Assembly: GCA_902582695.1 (NCBI GenBank)
Contig: CACHTH010000001.1
Coordinates: 7,279-71,278 of the forward strand
Length of the DNA: 64,000 nucleotides
DNA from: an uncultured Candidatus Actinomarina sp.
GTDB taxonomy: Bacteria; Actinomycetota; Acidimicrobiia; Actinomarinales; Actinomarinaceae
Direction: 5' to 3'
Shown: in pieces, positions 1 to 64,000 of the stretch
Position numbering within the stretch: the stretch's first letter is position 1
Layout: the number at the start of each line of letters is the position of its first letter
Notes under the pieces: model-generated
Told to the model about the DNA's origin: nothing
Seen by the model: only the letters and a program-made list of their open reading frames with translations
Database searches by the model: none
Made by a program: the position numbers and the translations under genes

Positions 1-18
1 GAGTTCTAAAATCAAATT

Positions 19-1041
19 GTGAAAAATTTAACTAAAAAACAAAAAAAATTCTTACTTATATTTTTAATTTTGTTTATTGTTACTTCTTCATCAGCTCTTA
101 TTCCAACAGACTATTACTTTATGTCACCTGGGCCTCCTTATCAATGGGATATTGAATATGGAGATATAGATAATTATTTATTTGAAGGTAATTTATTTCA
201 ACTTACAGTTAGAAGAGATGAAGCAAATGCACTTATTTATTTTTGGTCTTTATTGAATGATTCTTATGATTTATACCCAAGAGAAGTAATTTTGCCAGAT
301 GGTGTTACACCTCAAGAATTAAGTGAGATAAGCATTCAAAATATGAGGACTTCTGAAAATGTCGCTATTGCCGTGGCTTTAAAAAATTTAGGGTATGAAA
401 TTGATACTAAGGGCGATGGTGTTTCGGTAGTGGGTTTACTTGATGATTCTCCTGTTAAGGACAAATTGAAAAAAGGCGATTTATTGAACTCAATTAATAA
501 TATTGAGATATTCTCGGCAACTGAATTTATATCTACTTTAAGAACTTACTCCATAGGAGAAACAGTTTCTATAGGGCTATTAAGAGAAGTAGACGGAGCC
601 AAAGAACAAATGTATATTGAAACAACACTCATTGAGCATGTCGAGTATAAGGGTGAACCAATGGTTGGTTTTCTTGCTACGACTGTAAATGAAAGGTTTG
701 ATTTTCCCTTTGAAATAGATATTAAAACTGGCAATGTTGGTGGACCTTCGGCTGGTTTAATGATGGCATTAAATGTTTACAATAATTTAATTCCTGAAGA
801 TATAACCAACTCAATGATAGTTGCCGGAACAGGAACAATTGAAATAGATGGATCAGTAGGCCCAGTTGGTGGAATAAAACAAAAGATTATTGCAGCAAAA
901 AGAGCCGGTGCAGAACTTATTCTTGTACCAGTTGCAAATTTTGAAGAGGCAAAACCATTGGAGACTGACAAAACATCAATAGTTGCTGTTGATTCTTTTG
1001 ATGAAGCATTATCAGTTATTTCACAGTATAGTTCACGTTAA
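19..1041 (+). CDS. membrane-anchored PDZ domain / Lon-type (S16) C-terminal serine protease, YlbL/Rv3194c-like
   Basis: 340-aa ORF with a GTG start. It has an N-terminal hydrophobic anchor (FLLIFLILFIVTSS) and a PDZ-like segment (VSVVGLLDDSPVKDKLKKGDLLNSINNIEI). The Lon_C-type motifs GPSAGLMMAL (Ser) and GGIKQKIIAAKRAGAELILVP (Lys) are present. It lies directly upstream of UPF0182, as in other Actinobacteria. Confidence 0.75.
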   Translation: MKNLTKKQKKFLLIFLILFIVTSSSALIPTDYYFMSPGPPYQWDIEYGDIDNYLFEGNLFQLTVRRDEANALIYFWSLLNDSYDLYPREVILPDGVTPQELSEISIQNMRTSENVAIAVALKNLGYEIDTKGDGVSVVGLLDDSPVKDKLKKGDLLNSINNIEIFSATEFISTLRTYSIGETVSIGLLREVDGAKEQMYIETTLIEHVEYKGEPMVGFLATTVNERFDFPFEIDIKTGNVGGPSAGLMMALNVYNNLIPEDITNSMIVAGTGTIEIDGSVGPVGGIKQKIIAAKRAGAELILVPVANFEEAKPLETDKTSIVAVDSFDEALSVISQYSSR

Positions 1042-1067
1042 ACACGAGAGATAAATAATATATAAAT

Positions 1068-3881
1068 ATGGTCAATATTGGTGGTACAAATACCGGTAAC
1101 GAAAGAAGAGGGCTGTCTTTTCTTGTTTTTGTTGGAATTATTGGATTTTCAATTGCAAGAGCTATAGCAACATTTTTTACAAATTATTTGTGGTTTGACT
1201 CTGTTGATTTAAATTCAGTTTGGATAAAGATTCTATTAACAAAGTCTATTCTTGTTGCAGCTACATCCCTTTTAGCATTTGCATTTATATTTATTAATTT
1301 AAGACTTGCAGTAAGAGCAACACCTGTAATGGATATTTTTGAATCATTTGACTCTCAAGATCCATTAACTAGGTTTAGAGAATTTTTCAATGAACGTTTT
1401 CTTAAATATAGACTTTGGGGAGCAATTGGTCTGTCTTTATTTCTTGGTGCTGGAGCTTCTCAATTATGGGAACAAGTTTTATTATTTATAAACCAAAAAT
1501 CTTTTGGAGTTGCAGACCCAGTTTTTCAATATGATGTATCAAGTTATGTTTTTGGATTACCTTTGTATAGACTTTTTGTATCTTGGGGATTTCAATTAGT
1601 CATTTTTACATCCTTTATTATTATTTTATTCTTTATTGCAACAGGCGCCCTTCAGCTTCGTCAAGGTAGGTTGCCAGAGGTTAGTAGTGGTGCAAAAGCC
1701 CATCTTTCAGTTTTACTTGCATTTGTAGCTGTACTTAAAGCATTTGCTTATAGATTAGATTCTATGGAGCTACTGTATTCTCCAAGAGGTAAAGTTTTTG
1801 GTGCAAGCTATACAGATGTAGTTGCGCACTTACCAGCCTTAAATCTATTGATATTAATTTCGTTGTTTGGTGCAGTATTGTTGCTTGTCAACATAAAAAG
1901 AAGAGGCTGGTTATTACCAGCTACTGCAATTAGTTTGTGGCTTGCCGTTTCAATCATTGTTGGCGGAGTTGTTCCCGCAGCAATTCAAAGATTTAGGGTT
2001 GTGCCTGATGAATTAAACAAAGAACTACCTTATGTTGAGAACCATATCAACTATACAAGACTTGCTTATGGTTTAGATAGTATTGAAGAAAAATCATTTG
2101 AGGCTTCGCCTAATTTAACAGATAATGACATTTCTGATAATTCTCAAACTGTAGACAATATTAGATTATGGGACCCAACTGTTTTAGCTGAAACATATAG
2201 TCAGCTCCAAGAGATTAGAGCTTACTACGCACTGGATGAAGTCGATGTCGACCGTTATAGAATTAATGGTGAGCTAACACAAGTCATGGTATCTGCAAGA
2301 GAATTAGACCAAACAAATTTGCCTGCAGTTGGTTGGGTTAATGAAAGGCTTCAATACACTCATGGTTACGGCGTAGTTTTTAGTCCTGCAAATAATGTTG
2401 CAAGCCAAGGTCAGCCAGATTTTTATGTAAAAGGTGTACCTGCTACTACAACTGTCAGTGAATTAGAGGTAGAACAACCAAGAATCTATTTTGGAGAATC
2501 AGCTGAATCAGTTGAATATGTTGTTGTAAACTCTTTACAAGATGAAGTCGACTATCCCTTGTCTACAGAGGGTCAGTCAGTTGCTTACACAAATTATTCA
2601 GGAGATGGTGGTGTAGGTATCGGCTCGTTTTTTAGAAGACTTGGATTTGCACTACGATATAGTGAGTTAAATTTGTTAATATCAAACCAGCTTTCTGATG
2701 ACTCAAAATTGATTATGGAAAGAAATGTTGTAAGTAGAGTTAAAAAGGCAGCTCCTTTCTTGTACACAGATAATGATCCATATTTAGCATTAATAGATGG
2801 AGATTTATTTTGGATAATTGATATGTACACAGTGTCTGATAAATATCCTTATGCTCAACCTGCTGATACAAGAAGAATTAATGAAAATTCTGGCCTCCCT
2901 ATGAACTTTAACTATTTGAGAAATTCAGTGAAAGCAGTCGTAAATGCTTATGATGGCACAATGGATTTCTATGTTGTTGACGAAAATGATCCACTAATTT
3001 TGTCATACAAAGATATTTTTCCAAATCTGTTTACACCAAAAAGTTCTATGAGTAGTGAGTTGCTTGATCACATAAGATACCCAGAAGATTTATTTACAAT
3101 ACAATCCGATATGTATAGAGATTATCACATGACTGATCCAAGAGTGTTTTATGCCGATGAAGATCCATGGGTAATACCATCTGACTCCTCAACAACACCG
3201 AGAGTTGCTACTTTAAGAGGAGAGTTTACTGAAATAGGTTTCAAACCAATGTTGCCATATTATTTATTAATGAGCTTGCCTGGGGAAAGCGATTTAAGCT
3301 ATCTAATTTTTCAACCATTTAATCCGGAAAACAGACCAAACATGCAGTCATTTTTAGTTGCAGATGCCGATCCAGAAAATTATGGACAGTTAATCGACTT
3401 TAGATTACCAAAAGGAGAATTTGTTGATGGACCTAGTCAGGTTGCAACAAGAATTAACCAAGACCCTGATATTTCTCAAATATTTACTCTTCTTGATCAG
3501 CAGGGTTCAAGTGTTATTAAAGGTAATCTATTTGTTGTTCCTATAAATCAATCAATACTTTATTATCAACCAATTTATCTTCAGGGAGAGCAGAACCCAT
3601 TACCAGAATTCAAATTTGTTGTTGTTGTTTTTCAAGACAGAATAATCATGGAGGAATCTTTGTCTGAGGCTTTGGCTAATGTTTTCGGTGGTGATTTTGC
3701 AACTGAGAATGTCGAAGATACAGAAGGTGAAAGCGCTCTTGAGCTACTTGAGAAAGCAACTAAAGCTTTTGAAAAAGCCCAACAAGAATTGCAGAATGGA
3801 AATCTAGGTTTATATCAAAACCTTGTTGAACAAGCTCAACAGTATGTAGACCTTGCTCTTGAAATTTTAAATAACAATTAA
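1068..3881 (+). CDS. UPF0182 family large integral membrane protein (function unknown)
   Basis: 937-aa ORF with about 7 N-terminal TM helices followed by a large soluble region. Its size, architecture and position after the PDZ-Lon gene match actinobacterial UPF0182 (Rv3193c-like). The family call is from recall. Confidence 0.75.
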   Translation: MVNIGGTNTGNERRGLSFLVFVGIIGFSIARAIATFFTNYLWFDSVDLNSVWIKILLTKSILVAATSLLAFAFIFINLRLAVRATPVMDIFESFDSQDPLTRFREFFNERFLKYRLWGAIGLSLFLGAGASQLWEQVLLFINQKSFGVADPVFQYDVSSYVFGLPLYRLFVSWGFQLVIFTSFIIILFFIATGALQLRQGRLPEVSSGAKAHLSVLLAFVAVLKAFAYRLDSMELLYSPRGKVFGASYTDVVAHLPALNLLILISLFGAVLLLVNIKRRGWLLPATAISLWLAVSIIVGGVVPAAIQRFRVVPDELNKELPYVENHINYTRLAYGLDSIEEKSFEASPNLTDNDISDNSQTVDNIRLWDPTVLAETYSQLQEIRAYYALDEVDVDRYRINGELTQVMVSARELDQTNLPAVGWVNERLQYTHGYGVVFSPANNVASQGQPDFYVKGVPATTTVSELEVEQPRIYFGESAESVEYVVVNSLQDEVDYPLSTEGQSVAYTNYSGDGGVGIGSFFRRLGFALRYSELNLLISNQLSDDSKLIMERNVVSRVKKAAPFLYTDNDPYLALIDGDLFWIIDMYTVSDKYPYAQPADTRRINENSGLPMNFNYLRNSVKAVVNAYDGTMDFYVVDENDPLILSYKDIFPNLFTPKSSMSSELLDHIRYPEDLFTIQSDMYRDYHMTDPRVFYADEDPWVIPSDSSTTPRVATLRGEFTEIGFKPMLPYYLLMSLPGESDLSYLIFQPFNPENRPNMQSFLVADADPENYGQLIDFRLPKGEFVDGPSQVATRINQDPDISQIFTLLDQQGSSVIKGNLFVVPINQSILYYQPIYLQGEQNPLPEFKFVVVVFQDRIIMEESLSEALANVFGGDFATENVEDTEGESALELLEKATKAFEKAQQELQNGNLGLYQNLVEQAQQYVDLALEILNNN

Positions 3882-3925
3882 ATTTCTTGAGTTTAAATTA
3901 ATTCTTATTATTATTAGTAATTCAG

Positions 3926-4002
3926 CGCGGGGTGGAGCAGTCTGGTAGCTCGCTGGGCTCATAACCCAGAGGTCGTAGGTTCAAATCCTACCCCCGCTAC
4001 CA
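3926..4002 (+). tRNA. metZ: initiator tRNA-fMet (anticodon CAT), with encoded CCA
   Basis: The cloverleaf folds by hand. There is a C1:U72 mismatch at the acceptor end, and the anticodon stem ctggg/cccag has three consecutive G:C pairs. The loop is ctCATaa, and the 3' end is ...ccccgctACCA. Confidence 0.9.
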
Positions 4003-4004
4003 AT

Positions 4005-4142
4005 CTATCTAATAAAGATATCAATTATTCGCTTTCTACCTGTAGCTGCAGCCAATAATTTTAATGCAAATAATCCTGAAGCTCCAAGATAAGCCAAGCT
4101 TCCCAACACTAGAAAAATTCTCCAAAATAATATTGCATCCAT
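4005..4142 (-). CDS. candidate small membrane protein (45 aa), below the ORF-track cutoff
   Basis: ATG..TAG ORF translating to MDAILFWRIFLVLGSLAYLGASGLFALKLLAAATGRKRIIDIFIR. It has one TM helix followed by a basic tail. It lies 31 nt downstream of, and co-directional with, the thioredoxin-like gene. No clear SD sequence. Confidence 0.3.
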   Translation of the reverse strand: MDAILFWRIFLVLGSLAYLGASGLFALKLLAAATGRKRIIDIFIR

Positions 4143-4173
4143 AAGTAAATTATAAACAACTCATAGACAATGG

Positions 4174-4668
4174 CTATTTAGTTAATTCAATTATTTCGTT
4201 AGCCGTAATTTCACCATTAAGAGTATGTAAGATTGAAAGATTTTTATCCAAAACCAAGGTAGTTGGAATCCCAGTCCAATTGAACTGAGATAAAACAATG
4301 TCAGACTCAGCTTCTTCTAATATATTTTTATAAGTAATTCTATTGTTTTTAATAAACTCTCTACCATTTGAGGCCGAGTCATCAACAAGAATACCAATGA
4401 CTGTTATATTTGATTGTTCAGAAATTTTTAATAATTCATCAACTTCATTTTGACAAGGAATACACCAACTAGCCCAAAGATTAAGAATGACAAACTCTGT
4501 CTTGATTTCCTCGATATTTAATGAATGTACCTGTTTTAGTGAATCAACTTCAATTCCATTATTTATATCTGAAATAGTTTTGACTTGCTCATCTGAACTT
4601 GAAGCATTTAACACGGCGATACCAACAAGGGCTGTTAAAAGTATGAGCAGTAAATTTCTTTTAATCAT
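4174..4668 (-). CDS. TlpA/ResA-like membrane-anchored thiol:disulfide oxidoreductase (thioredoxin fold)
   Basis: 164 aa with an N-terminal signal anchor (LLLILLTALVGIAVL) and a WCIPC active-site CxxC motif within a thioredoxin-like context (ILNLWASWCIPCQNE). Confidence 0.8.
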   Translation of the reverse strand: MIKRNLLLILLTALVGIAVLNASSSDEQVKTISDINNGIEVDSLKQVHSLNIEEIKTEFVILNLWASWCIPCQNEVDELLKISEQSNITVIGILVDDSASNGREFIKNNRITYKNILEEAESDIVLSQFNWTGIPTTLVLDKNLSILHTLNGEITANEIIELTK

Positions 4669-4674
4669 AATGTA

Positions 4675-5733
4675 ATGTTATTACCTAATATAAATACAAT
4701 ACTAAACATGGACATTCAAAATATAAACTATCCCGGATTTAATAGAAGCCTCGATGAATTGAATGCTATTACAAAATTAAAGAAAAAATCATGCGAGATT
4801 CTCGACTTTACAGAGATTGAGTGGGTTAGAGATGTTTTACGTCAAAGAATTAACGAAAATAATGATCTAGAAATTAAATTTAAAACTCCAACTGAAAAGC
4901 AAATAGAGGAAGTCTCAGCAGTTGTTGGTGCAGATATTGATATGGAAGATTTAAAAAACACCTTCCATAAAAACAAAAGAATAATTGGAATTACCTCTGG
5001 TAAAGGAGGTGTTGGAAAATCTACTATAACTTCCTTACTTGGTATTGCATTTGATGAACTTGGCAAGAAAGTTGGGATTCTTGATTCTGACATTTGGGGG
5101 TACTCAGTCCCTAAGATTTTAGGAGCTAAATTTCCTCCAATTCCATTTAATGAAAGAATCTTTCCATCAAAAATTAATAATTTAAGTGTTATATCAATGG
5201 AGTATTTTGTTAAACAAGACGAAGCCGTTATATGGAGGGGGCCGATGCTTCATAAAGCTATAGAGCAATTCTTATTTGAAGTTTTATGGCAAGACATAGA
5301 TATATTACTTATAGACATGCCACCTGGTACTGGTGATGTTTCAATCTCTTTATCTCAATTCTTAAAATATTTTGAAAACATTGTTGTTACAACTCCTCAA
5401 ACAAATGCAACAATGGTTGCAGAGCGTTCAGGAATTATGTCTAAAAAAGTTAATGCGAGCATCATTGGAGTAATTGAAAATATGTCATATATGGAAGTTG
5501 ATGGAAATAAACTTTATCCATTTGGAAAGGATGGAGGGAAAGATCTATCAAAGAAACTCGATGTACCAATTCTTGGAGAGATGCCTTTACAAGAAGATAT
5601 AACTATTGCTTCTGAAGGAAGTGATTTATTTGCTTATAAAAATAATCCAAACTTCAAGAATGTTATTGATATTGCTAATGAAATTTTGAAATTTCAACCT
5701 AAAAAGAAACCGATTGATCTAAAGATTAATTAA
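4675..5733 (+). CDS. mrp: Mrp/ApbC/NBP35-family Fe-S cluster carrier ATPase
   Basis: 352 aa with the deviant Walker A GKGGVGKST, DMPPGTGD, and an N-terminal DUF59-like region. The start could instead be the internal Met at 4708. Confidence 0.85.
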   Translation: MLLPNINTILNMDIQNINYPGFNRSLDELNAITKLKKKSCEILDFTEIEWVRDVLRQRINENNDLEIKFKTPTEKQIEEVSAVVGADIDMEDLKNTFHKNKRIIGITSGKGGVGKSTITSLLGIAFDELGKKVGILDSDIWGYSVPKILGAKFPPIPFNERIFPSKINNLSVISMEYFVKQDEAVIWRGPMLHKAIEQFLFEVLWQDIDILLIDMPPGTGDVSISLSQFLKYFENIVVTTPQTNATMVAERSGIMSKKVNASIIGVIENMSYMEVDGNKLYPFGKDGGKDLSKKLDVPILGEMPLQEDITIASEGSDLFAYKNNPNFKNVIDIANEILKFQPKKKPIDLKIN

Positions 5734-6483
5734 GTAAGTCCCCAGCGAAATTAAACCCATTAAAAAGCAATAAATTGAAAAAACATTCAATTTAGAACTA
5801 ACTGTAAAATTAATAAGAACTCTAATTGCGACTAGTCCGGAAAGAAATGCAGCAAAACAAGGAATCCATAAAGAATTATCAAGAGGTTCTGTAGCCTGCA
5901 TAAATGTTAGAAGCCAAGCACCAAAAATTGTAGGCAATCCAAGAAGAAGTGAAAAGAATATTGCTTCTGTTTTTTTCAATCTCAAATACAAAGCTGTACT
6001 TAGAGTGATACCTGACCTTGAAACTCCAGGAAATAATGCAAGCGCTTGGGCAATTCCAATTATTAGAGATTCTTTTAATGAAAGATCAAATATACTTTTA
6101 CCACCCTCTTCTAGCTTGTCAGCAAAATACAACACACTTGCAATAAAAATATAAGCTAATGCCGTTATTACTAAAATCACGCTACTTTCATCAATTAAAT
6201 TACTTATTGGTAAAAATAATCCGAAAGCTGCAGCCGGCATTACACCTATAACTATAAGCTTAAAAATTTGAATCAATGAGTTACGATTTTTTAAGATCGA
6301 AAAAATGTCTTTAAAGTAATATATTAAAATTGAAAAAAATGTTCCTAGGTGTAAAAACGCTATCTCATATGTATTAAAACTGTTATCTTTGAATAACTCA
6401 GACAAAACTACGAGATGTCCACTTGAAGAAATTGGTAAAAATTCAGTGACGCCTTGTATTATTCCAAATAAAATATCAATCAT
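5719..6483 (-). CDS. uppP: undecaprenyl-diphosphate phosphatase
   Basis: 254-aa polytopic membrane protein with the BacA/UppP motifs EFLPISSSGHL and PGVSRSGITL. Its 3' end overlaps the convergent mrp gene by 15 nt. Confidence 0.9.
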   Translation of the reverse strand: MIDILFGIIQGVTEFLPISSSGHLVVLSELFKDNSFNTYEIAFLHLGTFFSILIYYFKDIFSILKNRNSLIQIFKLIVIGVMPAAAFGLFLPISNLIDESSVILVITALAYIFIASVLYFADKLEEGGKSIFDLSLKESLIIGIAQALALFPGVSRSGITLSTALYLRLKKTEAIFFSLLLGLPTIFGAWLLTFMQATEPLDNSLWIPCFAAFLSGLVAIRVLINFTVSSKLNVFSIYCFLMGLISLGTYLINL

Positions 6484-6485
6484 AA

Positions 6486-6641
6486 TTAATTAATTGTTGA
6501 AAAATGCCATCCTTGACATGATGTACATAAGTATATTCTAAATTTTTTATTGTATTCTTTTTCTACAAACAATCTTTCTTTTCTTGCTTCATTTTCAGAA
6601 GTAAACCTTCTTTTGTTTGAGCATTTAGATATATTGTTCAT
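6486..6641 (-). CDS. candidate small Cys/His protein (51 aa, zinc-ribbon-like), below the ORF-track cutoff
   Basis: ORF translating to MNNISKCSNKRRFTSENEARKERLFVEKEYNKKFRIYLCTSCQGWHFSTIN, with the pattern C7-x31-C39-x2-C42-x3-H46. Its TAA stop (6486-6488) lies 2 nt before the uppP ATG (6483), which suggests translational coupling. Confidence 0.5.
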   Translation of the reverse strand: MNNISKCSNKRRFTSENEARKERLFVEKEYNKKFRIYLCTSCQGWHFSTIN

Positions 6642-6718
6642 TCATTTATAAGATTAAATTTGTAAAATGTATAAACGAGCTATATCTTATTTATTTTTAA
6701 TGAATTAGACTCAAATAA

Positions 6719-7327
6719 ATGAATTTTTTAGTAGTAGTTTTTAGTTATTTGCTTGGTTCGATCAATTTTGCCTATATTACAGCACGAATAAAAGGTATTG
6801 ATATTTCTTCTGAGGGAAGTGGTAATCCAGGAACTTCAAACGTGTTAAGGACATTAGGAAAAGGGTCTGCTGCAATTGTTTTGTTTGGAGATTTATTGAA
6901 AGGAGCTATTCCAATTATATTTTTCTATCAAGATCAATATTTTTTTGTTTACGGACTAGCTGCTGTTGTAGGCCATATTTATCCAGTATTTTATAAGTTT
7001 AAAGGTGGAAAAGGGGTTGCTACGTACATCGGTGTTTATGTTGCAGCAATATTCATGAATCCTTATAATTCTGACTTATTCAATATAGAGATATTTCAAA
7101 TACTTAATATACCTGTACTTGCTTTTTTCTATTTTGTTGTATTTAAAGTAACTCGTGTGTCAGCGATTGCTAGTTTGACAACAGTTTTGATAACCGTCTC
7201 ATTATTAATTTATACAAATAATGAAATATCGAATGTCATAATTCTTGTTGTCCTATTTGTCTTAATTTTGATAAAACATTCTGAAAATATCAAAAGACTG
7301 AGAGAAGGCAAAGAAAATAAATTTTAA
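6719..7327 (+). CDS. plsY: glycerol-3-phosphate acyltransferase PlsY
   Basis: 202-aa membrane protein with the motifs GSGNPGTSNV and FKGGKGVAT. Confidence 0.9.
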   Translation: MNFLVVVFSYLLGSINFAYITARIKGIDISSEGSGNPGTSNVLRTLGKGSAAIVLFGDLLKGAIPIIFFYQDQYFFVYGLAAVVGHIYPVFYKFKGGKGVATYIGVYVAAIFMNPYNSDLFNIEIFQILNIPVLAFFYFVVFKVTRVSAIASLTTVLITVSLLIYTNNEISNVIILVVLFVLILIKHSENIKRLREGKENKF

Positions 7328-7384
7328 AAGAGAAAATTTTTTTAAAACAAGTTATTATTAATACAACAACAGTAAGGGCAGGGC

Positions 7385-7747
7385 ATGAGTTCTACACTAG
7401 TTTTAATAGCATTAATGGTATCGCTTTCGGTAGCGGTTGTTTTCCCAGAACTTCAATATTCAAAAGTTAATAAATCTATTTCTAATGAGTTTCAATATAT
7501 GGTTGAGAAACAAAGAAGAGGATTTATCACTCTGGGATTAGTTGCTATGTCAAGTTTTTTTATAGCTCTTCAAACTCTCTCAGTTCCAATTTTTGTTTTC
7601 CACTTAATTATTGATCTAGTTTTTGGTATTTATGCATACACTGCATTTCAAGTACGATCATCTTCTCTTCAAAGAAACAGTTTCACTTATGTAGATGACT
7701 CATCTGCAGATGATGATAATGTTGAATACTTAAAACAAGCAGTATAA
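7385..7747 (+). CDS. hypothetical membrane protein (about 3 TM helices, acidic C-terminal tail)
   Basis: 120-aa ORF with hydrophobic helices (LVLIALMVSLSVAVV, ITLGLVAMSSFFIAL, IFVFHLIIDLVFGIYAY). I recognise no family. Confidence 0.5.
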   Translation: MSSTLVLIALMVSLSVAVVFPELQYSKVNKSISNEFQYMVEKQRRGFITLGLVAMSSFFIALQTLSVPIFVFHLIIDLVFGIYAYTAFQVRSSSLQRNSFTYVDDSSADDDNVEYLKQAV

Positions 7748-8377
7748 TTGTCCGACTCTGAAGCTAATTTAGAAAATTTATCAACAGCTTTCGATAAATT
7801 AAATGATGTTCGTGAAAAGTCTTTAACAATTTCTAGAGAGATAGTTCGTGAGTGCTCGAAAAGTATTAGAAATGTTCATAGAAATGATATATCTGATGCT
7901 GAAAAACATATAAAAAGCGCTCAAGAAAAACTAAATGATTTAAAAAACATTTGTAGTGAAATTTCAGAAATTAGTTATGCAGGCTATGTTTTAGATGCCG
8001 AAAGAGAATTTGTAGAAGCTGTTATGTTCTATAATTTTGAAGTTAAAGGAACAATTGAACCATTTTCCGAATTCAATTTACATCCCTCTAGCTACATACA
8101 AGGAATAGGAGATACGATTGGTGAGTGGAGAAGAAAAGCACTTGATCATTTAAGAAATCTTGATATCAAAAAAGCTGAAACTTACCTAGAAATTATGGAA
8201 GAGGGCATGGGAATACTTAATGAGTTAGATTATCCGGATGCTCTTACAGGAGGACTTAGAAGGTATGCAGATAATGCAAGGTCAATTATTGAAAGAACTA
8301 GATCTGATATAACAAATGCTTTTATCAATGAGGCGTTAAGAAAAGACATAACTAATATAAATAAAAATGAATTATAA
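7748..8377 (+). CDS. translin/TRAX-family protein (COG2178-like)
   Basis: 209-aa all-helical ORF with a TTG start abutting the previous stop. The C-terminal half aligns by eye with human translin: YIQGIGDTIGEWRRKAL...LRRYADNARSIIERTRSDI versus YLSGVLILASELSRLSV...LRKRYDGLKYDVKKVEEVVYDL. It also contains a DxxGExxR-type motif. Confidence 0.6.
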   Translation: MSDSEANLENLSTAFDKLNDVREKSLTISREIVRECSKSIRNVHRNDISDAEKHIKSAQEKLNDLKNICSEISEISYAGYVLDAEREFVEAVMFYNFEVKGTIEPFSEFNLHPSSYIQGIGDTIGEWRRKALDHLRNLDIKKAETYLEIMEEGMGILNELDYPDALTGGLRRYADNARSIIERTRSDITNAFINEALRKDITNINKNEL

Positions 8378-8867
8378 GTACATAACTGGTCAAGTTCTAG
8401 AAATTGATCCAACTTCAGGCTGGACTGATGGAACACTGCTTCAAGATATATATCCTGATTCTTCTTTTGTAAGTGGTAACAATACAGACAGCATGCAAAT
8501 GAAACCAGAAATTAAAAATCGTAAAGTTTATGCAAAGTATTCATTTGCAAAGAGATTTGAAGGTGGGCCTGGCCTTGTTCATGGTGGTATATTATCAGCT
8601 GCCTTAGATGACATGATGGGTTACTCAACAGTTATTCACAACATATTTTCTGTAACTGCAAATTTATCTGTTAATTTTCTTAAGCCAACACCAGTAGAAA
8701 AAGAATTTGAATTATATGCTTGGGTTAAAGAAGTTGATAATAAAAAAGTTTATACGGAAGCTGTTATTCAATTAGGTGAAGAAATTCATGTTGAGGCTCA
8801 CGGCATGTTCATAGATTTAGGATTAGATGCTGCAGAGTTCTTTGCTCCAGATAAAAATTATCCTTAA
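8367..8867 (+). CDS. PaaI/4HBT-type hotdog-fold thioesterase
   Basis: 166 aa with the motif GGPGLVHGGILSAALDDMMG, typical of PaaI-family thioesterases. Confidence 0.75.
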   Translation: MNYKYITGQVLEIDPTSGWTDGTLLQDIYPDSSFVSGNNTDSMQMKPEIKNRKVYAKYSFAKRFEGGPGLVHGGILSAALDDMMGYSTVIHNIFSVTANLSVNFLKPTPVEKEFELYAWVKEVDNKKVYTEAVIQLGEEIHVEAHGMFIDLGLDAAEFFAPDKNYP

Positions 8868-8868
8868 A

Positions 8869-10710
8869 CTAAATTTTTGACATTAAAAAGTGGCTCATAG
8901 ATTGAATACTGATCATAGGGTTCACACCTGAGCATCTTGGAAAAGTTGAAGCATCTACAATATAAACATTTTCTAAGCCATGTACTTTTCCATCTAAATT
9001 TACAACTCCTTGTTCTGGGTTTGGATTAATTCTTGCTGTACCCATCTGATGTGCTGAACCGAGAAGAATTCTAAATGGCTCATTTTTTATAGCTTTAATT
9101 TTGTTTATGAAACCTTCAATATTTTCATTTGAAGATTTTTTCCAGTGCATTGTAGGGGAGGCCGCAACCATAATTTCTTCTGCTCCAGCTAAATAGTTTG
9201 CTCTTACAAGGTTTTCTATTCCGTGAAGAAGATTGTTATGGTCAGAGTCATTTAGGCTGTAGTCCCATAAATGTTGAGGATTTTTATTAATAATAGAACC
9301 AGAGCTAGTGTCTGATGTTAAAACAATTCCCCCAGACCAATAGTTGTAACTTTCAACAAAATCATCAAACTTATCTTGATTATTTGGAAAAAATGGAAAG
9401 AAAAGACTTGGATGCATTGGCAATCCCTCAAGAAGATATCCATAGTTATTTTTCAAAAACAAATTATCATCTGAATAAATTCCCTGCATTGTTCCCGCCC
9501 ATGGCTTTTGCTCCTCTGGGAACTTTCCTGCAACACCTGAAACAGGATGAAGTTTTAAATTTTGACCAAGATGTTTATTTTTATATCCGCTATCTAACAA
9601 AATTTTTGGGGTATTGAGAGAACCGGCAGCAAGTATTACTTTATCAACTTGTACTTTATACAATGTACCACTATTTTCTACTTTTATATGAGTTGCTCTT
9701 CCATTTGAAATGACCAAACTTTGAATATTTGTATCATTAAATATATTTTCTGGGTTGAATTTATCTTCTGAAAACCATACTTTATTTGATGAGTTAATGC
9801 TTTCATCATATCGTCCAAAAGTACTAAAACCAGATTCAGTACAGTCGTCATTAATCGTATTTCTAGGAATGATTTTATAATTTAAATTATTGAGCTTAAG
9901 GCCCTCAGCTAATTTAACTTCTTTTTGGGGTATTTTATTATTTGCTATATCTACATTTAATTCACTACATACATAATCCATACTGCTTTTAAATTCATTT
10001 GAATTGAAATAGTTGTTTTGACCAGTAAGAGTATCCCATTCACTCAATATCTTATCCGGGGTTCTTAAAGAAGTTGTCCAGTTAATACTTGTACCTCCGC
10101 CAATTCCTTTACCAGCTAAAAGTAGAACCTTGTATCCTCTGGTTTGCTGTATTCCATTACTGTCATAAAAGTTATGGTAACCAAATGTTTCATTATTAAT
10201 TTCTCCATTTCCGTAACTTCCTTTTTCAAATATTCCAACTTCAAATTTTTCATTAAGTATATTTGCAGCAACACCTCCACCAGATCCACTTCCAATGACT
10301 GCAACTTCGATACTTTTTGGAATTGAGACATCTTTCTTTTCAATTTTTGTATTTTTATAAACGGGGTAGTCAAGGTATTTGTATACTGAACCCTCACCAT
10401 CAAGTGATCGTGCAGTACTTAAACCAAACAATGCAGTAATTCCTGAACCAAGTTTTCTCAATAAAGATAAATTAGAGCTTTGTAATTTTTTAATAAACTC
10501 AGGAATTTTTGAGTCTTTTATAAAGATCTTTCTTATTCCAAAAGAAAATAAATAAAAGAAAACTCTTAATTGAATAATTTCAGATCTATCAGGAAAATTT
10601 TCAATTATAAAATTGAAGTATTTTTCAGATTTTTTTACCTCTTCTTCATTAAAATTTGGATACAGATTAGTAAATACAGCTTTAAATGATTTAGAAATTC
10701 TCTTATCCAT
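8869..10710 (-). CDS. GMC-family FAD oxidoreductase with an N-terminal extension (long-chain alcohol oxidase-like)
   Basis: 613 aa. It has the FAD dinucleotide motif VIGSGSGGGVAA, a GKGIGGGTSINW segment, and the C-terminal catalytic-His region GSAHQMGTARI...VDASTFP. About 130 extra residues sit at the N-terminus. Confidence 0.8.
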   Translation of the reverse strand: MDKRISKSFKAVFTNLYPNFNEEEVKKSEKYFNFIIENFPDRSEIIQLRVFFYLFSFGIRKIFIKDSKIPEFIKKLQSSNLSLLRKLGSGITALFGLSTARSLDGEGSVYKYLDYPVYKNTKIEKKDVSIPKSIEVAVIGSGSGGGVAANILNEKFEVGIFEKGSYGNGEINNETFGYHNFYDSNGIQQTRGYKVLLLAGKGIGGGTSINWTTSLRTPDKILSEWDTLTGQNNYFNSNEFKSSMDYVCSELNVDIANNKIPQKEVKLAEGLKLNNLNYKIIPRNTINDDCTESGFSTFGRYDESINSSNKVWFSEDKFNPENIFNDTNIQSLVISNGRATHIKVENSGTLYKVQVDKVILAAGSLNTPKILLDSGYKNKHLGQNLKLHPVSGVAGKFPEEQKPWAGTMQGIYSDDNLFLKNNYGYLLEGLPMHPSLFFPFFPNNQDKFDDFVESYNYWSGGIVLTSDTSSGSIINKNPQHLWDYSLNDSDHNNLLHGIENLVRANYLAGAEEIMVAASPTMHWKKSSNENIEGFINKIKAIKNEPFRILLGSAHQMGTARINPNPEQGVVNLDGKVHGLENVYIVDASTFPRCSGVNPMISIQSMSHFLMSKI

Positions 10711-10805
10711 GTTTACATTCTACAGATTGTTACAAAGGTCAGGTTGAATTTTGACAGTTTTGGCAGTCATTAAGGCCTTTTCAAACAGCAGATTTGCAGT
10801 AATTT

Positions 10806-12275
10806 GTGAATTATAATTTTACTATGCCTGATAGAGATAATACTTATTCAACTAATCAAATAAGGAAGATATCACAATGTCACAGTTCTTACGGCAAAAA
10901 GACAAGACTTGCAAGTCCAAAATTAGATAGGTGGAAAGATTTAAATAAAGCAATTGTAGATTGGCTTAATAATGATGCTCTTGAAGAAACATCTGTAAAA
11001 GTTGCTGAAGAAAATAATTTTCAATTTTATGACACTATTCAAAAAAGGATACTTTCTGATTTATTCACAAGATTTAGAACAATTTATCCTAAAAGAAATT
11101 CCAATTTTAATCATGAGTATTTAATTAAAGAGGCCATAAAAGAAATAGATGGAGAAGAGTACGGAATAACTACTCACTTTGCCTATGAGTTTGAAGATGA
11201 TAATCAATATGAATATATAAGATTAAAAACCGCTCACGACCCAGAACCAGAGTTAATTGATAGAGCAATTATTACAAAATTGAAATCTGAAAATGAAGAA
11301 TTCTATACGGCTGCTATTGAATTAGATGACTTAGTAGAAATTGAGATGGTAGAAAATCCTGATGAAATTATTGATGATTATTTCAATATCTTAGAAGATT
11401 ATCTAAAAGGTAGGAAAAAGCGTACTCCTGGTAAACAATGCGATTACTGCGATCAAGCATCAAGATGTGGACAATTTCCACTAATTAATGCTGACAAAAT
11501 TACTAATCGAATTAGAGAAGTAAAAATATCGAAAACGAATTTGGTAAAACTTTCTAATTGCGAAAGAAGAACAGCATGGAATGTTCAATACGGTTTACCA
11601 AGAGAAGACTTTATTGAGTATGAATCAGAATCAGTAGCTACTAAGTTTCATCAATTTTCACAGGAAATTTTAGTAAATAACGAAAAATTTTCTGAAAAGC
11701 AAAATATTGAGAGTTTCAACCAATTAACAAATCAAGAGGATGAAGTTACTCGAGAACAGCTTTATTTAAAATACCAACAGCTAGTTTCACAATTAAATAA
11801 TTATGAGGACTTAATAATAAAAGAATCAGAATATATTTTAGGTTTTACATGTATCACCGAAGGAAAAGGCTTGAGAGATGGAAAAGTTGTTGACCAGAAG
11901 GTAGCAACAATATTTACTGGAAAGTCTGACTTAGCTGGAAGACTTGGTGATATACCTCTAATAATCGAGCTAAAAACACGTCCAGAAATTCCCGAAGACT
12001 TTTTAGAAGCGCAGCTTTATGCTTTAGGGGCTTCACAGCTAATGAAATCTGAAAAAGAAATAATAGTATTGCATATTTACGTATCTGACAACAATGCATC
12101 TGTAAAAGAAAGAAAGTTTGGTATTAGCGAACTCGAGTCCGCTAAAGCAAAATTTGAAGATATTGCAAAAAAGCCAGCATCTTGGATACCTTTTGATGCG
12201 TTGAGCCCTAGTCACAAAGTTGGTGAATGGTGTGATTATTGTGAGTTTAAGAATACTTGTACAGAATTTAGATAA
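10806..12275 (+). CDS. tandem Cas4/RecB-like PD-(D/E)XK nuclease-fold protein with two four-Cys (putative 4Fe-4S) sets
   Basis: 489 aa. The C-terminal half has C252, a D in GKSDLAGRL, IIELKT (ExK), EAQLYALG (QxxxY) and CDYCEFKNTC (C476/479/485). The N-terminal half repeats the scaffold with C25 and CDYCDQASRC (C212/215/221), but its ExK is degenerate (IRLKT). The start is GTG 10806 or ATG 10824. Confidence 0.65.
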   Translation: MNYNFTMPDRDNTYSTNQIRKISQCHSSYGKKTRLASPKLDRWKDLNKAIVDWLNNDALEETSVKVAEENNFQFYDTIQKRILSDLFTRFRTIYPKRNSNFNHEYLIKEAIKEIDGEEYGITTHFAYEFEDDNQYEYIRLKTAHDPEPELIDRAIITKLKSENEEFYTAAIELDDLVEIEMVENPDEIIDDYFNILEDYLKGRKKRTPGKQCDYCDQASRCGQFPLINADKITNRIREVKISKTNLVKLSNCERRTAWNVQYGLPREDFIEYESESVATKFHQFSQEILVNNEKFSEKQNIESFNQLTNQEDEVTREQLYLKYQQLVSQLNNYEDLIIKESEYILGFTCITEGKGLRDGKVVDQKVATIFTGKSDLAGRLGDIPLIIELKTRPEIPEDFLEAQLYALGASQLMKSEKEIIVLHIYVSDNNASVKERKFGISELESAKAKFEDIAKKPASWIPFDALSPSHKVGEWCDYCEFKNTCTEFR

Positions 12276-12313
12276 GTTCATCTTTAGACTCAAGTAAATA
12301 TATAATTATTTTG

Positions 12314-14575
12314 ATGGATCTTTCAAAAACACATATTCAATTGGTAGAAAGAGTTTATAAAACTCTTGAATCAAATATTGCTGAATTCAAAGCTAGAAAA
12401 GGTAATTCACTGACTTTAGCTGAGAAAGTTTTATATGGCCACGCTAAAGACGTATCTGATATCTCACTAAATAGAGGCGAAGACTTTGGTGACTTTTTGC
12501 CTGATAGAGTAGCGATGCAGGACGCTACAGCACAAATGGCATTGCTCCAATTTATGCAAGCTGAACTACCAGAGACAGCAGTTCCCACTACAGTTCACTG
12601 CGATCATTTGATTCAAGCTTATGAAGGGGCAAATAGTGATTTAAAAGTCGCTAATAAAACACATAAAGAAGTATTTGATTTTTTACGGACAGCATCTGAA
12701 AAATTTAATATTGGTTTTTGGGGTCCAGGGGCTGGAATTATTCATCAAGTTGTTCTTGAGCAGTATGCATTTCCTGGTGGAATGATGATTGGAACTGATA
12801 GCCACACACCAAATGCAGGGGGATTAGGTATGGTTGCAATTGGAGTTGGTGGAGCTGATGCAGTTGATGTAATGGCTGGTATGCCTTTCAATACAAAAAT
12901 ACCAAAATTAATTGGGGTAAAACTTACAGGAAAATTAAGTGGTTGGACAGCTCCCAAAGATATAATTTTGAAAGTTGCAGAAATTTTGACCGTAAAAGGT
13001 GGCACGAATGCAATTGTTGAGTATTTTGGCGAAGGAACAGAGTCTATTTCTACTACAGGAAAAGCAACTATAACAAATATGGGTGCTGAAATTGGCGCAA
13101 CATGCTCTATATTTCCATTTGACGTAAAAGGTGAAGAATATCTCAAAGCCACAGGAAGAGGAGATATAGCGTCTCTTGCTAAGGAAAATATGCATTTGTT
13201 AACTCCAGACGATGATGTTGTTGCAAACCCTGAAAATTATTTTGATCAAGTTATTGAAATTGATTTAGATAGTCTTGAGCCACATGTTGTGGGTCCACAT
13301 ACACCAGACTTAGCTCGCCCAGTATCAGAATTGAAAGATGATGCTGTAGAAAATAATTACCCTTTAGAAATTTCAAACGCTCTTATAGGTTCATGCACTA
13401 ATTCATCTTATGAAGATATTGGTCGAGCAGCTTTTATAGCAAGAGAAGCAGCTAAAAAAGGTTTAAAATCTAAAGTCCCACTTATGGTCACTCCAGGGTC
13501 CGAAATTACTAGAGCAACTATTGAAAGAGATGGATACTTAAAAGATCTTGAAGCAATAGGCGCTACTGTCCTTGCAAATGCATGTGGACCGTGTATTGGA
13601 CAATGGAAAAGAGATGATATTGAAGAAGGACAGACTAACACAATTGTCTCTTCGTACAATAGAAACTTTCCAGCAAGAAATGATGGCAATAAGGAAACGT
13701 TATCCTTTATTGGTTCACCTGAAACTGTAATTGGCCTTGCTTTAGGTGGAACTTTAGAATTCGATTTTCTTAATGATACTTTAATCAACGAAGACGGTGA
13801 AGAGGTAAAGCTCTCACCTCCAACTGCAGAAGAGCTACCTTCAGAAGGGTTTGAAAGCACTTTGGAAGGTTTTGTCCAGCCGAAAGAAAATAGTGAAGTT
13901 GAAGTTGTTATAAGTCCAGATTCTGAGAGATTACAAGCTTTAACACCATTTGACTCATTTGATTCTAGCAATTATTTAGACATGACTGTAATTATGAAAG
14001 CTGTAGGAAAGTGTACAACTGATCATATATCACCTGCAGGTAAATGGTTAAGGTTTAGAGGTCACCTAGAAAATATTTCTCAAAATTTATTTATAGGTGT
14101 TAATAATGCTTTTTCAGAAGACTCAGGGACAGGTGTTAATACCCTTAACAATGAAATTATGACATTGCCTGATCTTGCAAAAACATACCATGAAAATAAT
14201 ATAAACTGGATTGCAATTGGTGATGAAAATTACGGTGAGGGATCATCAAGGGAACATGCTGCAATGGAGCCAAGGTTCAGAGGTTGTAGGGTAGTTTTGG
14301 TTAAAAGCTTTGCAAGAATCCACGAAGCTAATTTGAAAAAGCAAGGAATACTACCGCTAACCTTTGAAGATAAAGCTGACTATGAAAAGATACAGCAGAA
14401 TGATAAATTAACTATTAAAAATCTCGAAAACTTAAGTCCTGGAAGTAAAGTTATAGTCTCTATACAGAAAGAAGACGGTTCAACAGTGGATATAGATACC
14501 AGCCATTCTCTATCTGAAGAACAAATAAGTTGGTTTGAAAGTGGATCAGCTTTAAATTATATAAAATCAAATTAA
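12314..14575 (+). CDS. acn: aconitate hydratase, mitochondrial-type (about 750 aa)
   Basis: Long stretches are nearly identical to mammalian mitochondrial aconitase as I recall it (PDRVAMQDATAQMALLQF, GTDSHTPNAGGLG, GVGGADAVDVMAG, GSCTNSSYED, NACGPCIGQW, IGDENYGEGSSREHAA). The ATG at 12314 lies just after a TTG at 12311. Confidence 0.92.
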   Translation: MDLSKTHIQLVERVYKTLESNIAEFKARKGNSLTLAEKVLYGHAKDVSDISLNRGEDFGDFLPDRVAMQDATAQMALLQFMQAELPETAVPTTVHCDHLIQAYEGANSDLKVANKTHKEVFDFLRTASEKFNIGFWGPGAGIIHQVVLEQYAFPGGMMIGTDSHTPNAGGLGMVAIGVGGADAVDVMAGMPFNTKIPKLIGVKLTGKLSGWTAPKDIILKVAEILTVKGGTNAIVEYFGEGTESISTTGKATITNMGAEIGATCSIFPFDVKGEEYLKATGRGDIASLAKENMHLLTPDDDVVANPENYFDQVIEIDLDSLEPHVVGPHTPDLARPVSELKDDAVENNYPLEISNALIGSCTNSSYEDIGRAAFIAREAAKKGLKSKVPLMVTPGSEITRATIERDGYLKDLEAIGATVLANACGPCIGQWKRDDIEEGQTNTIVSSYNRNFPARNDGNKETLSFIGSPETVIGLALGGTLEFDFLNDTLINEDGEEVKLSPPTAEELPSEGFESTLEGFVQPKENSEVEVVISPDSERLQALTPFDSFDSSNYLDMTVIMKAVGKCTTDHISPAGKWLRFRGHLENISQNLFIGVNNAFSEDSGTGVNTLNNEIMTLPDLAKTYHENNINWIAIGDENYGEGSSREHAAMEPRFRGCRVVLVKSFARIHEANLKKQGILPLTFEDKADYEKIQQNDKLTIKNLENLSPGSKVIVSIQKEDGSTVDIDTSHSLSEEQISWFESGSALNYIKSN

Positions 14576-15222
14576 TGGAAAATTTTTCAGAAAAGATTCA
14601 ATCTCTTCGTAACGAATACAGCGATTTAGACCTGACATCAGAAGATCTAAATCAAGACCCTATAACACAATTTACAAAGTGGCTCGATGAAGCTATTGAA
14701 ACACAAATTTACGAACCTAATGCAATGGTTCTAGCTACTGTAGATGAAAATGCTCCAAGATCGAGATACGTATTATTTAAAAATATCGTAAATAATAATT
14801 TGATCTTTCATACACACTATGAGAGTCCAAAAGCAGCGGAGATATTTGCTAACCCTAATGTTTCTGGTATTTTTTACTGGGCTGAGATCCATAGGCAAGT
14901 CAGATTTCAAGGTATAGCAAGAAAAGCTGACTCACAAGTATCCGATGAATATTTTAAAACAAGACCAAGAGGCGGACAATTAAGTGCGTTGGCCTCTGCA
15001 CAAAGCAATATTATCTCCTCCAGAGAAGATGTTACGAATAAAATTGATGAACTTGAAAAAGAATATGCAGGAAAAGAAATACCAAGACCTGACTTTTGGG
15101 GTGGGTTCGCTATTGAAGTCAATTATTGGGAGTTTTGGCAGGGGAGAAGAAACAGGACACATGATAGGTTTTGTTATAAGCCAGAAAACAATTCATGGAA
15201 AATTGAAAGGATGTCCCCATAA
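14575..15222 (+). CDS. pdxH: pyridoxamine 5'-phosphate oxidase
   Basis: 215 aa with PdxH-typical segments (NAMVLATVDENAPRSRYVLFK, YFKTRPRGGQLSA, WEFWQGRRNRTHDR, C-terminal ERMSP). Confidence 0.9.
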   Translation: MENFSEKIQSLRNEYSDLDLTSEDLNQDPITQFTKWLDEAIETQIYEPNAMVLATVDENAPRSRYVLFKNIVNNNLIFHTHYESPKAAEIFANPNVSGIFYWAEIHRQVRFQGIARKADSQVSDEYFKTRPRGGQLSALASAQSNIISSREDVTNKIDELEKEYAGKEIPRPDFWGGFAIEVNYWEFWQGRRNRTHDRFCYKPENNSWKIERMSP

Positions 15223-15884
15223 TGAGACCAATAAAAGTAACCAAAAATTTTATTAATTCTGCTGAAAACTCAGTTTTATACGAATCAGGCAATACAAAGG
15301 TATTGGTTACAGTATCTGTCTCAACTAGACTTCCAGACTGGTTGCTGAATTCTGATAAGGGCTGGGTAACTGCAGAATACAATATGTTACCTGGGTCATC
15401 AGGCAATAGAGTATCAAGAAAATCTTATGAGTCTGGTAGATCTAAAGAAATTTCAAGATTAATCGGAAGATCTTTAAGAGCTGTTTGTAATTTAGGAATT
15501 ATAAACGGGTACTCCTTTACAGTAGATTGCGATGTGCTAGAAGCTGATGGCGGTACAAGAACAGCTTCTGTTAATGGCGCTTGGATAGCTCTGAATGATA
15601 CATTTGAAAAAATGATCCAGGAAAACAAATTAAATCAAAATCCACTTATAAGTAAAGTTGGTGCTATTTCAGTTGGGATTGTTAATGGCGAATTGGTAGC
15701 AGATCTTGATTATGAAAAAGATTCCAATGCAGAGGTTGATCTAAATTTAGTATTGGATGAAAAATTTGAAATATTAGAGATACAGGGCACTGCAGAAGGA
15801 AAGCCATTTCCAAAAGAACATCTTGATCAACTTTTTGAACTTGGAAAAGTGTGTATAAAAGAAGTATTTGAAATACAAAAATAA
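15222..15884 (+). CDS. rph: ribonuclease PH
   Basis: 220 aa, collinear with E. coli Rph (GWVTAEYNMLPGSS, CDVLEADGGTRTAS, IQGTAEGKPF). Its start overlaps the pdxH stop (TAATG). Confidence 0.92.
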   Translation: MRPIKVTKNFINSAENSVLYESGNTKVLVTVSVSTRLPDWLLNSDKGWVTAEYNMLPGSSGNRVSRKSYESGRSKEISRLIGRSLRAVCNLGIINGYSFTVDCDVLEADGGTRTASVNGAWIALNDTFEKMIQENKLNQNPLISKVGAISVGIVNGELVADLDYEKDSNAEVDLNLVLDEKFEILEIQGTAEGKPFPKEHLDQLFELGKVCIKEVFEIQK

Positions 15885-15888
15885 GCAA

Positions 15889-16464
15889 ATGGAAATCCTT
15901 TTAGCTTCAAATAATAAAAATAAGCACAAAGAGTTATTAAAAATTTTTCAAGAATTTGGAAGTAAACACACTTTGATAGTTAATGAAGATATTCCAGATG
16001 TGATTGAAGATAAAAAAACAATTGAAGAAAATGCAAAAAAAAAGGCTGAAGAATGTTATGAGGTTTTTAAATCTCCAATTATTTCAGATGATTCAGGTTT
16101 GTTTGTAGATGCATTAGATGGTCAGCCTGGTGTTCATTCAAAGAGATATGCAGGCTTAGGTTCTACAGATGTTGAAAATAATCAAAAATTAATAAATGAA
16201 CTTAAGACAGCTAATAATCTGAGTGCGTTTTTTAAAACAGTTCTTTGTTATTTTGATGGTTTAAATTTTATAACGTCAGAAGGAGTTCTTAAGGGAAATA
16301 TTGTATTTGAACCAAGAGGAAAAAATGGTTTTGGCTATGATTCTATTTTTGAGGTTAGCGGTAAAACATTGGCTGAAATGACTCTAGATGAAAAATCAAA
16401 TATAAGCCATAGAAAATTAGCAGCGGTAAAGTTAGTTGAGATGTTAAATGAACACAAAGTTTAA
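15889..16464 (+). CDS. rdgB: non-canonical purine NTP pyrophosphatase (RdgB/HAM1 family)
   Basis: The MEILLASNNKNKHKE start is typical of RdgB, and the motifs DSGLFVDALDGQPGVHSKRY and GFGYDSIF are present. I prefer ATG 15889 to the track's TTG 15868, which overlaps rph. Confidence 0.88.
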   Translation: MEILLASNNKNKHKELLKIFQEFGSKHTLIVNEDIPDVIEDKKTIEENAKKKAEECYEVFKSPIISDDSGLFVDALDGQPGVHSKRYAGLGSTDVENNQKLINELKTANNLSAFFKTVLCYFDGLNFITSEGVLKGNIVFEPRGKNGFGYDSIFEVSGKTLAEMTLDEKSNISHRKLAAVKLVEMLNEHKV

Positions 16465-17134
16465 GTTTTATCTGCTTATTATATTTCTTCTTTTTTCTGC
16501 TTGTGAAGTTAAGTGGAGTATGGAAGTTAAATTCAATGAAGATTATTCAGGTAGTTATAAAATATTAATTTTACTCGATCAGGATGCACAGTTTTATGCA
16601 TTAGAAACTGGTCAAACAACAGCCATTGGTGGATTAGACGCTATACTTGCAGATCTTCCAGAAGGGTATGGATCGTCAATTTATCAAGAGGGAAACTATT
16701 TAGGTATTTTAGTTAGAAATGATTTTCAAAATACTGAAGAGTTGCAAGCTCAATTTAAATTACTAAATGAAAACGAAAATACAGCATTATTACTGCTCCC
16801 TATTGAAGAAATAAACTTTAGTGAGTCAAGTAGGTCATTTAATATAAATGGAATTTTTGGAGAAATCTTTGTTTCAGATGAGGAAAGTATAGAGGGATAT
16901 GACAATGTTTTTGACGGCAAGTTGTCTGTGATTGTTCCTGGAAATATCACTAGTCCTAAGCTTGAGAATATTGTCAATAACACAGTGATTTTTGATATTG
17001 AAGGAACTTCTGTAAAAACTTTTGAAGTGGTTGCAAATAAGTACTCATTTTTAAGCCCAACAAATATCATAATTTTATTCTTTGTACTTTCATTGATATA
17101 TATTTTTGTTAGACAATATAGAAAAAAGAACTAA
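16448..17134 (+). CDS. LppM/DUF3153-like lipoprotein with a C-terminal TM anchor
   Basis: 228 aa with a signal peptide and lipobox (LLFSAC) and a C-terminal TM helix (IIILFFVLSLIYIFV) followed by RQYRKKN. The overall layout and several segments resemble mycobacterial LppM, from recall. Confidence 0.55.
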   Translation: MNTKFKFYLLIIFLLFSACEVKWSMEVKFNEDYSGSYKILILLDQDAQFYALETGQTTAIGGLDAILADLPEGYGSSIYQEGNYLGILVRNDFQNTEELQAQFKLLNENENTALLLLPIEEINFSESSRSFNINGIFGEIFVSDEESIEGYDNVFDGKLSVIVPGNITSPKLENIVNNTVIFDIEGTSVKTFEVVANKYSFLSPTNIIILFFVLSLIYIFVRQYRKKN

Positions 17135-17144
17135 AATTGACTCA

Positions 17145-17171
17145 ATGAAAAAAATTATAATTATTATTTAG
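17145..17171 (+). promoter_or_regulatory. candidate leader peptide ORF MKKIIIII with five consecutive Ile codons (attenuator leader)
   Basis: The sequence is ATG AAA AAA ATT ATA ATT ATT ATT TAG. It starts 10 nt after the upstream stop codon. Its stop codon abuts alternative hairpins and a terminator located just before cimA. Confidence 0.55.
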
Positions 17172-17194
17172 GAGCAACGTAAAAAACGTTGTTG

Positions 17195-17220
17195 CCCTTG
17201 CTTTGCAAGGGTTTTTTTTT
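17195..17220 (+). terminator. intrinsic terminator (7-bp stem, 3-nt loop, T9 tract) in the cimA leader
   Basis: CCCTTGC (17195-17201) pairs with GCAAGGG (17205-17211) across a TTT loop. Nine T residues follow (17212-17220). The cimA ATG is at 17226. Confidence 0.8.
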
Positions 17221-17225
17221 GGAAT

Positions 17226-18782
17226 ATGAAAATAGATATATTTGATACAACACTCAGAGATGGCTTTCAACAAGAAGGTATATCGCCTTCTGTAAAAGAT
17301 AAGATTGCAATTGCTAAGTTAATTGACGAATTAGGGGTTAGTTACATTGAAGGAGGATGGCCTGGAGCTTCTCCAAAAGAAGAAGAGTTTTTTGAAACTG
17401 CAAAAAAAGAGTTAAATCTAAAGAATGCAAAACTTGTTAGCTTTGGATCCACTAGAAAGTTAAATTTATCTGCTACAGATGATCCTCAAGTAAAGGCATT
17501 AGTTGATTCAGGAACTGATTATATCTGTATTGTAGGTAAATCTTCAAAACTACATATTAAAAAGGCTTTGCAAACTGATGTTGATAGTGCAATTGATATG
17601 GCAGTTGATACAATTTTATATTTAAAATCAAAAGGCAAAAAAGTATTTTTTGATGCAGAACACTTCTTTGATGGCTACAAAGAGGACTCTCAAACAAGTT
17701 TAAAAATTCTTGAATCAGTAGTTACAGCTGGTGCAGATTGTTTTATATTTTGCGACACAAATGGTGGTACATTACCTGAGGAAGTAAGAAAAATTCTTAC
17801 TGAGGTTATAGAAAAATATCCAAAAACAAAATTTGGTGTTCATTTTCAAAATGACAATGGCTGTGCAGTTGTTAACTCAATGGTTGCAGTAGATCTTGGT
17901 GTTGATCATGTTCAGGGAACAATAAATGGGTACGGTGAAAGGACTGGAAATGCTGACTTGTGTACACTCATTCCAAATCTATCTTTAAAGCAAAATTACG
18001 ACACAATACCTACAGATTCTCTTAGAAAACTAACCCAGACTGCCAACCATATTGCAGAACTCGTAAATGTGTCTATAGATTCAAGGCATCCATATGTTGG
18101 GTCATCTGCTTTTACCCATAAGGCAGGACTTCATGCATCTGGTATGTCAAAAGATAGCTCACTATATGAACACATAGATGCTTCAAAAGTTGGAAATTTT
18201 ACAAGAACTACAGTTTCAGAATTAGCTGGTAGAGCAAGTGTTATTAAAAAAGCAGAGGAGTTTGGGTTAAGTATTAATAATGATGAAGCTAAAGATTTAA
18301 TTCAACAAGTTCAAAACTTAGAGCACATTGGTTTTCAATTTGAAGCGGCGGATGCTTCGTTATTTATATTAATGAATTCAATAAAGGGAATTAAGCCAGA
18401 TTTTTTTGAATTTGAAAGTTTCAGAGTTTTTTCAGAAAGAAGAAATTCAGAAAATGTTGTTTCAGAAGCTGTTTGTAAAATCATCGTAAATAATAATAGA
18501 TATGTAAAGACAGGTGAAGGAGTTGGTCCGGTAGATGCTCTCTCAAAAGCATTAAAATCAGCACTTGAAAATGACTATAAAAATATTAACAATGTGAAAC
18601 TTATTGATTATAAGGTCAGAATAATTGACTCCTCTGATGGCACAGAAGCTAAAACAAGAGTACTAATTGAATTTACTGATTCAAAAAAACAATGGAGCAC
18701 TATAGGTGTGCATGAAAATATTATTAATGCATCTTGGAATGCGCTTTGCGATGGATTTAATTATTATTTTATGACTTCTTAA
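17226..18782 (+). CDS. cimA: (R)-citramalate synthase (CimA, LeuA/HCS family, TIGR00977-like)
   Basis: 518 aa, collinear with the Geobacter-type CimA as I recall it (FDTTLRDGFQQEG, YIEGGWPGASPKEEEFF, FDAEHFFDGYK, CDTNGGTLP, VQGTINGYGERTGNADLC, C-terminal LeuA-dimer-like regulatory domain). Confidence 0.85.
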   Translation: MKIDIFDTTLRDGFQQEGISPSVKDKIAIAKLIDELGVSYIEGGWPGASPKEEEFFETAKKELNLKNAKLVSFGSTRKLNLSATDDPQVKALVDSGTDYICIVGKSSKLHIKKALQTDVDSAIDMAVDTILYLKSKGKKVFFDAEHFFDGYKEDSQTSLKILESVVTAGADCFIFCDTNGGTLPEEVRKILTEVIEKYPKTKFGVHFQNDNGCAVVNSMVAVDLGVDHVQGTINGYGERTGNADLCTLIPNLSLKQNYDTIPTDSLRKLTQTANHIAELVNVSIDSRHPYVGSSAFTHKAGLHASGMSKDSSLYEHIDASKVGNFTRTTVSELAGRASVIKKAEEFGLSINNDEAKDLIQQVQNLEHIGFQFEAADASLFILMNSIKGIKPDFFEFESFRVFSERRNSENVVSEAVCKIIVNNNRYVKTGEGVGPVDALSKALKSALENDYKNINNVKLIDYKVRIIDSSDGTEAKTRVLIEFTDSKKQWSTIGVHENIINASWNALCDGFNYYFMTS

Positions 18783-18832
18783 GTAGATTTTTCACTTTAC
18801 GGATATATATACTATTTCTTAGGGGAGAATTT

Positions 18833-20779
18833 ATGAATGAAAAAATTGAAAACCTACTTAAAGAAGATAGAAAATTTCCGCCTTCTGAACATCTAGTCAA
18901 AAACGCAAATGCACCATCTTCTTGGTATGACGAAGCAAGCAAAGATAGATTAAAATTTTGGCAAAAACAGGCTTTAACAAGAATCTCTTGGTTCAAAGAG
19001 CCAACAGATATTCTAGATGATTCAAACCCTCCTTTTTTCAAATGGTTTAAAGATGGTGAGTTGAACTTATCTTATAATTGCTTAGATAGACATCTTGAAT
19101 CTGATGGGGATAGAGTTGCGTTTTATTGGGAAGGTGAACCCGGAGATACGCAAGAAATTACATATCAGGATCTTTATGAGCGAGTTTGCAAACTTTCAAA
19201 TGCATTAAAAAAACTTGGTGTAGAAAAAGGTGATAGAGTAGCAATTTATTTGGGCATGACTCCAGAAATAGTAGTTTCTATGTTGGCTTGTGCAAGGATT
19301 GGTGCAGTGCACTCAGTTGTCTTTGGTGGATTTTCATCTGAAGCTCTTGCAGATAGAATCAATGACGCAAAAGCAAAAACAGTTATTACTGCTGATGGTG
19401 CATGGAGAAGGGGAGATATTGTTCCTTTAAAAAATAATGTTGACGGCTCATTGGAACTTACTGAATATGTAGAAAATGTAATTGTTGTTAAACGAACTGA
19501 GCAGGAAATTAATATGACTGATGGTCGAGATCATTGGTACCATGATATAACTGACAAAGAGTCTTCTGATTGCGAACCTGAAGTAATGAACTCTGAGGAT
19601 ATGCTGTACATTCTTTATACATCTGGAACAACTGCTAAACCAAAAGGTATTGTCCACACACAAGGTGGGTATCTAACAGGAGTGACAACAACTCATCACG
19701 AAGTTTTTGATGTAAAAGAAGATGATATTTACTGGTGTGCAGCAGATTGTGGTTGGGTTACTGGTCATAGTTATATTGTTTATGGGCCACTAGCTAATAA
19801 AGCTACAAGCGTTATGTATGAGGGAGCACCAAATGCACCAGATGAGAAAAGACTTTGGAGTATAATTGAAAAGTACAAAGTCAACATTTTTTATACTGCT
19901 CCAACTGCAATAAGAGCATTTATGAAATGGGGTGTAGAGCACCCTCAAGCTCATGATTTAAGTTCACTAAGAATATTAGGTACTGTTGGGGAGCCAATAA
20001 ATCCGGAAGCATGGATGTGGTATCACAAAAATATTGGTGGCGAGAATTGTGCGATTGTAGATACATGGTGGCAAACAGAAACTGGTTCAATAATGATATC
20101 CCCACTTCCAGGTGTGACAAGTACTAAACCCGGATCAGCTTGCGGACCACTACCAGGTATCGAATCAGTTGTAATTGACAATGATGGAAATGAAGTAGGA
20201 AAAGGGGAAGGCGGCTTTTTAGCTGTAAAATCTCCTTGGCCATCAATGCTTAGAACTGTCTATGGAGATGATCAAAGATATTTGGATACTTATTGGTCAC
20301 AACATGATGGTTTATATTTTGCTGGTGATGGAGCTAAGTATGATGAAGAAGGTTATATATGGCTCTTAGGTCGTGTTGATGATGTAATGAACATATCTGG
20401 ACATAGAATATCAACTGCTGAGGTTGAAAGTGCTTTAGTTTCCCATCAAGCAGTGGCCGAAGCTGCAGTAATTGGTAGAAGCGACGAAATTACTGGAGAA
20501 GCGATTGCTGCATTTGTTTCATTAATTGGAACTGATGAAGGCAACGAAGAACTCATTGCTGATCTGAGACAGCATGTAAGTGATAAAATTGGACCAATTG
20601 CAAAACCAAAAAGCATTGTTATTACCGCTGATTTACCAAAAACTAGAAGTGGAAAAATTATGAGAAGGCTTTTAAAAGATATTTCTGAAGAAAGAAAGCT
20701 TGGAGACGTTACTACATTAGCTAATGCAGATATCGTATCTGAATTACAAACTAGAGCATCAGAATCTGACGATGAATGA
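18833..20779 (+). CDS. acs: acetyl-CoA synthetase (AMP-forming)
   Basis: 648 aa with the AMP-binding signature YTSGTTAKPKG, WWQTETG, and C-terminal LPKTRSGKIMRR. An SD sequence (aggggag) lies upstream. Confidence 0.95.
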   Translation: MNEKIENLLKEDRKFPPSEHLVKNANAPSSWYDEASKDRLKFWQKQALTRISWFKEPTDILDDSNPPFFKWFKDGELNLSYNCLDRHLESDGDRVAFYWEGEPGDTQEITYQDLYERVCKLSNALKKLGVEKGDRVAIYLGMTPEIVVSMLACARIGAVHSVVFGGFSSEALADRINDAKAKTVITADGAWRRGDIVPLKNNVDGSLELTEYVENVIVVKRTEQEINMTDGRDHWYHDITDKESSDCEPEVMNSEDMLYILYTSGTTAKPKGIVHTQGGYLTGVTTTHHEVFDVKEDDIYWCAADCGWVTGHSYIVYGPLANKATSVMYEGAPNAPDEKRLWSIIEKYKVNIFYTAPTAIRAFMKWGVEHPQAHDLSSLRILGTVGEPINPEAWMWYHKNIGGENCAIVDTWWQTETGSIMISPLPGVTSTKPGSACGPLPGIESVVIDNDGNEVGKGEGGFLAVKSPWPSMLRTVYGDDQRYLDTYWSQHDGLYFAGDGAKYDEEGYIWLLGRVDDVMNISGHRISTAEVESALVSHQAVAEAAVIGRSDEITGEAIAAFVSLIGTDEGNEELIADLRQHVSDKIGPIAKPKSIVITADLPKTRSGKIMRRLLKDISEERKLGDVTTLANADIVSELQTRASESDDE

Positions 20780-21266
20780 GAGAATAGTTAAATGGGACTT
20801 AATTCCAGGCTTAGTCATGGAATTGGTAAATTTGGATAAAGAAGGTAGAAGAGAATTTTTTATAAATTTACCAATTGAAAACGTTCCGATGGGCGCACTA
20901 ATGGATACTTCAAGCATTCATGTTGATGAAAAGGGGCAAGTATCTTTTACACTTACGCCACAAGAATTTCATTACAACCCTCTTGGAACAGTTCATGGAG
21001 GTATGGCGGCTACAATGCTAGATTCTTGTAATAGTATTTCAGCTAACTGTCAATTGGATAAAGGGTTTCTAACTATGACAACAGATATAAGGATTAATTA
21101 TTTAAGACCTATGACTGTATCTACTGGTGAAGTTACTGCTTCTGCAGAAATTGAAAAAATTGGAAGAAGAGTTATTTTTGTAACAGGAACTTTGAAAGAT
21201 AAAAATGGAAAAGTTTATGCAACTGCAAATTCAACAGAACTCATAGTTGAATTTCCACCAAAATAG
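20772..21266 (+). CDS. PaaI-family hotdog-fold thioesterase
   Basis: The motif GTVHGGMAATMLDS is present. I prefer the ATG at 20772 (MNERIVKW...), which overlaps the acs stop codon (ATGAATGA), over the track's 20724 start inside acs. Confidence 0.75.
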   Translation: MNERIVKWDLIPGLVMELVNLDKEGRREFFINLPIENVPMGALMDTSSIHVDEKGQVSFTLTPQEFHYNPLGTVHGGMAATMLDSCNSISANCQLDKGFLTMTTDIRINYLRPMTVSTGEVTASAEIEKIGRRVIFVTGTLKDKNGKVYATANSTELIVEFPPK

Positions 21267-21280
21267 ATAACTATAATTTG

Positions 21281-21363
21281 TGCGGATGAGAGGACTCGAA
21301 CCTCCACGAGCAAAGCTCACTAGATCCTAAATCTAGCGCGTCTACCAGTTCCGCCACATCCGC
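21281..21363 (-). tRNA. tRNA-Leu (anticodon TAG), class II with a long variable arm
   Basis: The reverse complement folds as gcggatg/catccgc acceptor, anticodon stem ctaga/tctag, loop ttTAGga, variable arm gagctttgctcgt, and T loop ttcgagt. Confidence 0.9.
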
Positions 21364-21375
21364 TAAAATGTCGCG

Positions 21376-21449
21376 TGGGTCGCCGGGGACTTGAACCCCG
21401 AACCTGCGGATTAAGAGTCCGTTGCTCTGCCAAATTGAGCTAGCGACCC
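21376..21449 (-). tRNA. tRNA-Lys (anticodon CTT)
   Basis: The reverse complement folds as gggtcgc/gcgaccc acceptor, loop ctCTTaa, and T arm cgggg-ttcaagt-ccccg. There is one A:C mismatch at the top of the anticodon stem. Confidence 0.85.
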
Positions 21450-21544
21450 CTTTTAAAGATTAACTTAGATTATGATAGTTAAGTATAAATTTTTTCTATT
21501 TATTCTTTTTATAAAACAGTTAAGATAGAAAAATGATTAAGTTG

Positions 21545-21619
21545 CGGGCTGTGGCTCAGCTTGGCTAGAGCGCCTGCTTTGGGAGCAGGAGGTCGTGAGT
21601 TCGAATCTCACCAGCCCGA
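21545..21619 (+). tRNA. tRNA-Pro (anticodon TGG)
   Basis: Acceptor cgggctg/cagcccg, anticodon stem cctgc/gcagg, loop ttTGGga, T arm gtgag-ttcgaat-ctcac. Confidence 0.9.
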
Positions 21620-21626
21620 CAAACCT

Positions 21627-21697
21627 GCGGGTGTAGCTTAATGGCAAAGCTCCAGCCTTCCAAGCTGGCTATGAGGGTTCGATTCCCTTCACCCGCT
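21627..21697 (+). tRNA. tRNA-Gly (anticodon TCC)
   Basis: Acceptor gcgggtg/cacccgc, anticodon stem ccagc/gctgg, loop ctTCCaa, short 4-nt variable loop, 71 nt in total. Confidence 0.9.
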
Positions 21698-21705
21698 CAC
21701 GAAGA

Positions 21706-21779
21706 GCTCTCGTAGCTCAAATGGATAGAGCAACAGACTTCTAATCTGTAGGTTATAGGTTCGAGTCCTATCGAGAGCG
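21706..21779 (+). tRNA. tRNA-Arg (anticodon TCT)
   Basis: Acceptor gctctcg/cgagagc, anticodon stem acaga/tctgt, loop ctTCTaa, T arm atagg-ttcgagt-cctat. Confidence 0.9.
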
Positions 21780-21783
21780 CTGT

Positions 21784-21859
21784 GGTGATCGTAGCTCAGT
21801 TCGGTTAGAGCGCCTGGTTGTGGTCCAGGAGGTCGCGGGTTCGAATCCCGTCGGTCACC
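21784..21859 (+). tRNA. tRNA-His (anticodon GTG) with encoded G-1
   Basis: An extra 5' G (21784) lies opposite the discriminator C. Acceptor gtgatcg/cggtcac, anticodon stem cctgg/ccagg, loop ttGTGgt. Confidence 0.9.
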
Positions 21860-21880
21860 CTTATATTTATTAGGAGATAA

Positions 21881-23200
21881 ATGAAATATAAAGTAAAAAA
21901 AGTTGGCGATTTTGAAAGCAATATTGAAATTGATATTGATTTTGAAGATCTTGAATCTAAAAAAGATGAAGCAATTTCTAAAATTAGCAAATCACTAAAA
22001 GTTAAAGGTTTTAGACCGGGAAAAATTCCAAAAAATATTGTCATTAGAGAAGTGGGTGAAGATTATATTCTTGAGGAATCAATTGATTTATATTTGCCTG
22101 AGCAAATTTTTGAAATATTGCAAAAAGAAGAATTAAACCCAGCCGTTAGGCCCGTGGTAAAAGATTTAAAAAAAGAAAAAAAATCCTATAAGGTTGATGT
22201 TTTAATCACACTGTGGCCAAAATTATCTAAACTTCCAAAGCTAAATCAAACTGTAGAAGTAGAATCCATTACCCCTACTGAGGAAGAGATTTCAGATCAA
22301 ATTGACAGAATAAAGCTACAGTTTGCTGATGTGACTAAAGTTGAAAGACCTTCAAAAACATCTGATTATTTATTAGTAAATATAAGTGCAATGGAAAATG
22401 GTAAAGAGTTAGAAGAATTTTCCTATCAAGATTATTTGTACGAACTCGGAAGCAACTCACTAACACCCTCAATGGATTCAAAATTAGAAGGTGTATCTAC
22501 AGGAGCAATAATAAAATTTAATGATGATATACCATCTGTTGGTAAAAGTAATGTCGAAATTACTGTTTTAGTAAAAGAAATTAAAGAAAAGGTTATGCCA
22601 GAATTGACTGACGAATGGGTTTCTTCAATGACTGAATTTGATAATATTGCCGAAATGAACGATGAGTTATTTAAAAATATTGAGATGGTTAAAAAAAGAC
22701 AAATTGCTAATCAGTACCAAGGTTTATTAACAAGTAAATTGATAGAAGAATCAAAGCTAGAACTTCCTGAACAGTTAGTAATTGCTGAAATGGATAGCAT
22801 ATTACAAAACTTCATGGCTGAATTGAACCAAAATAATATAAAAATTGAAGATTACTTGCAAATAACTGGATTAACTGAAGAAACTCTTCAAGAAGACTTA
22901 AAAAATCAAGCTACTAGAAATTTATCTATGGTAGTTATTTTGGATAAAGTTGTTGAAGATCAAGAGCTTAAACTGGATGATAAAGAAATTAAATATATTG
23001 ATGACCACATGTCAACACATGATGAAGATGGAAATGAAGTAGAAGATGCAAGTCATAGATTAAATTTAGAAGCTGAATCCCTAAGAAATAAGGCTATGCT
23101 GCATATTTTGCAACAAGGAGTGTCTGTTGACAAGGATGGTGAAAAAGTATACCTACAAGACGTCTACAATCAAGAAGAAGAAGTAAGAGAGGAAGAATAA
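21881..23200 (+). CDS. tig: trigger factor
   Basis: 439 aa. The N-terminal ribosome-binding signature [12 protein letters not shown] is present, and the gene sits upstream of clpP-clpX. An SD sequence (aggag) lies 6 nt upstream. The start is only 21 nt after tRNA-His. Confidence 0.92.
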
Positions 23201-23201
23201 T

Positions 23202-23819
23202 ATGAAAGAATTACCTTCAAATTATGTAATCCCTACTGTTATAGAAAATACTAACAGGGGCGAGAGAGCCTTTGATATATACTCAAGGCTTTTAAAAGAT
23301 AGAATTATATTTTTGGGAACACCAATTGATGATGGTGTAGCAAACTCCATAATGGCTCAGCTATTACATTTAGAATCAGAAGACCCAGATAAAGATATTT
23401 TTATGTATATCAACTCGCCAGGAGGATCAATCACTTCATTATTTACAATTTATGACACAATGAAGTACATAAAGCCAGATATTTCAACAGTATGCATGGG
23501 GCTAGCAGCATCTGCAGCTTCTGTCATTTTAGCTGGTGGTACTCCTGGAAAAAGATACAGCTTACCAAATGCAAGAATCATGCTCCATCAACCATCTGGT
23601 GGTATGGAGGGTACTGTAGCTGATATGGAGAGAAATTTTGATCTTATTGTGTCAATGAGAACCCAATTAAACGGTTTATTGGCTGATTTTACTGGTCAAA
23701 ACGTTGAAAAAGTTGCGGAAGACACAGATAGAGATTTTTGGATGACCGCGCAAGAAGCAAAAGAATACGGTATAGTAGATGAAGTGCTAATTCAAAGGGA
23801 GTTAGCAGACAAAAAATAG
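23202..23819 (+). CDS. clpP: ATP-dependent Clp protease proteolytic subunit
   Basis: 205 aa with the segments [34 protein letters not shown] (Ser) and MLHQP (His). Confidence 0.95.
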
Positions 23820-23845
23820 CTAAAAAAACAACAGGGTAGTTAAAA

Positions 23846-25102
23846 ATGGCAAATAAAGATTCATCTCAAGCACTAAAGTGCAGTTTTTGTGGCAAGTCTC
23901 AAAAACAAGTAATAAAACTAATCGCAGGCCCAGGTGTTTACATTTGTGATGAGTGTATTGAACTTTGTGTTGAAATAATCGAAGAAGAAAAAGTCGAAAA
24001 GCTAGAAACAAGCTCAGAAGATTATCTACCTTTACCAAAAGAGATTAATCAATCATTAAACGAGTACATCATTGGCCAAGAAGATGCAAAGAAGACCTTG
24101 TCTGTTGCAGTTTATAATCACTACAAAAGAATTTATAAAGGTGATCTAGTAGATAATGAACTTGAAATTCAAAAATCAAACGTTTTACTTTTAGGACCAA
24201 CTGGAAGTGGTAAAACACTGTTAGCACAAACTTTAGCAAAAACACTAAATGTTCCTTTTGCAATAGCAGATGCAACTACTCTTACTGAAGCTGGTTATGT
24301 AGGTGAAGATGTTGAAAATATTTTGCTTACATTAATCCAATCAGCTGATTATGAAATTCCAAGAGCTGAAAAGGGAATTATCTACATTGATGAAATAGAT
24401 AAAATTACAAGAAAATCTGATAACCCATCAATTACAAGAGATGTTTCTGGAGAAGGTGTTCAACAGGCGTTACTTAAGATACTTGAAGGTACTACTGCTC
24501 AAGTGCCACCACAAGGTGGTAGAAAACATCCACAACAAGAGTATTTGCAAATAGATACTACAAATATTTTATTTATCGTTGGAGGAGCTTTTGACGGACT
24601 TGATCAAATTATTAGTAAGAGGCTTGGAGAAAATACAATTGGCTTTAACACTAACATGTCAGATGCTAAAGAATTTTATAAAGAAGAACTTTTTGCATTT
24701 GTTGAACCAAGAGATTTAATTAAGTTTGGCTTGATTCCTGAATTTATTGGAAGACTACCAGTTACTACAAATGTAAATGAATTAAGCAAGGATGCTTTGA
24801 TAGAAATTCTAACTAAGCCAAAAAACGCTATTACAAAACAATTTAAGAAAATGTTTGAATTAGACGATATCGATCTTGTTTTCACTGATGCATCACTTGA
24901 GGCTATGGCTGATTTAGCGCTCGAAAGGAAAACTGGCGCAAGAGGTCTACGCTCAATATTAGAGAAAATATTGTTAGATGAAATGTATGAATCACCATCA
25001 AGAAAAGATATTTCTAAAATAATTATTGATAAAGAAAATGTTTTAGAAGATATTGCACCAAAAATGGTTTTGAAAGAGTCAAAAGACGACAAAACTGCAT
25101 AA
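23846..25102 (+). CDS. clpX: ATP-dependent Clp protease ATP-binding subunit ClpX
   Basis: 418 aa with an N-terminal zinc ribbon (CSFCGKSQ...CDECI), Walker [17 protein letters not shown] and GARGLR. Confidence 0.95.
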
Positions 25103-25112
25103 AATATAATAT

Positions 25113-27704
25113 ATGCAGAATGAAAAATACGATCCATTATCAATAGAAAAAAAATGGCAAAAAAATTGGGAACAAGGGAATAAATTCCAACCAGTAGATT
25201 CTGACGATAATTTTTCTATAGTAATTCCTCCTCCAAATGTAACTGGTTCACTTCATATGGGTCATGCTTTAGAACATTCGATTATTGATGTCATAACAAG
25301 GGTAAAAAGACTACAAGGCTTTCAAACTCTTTGGCTTCCTGGAACTGATCATGCTGGAATTATTACACAACTACTTGTTGAAAAAGAATTAGAAGAGAAT
25401 GGGATTTCTAAGCATGACTTAGGAAGAGAAAATTTTCTAGCAAAAGTTTGGGAATGGAAAGAAAAATCAGGAGACAATATTACTAATCAAATGAAAACTT
25501 TAGGTATGAGTTGTGATTGGTCAAGAGAAAGATTCACAATGGATGAAGGACTTTCACAGGCAGTAATAAATGTATTTGTTTCACTATATGAAAATGATTT
25601 AATTTACAAAGGTACTCGAATGGTTAATTGGGATACAAAATTAAAGTCAGCAGTTTCTGATTTGGAAGTTACGTCTTCAAATGAACTTGGAAAGTTGTGG
25701 ACTATCAACTATAAGGTCGGAGATTCATTTATAGAAATTGCAACAACAAGACCAGAAACTCTACTAGGTGACACAGCTGTTGCTATAAATCCTTCAGACG
25801 AAAGATATAAAGACTTGATAGGAAAAACTGCAATAATCCCAATAGTAAATAGGGAAGTAGAAATTATTGCTGATGAATATGTTGATGTTGAATTTGGCTC
25901 TGGGTGTGTAAAGATTACTCCTGCTCATGACTTCAACGATTATGAAATTGGTAAAAGGCACAATCTAGAAATGATAAGATGTTTAGATTTTGATGGAAAA
26001 ATTGAAAATCATGAATTTATACCTCAAGAATTAAGAGGAATTGATCGGTTTGAAGCTCGAGAAAAAATAATAGAAATGCTTAAAAATCAAAATTTACTCA
26101 AAGGAGTAGAAGATCATCAAATTCAAATTCCAAAAGGGGATAGGTCTAAAACAATACTTGAACCAATGGTTTCTGAACAATGGTTTGTAAAAACTGATGA
26201 GGTTGCAAAAAAAGCAATACAAGTTGTTGAAGATGATGAAATTAAATTTATACCAAAAAATTGGGAAAAAACTTATTTTGAGTGGATGTACAATATTCAG
26301 GACTGGTGTATATCTAGACAGCAATGGTGGGGTCACAGGATTCCAGCTTGGTATGATGATGAAAAAAATCATTATGTTGGTACTAGTGAGGCCAATGTAA
26401 GAGAGAAATATGGTCTTAAAGATGATGTTCAATTAACTCAGGATGAGGATGTCTTAGATACTTGGTTTTCTTCAGCACTTTGGCCATTTAGCACTTTAGG
26501 ATGGCCAGAAGAAACAGAAGATCTAAAAAGTTACTATCCTACTACCTTACTTGTTACTGGTTTTGATATTATTTTTTTCTGGGTTGCAAGAATGATCATG
26601 ATGGGTTTATACACAATGGAAAATATTCCATTTAAAGATATTCTTATCCATGGTTTAGTTAGAGATTCACAAGGAAGAAAAATGTCAAAAAGCCTTGGAA
26701 ACACAATGGACCCCTTAGAATTATCTGAAAAACATGGAGCGGACGCTTTGAGGTTCTCACTTATTGAAAAAGCTAATCCAGGACAAGATGTGCCCTTTGA
26801 CGAAGAGTGGACAGTATCTGCAAAAAAATTTGGCAACAAGATATGGAATGCTGCAAAATTCGTACATTTATACACTGATGAATCTACACCGTCTGAGATT
26901 ACCACTGTATCTTTAATTGAAAATAAATGGATCATATCAAGGTTTAATGAAACCTTAGAAGAATTTAATGAACTTTTCGAAAAATATAAAATTTCAGATG
27001 CCTATAAATTACTATATAATTTTTTGTGGTCTGAGTTGTTTGACTGGTATTTTGAATTTTCAAAGAACTTGTTCAATGACATAGATAAAAAAATTGAAAC
27101 CCAAACTGTTTTAAAGTCAATATTTTTAGAGTCATTGAAATTACTAAACCCTGCAATGCCGCATATAACTGAAGAAATATGGTCTTCTTTTAATGAAAAT
27201 TACATAATTGATAATTCATGGCCAACCAAATATCAGCAAGAATCGGTTGATATTTTTGAAATAGAAAATTTGAGAGAGATAATTACTAAAATTAGAAACT
27301 TTAAATCAACTTACAATTTAAAAAATTCTTTAATTATTGATTTATACTCTTCTGACTCTCATCCGGATTGGTTTATCAATCAGTTAGAGAAAACTGCACA
27401 TGTTACTATTTCTACTATTGAAAATAATGTAAAAGAAGGAGTTGTTCTTTCTTTCCAATCTAACGAATTTAAATTTAGTATATTGGCCAATAAATATATT
27501 GATGTTGAAAATGAAATAAAGAGATTAAATAAAAAAAGAGAAGAATTGCGTAAATCATTAGAAATATCTAATCAAAGGCTCAATAATGACAAATTTATTA
27601 ATAACGCTAAACAAGAATTAATTGATCAAGAAAAACAAAATGTACAAAATCTAAATAGTCAGATCGAATCAATAAATTCAACATTAAAATCACTCGATAA
27701 TTGA
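25113..27704 (+). CDS. valS: valine--tRNA ligase
   Basis: 863 aa with class I HIGH (SLHMGHA) and KMSKS motifs and a C-terminal coiled coil. Confidence 0.95.
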   Translation: MQNEKYDPLSIEKKWQKNWEQGNKFQPVDSDDNFSIVIPPPNVTGSLHMGHALEHSIIDVITRVKRLQGFQTLWLPGTDHAGIITQLLVEKELEENGISKHDLGRENFLAKVWEWKEKSGDNITNQMKTLGMSCDWSRERFTMDEGLSQAVINVFVSLYENDLIYKGTRMVNWDTKLKSAVSDLEVTSSNELGKLWTINYKVGDSFIEIATTRPETLLGDTAVAINPSDERYKDLIGKTAIIPIVNREVEIIADEYVDVEFGSGCVKITPAHDFNDYEIGKRHNLEMIRCLDFDGKIENHEFIPQELRGIDRFEAREKIIEMLKNQNLLKGVEDHQIQIPKGDRSKTILEPMVSEQWFVKTDEVAKKAIQVVEDDEIKFIPKNWEKTYFEWMYNIQDWCISRQQWWGHRIPAWYDDEKNHYVGTSEANVREKYGLKDDVQLTQDEDVLDTWFSSALWPFSTLGWPEETEDLKSYYPTTLLVTGFDIIFFWVARMIMMGLYTMENIPFKDILIHGLVRDSQGRKMSKSLGNTMDPLELSEKHGADALRFSLIEKANPGQDVPFDEEWTVSAKKFGNKIWNAAKFVHLYTDESTPSEITTVSLIENKWIISRFNETLEEFNELFEKYKISDAYKLLYNFLWSELFDWYFEFSKNLFNDIDKKIETQTVLKSIFLESLKLLNPAMPHITEEIWSSFNENYIIDNSWPTKYQQESVDIFEIENLREIITKIRNFKSTYNLKNSLIIDLYSSDSHPDWFINQLEKTAHVTISTIENNVKEGVVLSFQSNEFKFSILANKYIDVENEIKRLNKKREELRKSLEISNQRLNNDKFINNAKQELIDQEKQNVQNLNSQIESINSTLKSLDN

Positions 27705-28852
27705 AGGAATTAGAAGAATATTTAAATTCTAAAATTGGGTTAACCAACAATAAGAATCTTGAAGCGCTTCATAGATTTTTCACAGAAGATCAGTTGAAGT
27801 ATTTAATGGATAAAACTATCGCTATTGTTGGAACCAATGGAAAAACTTCAACAGCCAATTTTATTTATAAACTGCTTAGCAAAGAAAAAAAACAAGTTTT
27901 AATGTTTACCTCACCTCATCTAGTGAACTTTCAAGAAAGAATACAATCTTTTAGCGATATTAATTTTGATTTCATTTCGAGATCCGTTCATGATTTTGAG
28001 ATTGAAAATAATATAACTTTAGGCTATTTTGAAACTCTTTTTTTGATTGCTAGTAAAGCCTTTTTAGATAATGAAATGGATTATTTCATATGTGAGGCTG
28101 GTATAGGTGGAGTTTTAGATACTACTTCTGTCATTCAAAGTAAAAATGTCGTACTTACAAATATTGGAAGAGATCACCAAGATTTACTGGGTTATACAGA
28201 CCTTGAAGTTTTAGATCAAAAAATATTTGTATCAAATAGAATAGATAATTTATTTGTTGGTGAATTGAGCGACGAATTAATTAAAGTGATAGAAAATAAT
28301 TACAAACATTTTAAATCAAAGCACTTGTTAAAGGATTTTGTTGAGGGCAAATCAAAGGATTTCACATCAAATCAATTAAATTATTTATTCGCTTCATTAG
28401 TCGTAAACTTTTTACTAGGTTCGAATACAAAAAAAATTCCTCTAGATCTTAGTAAAGAATTTGTAGAAGGAAGGTTTGAAATTATTAATCGAAATCCTTT
28501 AAAAATTTTAGATGGTGCACACAATATAGATGGGTTTATTAAAACTATAGAAGACTATGAAAAAGTATATAGTATAGGAAATACTCATTTGTATCTAGGT
28601 TTCAAAAATGGAAAAAACATAGAAAATATCATCAGCTATTTAAAGCCAAAAAAACAATACAAGTTAAATTTTATTGAGGAAAATACTTTTTTTAATCAAC
28701 AAAACCCTAATAAATTTATTGATTATTTAGAAAGTGAAAATATAGATTATAAAATAGTTGAACTTAGTACTTTTTCATCAAATAAGAATCCTTCTATATT
28801 GCTAGGTAGTTTATATTTAATTGGAGAGTATAAAAAAAGGATAATTACATGA
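27701..28852 (+). CDS. folC: folylpolyglutamate synthase / dihydrofolate synthase (Mur ligase family), short form
   Basis: 383 aa with the P-loop VGTNGKTST. It occupies the conserved valS-folC-ndk position. The TTG start overlaps the valS stop by 4 nt. Confidence 0.8.
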
Positions 28853-29244
28853 GAACGTTTTTTATGATAAAACCTGATGGTGTACAAAGAAATTTGGTTG
28901 GGGAAATTATTTCAAGAGTTGAAGCTAAAGGATTTTCCATCACAAAAATAAAAATGATGACTATTTCTAAAGAATTAGCAGAGCAGCATTATGGGGAACA
29001 TAAAGACAAACCATTTTTTAATGATTTAGTATCTTTCATAACAAGTGGTCCAGTTGTTGCAATGCAGGTTGAGGGTGAAAATGTTGTTCTACAAATCAGA
29101 AACCTTATGGGGGCTACTAATCCAAGCGAATCAACACCGGGCTCAATTAGGGGTGATTTAGCAACTGAGTTAGACAAAAATGTTGTTCATGGATCAGATT
29201 CAGACGAAAGTGCTGAGAGAGAACTTTCGTTATTTTTTGGATAG
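28849..29244 (+). CDS. ndk: nucleoside-diphosphate kinase
   Basis: 131 aa with [12 protein letters not shown] and the active-site segment NVVHGSDS. Confidence 0.95.
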
Positions 29245-29291
29245 TAAATAAATATTTAAAAACAGCAACTATTAGATTATTCTATTAGTAC

Positions 29292-30335
29292 ATGGTTGAC
29301 TTAAATTTACGAAGAACATTATTTGGTGGCAACGATATTGCAATTGACTTAGGTACTGCCAACACCCTCATATATGTAAAAGGGGTTGGAGTTGTAGTTG
29401 ATGAGCCCACACTTCTTGCTGTAAGCAAAAGCGATAACTCGATAATCACTATTGGTCGTGAGGCAAAAAAATTAATCGGAAGAGTTCCAGATACTATTGA
29501 GCTTGTAAGGCCATTGCGGGATGGTGTGATATCTGAAATTGAAATGGCAGAGGAACTTGTTAAAACCTTACTGTCAAGAGCAATAGGACGTGCTTACTCA
29601 AGACCTAGAATTGTGATATGTGTTCCAAATGGCGTTACAAGCGTTGAGCAAAGATCAATTGAAACGGCTGCTCATGCCACAGGTGCATCTGAAGTTTTCA
29701 CAATAGAAGAACCCATGGCTGCAGCGATTGGAAGTGGTTTAAATATTTTTGAGCCCTATGGAAACATGATTGTAGACATAGGCGGTGGTACAACTGAAAT
29801 AGCAGTTATATCAATGGGGGATGTAGTAAACGCTAACTCGGTAAGGGTTGGTGGTGAAGATATGACAGAGATATTAATTGAATGGTTGAGGAGAGAACAT
29901 CAAATACTTGTAGATACTGGTATCGCAGAAAATATTAAACATGCAGTTGGTTCAGCTTATCAATATGATAAAGAGCCTCAAGTAACAGTAACTGGAAGAG
30001 ATATTGTAAGAGGTATACCTAAGCAGGTATTACTAGAGGCAAGTGATGTTAGGAATGCCTTACAGCCAGTAGTAAATGATATTATTGAAGCTATAAGAAT
30101 ATCTCTTTCACAAACTCCACCGGCCTTGGTTTCAGACATTGACAAGGATGGAGCATGGCTTACAGGTGGAGGATCTCTTTTAAAGCAAATGGATAAAAAA
30201 ATAGCTGAAGAGCTAGGTATCCCAATTAATAATACAGATGATCCATTAAGTTCAGTTGTAATTGGTTCTGGTATTTGCTTAGAGCGATTTCAAGACTACA
30301 AAAGTGTTTTGAAATTATCCCCAAAACCTAATTAA
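29292..30335 (+). CDS. mreB: rod shape-determining actin homologue MreB
   Basis: 347 aa with actin-fold phosphate motifs (DIAIDLGTANT, VDIGGGTTE, LTGGGSLL). Confidence 0.95.
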   Translation: MVDLNLRRTLFGGNDIAIDLGTANTLIYVKGVGVVVDEPTLLAVSKSDNSIITIGREAKKLIGRVPDTIELVRPLRDGVISEIEMAEELVKTLLSRAIGRAYSRPRIVICVPNGVTSVEQRSIETAAHATGASEVFTIEEPMAAAIGSGLNIFEPYGNMIVDIGGGTTEIAVISMGDVVNANSVRVGGEDMTEILIEWLRREHQILVDTGIAENIKHAVGSAYQYDKEPQVTVTGRDIVRGIPKQVLLEASDVRNALQPVVNDIIEAIRISLSQTPPALVSDIDKDGAWLTGGGSLLKQMDKKIAEELGIPINNTDDPLSSVVIGSGICLERFQDYKSVLKLSPKPN

Positions 30336-30336
30336 T

Positions 30337-31128
30337 ATGCAAAGTACTCAAGTTATTGGTATAAGAAAATATGTAGTTTATTTCCTTTTTATTTTTCTTT
30401 CAGGTTTATTAAGTGCCGTTGACTATTTTTCTAATAAAACATTATCAAATTTTATTCCAGAACAAGTGAATTTAATTTCCAATTTCCAAATACCTGATAG
30501 GCTTCTGCAAAATGAATTTTCTAGCTTATCTTCAAGTAGAGCGGATTTAGTCGCAGAAAATATAAGATTGAAAGAAGAGCTCTCTAATTTGCGAGTATTG
30601 TATGTAGAGAACCAAGATTTACAAGATGATCTTGATTCTTATGACCTTCTTATAAAAAATATTAGTGACTTTGAATTAACATACTATGCAACAAGCTTAA
30701 TTTTAAAAAATTCGACAGACGAATATCTAATTTCAGGGGGAAGGGACTACAATTTTGACCCTGGGGATCTAGTGATAAATGAGACAGGATATGTAGTTGG
30801 TTATCTAGGAGAAGTTTTTAATGATTATTCAATACTTGAATCATTCAATTCTGCAAATTTTAACTTTAGAGCATTAGATGAAAACAACAACATTTTTGAG
30901 GTCAGTTCAAATGGTAAAGAGTTAATATTTAGTTCTTTAGAATCAACATTGAATTCAAAAGTTGGAATGTTATATTCAGATATTACATTTGGGCATATAA
31001 ACAAGTTTCCACTCTTGAATTTAGAATCTTATGAACAAACAAAGCTAAACAACAAATTAACAGTTATAGTTCCAATAGAGGATATGCTGACTTTCCAAAG
31101 TAAATTATTCATCCCTAAAAGTAAATGA
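30337..31128 (+). CDS. mreC: rod shape-determining protein MreC
   Basis: 263 aa with an N-terminal TM helix, a coiled coil (ENIRLKEELSNLR) and a beta-rich C-terminus. It sits between mreB and mreD. Confidence 0.8.
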   Translation: MQSTQVIGIRKYVVYFLFIFLSGLLSAVDYFSNKTLSNFIPEQVNLISNFQIPDRLLQNEFSSLSSSRADLVAENIRLKEELSNLRVLYVENQDLQDDLDSYDLLIKNISDFELTYYATSLILKNSTDEYLISGGRDYNFDPGDLVINETGYVVGYLGEVFNDYSILESFNSANFNFRALDENNNIFEVSSNGKELIFSSLESTLNSKVGMLYSDITFGHINKFPLLNLESYEQTKLNNKLTVIVPIEDMLTFQSKLFIPKSK

Positions 31129-31577
31129 AAGTTATAAGACTATTTTCAATATCTACTTTTCTTTTCATGCTTTGTTTGTTCGAAAATTATCTGAATACAT
31201 TTATTTCTTTAGATTTTGGAGTTTATGTATTCTTAATTTCACTTATATATATAGGAACTGAATTATTTAATCAAAATTTAGTTCTCCCAATTTTCTTAAC
31301 AGGAATCTTGTACGACTCTTTTTTTAGTACTTACTATTTAGGACTTTATACTTCAATATTCTTAGTCTTGGTTGTTTTGTCTAATTTTGTAGTATCGAGA
31401 TACAGTCGATCAAATGTTATATACATAACAACTATTGCATTATGTTTATTGATATATAAAATTCCTATTATCTTAGAGTTTGATTTAGATTATTGGTTAA
31501 CAGGCTATTTCACTTCTATTATTGTAAATTCATTTATTTTTGTCTCCCTAAAAAGAACTTTAAGAAAAAATGTTTAA
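31125..31577 (+). CDS. mreD: rod shape-determining protein MreD
   Basis: 150-aa polytopic membrane protein in the canonical mreBCD position, overlapping mreC by 4 nt. Confidence 0.7.
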   Translation: MKVIRLFSISTFLFMLCLFENYLNTFISLDFGVYVFLISLIYIGTELFNQNLVLPIFLTGILYDSFFSTYYLGLYTSIFLVLVVLSNFVVSRYSRSNVIYITTIALCLLIYKIPIILEFDLDYWLTGYFTSIIVNSFIFVSLKRTLRKNV

Positions 31578-33408
31578 TCAAATAAGGCTTAAATTTACGT
31601 TTATTGCTTTTTTTATCTTACTGGCTTTTATTTTGTTTGACATCTTTCAACTTCAAACAACCGAATTTCGGTCTACATCTGAAATTATTGACCAGCAAAA
31701 TTTAGATAAATTTTATATTACAGCACCGAGAGGTGAAATATTTGATGCAAATGGAGAAAAAATAGCTGAAACCAAATTAGAACCTCATTTATTTATAAAC
31801 ATGAGAAAAATAACTTATGAGAACTCAGCCAGCTATACACAAATTATTCAATATAATTTTCCAGATTTAACAACTGGAGAAATTAATGAAATATTTGAAA
31901 GTAAGGAAATTTTACAATTCGTTACAAACCTCTCTTCTATTGAATATGAGGTTAGAAATAATCTGTTAACTAATTTTGATGCTTTTTTAATAATTGATTT
32001 ACCAATAAGAAACTATATTAAAAATGAACTTTTTGCTCATACAATCGGATATTTAGGAATACCAAATCAAGATGAGTTTAATATTTTTCAAAATGCATTG
32101 GGTAATAATCAGGTTGGCAAAAATGGATTAGAAAGATATTACGAGGACTATTTGTCTGGAATTCCAGGTGAATTAACTTTCTTAGGTTCTGAGATTATAG
32201 ACTTAAAACAACCAATTCCAGGAAGGGATTTATTTTTATCAATTGATTCTTCAACTCAGTTAGTTACAAAAGAATCATTACAACAGGGCATAGATTTAGC
32301 GAATAAAAGTTTTGAGTCAATAAATGAAATTAAAAGAGGTGCATCTGTGGTTTTGGACATTGAAACTGGGAACATTATTTCCATGGTTTCTCTACCTGAT
32401 TTCAATCCTAACAAGTTTGTATCTGGCATAAGTGACTTTGAATACAAACAGCTCGATAGAGATCAAGCTTTTAATAACTTTGCAATCCAGGGCCTTTATC
32501 CTCCAGGTTCAGTATTTAAAGTTGTTGCTTATTGGTTAGCACTAAGTGAAAATATATTTCCTGAGGGCTTGAACAACAAAGATTCAAAAGTTGATTGTGA
32601 GGGAAGTCTTTCATTTGGATTTGATGACGGATCTCAGCAAGTTTATAACGACTGGAAACTCGAGGGCCATGGAAAAGTAGATCTTACTGATGCAATTAAA
32701 CAGTCATGCAATGTTTACTTTTGGGACATAGCTTTAAATATATGGAGAAATTTTGGTAATACGGAAGGAGAGTCAATTCTTCAGGATTATTCTAAAGAAT
32801 TAGGATTTAGTGAAAAAACAAATGTTGACTTACCATTTGAAAAGGTTGGAATCATTCCTGATAGAGATCTTTTCGAAGAGTGGAAAATATCTAGACCAGG
32901 CCTTGTGAGAGAAGAGGGATGGTTAGGTGGAGATTTAATGAACTTAATCATTGGTCAAGGAGCTATAACGACCACGCCTCTTCAGGTTGCAAATGCATAT
33001 AGAACTTTATTAACTGGAGAAAACTTATCGCCGACAATAAACGTAAATGCAGAAAAGATATTAAATAACAAAATAAATGTGAGTGAAGAATTTATTTCAT
33101 TTTTTTTAAAAGACTTAAACACAGTTACCAATAAAGGTGGAACAGCCTATGTTTCATTCAGTATATTGGGAAACAAAGTAAATGACATTGGTGGAAAAAC
33201 AGGAACAGCACAAAATGCTGGTGATAAAAATAATACTTCTTGGTTTGTTGGAGTTGATTCTATAAGCAATCCAAAATATATTATTGTTACAGTTGTTGAC
33301 GAGGGCGGATCTGGAAGTGCGGTTGCTGCACCAGTTTCTCGAAGAATTATTCAGCATTTACGTGAATACGAAGTAACTCCGGTGGAATTTGGAGAAATTA
33401 CAGAATGA
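31570..33408 (+). CDS. mrdA: penicillin-binding protein 2 (elongasome transpeptidase)
   Basis: 612 aa with the transpeptidase motifs SVFK (SxxK), SCN (SxN) and KTGTA. Confidence 0.9.
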   Translation: MFNQIRLKFTFIAFFILLAFILFDIFQLQTTEFRSTSEIIDQQNLDKFYITAPRGEIFDANGEKIAETKLEPHLFINMRKITYENSASYTQIIQYNFPDLTTGEINEIFESKEILQFVTNLSSIEYEVRNNLLTNFDAFLIIDLPIRNYIKNELFAHTIGYLGIPNQDEFNIFQNALGNNQVGKNGLERYYEDYLSGIPGELTFLGSEIIDLKQPIPGRDLFLSIDSSTQLVTKESLQQGIDLANKSFESINEIKRGASVVLDIETGNIISMVSLPDFNPNKFVSGISDFEYKQLDRDQAFNNFAIQGLYPPGSVFKVVAYWLALSENIFPEGLNNKDSKVDCEGSLSFGFDDGSQQVYNDWKLEGHGKVDLTDAIKQSCNVYFWDIALNIWRNFGNTEGESILQDYSKELGFSEKTNVDLPFEKVGIIPDRDLFEEWKISRPGLVREEGWLGGDLMNLIIGQGAITTTPLQVANAYRTLLTGENLSPTINVNAEKILNNKINVSEEFISFFLKDLNTVTNKGGTAYVSFSILGNKVNDIGGKTGTAQNAGDKNNTSWFVGVDSISNPKYIIVTVVDEGGSGSAVAAPVSRRIIQHLREYEVTPVEFGEITE

Positions 33409-34487
33409 TTAATCGAAAAATTACAATATTAGGTCCAGAAGGAACAAATTTATATATCCTTCTTCAATTTATGTTGTTTAGTGTTATTTCATGGTTTACA
33501 TTATTTAGCTCAATTGAATCAATTGAGTTTGAGACAACTAATATTTTATCGAGACAAATAGTGTTTTCTTTAATCGGGTTAATTGTATTTTTTTTAACGA
33601 CATATCTTTCAATTGAGAACTTATATAATTTAATAAATTCATTATTTATACTTTCTGTTTCTGTTTTAATAGGCCTACTTTTCACCACCCCAATACTTGG
33701 TGTAAGGCGATGGTATGATTTAGAACCAATTGGATTACCAATTTTTATTCAACCATCAGAATTCAGCAAAATTATTTTAGTTTTGTTCTTAGCAAAAATA
33801 CTCAGCCAAAAGTCTTATAAGTTAATTGCTCTAATGGGGGTTCTTATAAATCTACTTTTAATTTTTATACAACCTGATTTAGGAACAACAATGTTGCTTT
33901 TAATAGTCACTTCTTTCATGTTTTTTATGTCTGACATCAAACTTAGGAGCGCTGTTCTAGGGTTATTAGTACTTTTTCTTTTATTTTTTATTCTTTTAGA
34001 AATGAACTTTATAGGTGACTATCAAATATCAAGAATTACAGATTTCTTTTCTGGCAATGACTTTTCGCAAAAGCAAAGCAGACTTTCAATCTCTTCAGGA
34101 GGTTTGTTTGGAACTTATTTTACTAATTCACAAATAACAGAAGTATTTGTACCTGTGCAAACTACCGACTTTATTTTTTCTCTTTATTCAAGAAATTTTG
34201 GTTTTCTAGGAGGTTTGTTTCTTCTATCTCTATGGATCCTATTTTTCTTTAGGGTAAATAGAATAATTAAACTTACTCAAATACAGTTTGAAAAATATCT
34301 TCTTTCAGGATTATTAATTCTTTTAGGTGTGCAAATATTTATAAATTTATTAACTATTCTTGGATTTATTCCTTTAACTGGAATTCCTTTTCCACTCTTA
34401 AGCCTTGGAGGATCGTCAATATTTTCAACCGCAATAATATTTGGGTTAATTAATAGAGTTTTCATAGAAAACAACATAGTTGTTTAA
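33405..34487 (+). CDS. rodA: SEDS-family peptidoglycan glycosyltransferase RodA
   Basis: 360-aa polytopic FtsW/RodA/SpoVE-type protein (QPSEFSKI, TDFIFS, PLTGIPFPLLSLGGSS), immediately downstream of pbp2. Confidence 0.88.
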   Translation: MINRKITILGPEGTNLYILLQFMLFSVISWFTLFSSIESIEFETTNILSRQIVFSLIGLIVFFLTTYLSIENLYNLINSLFILSVSVLIGLLFTTPILGVRRWYDLEPIGLPIFIQPSEFSKIILVLFLAKILSQKSYKLIALMGVLINLLLIFIQPDLGTTMLLLIVTSFMFFMSDIKLRSAVLGLLVLFLLFFILLEMNFIGDYQISRITDFFSGNDFSQKQSRLSISSGGLFGTYFTNSQITEVFVPVQTTDFIFSLYSRNFGFLGGLFLLSLWILFFFRVNRIIKLTQIQFEKYLLSGLLILLGVQIFINLLTILGFIPLTGIPFPLLSLGGSSIFSTAIIFGLINRVFIENNIVV

Positions 34488-34549
34488 TTTTTAAATCTAT
34501 TATTCTTAACTTATGTTAAATTTAAATATTCATCATCTCGGAGGTTTTA

Positions 34550-36016
34550 ATGTTTGGTATGTTCAAAAAGTCAAAGATTGTTCGCAAAAGCGACAATATG
34601 GACAATACAAAAACTAAATGGTTTAATGGCCAAAAAGTAAAAATAAAATCAGGGACTTCTCGCTCAGGTCCTCAAAAAAGTAAAGATTTTAAAGATAAGA
34701 ACCCAACATGGTTCAGAGAGCAACCATTACCAGTCCCAGAAGTAGAAAAAAAGCAGATGCTTATTAGCTCAAAAGATGGTGTATCAAAGGTCGCCATACT
34801 TGAGGGACCAACCCTGGTTCAGTACTACACATCAGAAAATAACGCTAAGTCTAAAGTCGGTAATATTTACCTTGGAAAAGTAAAAAATGTTTTACCTGGA
34901 ATGGAAGCAGCCTTTGTTTCTTTTGGTGAAGAAAAAAATGGTGTGTTGTACGTTGCTGACATAGAGGGTTCTCATAAAAATTCAAAAATAGAAAATTTAC
35001 TAAAACCTGATCAGGAGATTTTAGTTCAAGTAGTTAAAGATGCTATGGGGGAAAAGGGGGCAAGGTTAACTGGCCAAATATCCCTTCCAGGAAGATATTT
35101 AGTACTAATTCCAAACTCCAGAACAAAGGGTATCTCTAGGAGACTATCTGATAACGAGAGAAGTAGGTTAGACAGAATTATTCGTAAACTTAAACCTGAA
35201 AATTTTGGTGTTATTGTTAGGACTGCTGCCGAAGGGGTGAGTGAAAAAGCATTACAAGTAGATATAGAAAAACTTGTAGAAGAATGGGATACTGTCAGTA
35301 ATTATAAAAGTGGTGATGCTCCAAAATTAATTCATCAAGAACCAGATGTATCCATAAAAGTAATAAGAGAACATCTTAACGGAACATTTAAAAAGCTTTT
35401 AATTGATAGAAAAGATCAATTTGATGAAATCAAAAACTATGTTTCTGCTACATCTCCTGAAATAAGCAATATTGTGGACTTTTATCAGGATGAACTAATG
35501 TTATTTGAAAGGTATCACATTGAAGACCAAATAAAAAAGGCTTTAGATAGGAAAGTTTGGTTGCCATCCGGTGGACATCTAATTATTGACAGAACAGAAG
35601 CACTAACAGTCATTGATGTAAACACTGGAAAATTTGTTGGAAAAAACAGTCTTGAGGAAACTGTGTATGAAAATAATTTAGAAGCCGCAGAAGAAATTGC
35701 AAGACAATTAAGACTTCGAGATATTGGTGGAATTATAGTTATAGATTTTATAGATATGGAGTCAACCAAAAAGCAACAAAGTCTTTTAAATAGATTTAAA
35801 CAGGAATTAGCTAAAGACAAGACTAGAACACAGGTATTTGAAATATCCAGACTTGGATTAGTAGAAATGACTAGAAAGAATGTCGCAGCCGGTCTTGTTG
35901 AAAGTTTTTCAGAAGAATGTGAAAAATGCAATGGCAGGGGTCTAATAATTAATGATATTTTTGCTAACAAAAGTATAGAAGAAGGCTTGATTGAGTCCGA
36001 GGCTGTAGTAGAGTGA
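34550..36016 (+). CDS. rne: ribonuclease E/G family endoribonuclease
   Basis: 488 aa with an S1 domain (NIYLGKVKNVLPGMEAAFV), a catalytic core (ALTVIDVNTGKF, GGIIVIDFIDM) and a short basic N-terminal extension. Confidence 0.9.
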   Translation: MFGMFKKSKIVRKSDNMDNTKTKWFNGQKVKIKSGTSRSGPQKSKDFKDKNPTWFREQPLPVPEVEKKQMLISSKDGVSKVAILEGPTLVQYYTSENNAKSKVGNIYLGKVKNVLPGMEAAFVSFGEEKNGVLYVADIEGSHKNSKIENLLKPDQEILVQVVKDAMGEKGARLTGQISLPGRYLVLIPNSRTKGISRRLSDNERSRLDRIIRKLKPENFGVIVRTAAEGVSEKALQVDIEKLVEEWDTVSNYKSGDAPKLIHQEPDVSIKVIREHLNGTFKKLLIDRKDQFDEIKNYVSATSPEISNIVDFYQDELMLFERYHIEDQIKKALDRKVWLPSGGHLIIDRTEALTVIDVNTGKFVGKNSLEETVYENNLEAAEEIARQLRLRDIGGIIVIDFIDMESTKKQQSLLNRFKQELAKDKTRTQVFEISRLGLVEMTRKNVAAGLVESFSEECEKCNGRGLIINDIFANKSIEEGLIESEAVVE

Positions 36017-36023
36017 TTGAGTT

Positions 36024-36350
36024 ATGAGTAAATATGCTGTTATTAAAGTTGGATCTTCTCAAGAAAGAGTAAGTGTTGGAGATCAGTTTTCCGTTTCATC
36101 TTCTTTTGAAGAAAAAACTGTTGTTCCTGTATTAGTCAGCCCTAGAAAAGGTCAAATAGTTGTGGATGACAAAGAACTAAAAAACTATAAAGTTGAACTA
36201 GAGCATCTTTCTTCTTCAAAGTCAAAAAAGATTAACATTTTTCAATATAAAAACAAAACTGGAAACAGAAGAAGAGTTGGATATAGAGAAGACTCAAAAA
36301 TTGTTAAAGTTAAGAGTATTCAAGGACTTGAAAGCGCTGAGGAGGAATAA
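36024..36350 (+). CDS. rplU: 50S ribosomal protein L21
   Basis: 108 aa. The [13 protein letters not shown] start is typical of L21, and the gene lies upstream of rpmA. Confidence 0.9.
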
Positions 36351-36601
36351 TGTCTAAAACAAAAGCTGGTGGTTCAACCAGGAATGGTAGAGATTCAGAG
36401 TCCAAACGCCTTGGTACTAAAGTTTATGACGGAGAAAATATATCTGCTGGTTCGATTGTAGTCAGACAAAGAGGTACAAAAATTCATCCAGGAGAAAACG
36501 TATCCAAAGGTGGAGACGACACTCTCTTTGCAAAAATAGATGGTGTTGTAAAATTTTCTACTAGAAAAGGTAGAAAATTAGTTAATGTAATTCCAAAATG
36601 A
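36350..36601 (+). CDS. rpmA: 50S ribosomal protein L27
   Basis: 83 aa with [18 protein letters not shown] and [13 protein letters not shown]. Confidence 0.95.
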
Positions 36602-36605
36602 GCCA

Positions 36606-37805
36606 ATGTTCGTTGATGAAATCAAGCTTTCAGTATCTTCTGGAGCTGGAGGCCCAGGCTCTGTTAGTTTCAATAATTTAAACTCTAAAACTAAACCATC
36701 TGGTGGTTCAGGTGGAGATGGCGGTAGTGTTATATTGCAGGTTAATGAAGAATTGCCTGACTTATCTCACATAATGTCGAACAGCTCTCTTAAAGCTGAA
36801 AATGGTGGACCAGGTAACAAAAATTTTCAAAATGGAACCTCAGGTGAGAATCTAATTATAGAAGTGCCAAAAGGTACACAAGTATTTATTGATAATGAAA
36901 TGTATGCTGACCTTCATGACAATAACTCTTCTTATGAATTAATTACAGGTTCAAATGGTGGTAGAGGAAATTATGAATTGACTTCAAAACGAAATCCCAA
37001 TCCACAAATCTGCGAACAAGGAGTAAAAAGAAAATCATTGGATGTCAAACTCAGTTATAGTCTTTATTCAGACATTTCAATTGTTGGACTGCCAAACGCA
37101 GGCAAGAGTACACTAATTCAAAAGTTGACTAACTCAAAGGCAAAAATTGGTGATTACGAGTTTACAACAACTAGTCCAAATATTGGTGTATTAAATAATT
37201 CTGAATCCTTGATAACTATTTGTGATCTACCTGGGTTATTAGAAGGTGCTTCAGACGGGGTAGGAATGGGCAGGAGAGTACTTAAGCATTTGAGAAATAC
37301 TAAATTTATAATTTACTTAATTGACCCAATAAATGAAAAATTTAATGTAAGTTCGCAAATTTCAATGCTTGAAGGTGAACTCTTAAAATATGATGAAAAT
37401 TATCAATCTATTAAAAAACTTGTAGTTATAAACAAATCAGATCAACTCTCTACAATGAATGAGGAATATCTAAATATATCATGTTTAAATGAGATTGGAA
37501 TTGATAAATTAGTCAACAGAATACAGGCGGAATTTAAAGATGAGTTACCAATTATTTATTCAGAGTTTCATAAAATTGTTTTAGAGCAAGAAGATTACTT
37601 TATAGAAAAAATAGAAAATCAATTCATTTGTACTGGTGAATTAGTCACAAATATGATCAACATTTCTGGAAACAAAGATAGTGTTTTGGACGAGATATTT
37701 ATTAGATTTGAAAAATCTGTTCTTTCCAGAGAAATTAATGAAATGGGTGCAATTGATGGTGATACAATTGTGTTAGGAAATTTAGAATTTGAATACAAAC
37801 AATAA
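36606..37805 (+). CDS. obg: GTPase Obg/CgtA
   Basis: 399 aa with a Gly-rich Obg fold (SGAGGPGSVSF, GGSGGDGG), G1 GLPNAGKST, G3 DLPGL and a C-terminal OCT-like domain. Confidence 0.92.
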   Translation: MFVDEIKLSVSSGAGGPGSVSFNNLNSKTKPSGGSGGDGGSVILQVNEELPDLSHIMSNSSLKAENGGPGNKNFQNGTSGENLIIEVPKGTQVFIDNEMYADLHDNNSSYELITGSNGGRGNYELTSKRNPNPQICEQGVKRKSLDVKLSYSLYSDISIVGLPNAGKSTLIQKLTNSKAKIGDYEFTTTSPNIGVLNNSESLITICDLPGLLEGASDGVGMGRRVLKHLRNTKFIIYLIDPINEKFNVSSQISMLEGELLKYDENYQSIKKLVVINKSDQLSTMNEEYLNISCLNEIGIDKLVNRIQAEFKDELPIIYSEFHKIVLEQEDYFIEKIENQFICTGELVTNMINISGNKDSVLDEIFIRFEKSVLSREINEMGAIDGDTIVLGNLEFEYKQ

Positions 37806-38835
37806 AAAAAATATAGTAATAAAAATTGGAACTACTTCAATTATTAAAAATGATAAAGTTGACATAACTTTATTAAAAAGTTTGGCTGAGTTAATAATCG
37901 AAAATAAAAATCAATTCAATTTTGTAATTGTTACCTCTGGTGCTGTTGGTCTCGGCGCAACAAAATTAAATTATAAAAGTAGACCCAAATCTTTAAAAAG
38001 ACTTCAGGTCGCATCAGCAGTTGGTCAAATTGAATTAATTAATCAGTATGAAAAAATTTTTAAAGATAAAAAAATGCATATTGCACAAGTTTTAATTACC
38101 AAAAATTTGATAGATGATAGAGAGCAATTCATTAACACTACACAAGCATTAAATGAATTGTTGGCACAGGGAATTATTCCTGTGATTAATGAAAATGACG
38201 TTGTAGCCACTGAAGAGTTAAAGTTTGGTGATAATGATAGACTCTCTGCAATAGTGTCAATTATTGTTAATGCAGAAAAACTTATAATCATTACTAATAA
38301 AGAGGGGTTGTACAATTTCAATCCGGATAAGAATAAAGATGCAAAAAAAATAGATTACATTGAATATAATTCCAATCAACTTAACGAATTAATACCTCTT
38401 TCAAAGGCTGGAGAAGGCATGGGAGGATTTTCAACAAAAATTATGGCATCTCAAATTTCTGGTTTTTCCGGTATACCAACACATATAATCTCTTGGTCAA
38501 AATCTAATCTATCGAAAGCAATTTTAAATGAAAAGGTTGGAACCTATATTACTGCCTCAAATAAGAAAATTAGGCTTAGGAAGCTTTGGATTGCATATGG
38601 GATGGCTCCAGTATCAAATGTATATATTGATGAAGGTGCAGCTAGTGCACTTTTAAAGAATGCTTCACTTTTATCAAAAGGAGTTGTTAGGTTTGATAAT
38701 TCTTTCAAAATTGGAGATGGACTATCAATTGTTTTTAATGAAAAAATTGTCGCTAAGGGTATTGCAAAAATTGATAGTCCTGAAGTCGGTGAAAGTAGTG
38801 TATTAATTCATAAAGACGATTTAATTATTCTATAA
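37789..38835 (+). CDS. proB: glutamate 5-kinase (with a PUA domain)
   Basis: 348 aa with [16 protein letters not shown] and FGDNDRLSA. The TTG start overlaps obg by 17 nt. Confidence 0.9.
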
Positions 38836-38874
38836 ATAATTTTACTAATAGAAATTCTTAATTAATCTTTTAAT

Positions 38875-40116
38875 ATGCTTAAGCAAATAGGAACACAAGC
38901 AAAAGATGCTGCTGCAGAAATTGCAGTTTTAAGCACTGATAAAAAAAATCAAATTTTACAGACTATGGCTGATGAATTGCTTAAAAACTCAAAAAAAATT
39001 TTAGATGCTAACAAAATAGATTTGAAAAATTCCAAGGATCTTGATTTAACACCTGCCTTAATTGACCGATTATCTTTAAGTGAAGAACGTATAAATGGTA
39101 TGGCTAATGGTTTGCTCAAGATAATTCCCCTAGAAGATCCTGTTGGCAATATTACTGACAGCTGGAAAACTGATGAAGGATTACATATTAAAAAAATTCG
39201 TTCACCTTTTGGAGTTATAGGAGTTATTTATGAAGCAAGACCTAATGTCACAAGTGATGTCTCAGGTCTTTGTCTAAAATCTGGTAATGCTGTAATTTTG
39301 AGAGGATCCAGCTATTGTCTTGACTCAAATATTGCTATTCTTGAAGTTCTTCAAAATGCACTATCTATAAATAATTGTAATAAGAATATTTTTCAGATAT
39401 TAGAAAGTAAAGATCGTCAAGACACTATTGCATTTATGAATCTCACAGAGTTTGTTGATCTCATTGTTCCAAGAGGGGGAAAGGGGTTAATACAAACACT
39501 GGTAGACAACTCCAAAGTGCCATTTATCCTAGATGGAGATGGAAATGTACATTTATACATACATCAGGATGCAAGAAAAGAACATATTATTGATATAGTT
39601 ATTAATTCTAAAGTGCAGAGACCGGGGGTATGTAATGCTCTTGAAACCTTGCTAATTAATAGTCAGATTTACCAAGATATGGGTAGTTTGATAATTGAAA
39701 AATTATTAGAAAATGAAGTTGAACTTTTTGTAGATGAAACAATAAAAGAAGACTTTCCAAATTTAAATCTTGCTAACGAATCACACTATGAGACTGAATT
39801 TTTAGATTTGAAACTGGCAGTAAAAGTCGTCGACAGTGTTGACGAGGCAATTGAGCACATTAAAATCTACTCATCTGGACATACAGAAGCAATTTTAACT
39901 GAATCAAAGGAAGTTGCAGACACTTTTGCTAAATCTATAGATTCTTCAGTTATATTTATTAATTCATCTACAAGATTTACTGACGGTGAAATGTTTGGTT
40001 TCGGTTCTGAAATTGGAATTAGTACTCAAAAATTACACGTTCGAGGCCCAATGGGGTTACAGGCATTAACAAATGAAAGATATGTAGTTACGGGTGAGGG
40101 TACAGTAAGAGGATGA
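38875..40116 (+). CDS. proA: gamma-glutamyl phosphate reductase
   Basis: 413 aa with YEARPNVT, LRGSS, CNALETLL (catalytic Cys) and GHTEAI. Confidence 0.93.
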   Translation: MLKQIGTQAKDAAAEIAVLSTDKKNQILQTMADELLKNSKKILDANKIDLKNSKDLDLTPALIDRLSLSEERINGMANGLLKIIPLEDPVGNITDSWKTDEGLHIKKIRSPFGVIGVIYEARPNVTSDVSGLCLKSGNAVILRGSSYCLDSNIAILEVLQNALSINNCNKNIFQILESKDRQDTIAFMNLTEFVDLIVPRGGKGLIQTLVDNSKVPFILDGDGNVHLYIHQDARKEHIIDIVINSKVQRPGVCNALETLLINSQIYQDMGSLIIEKLLENEVELFVDETIKEDFPNLNLANESHYETEFLDLKLAVKVVDSVDEAIEHIKIYSSGHTEAILTESKEVADTFAKSIDSSVIFINSSTRFTDGEMFGFGSEIGISTQKLHVRGPMGLQALTNERYVVTGEGTVRG

Positions 40117-40943
40117 AAAACAATTTAACAGTAAAAGATTTCGAAGACAACGGTTATTTTGCAGACCAAGAATTAGTAGATATTGTCAATGCTTCATTGT
40201 ATTTAAATAAACCCATTTTGATAGAGGGTCCTGCTGGTACCGGAAAAACTTATCTTGCAAAAACTCTCTCAAAGATATTTAAAACTCAATTAATTCGACT
40301 TCAATGTCATGAAGGTATAGATGAAGACAAAGCTCTTTATGAGTGGAATTACAAAAAGCAGCTTTTATCAATACAAACTGAACAGGATTCCAAAAATTTA
40401 TTTACTGAAGAATTTTTGATTGAGAGACCGATTCTACAATCTCTAAGGTCTAATGAAAAATCTATTTTTCTCGTAGATGAAATTGATAGATCAGATGAAG
40501 AGTTTGAGGCTTTGTTATTAGAAGTTTTAGCTGAAAACCAAGTAAGTATTCCTGAGTTAGGAACTATCACTGCAAAGAATGATAATCTTACTGTGTTAAC
40601 ATCTAATGCTACAAGGGAGCTTTCTGAAGCATTGAGAAGAAGATGTTTGTATTTTTACCTAGACTACCCATCAGTTGATATAGAAACAAAAGTAATTCTT
40701 AACAACGTAGAAAATATAGATGAAGAAAAAGCAAAAAAGTTTTCTATATTTAGCAATTTTGTAAGATCGCTTGGTCTAAATAAGCCACCTTCTTTAATCG
40801 AATCAGTTGAATGGGTAAAATACAATCATTTAAATGATGAGGAATCTTTAGATTCAAATATCGGAATTCTTATAAAAGATATTGAAGACCAAAAAATTTA
40901 TCTAGATAAAATTAAAGAAGATAATGCAAATAAAAACCAATGA
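40113..40943 (+). CDS. MoxR-class AAA+ ATPase (AAA_5, CoxD/NorQ-like)
   Basis: 276 aa with Walker A GPAGTGKT, Walker B FLVDEIDR, a YEWNYKKQLL segment and RRRC. It overlaps proA by 4 nt. Confidence 0.8.
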   Translation: MKNNLTVKDFEDNGYFADQELVDIVNASLYLNKPILIEGPAGTGKTYLAKTLSKIFKTQLIRLQCHEGIDEDKALYEWNYKKQLLSIQTEQDSKNLFTEEFLIERPILQSLRSNEKSIFLVDEIDRSDEEFEALLLEVLAENQVSIPELGTITAKNDNLTVLTSNATRELSEALRRRCLYFYLDYPSVDIETKVILNNVENIDEEKAKKFSIFSNFVRSLGLNKPPSLIESVEWVKYNHLNDEESLDSNIGILIKDIEDQKIYLDKIKEDNANKNQ

Positions 40944-42273
40944 GCTAATTAATTTTTCTCATTATTGTTCAGAGAATTCATTAAAGTTTCCACCTGAAAG
41001 AGTAAGTAATTTAATTAAATTTTTGAAAAAAGCCCAACATGATAATTTTGAAAGAGATGTAAGTTTTATTTATTCATTACTTCCTTCAAATAGAGAAGAA
41101 AAAGAAAAATTGAGAAAACTTATTCATCAGTATTTTAATTTTTTAGTAGGTGACTATAAAGATCAATCTAGTTTCTTGCTAGATTATAAAGAAGAAAGAG
41201 TTGAGGATTTTTTTAATGAAAACTCACTTTCAAGATTTCAAAAACTTGCTGATGACATTATTAAAGAGTTTGGAGATATAGATTTTAGTAGACCAGTATC
41301 TAACAATTATTGGTTAAATCAGTTACAGAACTCTCTTGCTTTTCTTGATTCAGTTAGTATTTTTGATATTGATTTTGATAATGAATTAGATGAAATTATC
41401 AATGAAGAAAATAGAAATTTCTTTATTAGTAAATTAAATCAATCCATACTTGAAAGAGTTTCAGAACTGAGAAATCAATTTAAAGAAGCTTACATACCAT
41501 CAGAACTAAATCCAAAAGAAAATCTAGATGAAAAAGATTTTTTATTTACAGATGCTCTAGAAAGAAGAAAGTTACTTAAAGAGACGAGAAATCTTGGACT
41601 AATTTTGGCAAACAAGTTTGTAAAATATACAAAATCAACTTCTAAAGGTAAGTTACTATTTAGAAAAACTATTCGTAAATCTCTAAAAAATGGTGGAAGT
41701 CTTTATGATATCGTTTTAAAACCCAAGATTAAAAAGAAACCTAGGTTGATTCTTTTATGTGACATTAGCGGTTCAATGGCTCTTTATTCTTTGTTTGGCC
41801 TTACCTTGCTTTTTGGAGTAGTGCAACGCTTTAGATCTGTACATGCGTTCGTATTTATTGACGGAATCACAGACATCACAAAAGAATTAAAAAATTTAAA
41901 ATTTAATAACATAAATAAAATTCTTACAAATTGGAATAACTATGTTCATGTTGATGGACATTCTGATTACGACAAGTCGTTTAAAGATTTATTAGATGAA
42001 AAAATAATTAGCAATTCGAGTTTTAACACTCTTATTGTAATTGGAGATGCGAGAAATAATTACAGACCAATAAACACAGAAACAATTGATAAGCTATCAA
42101 AAAAGTTTCAGAATATCTATTGGATGAATCCAGAAAGAAGCCAATACTGGAACACAGGTGATAGTCAATTTCATCATTATCAATCAATCTCTAAGAAATA
42201 TTCTGAAGTTAGGAATTTTGAACAATTAAAAACTTTTATAAACAGTATAAATTTTAAAAAGGTAATTAAATGA
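40924..42273 (+). CDS. VWA domain protein, CoxE-like (VWA_CoxE)
   Basis: 449 aa. The C-terminal VWA domain has the MIDAS motif LLCDISGSM, plus VIGDARNNY. It overlaps the AAA+ gene by 20 nt. Confidence 0.75.
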   Translation: MQIKTNELINFSHYCSENSLKFPPERVSNLIKFLKKAQHDNFERDVSFIYSLLPSNREEKEKLRKLIHQYFNFLVGDYKDQSSFLLDYKEERVEDFFNENSLSRFQKLADDIIKEFGDIDFSRPVSNNYWLNQLQNSLAFLDSVSIFDIDFDNELDEIINEENRNFFISKLNQSILERVSELRNQFKEAYIPSELNPKENLDEKDFLFTDALERRKLLKETRNLGLILANKFVKYTKSTSKGKLLFRKTIRKSLKNGGSLYDIVLKPKIKKKPRLILLCDISGSMALYSLFGLTLLFGVVQRFRSVHAFVFIDGITDITKELKNLKFNNINKILTNWNNYVHVDGHSDYDKSFKDLLDEKIISNSSFNTLIVIGDARNNYRPINTETIDKLSKKFQNIYWMNPERSQYWNTGDSQFHHYQSISKKYSEVRNFEQLKTFINSINFKKVIK

Positions 42274-42836
42274 CAAAGATAGGAATTCTTGGTGGTACTT
42301 TTGACCCTCCACATAAAGCCCATCTTCAAATTGCTGAAAGGGCTATTAAACAATTTGATTTAGATAAAGTTCTCTTCATACCTTCTGGAAATCCATGGCA
42401 AAAAAAATATGCTACATCGTTTATTCACAGATTTGAAATGACGAAAATTCTTATTGAGGGTTCGAATAAATTTGAAATTAGTGATATTGAAAAATCTGAA
42501 GAAATTCCTTCTTATACTTTCGATACACTTACAAAATTAAATCATAAGAAAGATAATTTATATTTCATTCTTGGGTCTGATACAGCTATCAATATTAGAA
42601 CATGGAATAATTATGAAAAATTATCAGAACTCACTAATTTTTTAATTGCTTTAAGAAAAGAAGACAGTGCAAATAGTTTGAAAGAAAACTTTCCTTTTGA
42701 TTATGAATTGATTAGTGGTAAAAAATTAGATTTAAGCTCAACTTCCTTAAGAAATAAGCTTAAAGACAATTTATTTAATGAGGAGGAAATTCCATTAAAA
42801 ATAACACAATATATTAAGAAAAACAATCTTTATTGA
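42270..42836 (+). CDS. nadD: nicotinate-nucleotide adenylyltransferase
   Basis: 188 aa with GGTFDPPHKAHL and a SSTSLR-type C-terminal motif. Confidence 0.92.
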   Translation: MTKIGILGGTFDPPHKAHLQIAERAIKQFDLDKVLFIPSGNPWQKKYATSFIHRFEMTKILIEGSNKFEISDIEKSEEIPSYTFDTLTKLNHKKDNLYFILGSDTAINIRTWNNYEKLSELTNFLIALRKEDSANSLKENFPFDYELISGKKLDLSSTSLRNKLKDNLFNEEEIPLKITQYIKKNNLY

Positions 42837-43291
42837 AATTTGTCTTTTATATCTTGAATTTCAGAATCTAATTCATCGAGTTTTTCAAGTTCATCTTCTT
42901 CTAATAACTTAAGTTTTTCAATTTCAGCTTCTAGCTCCTCAAGTTTTTCTAAAACATCGTCATTGGTATGATGATCTACATAGTTTGCTACGAATTTGGC
43001 AGAGACAATTGCTGTAACAGTAGCAATTAATCCAAGCCCAACAAACATTAAAGTACCTGCTACAAATTTACCAAGAGTTGTTAATGGTGTTATGTCACCA
43101 TAGCCTACAGTGGTGATAGTAACCAATGCCCACCAAACTCCATCTCCAAAAGATTTGATTTGGGGTTCTGCCAAATAAAAAACGTAACCAAAAGAAATAA
43201 TACAAATTATTAAAACACCAAGTATTGTTCTAAGCCTACGGCTGTTAAATACTCGTTCAATTAAATTAATAAAGTTTTTTATTCTATTCAA
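42830..43291 (-). CDS. minimal 2-TM potassium channel (KcsA-like) with an acidic coiled-coil tail
   Basis: 153 aa. The selectivity filter TTVGYGD lies between two TM helices. The C-terminus is EKLEELEAEIEKLKLLEEDELEKLDELDSEIQDIKDK. Its stop overlaps the nadD stop by 7 nt (convergent genes). Confidence 0.85.
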   Translation of the reverse strand: MNRIKNFINLIERVFNSRRLRTILGVLIICIISFGYVFYLAEPQIKSFGDGVWWALVTITTVGYGDITPLTTLGKFVAGTLMFVGLGLIATVTAIVSAKFVANYVDHHTNDDVLEKLEELEAEIEKLKLLEEDELEKLDELDSEIQDIKDKFQ

Positions 43292-43348
43292 ATTAACCCT
43301 TATATTTAAGAATAGTGTGTTTATTTTTTCATGGTAACATATTTATAA

Positions 43349-43702
43349 GTGAATCAAATTAGCACTATATCAGAAGAAAATAACTTTTTTATTGATTCAT
43401 TTGTCGATCTTCTCCTTACTCAAAAATTAACAAACATAAAAGTATTAAAACTAAAATCAGATCAGTTTCATGACAGTGTAATTATTTGTACTGCAAACTC
43501 TTTAGTCCAAATGAGTGCAATTATTAAAAATATAAGAAAAAATTTAAAGATACAAAAATTTACTTATGAGGGTGAAAACTCAAATTGGTTACTAATAAGT
43601 GCAAAAGGTGTATTAATTCAAATATTTACTGAAGAATCCAGAGAGTATTACAATATTGAAGATATATATTTTGATAGTGAAACCCTTTATCATTACGGAT
43701 AA
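43349..43702 (+). CDS. rsfS: ribosome silencing factor RsfS (iojap family)
   Basis: 117 aa with a GTG start. It occupies the conserved position after nadD and has iojap-like segments (DSVIICTANS, NWLLISAKGVLIQIF). Confidence 0.75.
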   Translation: MNQISTISEENNFFIDSFVDLLLTQKLTNIKVLKLKSDQFHDSVIICTANSLVQMSAIIKNIRKNLKIQKFTYEGENSNWLLISAKGVLIQIFTEESREYYNIEDIYFDSETLYHYG

Positions 43703-43712
43703 AAAAAATTTA

Positions 43713-43785
43713 GGGGCTGTAGCTCAGCTGGCAGAGCACCTGCATGGCATGCAGGGGGTCAGGGGTTCAAATCCCCTCAGCTCCA
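43713..43785 (+). tRNA. tRNA-Ala (anticodon GGC)
   Basis: The acceptor ggggctg/cagctcc contains the G3:U70 identity pair. Anticodon stem cctgc/gcagg, loop atGGCat. Confidence 0.92.
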
Positions 43786-43794
43786 CTTAATTAG

Positions 43795-45030
43795 ATGAAT
43801 TTTAAGTATTTAAAAACTTTACTCTTTGAAATAAAAGAACTTGCTTCTTCTCAACTACTAATTGTTGTTATTCTTTTTGTTCAAGTCGGTATTGTTACCA
43901 GAGGTTTGGGCACAACAAGTTATGGTCAAGCAGTATTAGTTTTAGCACTAATCGCAATTATTTTTAGGACACTTCATGCTAGAAACAGTGATGTGACTTT
44001 ATTGATGTTAAAAAAATATGGAGAAAGCATGTTTACACTTTCTCTTGTATACGATTTATTAATTGGTGTAATTTGCTATTTGATTTGTTTAGTATTATTT
44101 CAATCTGAACTTAACTCACTATTTGGAAACTATAGTATGAGTTTCGCACTTAATATATTGTTGATTTGTAGAATATTTCAAACCCTTTCAGAGAGTTCAA
44201 AAGCAGTCTTAACTTTTAATGGTCAGTTTAAAAAATTTGCTTTGGTAGATACAGTTTCTAATTTAATGAGGTTTATTACAATTCTTATTTTGTTTAGTGT
44301 AAATCCAAGTGTTGATAATTTTTTTATAGGACAAGCAGTTTTCTCATCTGTTTACGGTTTTTTTGGTTTTTTCATTTGCAGAAATTATTTTAGAATTTCA
44401 GAAGTGTCATTAAGAAATTTATCGGATTACTTTACAAAATTTAAAGCTGATTTTCTCAAACAAAGACTAGATCAACTTGTAGGCATAGTCCCTCAACATT
44501 TCGATTTAGTGATTTTGGGCTATTTTACAGACCTATCAACAGTTGGTGTTTTCAGAATTGCAAAACGACTTGTAGAACCAATAACATATATGATTTCGGT
44601 TTTAACACCTTTGGTTCAAAACCAACTTTCAAAAGAAAGTTTAAGAGTAAACTTCTCCGAACTCGTTAAAAATTTCTTATTACCTCTTTCAACAATCATT
44701 ATTATCCCATACGTGTATTTTGGTGAAAACTTGATAAACCTTATTTCAGGGCGTTCTTTTCTTGAAGCCTATGAACCAATGCTTGTTCTAACCATTGGTT
44801 ATATAATTTATCTAAATACTTTTTGGATACGACAACTACTTTTATTTTCAAACTTGATTCAATACCATGCAGTGAGTAGGTTAATTTCATTAGTTGTATT
44901 TATTCTAGCTGCACTCTTTTTTGTCGATCAATTCTATGCTGTTGGAATAGCAATTGCATTATCTTTAAGTATGGTTTTACAAAAAATTTATGAATTTTAT
45001 GCATTTAATAAGTACTCAGAGCAAAATTAA
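43795..45030 (+). CDS. polysaccharide/oligosaccharide flippase (MOP/Wzx-like)
   Basis: 411-aa protein with about 12 TM helices and the layout of polysaccharide biosynthesis (Wzx-type) transporters. The family call is by architecture only. Confidence 0.6.
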   Translation: MNFKYLKTLLFEIKELASSQLLIVVILFVQVGIVTRGLGTTSYGQAVLVLALIAIIFRTLHARNSDVTLLMLKKYGESMFTLSLVYDLLIGVICYLICLVLFQSELNSLFGNYSMSFALNILLICRIFQTLSESSKAVLTFNGQFKKFALVDTVSNLMRFITILILFSVNPSVDNFFIGQAVFSSVYGFFGFFICRNYFRISEVSLRNLSDYFTKFKADFLKQRLDQLVGIVPQHFDLVILGYFTDLSTVGVFRIAKRLVEPITYMISVLTPLVQNQLSKESLRVNFSELVKNFLLPLSTIIIIPYVYFGENLINLISGRSFLEAYEPMLVLTIGYIIYLNTFWIRQLLLFSNLIQYHAVSRLISLVVFILAALFFVDQFYAVGIAIALSLSMVLQKIYEFYAFNKYSEQN

Positions 45031-45104
45031 ATTTTTCACATTTTTCCAAGTAGCTTAGTTATCATTTGATTAGAAGTTTAAAATATAAATTAGGGAGTAA
45101 TCAT

Positions 45105-46181
45105 TTGAATAACATATATAATTTCTCACCAGGACCATCTAAGCTCCCGCAGAGTGTTATAGATAGAGTTGAAAAATCCATAAATCATTACAAAAATACT
45201 GGCAAATCTATACTTGAAATATCTCATAGAAGTAACGAATTTGATGAAATTCTAAATGAGATAAATAACAATTTTTTAAATTTATTTAATTTTCCTAATG
45301 ATGTAAATATTTTATTGCTACAAGGAGGTGCAACTTTTCAAAATTCTTTAATTCCCATGAATATTGATGAAAGATGTAAACTTGGTTGTTTCGTAACAGG
45401 AACATGGGGAAAAAAAACATCTGAAGATTTTTCTAAAATTTTAAATAATGTTGAAATTATTGAGGCAAACAAAAACGTTTTAGAGCAATATTTACAAAAA
45501 GAATACTTAGGGTTTCAAAATACAGACTATCTACATATGACATCTAATGAAACAATAGAAGGTATTCAAATTCAAGATTTCAATTCCATGAATCATGAAA
45601 ATTTAATTATTGATATGTCTTCAGATTTAGGTTCCTACAATTTTAACTTTGATAATCTTAGCTATGTATACGCAGGCGCTCAAAAAAATATGGGCATACC
45701 AGGAGTGACAATTTGTTTTGCGAAAGATGAGTTTTTAATTGAAACTGATAATCCAAAATATTTAAATTTAAATTTACTTACAAAATCCAATTCTGTTCTG
45801 AATACACCGCCAACATTTTCAATTTATGTTCTTAATCTTGTGACTAATTGGATGCTTGAAATGGGAGGTGTTGATTATTTTCAAAATAAATCAATCAAAC
45901 AATCTAAAGAAATTTATGACTTTATTGATGAAAATTCCAACGTTTTAAGTTGCAATGTAGATAAAGAATATAGAAGTAAATCTAATATTGTTTTTAACTT
46001 TCTAAAAGATGAGCAAAATAAAGAATTTGTAGATGCAGCTAAAGATATTGGAATTATCGGAATAAATGGTCACAGAAGTGTTGGTGGAATTAGAGTTAGC
46101 TTATTTAACAGTGTTGATGAAGATATGTTTAAATTTTTTATGAAATTTTTCAAAAATTATATTAGTGAGTCAAGTAATTGA
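45105..46181 (+). CDS. serC: phosphoserine aminotransferase
   Basis: The motifs NFSPGPSKLP, SNETIEGIQ and GAQKNMGIPGVTI are present. I prefer the in-frame TTG at 45105, which has an SD sequence (agggag) 7 nt upstream, over the track's TTG at 45066. Confidence 0.88.
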   Translation: MNNIYNFSPGPSKLPQSVIDRVEKSINHYKNTGKSILEISHRSNEFDEILNEINNNFLNLFNFPNDVNILLLQGGATFQNSLIPMNIDERCKLGCFVTGTWGKKTSEDFSKILNNVEIIEANKNVLEQYLQKEYLGFQNTDYLHMTSNETIEGIQIQDFNSMNHENLIIDMSSDLGSYNFNFDNLSYVYAGAQKNMGIPGVTICFAKDEFLIETDNPKYLNLNLLTKSNSVLNTPPTFSIYVLNLVTNWMLEMGGVDYFQNKSIKQSKEIYDFIDENSNVLSCNVDKEYRSKSNIVFNFLKDEQNKEFVDAAKDIGIIGINGHRSVGGIRVSLFNSVDEDMFKFFMKFFKNYISESSN

Positions 46182-46834
46182 GATTTACAAATATTGAGAA
46201 ATATTATTTTAAGTCTGACAATGTTATTGGATTTCTATCTGATCTTTCACATTTCAATAGTGAAATTGACCATATAAAGCTTCACGAAGAAACCATTGTT
46301 AAGAATGAAATACATGCTGGTGTGGATATTATGAATTTCGAGCCTATTGTTCTGTCTTTGTATCCAGATATAATCTTAGACGATCTTTCAGATTCATTTG
46401 AAACAGAAAAACTTATACTTCTTGACGGACATCACAGATGGAAGTATGCAAATGGACTTAATTTAATAGATAAATTGAAGTGCATATTGGTAAATTTCAA
46501 AGATGTAAAGATCGAATCTTATCTTTTTAATATAAATCTTGATACAGATGAATTTTTAAATTTTTTAAATAAGGAAGGCTTTAGTAATTCAAATCAGGGA
46601 ACCATTGGAATTTTTTTCAGTAATGAAATGTATGTAAACAATAATATATCAAATATTTCTGAACTATATAACTTTAAAAAAACTTTGCAAGAAAATGAGA
46701 TAATTACTCCAATTCTTGATAATAAACATGACTCTTCAAAATTAATTAAATTCACACCGTTAAGTTCAAACGACTTATTAAATGTCAACCATTTACTACC
46801 TCCAAAATCAACCTGGATTACCCCAAGGATTTAA
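46178..46834 (+). CDS. short DUF1015-like protein (DGHHR motif)
   Basis: 218 aa. LILLDGHHRWKYA and the C-terminal LLPPKSTWITPRI resemble the DGHHR and PxKSTyFxPK motifs of DUF1015 (from recall), at about half the usual length. The TTG start overlaps the serC stop (TTGA). Confidence 0.45.
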   Translation: MRFTNIEKYYFKSDNVIGFLSDLSHFNSEIDHIKLHEETIVKNEIHAGVDIMNFEPIVLSLYPDIILDDLSDSFETEKLILLDGHHRWKYANGLNLIDKLKCILVNFKDVKIESYLFNINLDTDEFLNFLNKEGFSNSNQGTIGIFFSNEMYVNNNISNISELYNFKKTLQENEIITPILDNKHDSSKLIKFTPLSSNDLLNVNHLLPPKSTWITPRI

Positions 46835-47926
46835 ATGAAAATTGCACACATAATAAATTCATTAAACAGGGGTGGTGCAGAAAGTCATTTACTTGAGTTA
46901 GTTAAAGCACAATCCACCACAGGATTAATTACAGATGTAATTGTTATTGGTGAAGATAGCTCTGATATATTATCAATTAAAAAGGAGCTCTCTAGTGTTT
47001 GTAGGAAAATCTATAGACTGAGAGGCCCTCGTATGTTCAATATTTTTTCCTACATAAAACTTCAAAAAATAATAAGGAATAATTCTTATGACGTGATCCA
47101 CTCACATCAACCAAGAAGTGATTTTATGGTTTATCTTTTAAAAAAATATTTATTTTCAGACAATCTGTTTAAATGGATTGTATCTATTCACGGTAAATAC
47201 GATTCTTATCTAGATAACAATATCCAAAAAAAATTTAAGTTATATTTTTTTAAAAAATTAGTAAAGTCTTGGAATACTGCTGACGAAGTAATTGTAATTT
47301 CCAATGAAGTAGAGTCTTGGCTAGATAGTCATACAAAACTTATTAAACCACACGTAATAAATTATTGGATTTCTTTAAAAAGTTATAAATTAGTTGATTT
47401 GAATTCTTCAATCAATATTGGTTTTTTAGGAAGATTAAATAAAAACAAAGGTATTGAAGATCTTATTGAATCTTTAAATGAAGTAGATTTAGATTTCAAT
47501 TTATCAATAGGAGGCTTTGGAACAGAAAATTATATAAATTTTTTACAACAAAAAATGAATGAAAATGTTTTAAATAGGTCAAAATTCCTTGGGTATGTGG
47601 AAGATCAATCAAAATTTTTTGAGAATATTGATATATTCGTTTTTCCATCTTATTCTGAAGGTCTTGGATTAGTCTTATTAGAAGCCATGAGTTATCAAAA
47701 GATATGTATTACAAGAAATGTTGAACCAATGAATCAGTTTATTAATGATGAAAACGGATATTTATTTAACAATACAGATGATTTAAAACAACGTATTTTA
47801 CAAGCCTCTAAAGATTTAAACAATGAAGAAGTAATTAATGAGAAAATTCACAATTTGAAAAAAGTATTAGAAATATATGACATTAAAAATGTATTTCCTA
47901 AAATATTAGAAGTATATAACTTATGA
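46835..47926 (+). CDS. GT4-family glycosyltransferase (GT-B fold)
   Basis: 363 aa with NRGGAESH at the N-terminus and the EX7E region [18 protein letters not shown]. Confidence 0.85.
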
Positions 47927-50352
47927 ATGAATATAACTTTCAAAAAATTGAATCAAAATGGCAGAAACATTGGTCAGAAAATAATTCAATAAAATGTGAT
48001 ATTAATTCAAAAGAAAAAAATTTTTATAATTTATGTATGTATCCATATCCTTCTGGAGATTTGCATATGGGCCATATCAGAAACTATACAATCGGCGACG
48101 TAATTACTAGATACAAAATGTTGAATGGATACAATGTTTTATCACCAATGGGGTGGGACTCTTTCGGACTTCCAGCCGAAAATGCAGCAATTAAAACTGG
48201 AATTCACCCAAAAACCTTTACAGAGGAGCGTATAAAAAATATGAAAGATCAAATAATTAGACTTGGCTCACTTTATGAATGGGATAGAGAAGTATCTGCT
48301 CACAGCAAGGACTACTATAAATGGACACAATTTATTTTTGTTAAACTTTTTAAGAATAAGTTAGCTTACAAAAAAGATGCTCCTGTTAATTGGTGTGATT
48401 CATGTAAGACGGTATTAGCAAATGAACAAGTTATTGAAGGAAATTGTGATAGATGTGATGCCATAGTTGATCAAAAAAACCTTAATCAATGGTTTTTAAA
48501 AATATCTGATTACTCAGATGAGCTTTTAGATGGACTGGATGAAATAGGAGATTGGCCTGAGAATGTAAAAGCTATGCAGCAAAATTGGATAGGTAAATCT
48601 GAAGGTGCAGAATTTTCACTCAACATTGAAAATACAGACTTAACCTTTGATGTTTTCACTACAAGGCCAGATACATTATTTGGCATGACCTTTGCTGTAT
48701 TGTCACCTGAGCACCAGCTCATGAGTGAAATTCTTTCTATTTCATCAAATAGCACTGAAATTCAAAATTATATTGATAGCGCTAAAAAGAAATCTGAGTT
48801 TGAGCGAATGTCACTTACAAAAGAAAAAACAGGAGTTGACACAGGCCTATTTGTTATAAATCCAGTTAATGGAAAAAAAGTTTCACTTTGGATAGCTGAT
48901 TACGTATTGATTAACTATGGTACAGGTGCAATTATGGCTGTACCTGGCCATGATCAAAGAGATTATGATTTTGCTAAAAAATATGGAATTGAAATAATCC
49001 AAGTTATATCTGATAAAAACAAGAAATCTTCAATAGAGAAAGAAGCATTCGTTGGAGAAGGGATTCTTATTAACTCTGGACATTTCGATAATCTAGAATC
49101 ACATACTGAAGCTTCAAATAAGATCGTAAAGTTTTTGGAAGATAACAAAATTGGTACTAGTAAAACTACATTCCGTTTAAGAGACTGGTTAATTAGCCGA
49201 CAAAGATATTGGGGTTGTCCTATTCCTTTAATTAATTGTGATAAGTGTGGAATGGTACCTGAAAGTGAAGATAATTTACCAGTTTTATTGCCAGAAATAG
49301 ATGATTATAAAAATACAAATGAATCGCCTCTCGCTAAGAGTGAGGAATTTATCAATACAAACTGCCCTGAATGTGGATATGAGGCTATAAGAGAAACAGA
49401 TACAATGGATACATTTGTTGATTCATCTTGGTATTTTTTAAGATTTGTTGATCCAAAAAACCAAGATATTCCATTTGATGCCAAAAAAGTCAATAATTGG
49501 CTTCCTGTAGATCAATACATAGGTGGAGTTGAGCATGCAATTCTTCACTTGCTTTATTCAAGATTTTTTGTAAAGGCATTAAGAGATATGAATTATTTAG
49601 ACTTTTCCGAACCATTTCAAAATTTATTTTCACAAGGCATGATAAATTTTGGAGGATCCAAGATGTCAAAATCAAAAGGTAATACTGTTGATCCAGAATC
49701 ATATTTTGCAACACATGGAGCAGATGCTTTAAGATTATATATTTTATTTATGGCACCTCCAAGTGACGGAGTAGAGTGGAATGATGGTGGTATCGAAGGT
49801 ACCAAAAGATTTTTGAACAAATTCTGGGAAAATATTGAAAGATTATCAAATTTAGAAGTAATAGGTAGTTCAGTTAATGACGAAAGTATAGTTAGAAAAG
49901 TAAACCAAAGTATAAATTCAGTTTCAAAACATCTTGATAAATTTGAATTTAATACAGCGGTTTCCGATTTAATGAAACTAAATAATGAATTATCAGATTA
50001 TTTAAAAAATACTCAAGCAATATCTAAAAGCTCCAAAGACATGGTCATTAAAAATATAAGTATACTGTTATTTCCAATGGCCCCTCATATTGCATCTGAA
50101 ATCTATGAAAATTATTTCGGTGAAGATTTAATAAATATTACATGGCCACCAGTTGATACTGAAAACTTAAAAGACCCTACATATGAACTTGTGATACAGA
50201 TAAATGGTAAAAAAAGATTTACAAGAGAGACTGATACAGGACTTGAACAATCAGAAGTAGAAAAAATTTGTAAAGATGATTTTGACATTAATACGACTGA
50301 TTTTAAAAAAATAATTTATATACAAGATAAAATTATAAATTTTGTTGGATAA
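47923..50352 (+). CDS. leuS: leucine--tRNA ligase
   Basis: 809 aa with the HIGH motif (DLHMGHI), KMSKS and a Zn-binding Cys cluster (CDSC...CDRC). Confidence 0.95.
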
Positions 50353-51014
50353 TGAAGCTACTTGTAACTGATAATCTAGTATCAAATCTAAATCAATTAG
50401 ATAGTTTTAATATAAGTCTTGAAAAAATTTCCATAAAAGATATTCCCAATCAAGCACAATCTCTATTTGATGATGATAAATTCAAATTTATATTTGATGA
50501 ATTTATAACTATTTCATCTTTTAAGAAATTAAAAATTGATTTAGAAGATAACTATATCTTTCAAATTAAGAAATCAAATTTGTCTAAATTCACATCACTT
50601 GGGTCTGACGTTGATGTTTTGTATCTTGACTCTCAAAAAAAAGAAAGTTATTTTCCGTGGGATTTAACTAATTTAATATATAATTCTAGAAAATCAATAG
50701 ATCTCAATTTGCTGGATTCATTCACTTCCAATGAGAGAGACTTTAGAAATTTTTTGTCGTATTTTATCAAAGAACTTATCAGATTAAAACTATTAACTGA
50801 GTTTGATCCAAATGAAGTTGCTAAAATTTTAAAAGAAAAAAAAGATTATAAATACAATGATGCTTTAAAAAAAATTAAGAGTTTAGATAAAAAGAAAATC
50901 AATAGAGCTATTCAATATAGCCATAAAATTGAAAAAAGTATGAATCTATATGGATATGAACTTGAAAATTCTAAAAGATATTTAATTTCTATAAAAAAAT
51001 TACTAGAGTTTTGA
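50352..51014 (+). CDS. hypothetical protein; possible strongly reduced DNA polymerase III delta subunit (holA-like) by synteny
   Basis: 220-aa helical, Lys-rich ORF. It is convergent with rpsT, which is the position holA occupies in Gram-positive and actinobacterial genomes. No diagnostic motif was seen. Confidence 0.3.
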   Translation: MKLLVTDNLVSNLNQLDSFNISLEKISIKDIPNQAQSLFDDDKFKFIFDEFITISSFKKLKIDLEDNYIFQIKKSNLSKFTSLGSDVDVLYLDSQKKESYFPWDLTNLIYNSRKSIDLNLLDSFTSNERDFRNFLSYFIKELIRLKLLTEFDPNEVAKILKEKKDYKYNDALKKIKSLDKKKINRAIQYSHKIEKSMNLYGYELENSKRYLISIKKLLEF

Positions 51015-51227
51015 AATTTTAGATTTGTTTCTGTCTCTGAAATTTTTAGTAATAATACCTTTTGAGTAAGCGATATCTAAAGTTTTAAGTGCATTTGACT
51101 TATTTTCAACAGAACTATCTTCGACTGATTTAAGAACTGTTTTAAGTTCAGTTTTAATAGATTTGTTTCTTAAATTTCTTTTCTTATCTTGTCTTATTCT
51201 CTTTTTTTGTGAATTATTATTAGCCAT
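51003..51227 (-). CDS. rpsT: 30S ribosomal protein S20
   Basis: 74 aa, beginning MANNNSQKKRIRQDKKRNLRNKS and basic and helical throughout. Confidence 0.92.
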   Translation of the reverse strand: MANNNSQKKRIRQDKKRNLRNKSIKTELKTVLKSVEDSSVENKSNALKTLDIAYSKGIITKNFRDRNKSKISKL

Positions 51228-51266
51228 GTAAAACCTTTCGGTATATAAGATATTAACTTAATAAAT

Positions 51267-53045
51267 ATGTTAGATAATAAAAATATAAGAAATATTTCAA
51301 TTATTGCTCATGTTGATCACGGTAAATCAACATTAGCTGATAGATTGATCGAAATGTCTGGTCTCATAAAACCAGGAGAACATTTAGATCAAATCTTAGA
51401 CAATATGGAACTTGAACGTGAAAAAGGAATCACTATAAAATCACAGCCCATAAGGCTCAAGTTTGAAAATGTAACACTAAATTTAATTGACACTCCAGGA
51501 CATGTTGATTTTTCTTATGAAGTTTCAAGAGCTTTAATTGCATGTGACGGTGCGATTTTATTAGTAGATGCGACTCAAGGAATTCAAGCTCAAACTTTTG
51601 CTCATTCTTATGCAGCAATTGAAGCTGGTTTAGAGGTAATACCGGTGTTAAATAAAATTGACTCGATAGACGCGGATAAAGAATCTGCAAAAAAACAAAT
51701 TTTTAATTTAATAGGATCTAGCCAAGATGAAATTTTTGAAATTTCTGCAAAAACTGGAAGTGGGGTTAATGAGTTATTAAATGCAATTCCAGAATTAGTT
51801 AATCCACCAGTTCAAAAGACAAAAGATGCAAATGCACTGATTTTTGACTCATTTTTTGATTCTTACAGAGGAGTAGTAGCATCCGTTAGAGTTTTTGGTG
51901 ATGAAATTAACATGAATCAAAAACTAAAGTTAGTCAATTCAAGATATACTTTTGAACCAACTGAAATGGGTTATTTTGATTTAAAATTTAATCCTTCCGA
52001 AAAGCTATCTTCCGGTGAAGTAGGCTATATTATTACTGGTGCAAAAGACTTGTCCCAAATAAGAGTTGGAGACACTTTAGTTCAAGATAAAGATGATAAT
52101 CCTATTGTTGTTTCAGGATACAAAGAACCTCAGCCAACTGTTTTCTCCAGCGTTTTTCCAGCTGACTCAGACGATTATACAAAATTAAGAGATTCTCTTG
52201 ATAAGTATGTATTAAATGATGCAAGTTTTTTTTACGAACCTGAAACATCATCTGCTTTTGGATTTGGATTTAGATGTGGTTTCTTAGGATTATTACATTT
52301 AGAAATTGTTGTTGAACGGCTTGAAAGAGAATTTGATCTCTCTTTAATAGTTACACCGCCTTCTGTTGAGTTTAAAATAACACGAAATAATGATGAGGAA
52401 ATAATTATTCGCAATCCAAGTGAAATTGACAAATATACAGATATCAAATCAATTCAAGAAAAGTACTGTGAAATAAATCTTTTGTTCCCTAAAGAATACC
52501 TCGGTTCAATTATGCAGTTGTTGAATGATAAAAGAGGAATACAAGAAGATTTAAATTATTTGAGTACAACAATGGTAAAAATTAGATACAAGCTGCCTCT
52601 TTTAGAACTTGTAAATGGTTTTTATGACTCTCTAAAGTCAATTTCACAAGGTTTTGCTTCATTAGACTATAATATTTTAGATTTTGAACCTGGAAACTTA
52701 GTAAAACTTGATATTTTAGTTAATGGTGAAGCAATTGATTCATTTAGTTCCATTCTTGCTAAAGAAAATGCAGAATTCATTGGAAGAAGTAGGGTTAAGA
52801 AGTTGTCTGATTTAATACCCAGGCAACAATTTGATATCCCAATTCAAGCGGCTATCGGATCAAGAATTATTGCTAGGGAAACAATTAAAGCACTAAGGAA
52901 AGATGTTACTGCAAAACTTTATGGTGGTGACGTTACAAGAAAGAGAAAATTACTTGAAAAACAAAAAGAAGGTAAAAAAAAGATGAGACAGATTGGTAAG
53001 GTTAGTGTTCCGAAAGAAGCTTTTAGGGAGTTTCTTAAACAATAA
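51267..53045 (+). CDS. lepA: translation elongation factor 4 (LepA)
   Basis: 592 aa with G1 AHVDHGKST and G3 DTPGHVDF, plus a LepA-specific C-terminus (KLYGGDVTRKRKLLEKQKEGKKKM). Confidence 0.95.
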   Translation: MLDNKNIRNISIIAHVDHGKSTLADRLIEMSGLIKPGEHLDQILDNMELEREKGITIKSQPIRLKFENVTLNLIDTPGHVDFSYEVSRALIACDGAILLVDATQGIQAQTFAHSYAAIEAGLEVIPVLNKIDSIDADKESAKKQIFNLIGSSQDEIFEISAKTGSGVNELLNAIPELVNPPVQKTKDANALIFDSFFDSYRGVVASVRVFGDEINMNQKLKLVNSRYTFEPTEMGYFDLKFNPSEKLSSGEVGYIITGAKDLSQIRVGDTLVQDKDDNPIVVSGYKEPQPTVFSSVFPADSDDYTKLRDSLDKYVLNDASFFYEPETSSAFGFGFRCGFLGLLHLEIVVERLEREFDLSLIVTPPSVEFKITRNNDEEIIIRNPSEIDKYTDIKSIQEKYCEINLLFPKEYLGSIMQLLNDKRGIQEDLNYLSTTMVKIRYKLPLLELVNGFYDSLKSISQGFASLDYNILDFEPGNLVKLDILVNGEAIDSFSSILAKENAEFIGRSRVKKLSDLIPRQQFDIPIQAAIGSRIIARETIKALRKDVTAKLYGGDVTRKRKLLEKQKEGKKKMRQIGKVSVPKEAFREFLKQ

Positions 53046-53680
53046 TGTTTACTCCAACTATCTTTTTACCTGAAGTCGATTCAAATAAGAAAAAAGTTTC
53101 TATAGATAATTCTAAAATTCATCATCTTAAAAATGTCTTAAGAGTAAAAGATTTTGATAGTGTAAATATCTCAAATGGAATTGGCGAATTATTTCAAGGT
53201 CGTCTTGTGAAAGATCATGTAGAAATAAATTCTCAAAAAAAATATTCTAGAAAAAATGAAATTTCCATATTTGTTCCTTATCTTAGGGAAAAAAACCGAT
53301 TTAGATTTATGATTGAAAAGCTAGTCGAGTTAAATGTCTATAGATTATTTATCGGTAAAACTCAAAATACCCAAAACACAAAGTTCGATATCGAAAAAAT
53401 TCATAATTGGGCAATATCAGCTGTTGAACAATCTGGTACACCATTTTTTCCAAAAATAGAAATTGCTGATTCTATAAACTATACAATTTTTAATTCTTGT
53501 TTTGATATTTCGGGAGATACGTTCGATAAAGAACAGACAAATGTAAAAGCCTTTGCAATTGGTCCAGAGGGTGGTTGGACCAGTGATGAATTATCAAATT
53601 TTCAATATAAATATAAGATATCAGATTTTAGCTTGAGAACTGAAACTGCAGCAATATCTGCAGTATCATTAATAATGTAA
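53045..53680 (+). CDS. rsmE: 16S rRNA (uracil1498-N3)-methyltransferase RsmE
   Basis: 211 aa with an N-terminal PUA-like region (HHLKNVLRVK) and a SPOUT knot segment (IGPEGGWTSDE). Confidence 0.8.
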   Translation: MFTPTIFLPEVDSNKKKVSIDNSKIHHLKNVLRVKDFDSVNISNGIGELFQGRLVKDHVEINSQKKYSRKNEISIFVPYLREKNRFRFMIEKLVELNVYRLFIGKTQNTQNTKFDIEKIHNWAISAVEQSGTPFFPKIEIADSINYTIFNSCFDISGDTFDKEQTNVKAFAIGPEGGWTSDELSNFQYKYKISDFSLRTETAAISAVSLIM

Positions 53681-53688
53681 AATACTAT

Positions 53689-54030
53689 ATGGAAAATAAA
53701 TCAGTTTTTGAAATGATTTTATCTGGAGAAATTGATTCAGATATAATTTATGAAGATGAACAAATATTTGCAATACATGATATAAACCCTGTTGCAAAAG
53801 TACATATTTTAATAATTCCTAAAAAGAAAATCCCAACCATAAATGATCTGTCAGAAAGTGATATAAATCTTGTAGGCGGTATGTTTGTGTGTGCAAAGAA
53901 CTTAGCAAAAAAATTTGATATAGATCAAACAGGGTATAGATTGCTTTTTAATACTAACGATGATGCAATGCAAACTGTTTTCCATATACACCTACACCTA
54001 ATCGGTGGAGAAAAATTGAAAAATATATAA
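53689..54030 (+). CDS. HIT-family nucleotide hydrolase/transferase
   Basis: 113 aa with the histidine triad HIHLHLIGG. Confidence 0.9.
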   Translation: MENKSVFEMILSGEIDSDIIYEDEQIFAIHDINPVAKVHILIIPKKKIPTINDLSESDINLVGGMFVCAKNLAKKFDIDQTGYRLLFNTNDDAMQTVFHIHLHLIGGEKLKNI

Positions 54031-54962
54031 TGACATTTGAAAAAATAATCCCTTTTGATCAAGAATTAGTAAATATATTTGGTGTAAACGATCAAAACCT
54101 TAATTATTTAAAATCTTTATTTCCAAACTTAGAAATAAATGTTCGAGGTAATGTTATTTACATAAATGGAAGCACTAAAGACACACAAGAGGCTACAAGA
54201 ATACTCGATGAAATGATAATTATGGGATCAAAAAATGAAACGATAGAGATTCCTGATTTAGAATTAATTGCAAAAATTAAAAACCCAGAAAAACTTGAAA
54301 ATTCAAAAGTCAGCCAGCTTAATGTAATTGATAATAAATTTATAAAAGTTAAAAATCTAAATCAGTTTAAATATTTAGAAACTATTGATAATTCAACTAT
54401 AACTTTTGGCATTGGACCAGCAGGGACAGGTAAAACATTTCTAGCGGTTGCCAGTGCAGTGAAAATGTATTCTGAAAATAAAATAAAAAAAATTGTTTTA
54501 ACACGACCTGCTGTTGAAGCTGGTGAAAGATTAGGATACCTTCCAGGAGACCTTTCACAAAAAATTGATCCTTACCTAGTTCCACTCTTTGATTCTCTAG
54601 AATATTTTTTTGGAAATGAAACCTTACAATATTTAATTGATAAAAGAAATATTGAAATAGTACCTCTTGCATACATGCGTGGGAGAACTTTAAATGATGC
54701 TTGTATCATATTAGATGAAGCACAGAATGCAACTATAAGTCAGATTAAAATGTTCCTCACTAGGTTGGGAGAAAATTCAAAAATGATCATTACAGGTGAT
54801 GAAACACAAATAGATTTAAATAACAGGACATTCTCTGGTTTAAAAAAAACAAGAAAAACTTTATCAAAAATAGAAGAAGTATCTGTATTAGAATTTGAGA
54901 ACACTGATATTGTGAGAAATAAAATAGTGTCTAAAATTTTGGAAATTTTCCCAGACAAATAA
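54030..54962 (+). CDS. phoH: PhoH-like ATPase
   Basis: 310 aa with Walker A GPAGTGKT, ILDEAQN and ITGDETQIDL. Confidence 0.92.
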   Translation: MTFEKIIPFDQELVNIFGVNDQNLNYLKSLFPNLEINVRGNVIYINGSTKDTQEATRILDEMIIMGSKNETIEIPDLELIAKIKNPEKLENSKVSQLNVIDNKFIKVKNLNQFKYLETIDNSTITFGIGPAGTGKTFLAVASAVKMYSENKIKKIVLTRPAVEAGERLGYLPGDLSQKIDPYLVPLFDSLEYFFGNETLQYLIDKRNIEIVPLAYMRGRTLNDACIILDEAQNATISQIKMFLTRLGENSKMIITGDETQIDLNNRTFSGLKKTRKTLSKIEEVSVLEFENTDIVRNKIVSKILEIFPDK

Positions 54963-57127
54963 TGAATAAGTACATAATACATTTAATAAAGATTTTTTAT
55001 ATTTTGATATTTTCTTCTGCCGTATGGTTTATATCTTTTACAATATTTCCTGAAAATCAGGTTATTAAATTAGAGATAGGGGAGGAATCACCAACCAGCT
55101 TTTCAGCTCCAAGATATCTAAGTGTTGTTGATGAAAATGCTACAAAATCACTTAAAGATAAGGCTATAAGCAATGTTCCACCTGTATATTCTTTAGATTC
55201 TTCAATAACTACAGATGTTATTGATGGAATTACTGAGATGTTTTTAACTGTAATTAAATCAAGAAATGAAGAAATACTTGAACAAAATGATGATGAAGAA
55301 CTTGAACAGTCTGATCCAAACGTCGTAATAATTGAACTTACAAAATCTGAGCAGATTCAAAAAATTAGATCTTCAGTATTATTTTCTACAATTTCCACAT
55401 CCGCCATTGAAGTTTTAGTTGAAATTTCAAATACAGATAAAAATAATAATACTAATTTTCTAACTCAAATTGAGTTTGAAGCAAAAAACAAAGCCAATGA
55501 ATTTTTGTCGAAAGGTATTGGTAATGAAAACTTAAATCAACAGAGACAAACAATAGTTTCTAATCCACCTACTTTAAATTTATCAAGTGAACTTTATGCA
55601 ATTGTCCCTGAAGCAAGAATTAGTTCGACGGTTGCAGAAATTATTGCTGAAAACTTAATTGCAAATCAAAAGCTTGAAGATGAATTATGGAATGAACAAA
55701 AAGAAAAAGCAGCGGAATCCATAGAAAATGTTACAGTCCAATTCTTCAAGGATGAAGTAATTGTAAATGAGGGTGAACCAATAAATGAAGTTACATATCA
55801 GGCTTTGAATGAGTTTGGTTTTCTATCTGGAGAATCAAGGACAGTGCAAACTGCTGCAATACCTATTATATTTGCAGTTTTTGTAATTTTATATATATTG
55901 CTATGGCGTTTGAGAGACAGTATTTGGTTAAACAATAATGAATTATTATTGATGCTTACACTTATATTGATTTCTTCAATATTCTTAAGAGGTGTTTCAT
56001 ACTTCTCTCAAGTTTCAGATTTAGAATTTATTCAGTATACATTACCTATTTCTTTTGTAGGTATTTTGTCTGTTACTTTATTAAATTTAAGAGCGACTTT
56101 AATCCTATCGTTATCTAGCTCGTTGTTGGCTCTTGCTGGTGGTGGGAATATAGGTTTAGTAGCTCTTGGCGCACTTGGAACAATTGTTCCAGCTATATTC
56201 CTATCTGAGGATACTGATAGGTCATTGTTAAGACAGAGAATTGTTTATATTTCCTTAACCCAACCACTGCTAGCTTTTGGTGTATATTTCTTTTTGCGTG
56301 ATGATGGGAACTTAACACAGATATTAATCTTCTCTTTTTTAAGTGCTTTACTGGCAAATTTAGCTGCGTTTGCTTTAACTTCATATGTAGAGAGTATTTT
56401 TAGACTTACTTCAGGTTTCAAACTTTCAGAACTAGCAGATAGAAACCACCCAGCATTAAGATATCTAGAAGATAATGCATTAGGTACTTTTAACCACTCG
56501 CTTGTAGTTGGTACACTTGCGGATAGAGCTGCAAATAAGATAGGTGCAAATAGCCAACTCGCAAGGGCTATGGCTTATTATCACGATTTAGGCAAAACTA
56601 TGAATCCAACAATGTTTGTTGAAAATCAAATTGGCTCAACAAATCCACATGATTCCCTATCACCAATAGAGTCTGCAAATATAATAAAAAGCCACGTTGT
56701 TGATGGTATTAAATTAGCTAAAAAGTTTAAAATTCCCGAAATCGTGTATCAAGGAATTCTCGAACATCATGGTGATGCAGTTTTAAGATTTTTTTACGAA
56801 AAAGAAAAAGTAGTGAATCCAAATGTTTCAAGAGAGGACTTCAGGCATTTGGGTGAAAAACCTTCCTCAAGAGAGTCAGCAATTTTAATGCTTGCAGATT
56901 CATTAGAGGCTGCTTGTAGGGCTATTTTTATGACTGAAGATGCAAATGAAGAAAAAATTAAGAATGTAATAGAGGAAATTTTTAACGAAAAAATTTCTGA
57001 TGGCCAGCTAAATAATGCTCCCATCACATTTAAAGAGCTAAAAGTTATCAGAGAATCCTTTCAAATAAGTCTTGAAGGCTTATATCACCAAAGAGTTCTT
57101 TATCCTGAAATAACTGAAGAAGAATAA
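54962..57127 (+). CDS. 7TM-HD (HDIG) membrane phosphohydrolase, PgpH/YqfF-like
   Basis: 721 aa with a large extracytoplasmic N-terminal domain, a 7-TM block and a C-terminal HD domain (HSLVVGTLA, YHDLGK, LEHHG). It sits in the conserved phoH-7TMHD-ybeY context. Confidence 0.85.
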   Translation: MNKYIIHLIKIFYILIFSSAVWFISFTIFPENQVIKLEIGEESPTSFSAPRYLSVVDENATKSLKDKAISNVPPVYSLDSSITTDVIDGITEMFLTVIKSRNEEILEQNDDEELEQSDPNVVIIELTKSEQIQKIRSSVLFSTISTSAIEVLVEISNTDKNNNTNFLTQIEFEAKNKANEFLSKGIGNENLNQQRQTIVSNPPTLNLSSELYAIVPEARISSTVAEIIAENLIANQKLEDELWNEQKEKAAESIENVTVQFFKDEVIVNEGEPINEVTYQALNEFGFLSGESRTVQTAAIPIIFAVFVILYILLWRLRDSIWLNNNELLLMLTLILISSIFLRGVSYFSQVSDLEFIQYTLPISFVGILSVTLLNLRATLILSLSSSLLALAGGGNIGLVALGALGTIVPAIFLSEDTDRSLLRQRIVYISLTQPLLAFGVYFFLRDDGNLTQILIFSFLSALLANLAAFALTSYVESIFRLTSGFKLSELADRNHPALRYLEDNALGTFNHSLVVGTLADRAANKIGANSQLARAMAYYHDLGKTMNPTMFVENQIGSTNPHDSLSPIESANIIKSHVVDGIKLAKKFKIPEIVYQGILEHHGDAVLRFFYEKEKVVNPNVSREDFRHLGEKPSSRESAILMLADSLEAACRAIFMTEDANEEKIKNVIEEIFNEKISDGQLNNAPITFKELKVIRESFQISLEGLYHQRVLYPEITEEE

Positions 57128-57132
57128 ATAAT

Positions 57133-57582
57133 TTGAAAATTATTTACAAAGGGTATTTCTATAGCAATGAAAAAATTGCATTAGAAATTGCTAGAGAAGA
57201 GTATTTAAAACATTTTAATATTTCCAAAAACTTCTTATTCTTTCTTCATTCTGTATCTAAAGAAGAGTCTGAAAAGCTTAACAAACGCTATTTTAAAAAA
57301 AATGCACCTACAGATGTACTTACAATTCCTCTATATAGAAATATAAAGGAAATTTACAAGCTAAATGAAGAAAACAAGGAAGTTCTAGGAGACTTGTTTA
57401 TTAACAGACAACTGATCAAAAATAATGCATTGAAATATGAAAAAACGATGTCAGAAGAGCTTCAATTAGTCTTGGTTCATGGTTTACTACATTTAGTTGG
57501 ATATTCCCATGAAAATGAAGATAAACTTAAAATGATTGAAAACAAAATTTTAAACAAGGTCTGGAATAATGGAAAAAGATAA
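57133..57582 (+). CDS. ybeY: endoribonuclease YbeY (rRNA maturation)
   Basis: 149 aa with a TTG start and the zinc motif HGLLHLVGYSH. Confidence 0.9.
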   Translation: MKIIYKGYFYSNEKIALEIAREEYLKHFNISKNFLFFLHSVSKEESEKLNKRYFKKNAPTDVLTIPLYRNIKEIYKLNEENKEVLGDLFINRQLIKNNALKYEKTMSEELQLVLVHGLLHLVGYSHENEDKLKMIENKILNKVWNNGKR

Positions 57583-58279
57583 GTCTTTAAAACATCTTGC
57601 CATAATCATGGATGGCAATGGAAGGTGGGCATTAAATCAAGATTTACCTCGTACAGCTGGCCATGCTGCAGGTGAGCATTCTCTATCAAAAACTATAGAT
57701 TGGGCCATAGCTAATAAACTAGAATGGTTGACAGTATATGCTTTTTCAACTGAAAACTGGCTCAGGTCTGATGAGGAAGTTGATTTTTTAATGTTTTTCA
57801 ATAGAGACATATTAATTCGAAGACGAGAAGAATTTAATCAAAAAGGGGTCAGATTTAAATTTTTAGGTGATTTGACAGATTCAAAAATACCAGAAGAAAA
57901 TAAAGATTTAATGAAAGAAACTGAAGAAATAACAAAAAATAATAACACTCTCAATCTTGTGTTTGCATTTAATTATGGATCTCATAATGAAATTCACAAT
58001 GCAGTTTTAAATTTACACAATGAAAAGATTAATGAAAATCTTGAATTGAGTGATATAGAAAGTAGTTTCTATAATTTTTTTCAATACCCAGAAGCCCCTT
58101 TCCCTGATGCTTTACTTAGAACTGCAGGTGAGAAAAGAATTAGCAATTTTTTACTATATCAACTTTCATATTCAGAACTTATTTTTATTGATGCTTTGTG
58201 GCCTGATGTAAATGAAGACATATTAGACGATGTCTTACTAGAATTTAACAAAAGGAATAGAACTTATGGAAGAAACTAA
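57569..58279 (+). CDS. uppS: undecaprenyl (cis-prenyl) diphosphate synthase
   Basis: 236 aa with MDGNGRWA, YAFSTENW and RTAGEKRISNFLLYQ. It overlaps ybeY by 14 nt. Confidence 0.93.
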   Translation: MEKDKSLKHLAIIMDGNGRWALNQDLPRTAGHAAGEHSLSKTIDWAIANKLEWLTVYAFSTENWLRSDEEVDFLMFFNRDILIRRREEFNQKGVRFKFLGDLTDSKIPEENKDLMKETEEITKNNNTLNLVFAFNYGSHNEIHNAVLNLHNEKINENLELSDIESSFYNFFQYPEAPFPDALLRTAGEKRISNFLLYQLSYSELIFIDALWPDVNEDILDDVLLEFNKRNRTYGRN

Positions 58280-59561
58280 TAGAGAATTATTTGAAAAAGT
58301 AGTAAAGGTCGCACAAGCAAGAGGATTTATTTTTAATGCGTCTTCTATTTATGGTGGTCTCAGAAGTTCTTATGATTACGGACCTCTTGGAGTCTTACTT
58401 AAAAATAATATATCTAAATATTGGTGGAAAGACATTGATAATGACAACGAAATATCTATTTTTCCTGTTGATACAGCTATTATTCAAAGTTCTGAAGTAT
58501 GGAAAGCTTCAGGTCATTTAGCTGAATTCTCAGATCCTATGGTTGATCATAAACCAACTGGTGAAAGATATAGAGCTGATCAAGTACCAGATGATATAGA
58601 CAAAGAAGATCTTACTGAGCCTCGTCAATTCAATCTTATGTTTGAAACAAGCATTGGTCCGGTTCAAAATGAAAATTCAACTGTTTACTTAAGGCCAGAA
58701 ACAGCACAAGGTATATTTATAAATTTTGAGAATGTTTTGAGAACAATGAGAGCAAAGATTCCTTTTGGAATTGCAAATATTGGAAAATCTTTCAGAAATG
58801 AAATAACACCTGGACAGTTTATTTTTAGGACTAGAGAGTTTGAGCAAATGGAGATTGAATTCTTCTGTAAAGAAGAAGATGAAAATAAATGGTTTGATTA
58901 TTGGGTAAAAAAGAGAATGGATTGGTATAAATCTATTGGAATCCCAGACACCAGCCTTCGACTTAGAGAGCATAGTGATAATGAATTGGCTCATTATGCT
59001 TCAAAAACTGTTGATATTGAGTTTTTGTACCCATGGGGATGGGGAGAGCTTGAGGGAATAGCAAATAGAGGTACCTACGACCTTTCTTCTCATGAAAAAG
59101 CAAGTGGGAAAGATTTGTCTTATTTTGACCCCGAGACCAATGAAAAAATAATACCAACCGTAATAGAGCCTGCGGGTGGATTAACTAGAACATTATTTGC
59201 TTTACTTTGTTCTTGTTATGATGAAGAAGAAGTTAATGATACAACAAGAACACTTTTTAGATTTGATTTTAATATTGCGCCAATACAAATTGGAATATTG
59301 CCATTAAGCAAAAAAGATGAGTTAATTGACGTTTCAAATAAAATCAGAAATATCTTACAAGAAAACTATAGAACTGAAATTGATGTTACTCAATCAATAG
59401 GAAAAAGATACAGACGACAAGACGAAATTGGTACTCCATACTGTATTACTGTAGATTTTGATTCTCTTGATGATAATAGTGTGACAATAAGAAGCAGAGA
59501 CTCAATGGAACAAGAAAGAGTTTTAATCACCGACCTCCCTGGTTTTTTTAGTGATTTGTAA
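58266..59561 (+). CDS. glyQS: glycine--tRNA ligase (dimeric alpha2 type)
   Basis: 431 aa with class II motifs (YLRPETAQG, FRNEITP, FEQMEIEFF) and an anticodon-binding C-terminus. Confidence 0.93.
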   Translation: MEETNRELFEKVVKVAQARGFIFNASSIYGGLRSSYDYGPLGVLLKNNISKYWWKDIDNDNEISIFPVDTAIIQSSEVWKASGHLAEFSDPMVDHKPTGERYRADQVPDDIDKEDLTEPRQFNLMFETSIGPVQNENSTVYLRPETAQGIFINFENVLRTMRAKIPFGIANIGKSFRNEITPGQFIFRTREFEQMEIEFFCKEEDENKWFDYWVKKRMDWYKSIGIPDTSLRLREHSDNELAHYASKTVDIEFLYPWGWGELEGIANRGTYDLSSHEKASGKDLSYFDPETNEKIIPTVIEPAGGLTRTLFALLCSCYDEEEVNDTTRTLFRFDFNIAPIQIGILPLSKKDELIDVSNKIRNILQENYRTEIDVTQSIGKRYRRQDEIGTPYCITVDFDSLDDNSVTIRSRDSMEQERVLITDLPGFFSDL

Positions 59562-61186
59562 TGGGAATAGCTAGGCAATCTATAGAGGATCTTAAGAAAA
59601 GATCAAAAATTAGTGACTTTATTCTTGCCACAACATCAGGTAAATTAAGGGGCACAAAAGGAATGGCATTATGCCCATTTCATGGCGAAAAAACTGCAAG
59701 TATGAGTTTTACAGATATTGAAAACCTCTTTCATTGCTTTGGATGCAAAGAGGGGGGTGACATTTTTAAATATGTACAGGAAATAAATAATTTAGAGTTC
59801 CAAGATGCAATAGAGTTTGTAGCAGAAAAATATGGATTTAAGCTTACTTATACTCAAAATAGTGACAAAAGTGATTTTAAAGTTTATCAAGAAAAAATAG
59901 ATCTAATTAACAACTATTTTTCAGAAACAATGAAATCTGATATATCCAAAGATGCAAAAGCATATTTACATAAAAGAAAGTATGACAACAGAGATATAGA
60001 GAAATATTCAATTTCATTTATCGGTAAAGATGAAGAAAGTTTTAATAAGTTTTGTAAAACAAATGAAATAACTAGAGAGGATCTTCAGAGACTTGGATTC
60101 ATAAGCAGTAATGGAAATATGCTTTTTAAGAACCGAATATTGTTTCCAATATTAAGTTTTAGAAACAATATCATAGCTTTTGGAGGAAGGGCAATAGACG
60201 ATTTTGGTCCTAAGTATTTAAATTCTTCAGATTCAGTACTGTATAAGAAAAATAGAAATCTCTATTTTACTAATGATTTTATAACTGCAACTAAAAAGAA
60301 AGGATATGCATTTATTGTAGAGGGTTATTTTGACGTTCTTTCATTAAACAAGTTAGGTTTTGCAAATGCAGCATCCCCTTCAGGTACAGCATTAACATAT
60401 CAACAATTAGAATCTGTCTCAAAGTACACAAGTAAAATTCTTATTTGTTTTGACAATGATGAAGCTGGTTTAAAAGCAACTGAAAGAGTCTTGGAAATAA
60501 AAAACCAAATTTCAAAACAAGTTGAAATTCACTGCCTAAATCTTCCCACTGAATATAAAGACATATCTGATGTTTTTGAATCAAAACCAGAAATATTTGA
60601 TGATATATTAAAAGATAATGACGAAATAATTGAATATTTAATAAATAAATTTCTAAAAAAAGAGTCAAATAAAAAAAGCGTCTTTAATTATTTTAGAAAA
60701 ATTACTGCTAAATTAAGCCCTTTGGAAGTTGATATAGCTTTAGATTTATTGTCTGCAAAGTTAAATACTGAAAAAGAAATCCTAAAGCGAGAGCTCAACT
60801 TTCAAACAGAGGAAGAGTTTGAACAAATAGGTGAGACACCATTAAATTCTGTTTCAATATTTCAAGATATTGTTACAGCAAATATTGTTCAGAATAATTT
60901 TGAAATATCAGAAAATGAAAAAGAAATTCTGTCCTTAAACAGTGAGTACGCTCAGATAATAAGCACTCTTGAAAATGACAAAAACAAAAGTAAAGAATAT
61001 CACAATATCTCTTTTTTACCAGATCAATATGAAGAGGCCGTTGTTAGGTTATATCTTCATTTTGCAAATTTTAAAATTGAAACTTTAATTAATAGATTTG
61101 AACAACAGGAAAAAAAAGACTTCTCTCTATTACAACAAGTTGAAGACTTAAAAAAGAAAAAAGAAATTTATCAGAATACCATCTGA
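59561..61186 (+). CDS. dnaG: DNA primase
   Basis: 541 aa with a zinc ribbon (CPFHGEKTASMSF...FHCFGCKEGGD) and a TOPRIM domain (VEGYFDVL, CFDNDEAG). Confidence 0.93.
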   Translation: MGIARQSIEDLKKRSKISDFILATTSGKLRGTKGMALCPFHGEKTASMSFTDIENLFHCFGCKEGGDIFKYVQEINNLEFQDAIEFVAEKYGFKLTYTQNSDKSDFKVYQEKIDLINNYFSETMKSDISKDAKAYLHKRKYDNRDIEKYSISFIGKDEESFNKFCKTNEITREDLQRLGFISSNGNMLFKNRILFPILSFRNNIIAFGGRAIDDFGPKYLNSSDSVLYKKNRNLYFTNDFITATKKKGYAFIVEGYFDVLSLNKLGFANAASPSGTALTYQQLESVSKYTSKILICFDNDEAGLKATERVLEIKNQISKQVEIHCLNLPTEYKDISDVFESKPEIFDDILKDNDEIIEYLINKFLKKESNKKSVFNYFRKITAKLSPLEVDIALDLLSAKLNTEKEILKRELNFQTEEEFEQIGETPLNSVSIFQDIVTANIVQNNFEISENEKEILSLNSEYAQIISTLENDKNKSKEYHNISFLPDQYEEAVVRLYLHFANFKIETLINRFEQQEKKDFSLLQQVEDLKKKKEIYQNTI

Positions 61187-61209
61187 TTCCTAGTATTATT
61201 AATTTGCTA

Positions 61210-61282
61210 TCCGAGGTAGCTCAATTGGCAGAGCAGCGGACTGTTAATCCGTTGGTTGTGGGTTCAAGTCCCACCCTCGGAG
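61210..61282 (+). tRNA. tRNA-Asn (anticodon GTT)
   Basis: Acceptor tccgagg/cctcgga, loop ctGTTaa, T arm gtggg-ttcaagt-cccac. Confidence 0.9.
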
Positions 61283-61328
61283 CTATACATTAAATTTTTC
61301 ACTATAATTAGAGTGAATGGAGGAAAAA

Positions 61329-61615
61329 TGGATTATCTTGCAATAGTTAAAGAAAGAGCTGAAGGAAAAGACCTCAGTGTTTTAGGTGGTTCGGTTAAAT
61401 TTGTTGCTGACGATACAATCGTTTTTATAGATGGTGTAAATGGAGAAATTTCATCAGACGATAACGAAGCTACTTGTACAGTTACAACTGATACTGAAAC
61501 TATGCAGGCGATTATGGATGGATCTTCAAGCCCACAAGCTGCTTTCATGACTGGTAAATTAAAAGTTGCTGGTGATATGAGTCTTGCTCTTAAAGTTCAG
61601 TCAATAATTTCATAG
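61329..61615 (+). CDS. SCP2 (sterol carrier protein 2-like) domain protein
   Basis: The sequence contains MDYLAIVKERAEGK...PQAAFMTGKLKVAGDMSLALKV, which matches the SCP2 signature. The ATG at 61329 is preceded by an SD sequence (ggagga). The track's start at 61256 lies inside tRNA-Asn. Confidence 0.8.
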
Positions 61616-61621
61616 TTAATA

Positions 61622-61695
61622 GGGCCTGTAGCTCAGTTGGTTAGAGCAACGGACTCATAATCCGTCGGTCGCAGGTTCGAGTCCTGCCGGGCCCA
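61622..61695 (+). tRNA. tRNA with anticodon CAT, either elongator Met or Ile2 (lysidine); not resolved
   Basis: Acceptor gggcctg/cgggccc, anticodon stem acgga/tccgt, loop ctCATaa. It lacks the initiator hallmarks: position 1:72 is paired and the anticodon stem has no GGG/CCC run. Confidence 0.85.
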
Positions 61696-61696
61696 C

Positions 61697-64000
61697 TTGA
61701 TAGTAAAAAATATAACCAAGAACAAACAACTACTTGTTCTAGGAGCATTTGCTTTTTCATCTCTTTTAATTCCTCCTAACTTTGGTGTCAACTTTTTTGG
61801 AGTTGGATTAGAAGATATCCCATTAGTTGGAATTTTTGTGTTTCTGTTTTTAAATTTTTTATTGAATAAGTATAAGAATTATAATAAGGTTGATTACTTT
61901 TGGGCTGGTACAACAGTATTTTTCTTTATTTATTCCTCATTTTTAAACTCAAGCGGGATAGATTTATTTAACAGAACAAATATTAGATTTGTATTTATTT
62001 CACTACTTGCTTATCTTTTCATGAAGTATCTTGTTGCCAATAAACTTTACAATACTGAAGAGCCTTTTTTCTTTTTTCTAATTGTTGTCGTTCTTGTAAA
62101 TAGTTTGTTTTTATTAGTTCGAGATAGGATTTTTATACAAGATGCAGGTTGGGTTTCGGCGAATATTGATTCAAACAATATATTTCTTTCTGGTAGGTTA
62201 GCTGGACTTCAGGGTAGTGGTCCAAATGTATTCGGCTTTATATGTGTTGTGGCTTCATTATATTTTTTAAATTTATGGTTTATAAATAAAGGAATTTTCA
62301 AATCATTTTCTTTAATAATGTTTTTAATTTCATTAATTTCCTTAGTTTTTTCAAAATCGAGAGGAAGTTATATCGCATTTGTAATTGCTCTAATTTTGCT
62401 TTTATATTTAAAAGAAAAATTAAATATAAAAACTTTTGTAATTTTTTCTTTATTAATTATTGTCTTTTCCTTATTTATATTTTCATTTAATCCTCAAACT
62501 ATTCTTAAGGGTTCCGATAGGTCTGTTTTAAGCGATATTGCAGTAGAGAATATAAACCCATTCATAGGTACCGGCGGTGGAAATTATGTATATAAGACTT
62601 TTGAACAATCTTTTAACATTGTTGAGTTACAACAATTACAGAGTGTTTTCAATTTTGATTTAAATAAGATTAATTCTGATATTTTTCCTTCAGATAGTTC
62701 AGAAAAATACAATTATAGATATGAATACTCAGATGAAGGATTTAACTATTTAAAAAGATATATATTAAGAGATAATTGTGTTGAAGAAAGTAAAATCTGT
62801 CAGACTGAAAAGACAAAGATTATCGACGTATCAAAAGTATTAACTGCATACTTTAACTTAAATGAGCAGTCATTAAGCCAAAGTAAGAATTTATGTTTAA
62901 AAAACGTAAAAGATGATTCAAATCTTACAAGATCTCAATTTGCTTGTATTTTTTATAATCAATTAACCTATTTAGGAACCCAGACTGAATTATCAAAAAA
63001 TGTTTACATTGATGTTGAACCAATTGAATTGCAGTATTTCTCATCACTAGAATCAAACTCTCTTTTGGTCAACTGTAGTTATGACCTTAGTAGTCTTTGT
63101 CCAGACAGGATTATGACTATAGGAGAGTTATCTAAATTTCTAGAATTGGCAATGTATAGAGGTTCAATAACAATTGATGATTTAAATAATTTATGTCCAG
63201 CTTGTAAATATAAAAATTATCATGCATTTTTAAGAATGAAGTTTAAATACAAAGATGGGTTGGTTCCAAGATCAATTGTTGAGTTTTTTATTTCAGAAAA
63301 TGGAACAGAATGGAATCAAATTGGTGAATCTCAAACATATGGTGATTATATTGATTTAGAAGAAAACCCTTCCTTTATTGAAGTTGGTGGATGGGCTGAT
63401 GGACAGTCTTTTGGAAATAACTGGTTAGAAGGAGAAATATCTAAATTGTCTATAACAACTAATCAAGATTTGTTAAAAGTAAATTTTAATAAGAATGAAT
63501 TAAATGACTCTTTTTATCTTTACAAACCTAATACATTGATAAGTTATGAAGATGTTAATGAACTTAAATTTACAGATTTTGGTGTGATTTCATATTCACC
63601 TAACAAGTATTGGATTGCAATTCCACAAAATCTAAATCTTTCAGGTCAAGATTTTATTGTTGACCTTGAAATTTCCCTACCAAGCATACCTAGCAATAAA
63701 CAAGTTTTGGTTTCGTCTTCTTCACTATTCAATTCCGGAAAGCATTCTTGGAAATGGTATATTTATGATTCAAGATTATTTTTTGAATGGGCAGACAATA
63801 CTGGTACATATAGCAATAAAGTGGGTGACCTAAGTTTATCAAGTGGAGTTTTAGCAACAAATATTGATAAAATTGTAGCCCTTCCAGGAAAAATAACCTC
63901 TAACTCTCACTTGAACCAGCTAACTACAGCTCATAACGGTTACTTAACATTTGCTGTTGAGTATGGAGCTTTGCTATCTGTAATTTTTTATAGCTTGATA
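61697..64000 (+). CDS. O-antigen ligase/polymerase-like (Wzy_C family) membrane protein with a large inserted extracytoplasmic domain; 3' end beyond the window
   Basis: I checked this reading frame codon by codon, and it stays open from the TTG at 61697 to the window end (at least 768 codons). It is absent from the ORF track because no stop codon is reached. It has multiple TM helices, the Wzy_C-type motifs FSKSRGSYIAF, IGTGGGNYVY and TAHNGYLTFAVEYG, and about 445 aa inserted between the last two. Confidence 0.7.
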   Translation, partial: MIVKNITKNKQLLVLGAFAFSSLLIPPNFGVNFFGVGLEDIPLVGIFVFLFLNFLLNKYKNYNKVDYFWAGTTVFFFIYSSFLNSSGIDLFNRTNIRFVFISLLAYLFMKYLVANKLYNTEEPFFFFLIVVVLVNSLFLLVRDRIFIQDAGWVSANIDSNNIFLSGRLAGLQGSGPNVFGFICVVASLYFLNLWFINKGIFKSFSLIMFLISLISLVFSKSRGSYIAFVIALILLLYLKEKLNIKTFVIFSLLIIVFSLFIFSFNPQTILKGSDRSVLSDIAVENINPFIGTGGGNYVYKTFEQSFNIVELQQLQSVFNFDLNKINSDIFPSDSSEKYNYRYEYSDEGFNYLKRYILRDNCVEESKICQTEKTKIIDVSKVLTAYFNLNEQSLSQSKNLCLKNVKDDSNLTRSQFACIFYNQLTYLGTQTELSKNVYIDVEPIELQYFSSLESNSLLVNCSYDLSSLCPDRIMTIGELSKFLELAMYRGSITIDDLNNLCPACKYKNYHAFLRMKFKYKDGLVPRSIVEFFISENGTEWNQIGESQTYGDYIDLEENPSFIEVGGWADGQSFGNNWLEGEISKLSITTNQDLLKVNFNKNELNDSFYLYKPNTLISYEDVNELKFTDFGVISYSPNKYWIAIPQNLNLSGQDFIVDLEISLPSIPSNKQVLVSSSSLFNSGKHSWKWYIYDSRLFFEWADNTGTYSNKVGDLSLSSGVLATNIDKIVALPGKITSNSHLNQLTTAHNGYLTFAVEYGALLSVIFYSLI

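Follow-up and report, generated by a model that had tools for sequence, protein, structure and literature searches.

The classical enterobacterial attenuators (trp, his, thr, ilvGMEDA, and leu) are built from at least four segments, their 2:3 antiterminator overlapping the terminator, and their leader is translated from a Shine-Dalgarno site. In M. tuberculosis, the ilvB1NC uORF carries LVVI codons near its stop codon, and a ribosome that has reached the stop covers the 5′ arm of a termination-preventing structure; this stop-codon masking logic has been demonstrated for the ilvB1 attenuator, the leader of which contains a Rho-independent terminator (PMC13236596). In C. glutamicum, the ilvBNC leader peptide begins one nucleotide from the transcription start (PMC11857589). 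Mycobacterial polycysteine short ORFs, which are leaderless, sense the charged tRNA through a run of end-product codons at their 3′ end. They act on translation: the codon tract base-pairs with the Shine-Dalgarno region downstream of it, and no terminator is involved (bioRxiv 10.1101/834739; Mol Microbiol 2020).

A design termed "tug-of-war" has just been described for riboswitches, synthetic ones as well as the natural ZTP riboswitches, in which a stable structure lies 0–4 nt upstream of the terminator and shares no sequence with it (bioRxiv 10.64898/2026.06.17.733018). The natural spacers are shorter than 5 nt, and whether the upstream structure is intact or not decides the outcome. Of the terminators tested, only the weakest responded clearly to a plain upstream hairpin, and larger effects required aptamers or pseudoknots. 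This work, which is not peer reviewed, used E. coli and B. subtilis polymerases, none of them actinobacterial, and describes no leader-peptide example (bioRxiv 10.64898/2026.06.17.733018).

The locus compared here with these systems is the cimA leader of Candidatus Actinomarina, which lies in a 64,000-nucleotide stretch of DNA (the window). The cimA gene (17226–18782, + strand), the ATG of which begins at 17226, encodes (R)-citramalate synthase (TIGR00977 equivalog, 622.9 bits against a cut-off of 450) and is the gene proposed to be regulated. The upstream gene (16448–17134, + strand), which ends with TAA at 17132–17134, encodes a 228-aa membrane-anchored protein and lies outside the regulatory unit. 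The preliminary description had labeled this gene LppM-like; a match to Pfam LppM (PF21946) is indeed present, but it is below the cut-off (E = 0.05, 14.3 bits against 27). All of the coordinates given in that description agree with the sequence.

The 3′ end of the upstream gene holds the elements of a putative cimA promoter (17110–17137, + strand), with a −35 element TAGACA at 17110–17115, a 16-nt spacer, and a −10 element TAAAAT at 17132–17137, which matched the consensus at 10 of 12 positions in a consensus scan. We infer that transcription starts about 7 nt past the −10 element, at or next to A17145, which would yield a leaderless leader mRNA. No Shine-Dalgarno sequence was found upstream of the leader ORF, which encodes MKKIIIII and extends, including its stop codon, from 17145 to 17171 on the + strand (ATG AAA AAA ATT ATA ATT ATT ATT TAG). 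The five Ile codons (ATT ATA ATT ATT ATT, 17154–17168, + strand), read directly from the sequence, are the proposed sensor. Among the 770 short ATG ORFs (5–15 aa) of the window, this mini-ORF is the only one that carries IIII, and Ile-codon runs of at least five, in any frame, occur in the window only at this spot. The leader mini-ORF is not a by-product of AT-richness.

The leader ORF is followed by two adjacent hairpins. In hairpin 1 (17173–17193, + strand), the nucleotides 17173–17180 are paired with 17186–17193 to form 8 bp, one more than previously listed, closed by an AAAAA loop, with a calculated stability of −8.4 kcal/mol. The intrinsic terminator (17194–17220, + strand) begins 0–1 nt after hairpin 1 and comprises a stem (17194–17201/17205–17212) of −12.2 kcal/mol, a TTT loop, and a T9 tract (17212–17220). 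The fold of the leader region (−21.9 kcal/mol) was more stable than all 200 of 200 shuffled sequences (−13.6 ± 2.9 kcal/mol, z = −2.9). In nearest-neighbor folding, hairpin 1 is predicted to form together with the terminator, at −20.6 kcal/mol, and any coupling between the two therefore rests entirely on the steric effect proposed below. The terminator was the top match in both terminator scans of the window. When both strands of the 64 kb were scanned for a perfect stem (≥5 bp, ≥4 G–C pairs) followed by at least 6 T in 8 nt, two sites were obtained, of which only the cimA leader has an uninterrupted T run, which bears out the earlier statement that this is the only convincing terminator in the 64 kb.

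The preliminary description had suggested examining related genomes for a conserved short ORF with an Ile run and for compensatory changes. Among 159 related CimA loci, the leader unit precedes cimA in at least 72, corresponding to 66 distinct sequences, 54 from Acidimicrobiia with 59–73% GC (hereafter, high-GC) and 12 of the Actinomarina type. The unit is made up of a putative promoter, a mini-ORF that is predicted to be near-leaderless and ends in III(I)-x-stop, a hairpin beginning in or at the stop codon, and a terminator 0–7 nt farther on; the terminator is present in 71 of the 72 leader-bearing loci. The pattern M..III(I)x* is common to the 66 distinct sequences. Leaders have 8–13 codons, with a run of 3–5 Ile codons near the end and, as a rule, a single further codon after it; this run ends 0–1 codon before the stop, with one intervening codon in 50 of the 54 high-GC sequences. 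All of the Actinomarina relatives, down to 77% CimA identity, retain the mini-ORF with its Ile run by the stop, hairpin 1, and the terminator; their leader peptides are MKKIIIII, MKIIGIIIM, MINFIIII, MNIIIII, and MQKIIIIV.

The promoter is also retained. In the Actinomarina relatives, TAGACA-N16-TAnnAT is followed after 6–7 nt by the ATG, and in L038, L085, and L088 this motif is kept and intergenic, with a different gene upstream. The high-GC relatives have TTGAC-N17/18-CATACT, which mostly ends 8–9 nt before the leader ATG, and, as in the Actinomarina type, no Shine-Dalgarno sequence is present. Upstream genes of the high-GC loci were named via Pfam, as the stop-to-stop ORFs there are mostly shadow frames. 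The upstream neighbor is a divergent class-I tRNA synthetase in L004, L021, and L037 and rdgB in L038, and in the L038-type relatives, in which the LppM-like gene is missing, the leader unit is still kept. The unit is thus linked to cimA and not to the upstream gene.

Within 615 kb of the high-GC loci, 51 runs of at least three Ile codons lie in the leaders and one lies elsewhere; judged from this distribution, the Ile runs in leaders of 59–73% GC cannot be due to chance. A covariance model built from the high-GC sequences only gave the window element as its best match (E = 0.0011), and the same model detected related leaders ending in VIIIx or VIVIx about 1–2 kb upstream of cimA. These Val/Ile leaders precede leuB-ilvE-cimA or leuB-cimA operons in further Acidimicrobiia, and the leader codons thus shift to Val and Ile where the downstream operon has leuB and ilvE. 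The retention of the unit in the Actinomarina relatives and in the 54 high-GC sequences, whatever gene lies upstream, agrees with the original proposal. Judged by the refuting conditions set in the preliminary description, the leader stands and the antiterminator described there falls. These comparisons strongly support control of cimA by an Ile-sensing leader-peptide attenuator, which would most likely turn on isoleucine synthesis when isoleucine is scarce.

The two hairpins are the only helices that co-evolve. In a family-wide permutation test of segment pairs, the arms of hairpin 1 were far more complementary in their native than in their permuted combinations (−19.1 vs −11.1, z = −18), as were the terminator arms (C:D, z = −17.8), whereas the other segment pairs were at background, pairing of the hairpin 1 3′ arm with the spacer and the terminator 5′ arm was slightly avoided (z = +2.6), and no third co-evolving helix was found. 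Compensatory changes were observed at 11 of 14 RNAalifold pairs. In the 12 Actinomarina-type sequences, hairpin 1 is paired in 92.6% of the cells, with two pairs changed on both sides, and the terminator is paired in 97.9%. Several lineages carry unrelated hairpin 1 sequences at the same position (GGGCGUCCACC, GGCAUAGGG, and GGGGCCCGCGCC, as well as the AT-rich Actinomarina version), indicating that the shape and position are kept and not the sequence.

The geometry of the unit is also precise. In 64 of the 66 sequences, the start of hairpin 1 falls within −3 to +1 nt of the stop-codon end, and the last Ile codon is 7–8 nt (mode) from its first paired base. With all stem pairs counted, 59 of the 66 sequences have no more than 4 nt of spacer between the two hairpins and the remaining 7 have 5–7 nt; the 12 of the Actinomarina type all have 0–2 nt. 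The spacer is never below 0 nt, and the two hairpins overlap in none of the 66. The stability of hairpin 1 ranges from −5.4 to −25.9 kcal/mol among the 66 sequences, with high-GC medians of −19.4 kcal/mol for hairpin 1 and −13.9 kcal/mol for the terminator core, and the leader is about 75–110 nt long. In ribosome-mask folding, hairpin 1 remained intact with the A site on an Ile codon and was largely melted with the A site on the stop codon. The positional logic originally put forward, in which a stalled ribosome frees the 5′ arm and a ribosome at TAG masks it, fits this result.

For the mechanism, we give about even chances to a ribosome-mediated, Ile-responsive cimA transcription attenuator with a two-hairpin steric ("tug-of-war") design. 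When charged tRNA-Ile is scarce, the ribosome would stall on the Ile run with its leading edge just short of hairpin 1, which would then fold and sterically suppress the adjacent terminator. With hairpin 1 intact, there would therefore be less termination, and cimA would be transcribed. In the window, the two-pair GG:CC extension of hairpin 1 into the terminator base may strengthen this effect. When Ile is plentiful, the ribosome would reach the stop codon and hold the hairpin 1 5′ arm in its mRNA channel; the 3′ arm of the melted hairpin would then be a slack single-stranded linker, and the terminator would fold and end transcription before cimA. More speculatively, hairpin 1 might also act as a pause signal that synchronizes the polymerase and the ribosome. 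The steric model would require that the ribosome is still on the stop codon as the polymerase reaches the T tract, as hairpin 1 would otherwise re-form, and it predicts read-through with an untranslated leader, the opposite of the classical attenuators.

The cimA leader shares with leader-peptide attenuators an end-product codon run and an intrinsic terminator between the leader ORF and the structural gene, and no conserved antiterminator mutually exclusive with the terminator was found in it. It shares with the tug-of-war architecture a stable structure directly upstream of the terminator, zero overlap, and, in 59 of the 66 sequences, a spacer below about 5 nt. It is somewhat less than an even bet that ribosome-gated "tug-of-war" attenuation would have its first natural examples in the cimA leader and its Val/Ile sibling before leuB-ilvE-cimA. 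This class of leader-peptide attenuator, found across Acidimicrobiia, would be devoid of an antiterminator helix, and a stop-abutting hairpin would block the terminator unless unzipped by a terminating ribosome.

Alternatively, the leader might work as a classical attenuator, in which the 5′ arm by the stop codon would switch to pairing with, or extend into, the opening bases of the terminator 5′ arm and this overlap alone would block the terminator. We consider this unlikely. The candidates for such an overlap are the register shift of the preliminary description, the GG:CC extension, and a "boundary trinucleotide" switch as in C. glutamicum ilvBNC, for which a three-nucleotide boundary switch is backed by mutations (PMC11857589). 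The register shift, a pairing of 17171–17178 with 17191–17197, can form in the window, but at −7.2 kcal/mol it is weaker than the competing extended hairpin 1 (−10.6 kcal/mol), so that the energy comparison suggested at the outset went against it as an antiterminator. Among the 12 distinct Actinomarina-type sequences, this helix is paired in 73% of the cells, its central pairs C17175–G17194 and G17174–C17195 are kept in only 2 and 5, respectively, and no covariation was found in it. The GG:CC extension (G17171–C17196 and G17172–C17195) invades two terminator pairs and stabilizes hairpin 1 by 2.2 kcal/mol, an AAGG:CCUU pairing is possible in L038, and the conserved CCU of the terminator arm has its complement in the AGG at the stop codon; however, the extension is missing in relatives with TAAGAAC, TAGTAGC, or TAATGAC. 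In addition, in most of the high-GC sequences the terminator 5′ arm has no partner until its own 3′ arm has been transcribed, and a terminator of −12 kcal/mol would easily displace an overlap of two or three pairs. Family-wide, no conserved antiterminator helix that shares terminator bases was found among the 66 sequences, in line with the lack of a third co-evolving helix.

The remaining explanations differ from the steric model in the role given to hairpin 1. The stalled ribosome itself, and not hairpin 1, might block termination: with hairpin 1 folded, its tether to the polymerase active site would be about 25–35 nucleotide-equivalents, closure of the terminator stem would drive the ribosome into the polymerase, and an untranslated leader would terminate in the classical manner. 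Such a clash would explain why a plain hairpin, weak alone in the tug-of-war assays, could suffice here; the Ile run lies as near to hairpin 1 as is possible without melting it, 7–8 nt from the last Ile codon, and the tether is made shorter by hairpin 1 as well as by the short spacer. The minimal ribosome-polymerase spacing is about 34 nt in expressome structures, against which the path length is borderline (about 26–38 nt-equivalents, depending on the stalling Ile codon), and we know of no precedent for this kind of blocking; we regard it as improbable. Rather doubtful, too, is a hairpin 1 that is no antiterminator and instead serves as a pause signal, or as the site for a protein or RNA factor, that links Ile-codon stalling to termination. 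In many lineages its arms are unusually conserved (GCGCAYRC and GYGUGCGC, with G–U wobbles that preserve the 3′ arm), which could mean that the sequence is also recognized, but no candidate factor gene is linked to the unit and the unrelated hairpin 1 sequences at the same position in several lineages argue against such recognition. The unit might, lastly, be non-regulatory, with the terminator ending an upstream operon (aconitase, pdxH, rph, rdgB, and the LppM-like gene) and the mini-ORF arising by chance. In the window, a co-directional gene does end 60 nt ahead of the terminator, and ATT and ATA are common codons at 31% GC. However, the ORF, hairpin, and terminator are kept at 59–73% GC, where Ile runs are otherwise absent, as well as beside a divergent upstream gene; almost no other intrinsic terminators lie behind the genes of the window; and the codons become Val and Ile before operons with leuB and ilvE. 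By these comparisons, the non-regulatory reading is already contradicted, and we give it very little credence.

Compared with M. tuberculosis ilvB1NC, the cimA leader is likewise an actinobacterial short uORF with branched-chain codons by the stop, in which a stalled ribosome would free the 5′ arm; it differs in the gene, the Ile-only specificity, the taxon, and its much shorter length (about 75–110 nt), and whereas the ilvB1NC anti-terminator overlaps the terminator sequence, the cimA leader has no conserved overlap. For C. glutamicum ilvBNC, the boundary pairing resembles the GG:CC extension of the window, but that leader has three hairpins (anti-antiterminator, antiterminator, and terminator), whereas the cimA leader has two helices and its boundary pairing is not conserved. 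With the classical attenuators, the cimA leader would share the logic that starvation leads to read-through, and it differs in its predicted leaderless mRNA, its two independent hairpins, and the position of the regulatory codons right against the stop. Like the mycobacterial polycysteine ORFs, it is a predicted leaderless short ORF in an actinobacterium with an end-product codon run at its 3′ end; in contrast to them, its Ile tract has no complementarity to the cimA start region, and a canonical terminator is conserved. The likeness to the tug-of-war riboswitches lies in the spacer, the non-overlap, and the relative stabilities. In those riboswitches, however, a ligand stabilizes an aptamer, whereas in the cimA leader a ribosome would destabilize a plain hairpin, with translation as the input.

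Several other readings were rejected. Leader and cimA share a reading frame in the window, interrupted only by the TAG, and the +1 frame is open to the cimA ATG; stop read-through or a hungry-codon frameshift into the terminator was nevertheless discarded, as the relatives show all three frame relations and early stops. In the permutation test, neither the Ile tract nor the 5′ leader nor the hairpin 1 loop showed above-background pairing with either terminator arm, with the U tract, or with the cimA start region, a result that covers translational control, pseudoknots, and an A-tract/U-tract clamp. The A-run/U-tract pairing of the minimum-energy fold of the window is absent in the relatives. 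A Rho-loading role of the C-rich high-GC leaders was dismissed in view of the Actinomarina leader, which lacks any C. The correlation of spacer length with hairpin or terminator stability, predicted by the tug-of-war design rules, was uninformative, since its sign varied with the spacer measure and with the mixing of GC classes. At the gathering score, the window and 14 relatives matched nothing in Rfam other than tRNAs; the best local sub-threshold matches, PrrF (27.2 against 90 bits) and Phe_leader (17.6 against 55 bits), were both driven by the terminator.

Candidatus Actinomarina is among the most streamlined and abundant marine actinobacteria. To our knowledge, neither it nor any of the Acidimicrobiia is genetically tractable so far. 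No description of a cimA leader was found in the searched literature, and the Actinomarinales genome paper mentions neither isoleucine nor citramalate. The leader would provide regulatory, sequence-independent confirmation that the LeuA-family enzyme serves isoleucine synthesis in Candidatus Actinomarina and across Acidimicrobiia. Although canonical terminators are almost absent from this genome, one is retained at the very point where regulation would need it, and an architecture without the overlapping antiterminator, textbook-essential for attenuation, is yet conserved class-wide with precise geometry. If the steric mechanism is true, a principle just described for riboswitches would extend to translation-coupled control, engineers would gain a minimal, modular attenuator about 75 nt in length, and similar elements could be sought elsewhere with a simple pattern of a codon run by the stop, a hairpin, and a terminator within 5 nt. 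The leaders also differ in codon usage from the genes that they precede: ATT, the rarer Ile codon, accounts for 29% of the leader Ile codons, compared to 8% in the cimA coding sequences.

The leader mini-ORF in the window (ATG AAA AAA ATT ATA ATT ATT ATT TAG, 17145-17171; product MKKIIIII) begins ten nucleotides downstream of the stop codon of the upstream gene (TAA, 17132-17134). It is followed by a stem-loop at its stop codon, referred to as hairpin 1 (17173-17180 paired with 17186-17193), by a terminator whose stem (17194-17201 with 17205-17212) continues into a T9 tract (17212-17220), and by the cimA start codon (ATG, 17226). The coordinates in the preliminary description for the mini-ORF, hairpin, terminator, and cimA start all agree with the sequence. 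The upstream gene, called LppM-like there, encodes a 228-aa protein that does match LppM, but only below the threshold (E = 0.05). The cimA product was identified as citramalate synthase (TIGR00977, 622.9 bits; cut-off, 450). The G+C content of the window is 27-36%, and the minimum free energy of the 94-nt leader stretch was -21.9 kcal/mol, as compared to a mean of -13.6 ± 2.9 kcal/mol for 200 dinucleotide shuffles (z = -2.9), all 200 of which were less stable. In addition, IIII was present in 1 of the 770 short ATG ORFs (5-15 codons) of the window, which is the leader mini-ORF itself.

A scan of both strands bore out the claim that this is the only convincing terminator in the 64 kb: two sites were found under a moderate filter, and the T tract of the other one (1921-1906, minus strand) is interrupted. 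Canonical intrinsic terminators are nearly missing from the window, so another mode of ending must apply to most transcription units of this streamlined genome.

The comparison of CimA with species-representative genomes placed the window in Candidatus Actinomarina, with 96% identity to a single-cell genome. The Actinomarina-type relatives, drawn from genomes and metagenomes with CimA identities down to 77%, all keep the mini-ORF, the hairpin immediately after it, and the terminator, in this order directly upstream of cimA, and the Ile runs of their leaders adjoin the stop codon (MKKIIIII, MKIIGIIIM, MINFIIII, MNIIIII, and MQKIIIIV). Decisively, the leader-hairpin-terminator unit is shared by Acidimicrobiia of 59-73% G+C, with leaders such as MFIPDNTIIIE, MTARYDIIIIA, MNGPATSIIIII, and MTEPRTPIIIP. 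The unit lies directly before cimA in 72 of the 159 related loci compared, which come to 66 distinct sequences (54 high-GC). Runs of at least three Ile codons in the high-GC loci numbered 51 in the leader versus 1 in the remaining 615 kb, which rules out chance; a few cimA-adjacent variants carry broken runs (IGIT, IEIT, and LILT). The upstream neighbour is a divergent class-I tRNA synthetase gene in three of the related loci (L004, L021, and L037), another minus-strand gene in L053, and rdgB in L038, where the LppM-like gene is missing; all five keep the leader, hairpin, and terminator. This comparison indicates that the unit goes with cimA, not with the upstream gene.

A covariance model built from the 54 high-GC sequences alone found as its top match in the 64-kb window the window's own element (17157-17221, 23.6 bits, E = 0.0011); the second match (24124-24160, minus strand, 13.5 bits, E = 0.26) is probably noise. 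For loci first scored as lacking a leader, the model placed related elements some 1-2 kb ahead of cimA (L016:992-1067, L058:894-966, L108:315-386, and 23 further), including those of Microthrix- and Iamia-like MAGs among the Acidimicrobiia. These sibling elements share the hairpin-spacer-terminator layout and precede leuB-ilvE-cimA or leuB-cimA operons, and their leaders, such as MGQHHRVIIIS, MRALSAPVIVIA, and MSAFAAEVIIL, have mixed Val/Ile runs (VIIIS, VIVIA, VIIL). As read from the leaders, pure Ile codons stand before the Ile-specific enzyme alone, and Val plus Ile codons before the shared branched-chain enzymes, which is the match of codon to function that a genuine attenuator predicts.

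Both helices are conserved as RNA structures. In 12 Actinomarina-type sequences, 95% of the cells in both helices are paired, and RNAalifold, run on the 54 high-GC sequences, recovered both; 11 of the 14 pairs show compensatory changes. The alignment of cimA upstream regions called for in the preliminary description thus revealed both the short ORF with its Ile run and compensatory changes in both hairpins. When the complementarity of native arms was compared with cross-species permutations, the hairpin 1 arms reached -19.1 versus -11.1 kcal/mol (z = -18) and the terminator arms -17.4 versus -12.7 kcal/mol (z = -17.8). No third co-evolving helix was found among all other pairs of segments (5' leader, Ile tract, flank, both hairpin 1 arms, hairpin 1 loop, spacer, both terminator arms, and downstream tail), and pairing between the hairpin 1 3' arm and the terminator 5' arm was, if anything, avoided (z = +2.6). 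The antiterminator proposed earlier (17171-17178 with 17191-17197) reaches -7.2 kcal/mol, as compared to -8.4 for hairpin 1 alone, or -10.6 with its GG:CC extension, and -20.6 for hairpin 1 and the terminator together. Its central pairs are kept in 2 and 5 of the 12 Actinomarina-type sequences, without covariation. Given this poor energy and conservation, that specific antiterminator is not supported.

The arrangement of the two helices is tightly constrained. In 64 of the 66 sequences, the start of hairpin 1 falls at -3 to +1 nt relative to the stop codon end, its first pair most often being the G of TAG, and the distance from the start of the last Ile codon to the first paired base has a mode of 7-8 nt. 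The gap to the terminator is 0-7 nt; 59 of the 66 sequences have 4 nt or less, and the Actinomarina-type sequences all have 0-2 nt. Of the two helices, hairpin 1 is usually the more stable, with a high-GC median of -19.4 versus -13.9 kcal/mol for the terminator; the Actinomarina medians are -8.0 and -9.5 kcal/mol, respectively. The ribosome was modelled with the mRNA unwound to about 7 nt past the first base of the A-site codon, a figure that derives from the ribosomal helicase boundary. Hairpin 1 retained nearly its full energy when an Ile codon occupied the A site; when the stop codon did, about -2 kcal/mol was left in the window and a small remnant in high-GC members. The 26-nt ribosome occlusion used for M. 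tuberculosis ilvB1 (PMC13236596) gave the same qualitative outcome. It follows from this anatomy that the state of hairpin 1 reports ribosome stalling.

Standard folding predicts that hairpin 1 and the terminator coexist, so their coupling must sit outside base-pair competition. The cimA leaders have the layout of the tug-of-war riboswitches, in which antitermination is steric and the helices do not overlap (bioRxiv 10.64898/2026.06.17.733018). About 10% of natural ZTP riboswitches have this layout with spacers of <5 nt, a longer spacer brings termination back, and the explanation given is steric competition for the polymerase's RNA exit channel (same preprint). From this shared layout, a ribosome-gated tug-of-war is proposed for the cimA leaders. 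A stalled ribosome would leave hairpin 1 intact, the terminator would be suppressed, and cimA would be on; a ribosome that has reached the stop codon would unzip hairpin 1, and the slack so made would let the terminator close, turning cimA off. This is our best explanation, held with about even confidence. Against it, a plain hairpin had a modest effect in the precedent, mainly on a weak terminator, actinobacterial polymerase was not part of that work (bioRxiv 10.64898/2026.06.17.733018), and the model carries a timing requirement, which we count as a weak point.

The stalled ribosome might instead itself block the terminator sterically, which we regard as unlikely, and it is slightly less probable still that hairpin 1 serves as a pause site or factor-binding site. 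In the window, the GG:CC extension, which resembles the 'boundary trinucleotide' of C. glutamicum ilvBNC (PMC11857589), may add a small classical component to the steric, ribosome-gated mechanism.

No Rfam match at the gathering score was obtained for the element in the window or in 14 relatives, local sub-threshold matches being driven by the terminator, and full-text literature searches yielded no account of a leader peptide or attenuator for cimA. In a 2005 survey of RNA regulation in actinobacteria, the elements listed are trp, ilvB, leuS, cys, and leuA, and cimA is absent. The proposal of an Ile-sensing attenuator of cimA is supported by conservation, Ile-run specificity, and the match of codon to function, and the unit very probably acts as an Ile-responsive leader-peptide attenuator. 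It has a leader with regulatory codons and a terminator, two defining features of the class, and lacks the third, an overlapping antiterminator. The gene targets (cimA and leuB-ilvE-cimA) and the taxon range (class Acidimicrobiia, marine Actinomarina included) are new, as is, judged from sequence comparison, an architecture without antiterminator; we therefore rate the unit as a variant of leader-peptide attenuators.

A promoter-like pair lies upstream of the leader in all leader-bearing loci compared. The putative promoter in the window is TAGACA-N16-TAAAAT (17110-17137). The Actinomarina relatives have TAGACA-N16-TAnnAT ending 6-7 nt before the leader ATG, retained also where the region is intergenic and not coding, and the high-GC group has TTGAC-N17/18-CATACT ending mostly 8-9 nt before it. 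Since no Shine-Dalgarno sequence was found upstream of the leader ATG, this spacing suggests that the leader mRNA is likely leaderless or nearly so, resembling the ilvB, leuA, and trp leaders of Corynebacterium (PMC11857589) and mycobacterial short ORFs (bioRxiv 10.1101/834739). In the window, the FVRQ codons at the C-terminal end of the upstream membrane protein contain the putative -35, and its stop codon overlaps the putative -10 (17106-17137), so that in this compact genome the same bases would be both coding and promoter.

Across the family, ATC ATY ATY is near-invariant at -12 to -4 relative to the stop, and a single variable codon follows the Ile run in 50 of the 54 high-GC sequences. 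The rarer codon ATT makes up 29% of the Ile codons in the leaders versus 8% in the cimA genes of these loci. TGA is expected as the dominant stop in such high-GC genomes; the leader stop is TAG in 42 of the 54, with G as the next base in 44. In these sequences, hairpin 1 pairing starts at this G; the corresponding window positions are 17169-17172. A slow-terminating stop context could lengthen the ribosome's hold on the open hairpin.

Thr accounts for 29% (93/321) of the residues preceding the Ile run in 51 distinct high-GC leader peptides (L004-L146), as in MTSPTTTIIIT and MTGSGTTTTTIIIT (e.g., L018:2889-2930), and is lacking from the Actinomarina leaders. Thr may be sensed as a second amino acid, being the alternative 2-oxobutyrate precursor (compare E. 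coli thrL), or its enrichment could merely keep the RNA C/A-rich and unstructured.

In the window, the leader ORF (17145-17171) is in the same frame as cimA, with TAG as the sole interruption, and no stop interrupts the +1 frame between the Ile run and a TGA overlapping the cimA ATG. Relatives keep neither feature, which makes coincidence probable for both. Control by stop read-through or frameshift was ruled out, since leader and cimA do not hold to one frame relation across relatives. Downstream of cimA lie the gene for acetyl-CoA synthetase, the source of CimA's co-substrate (18833-20779), a hotdog-fold thioesterase gene overlapping its end (20724-21266), and a cluster of seven tRNA genes on both strands (21281-21859).
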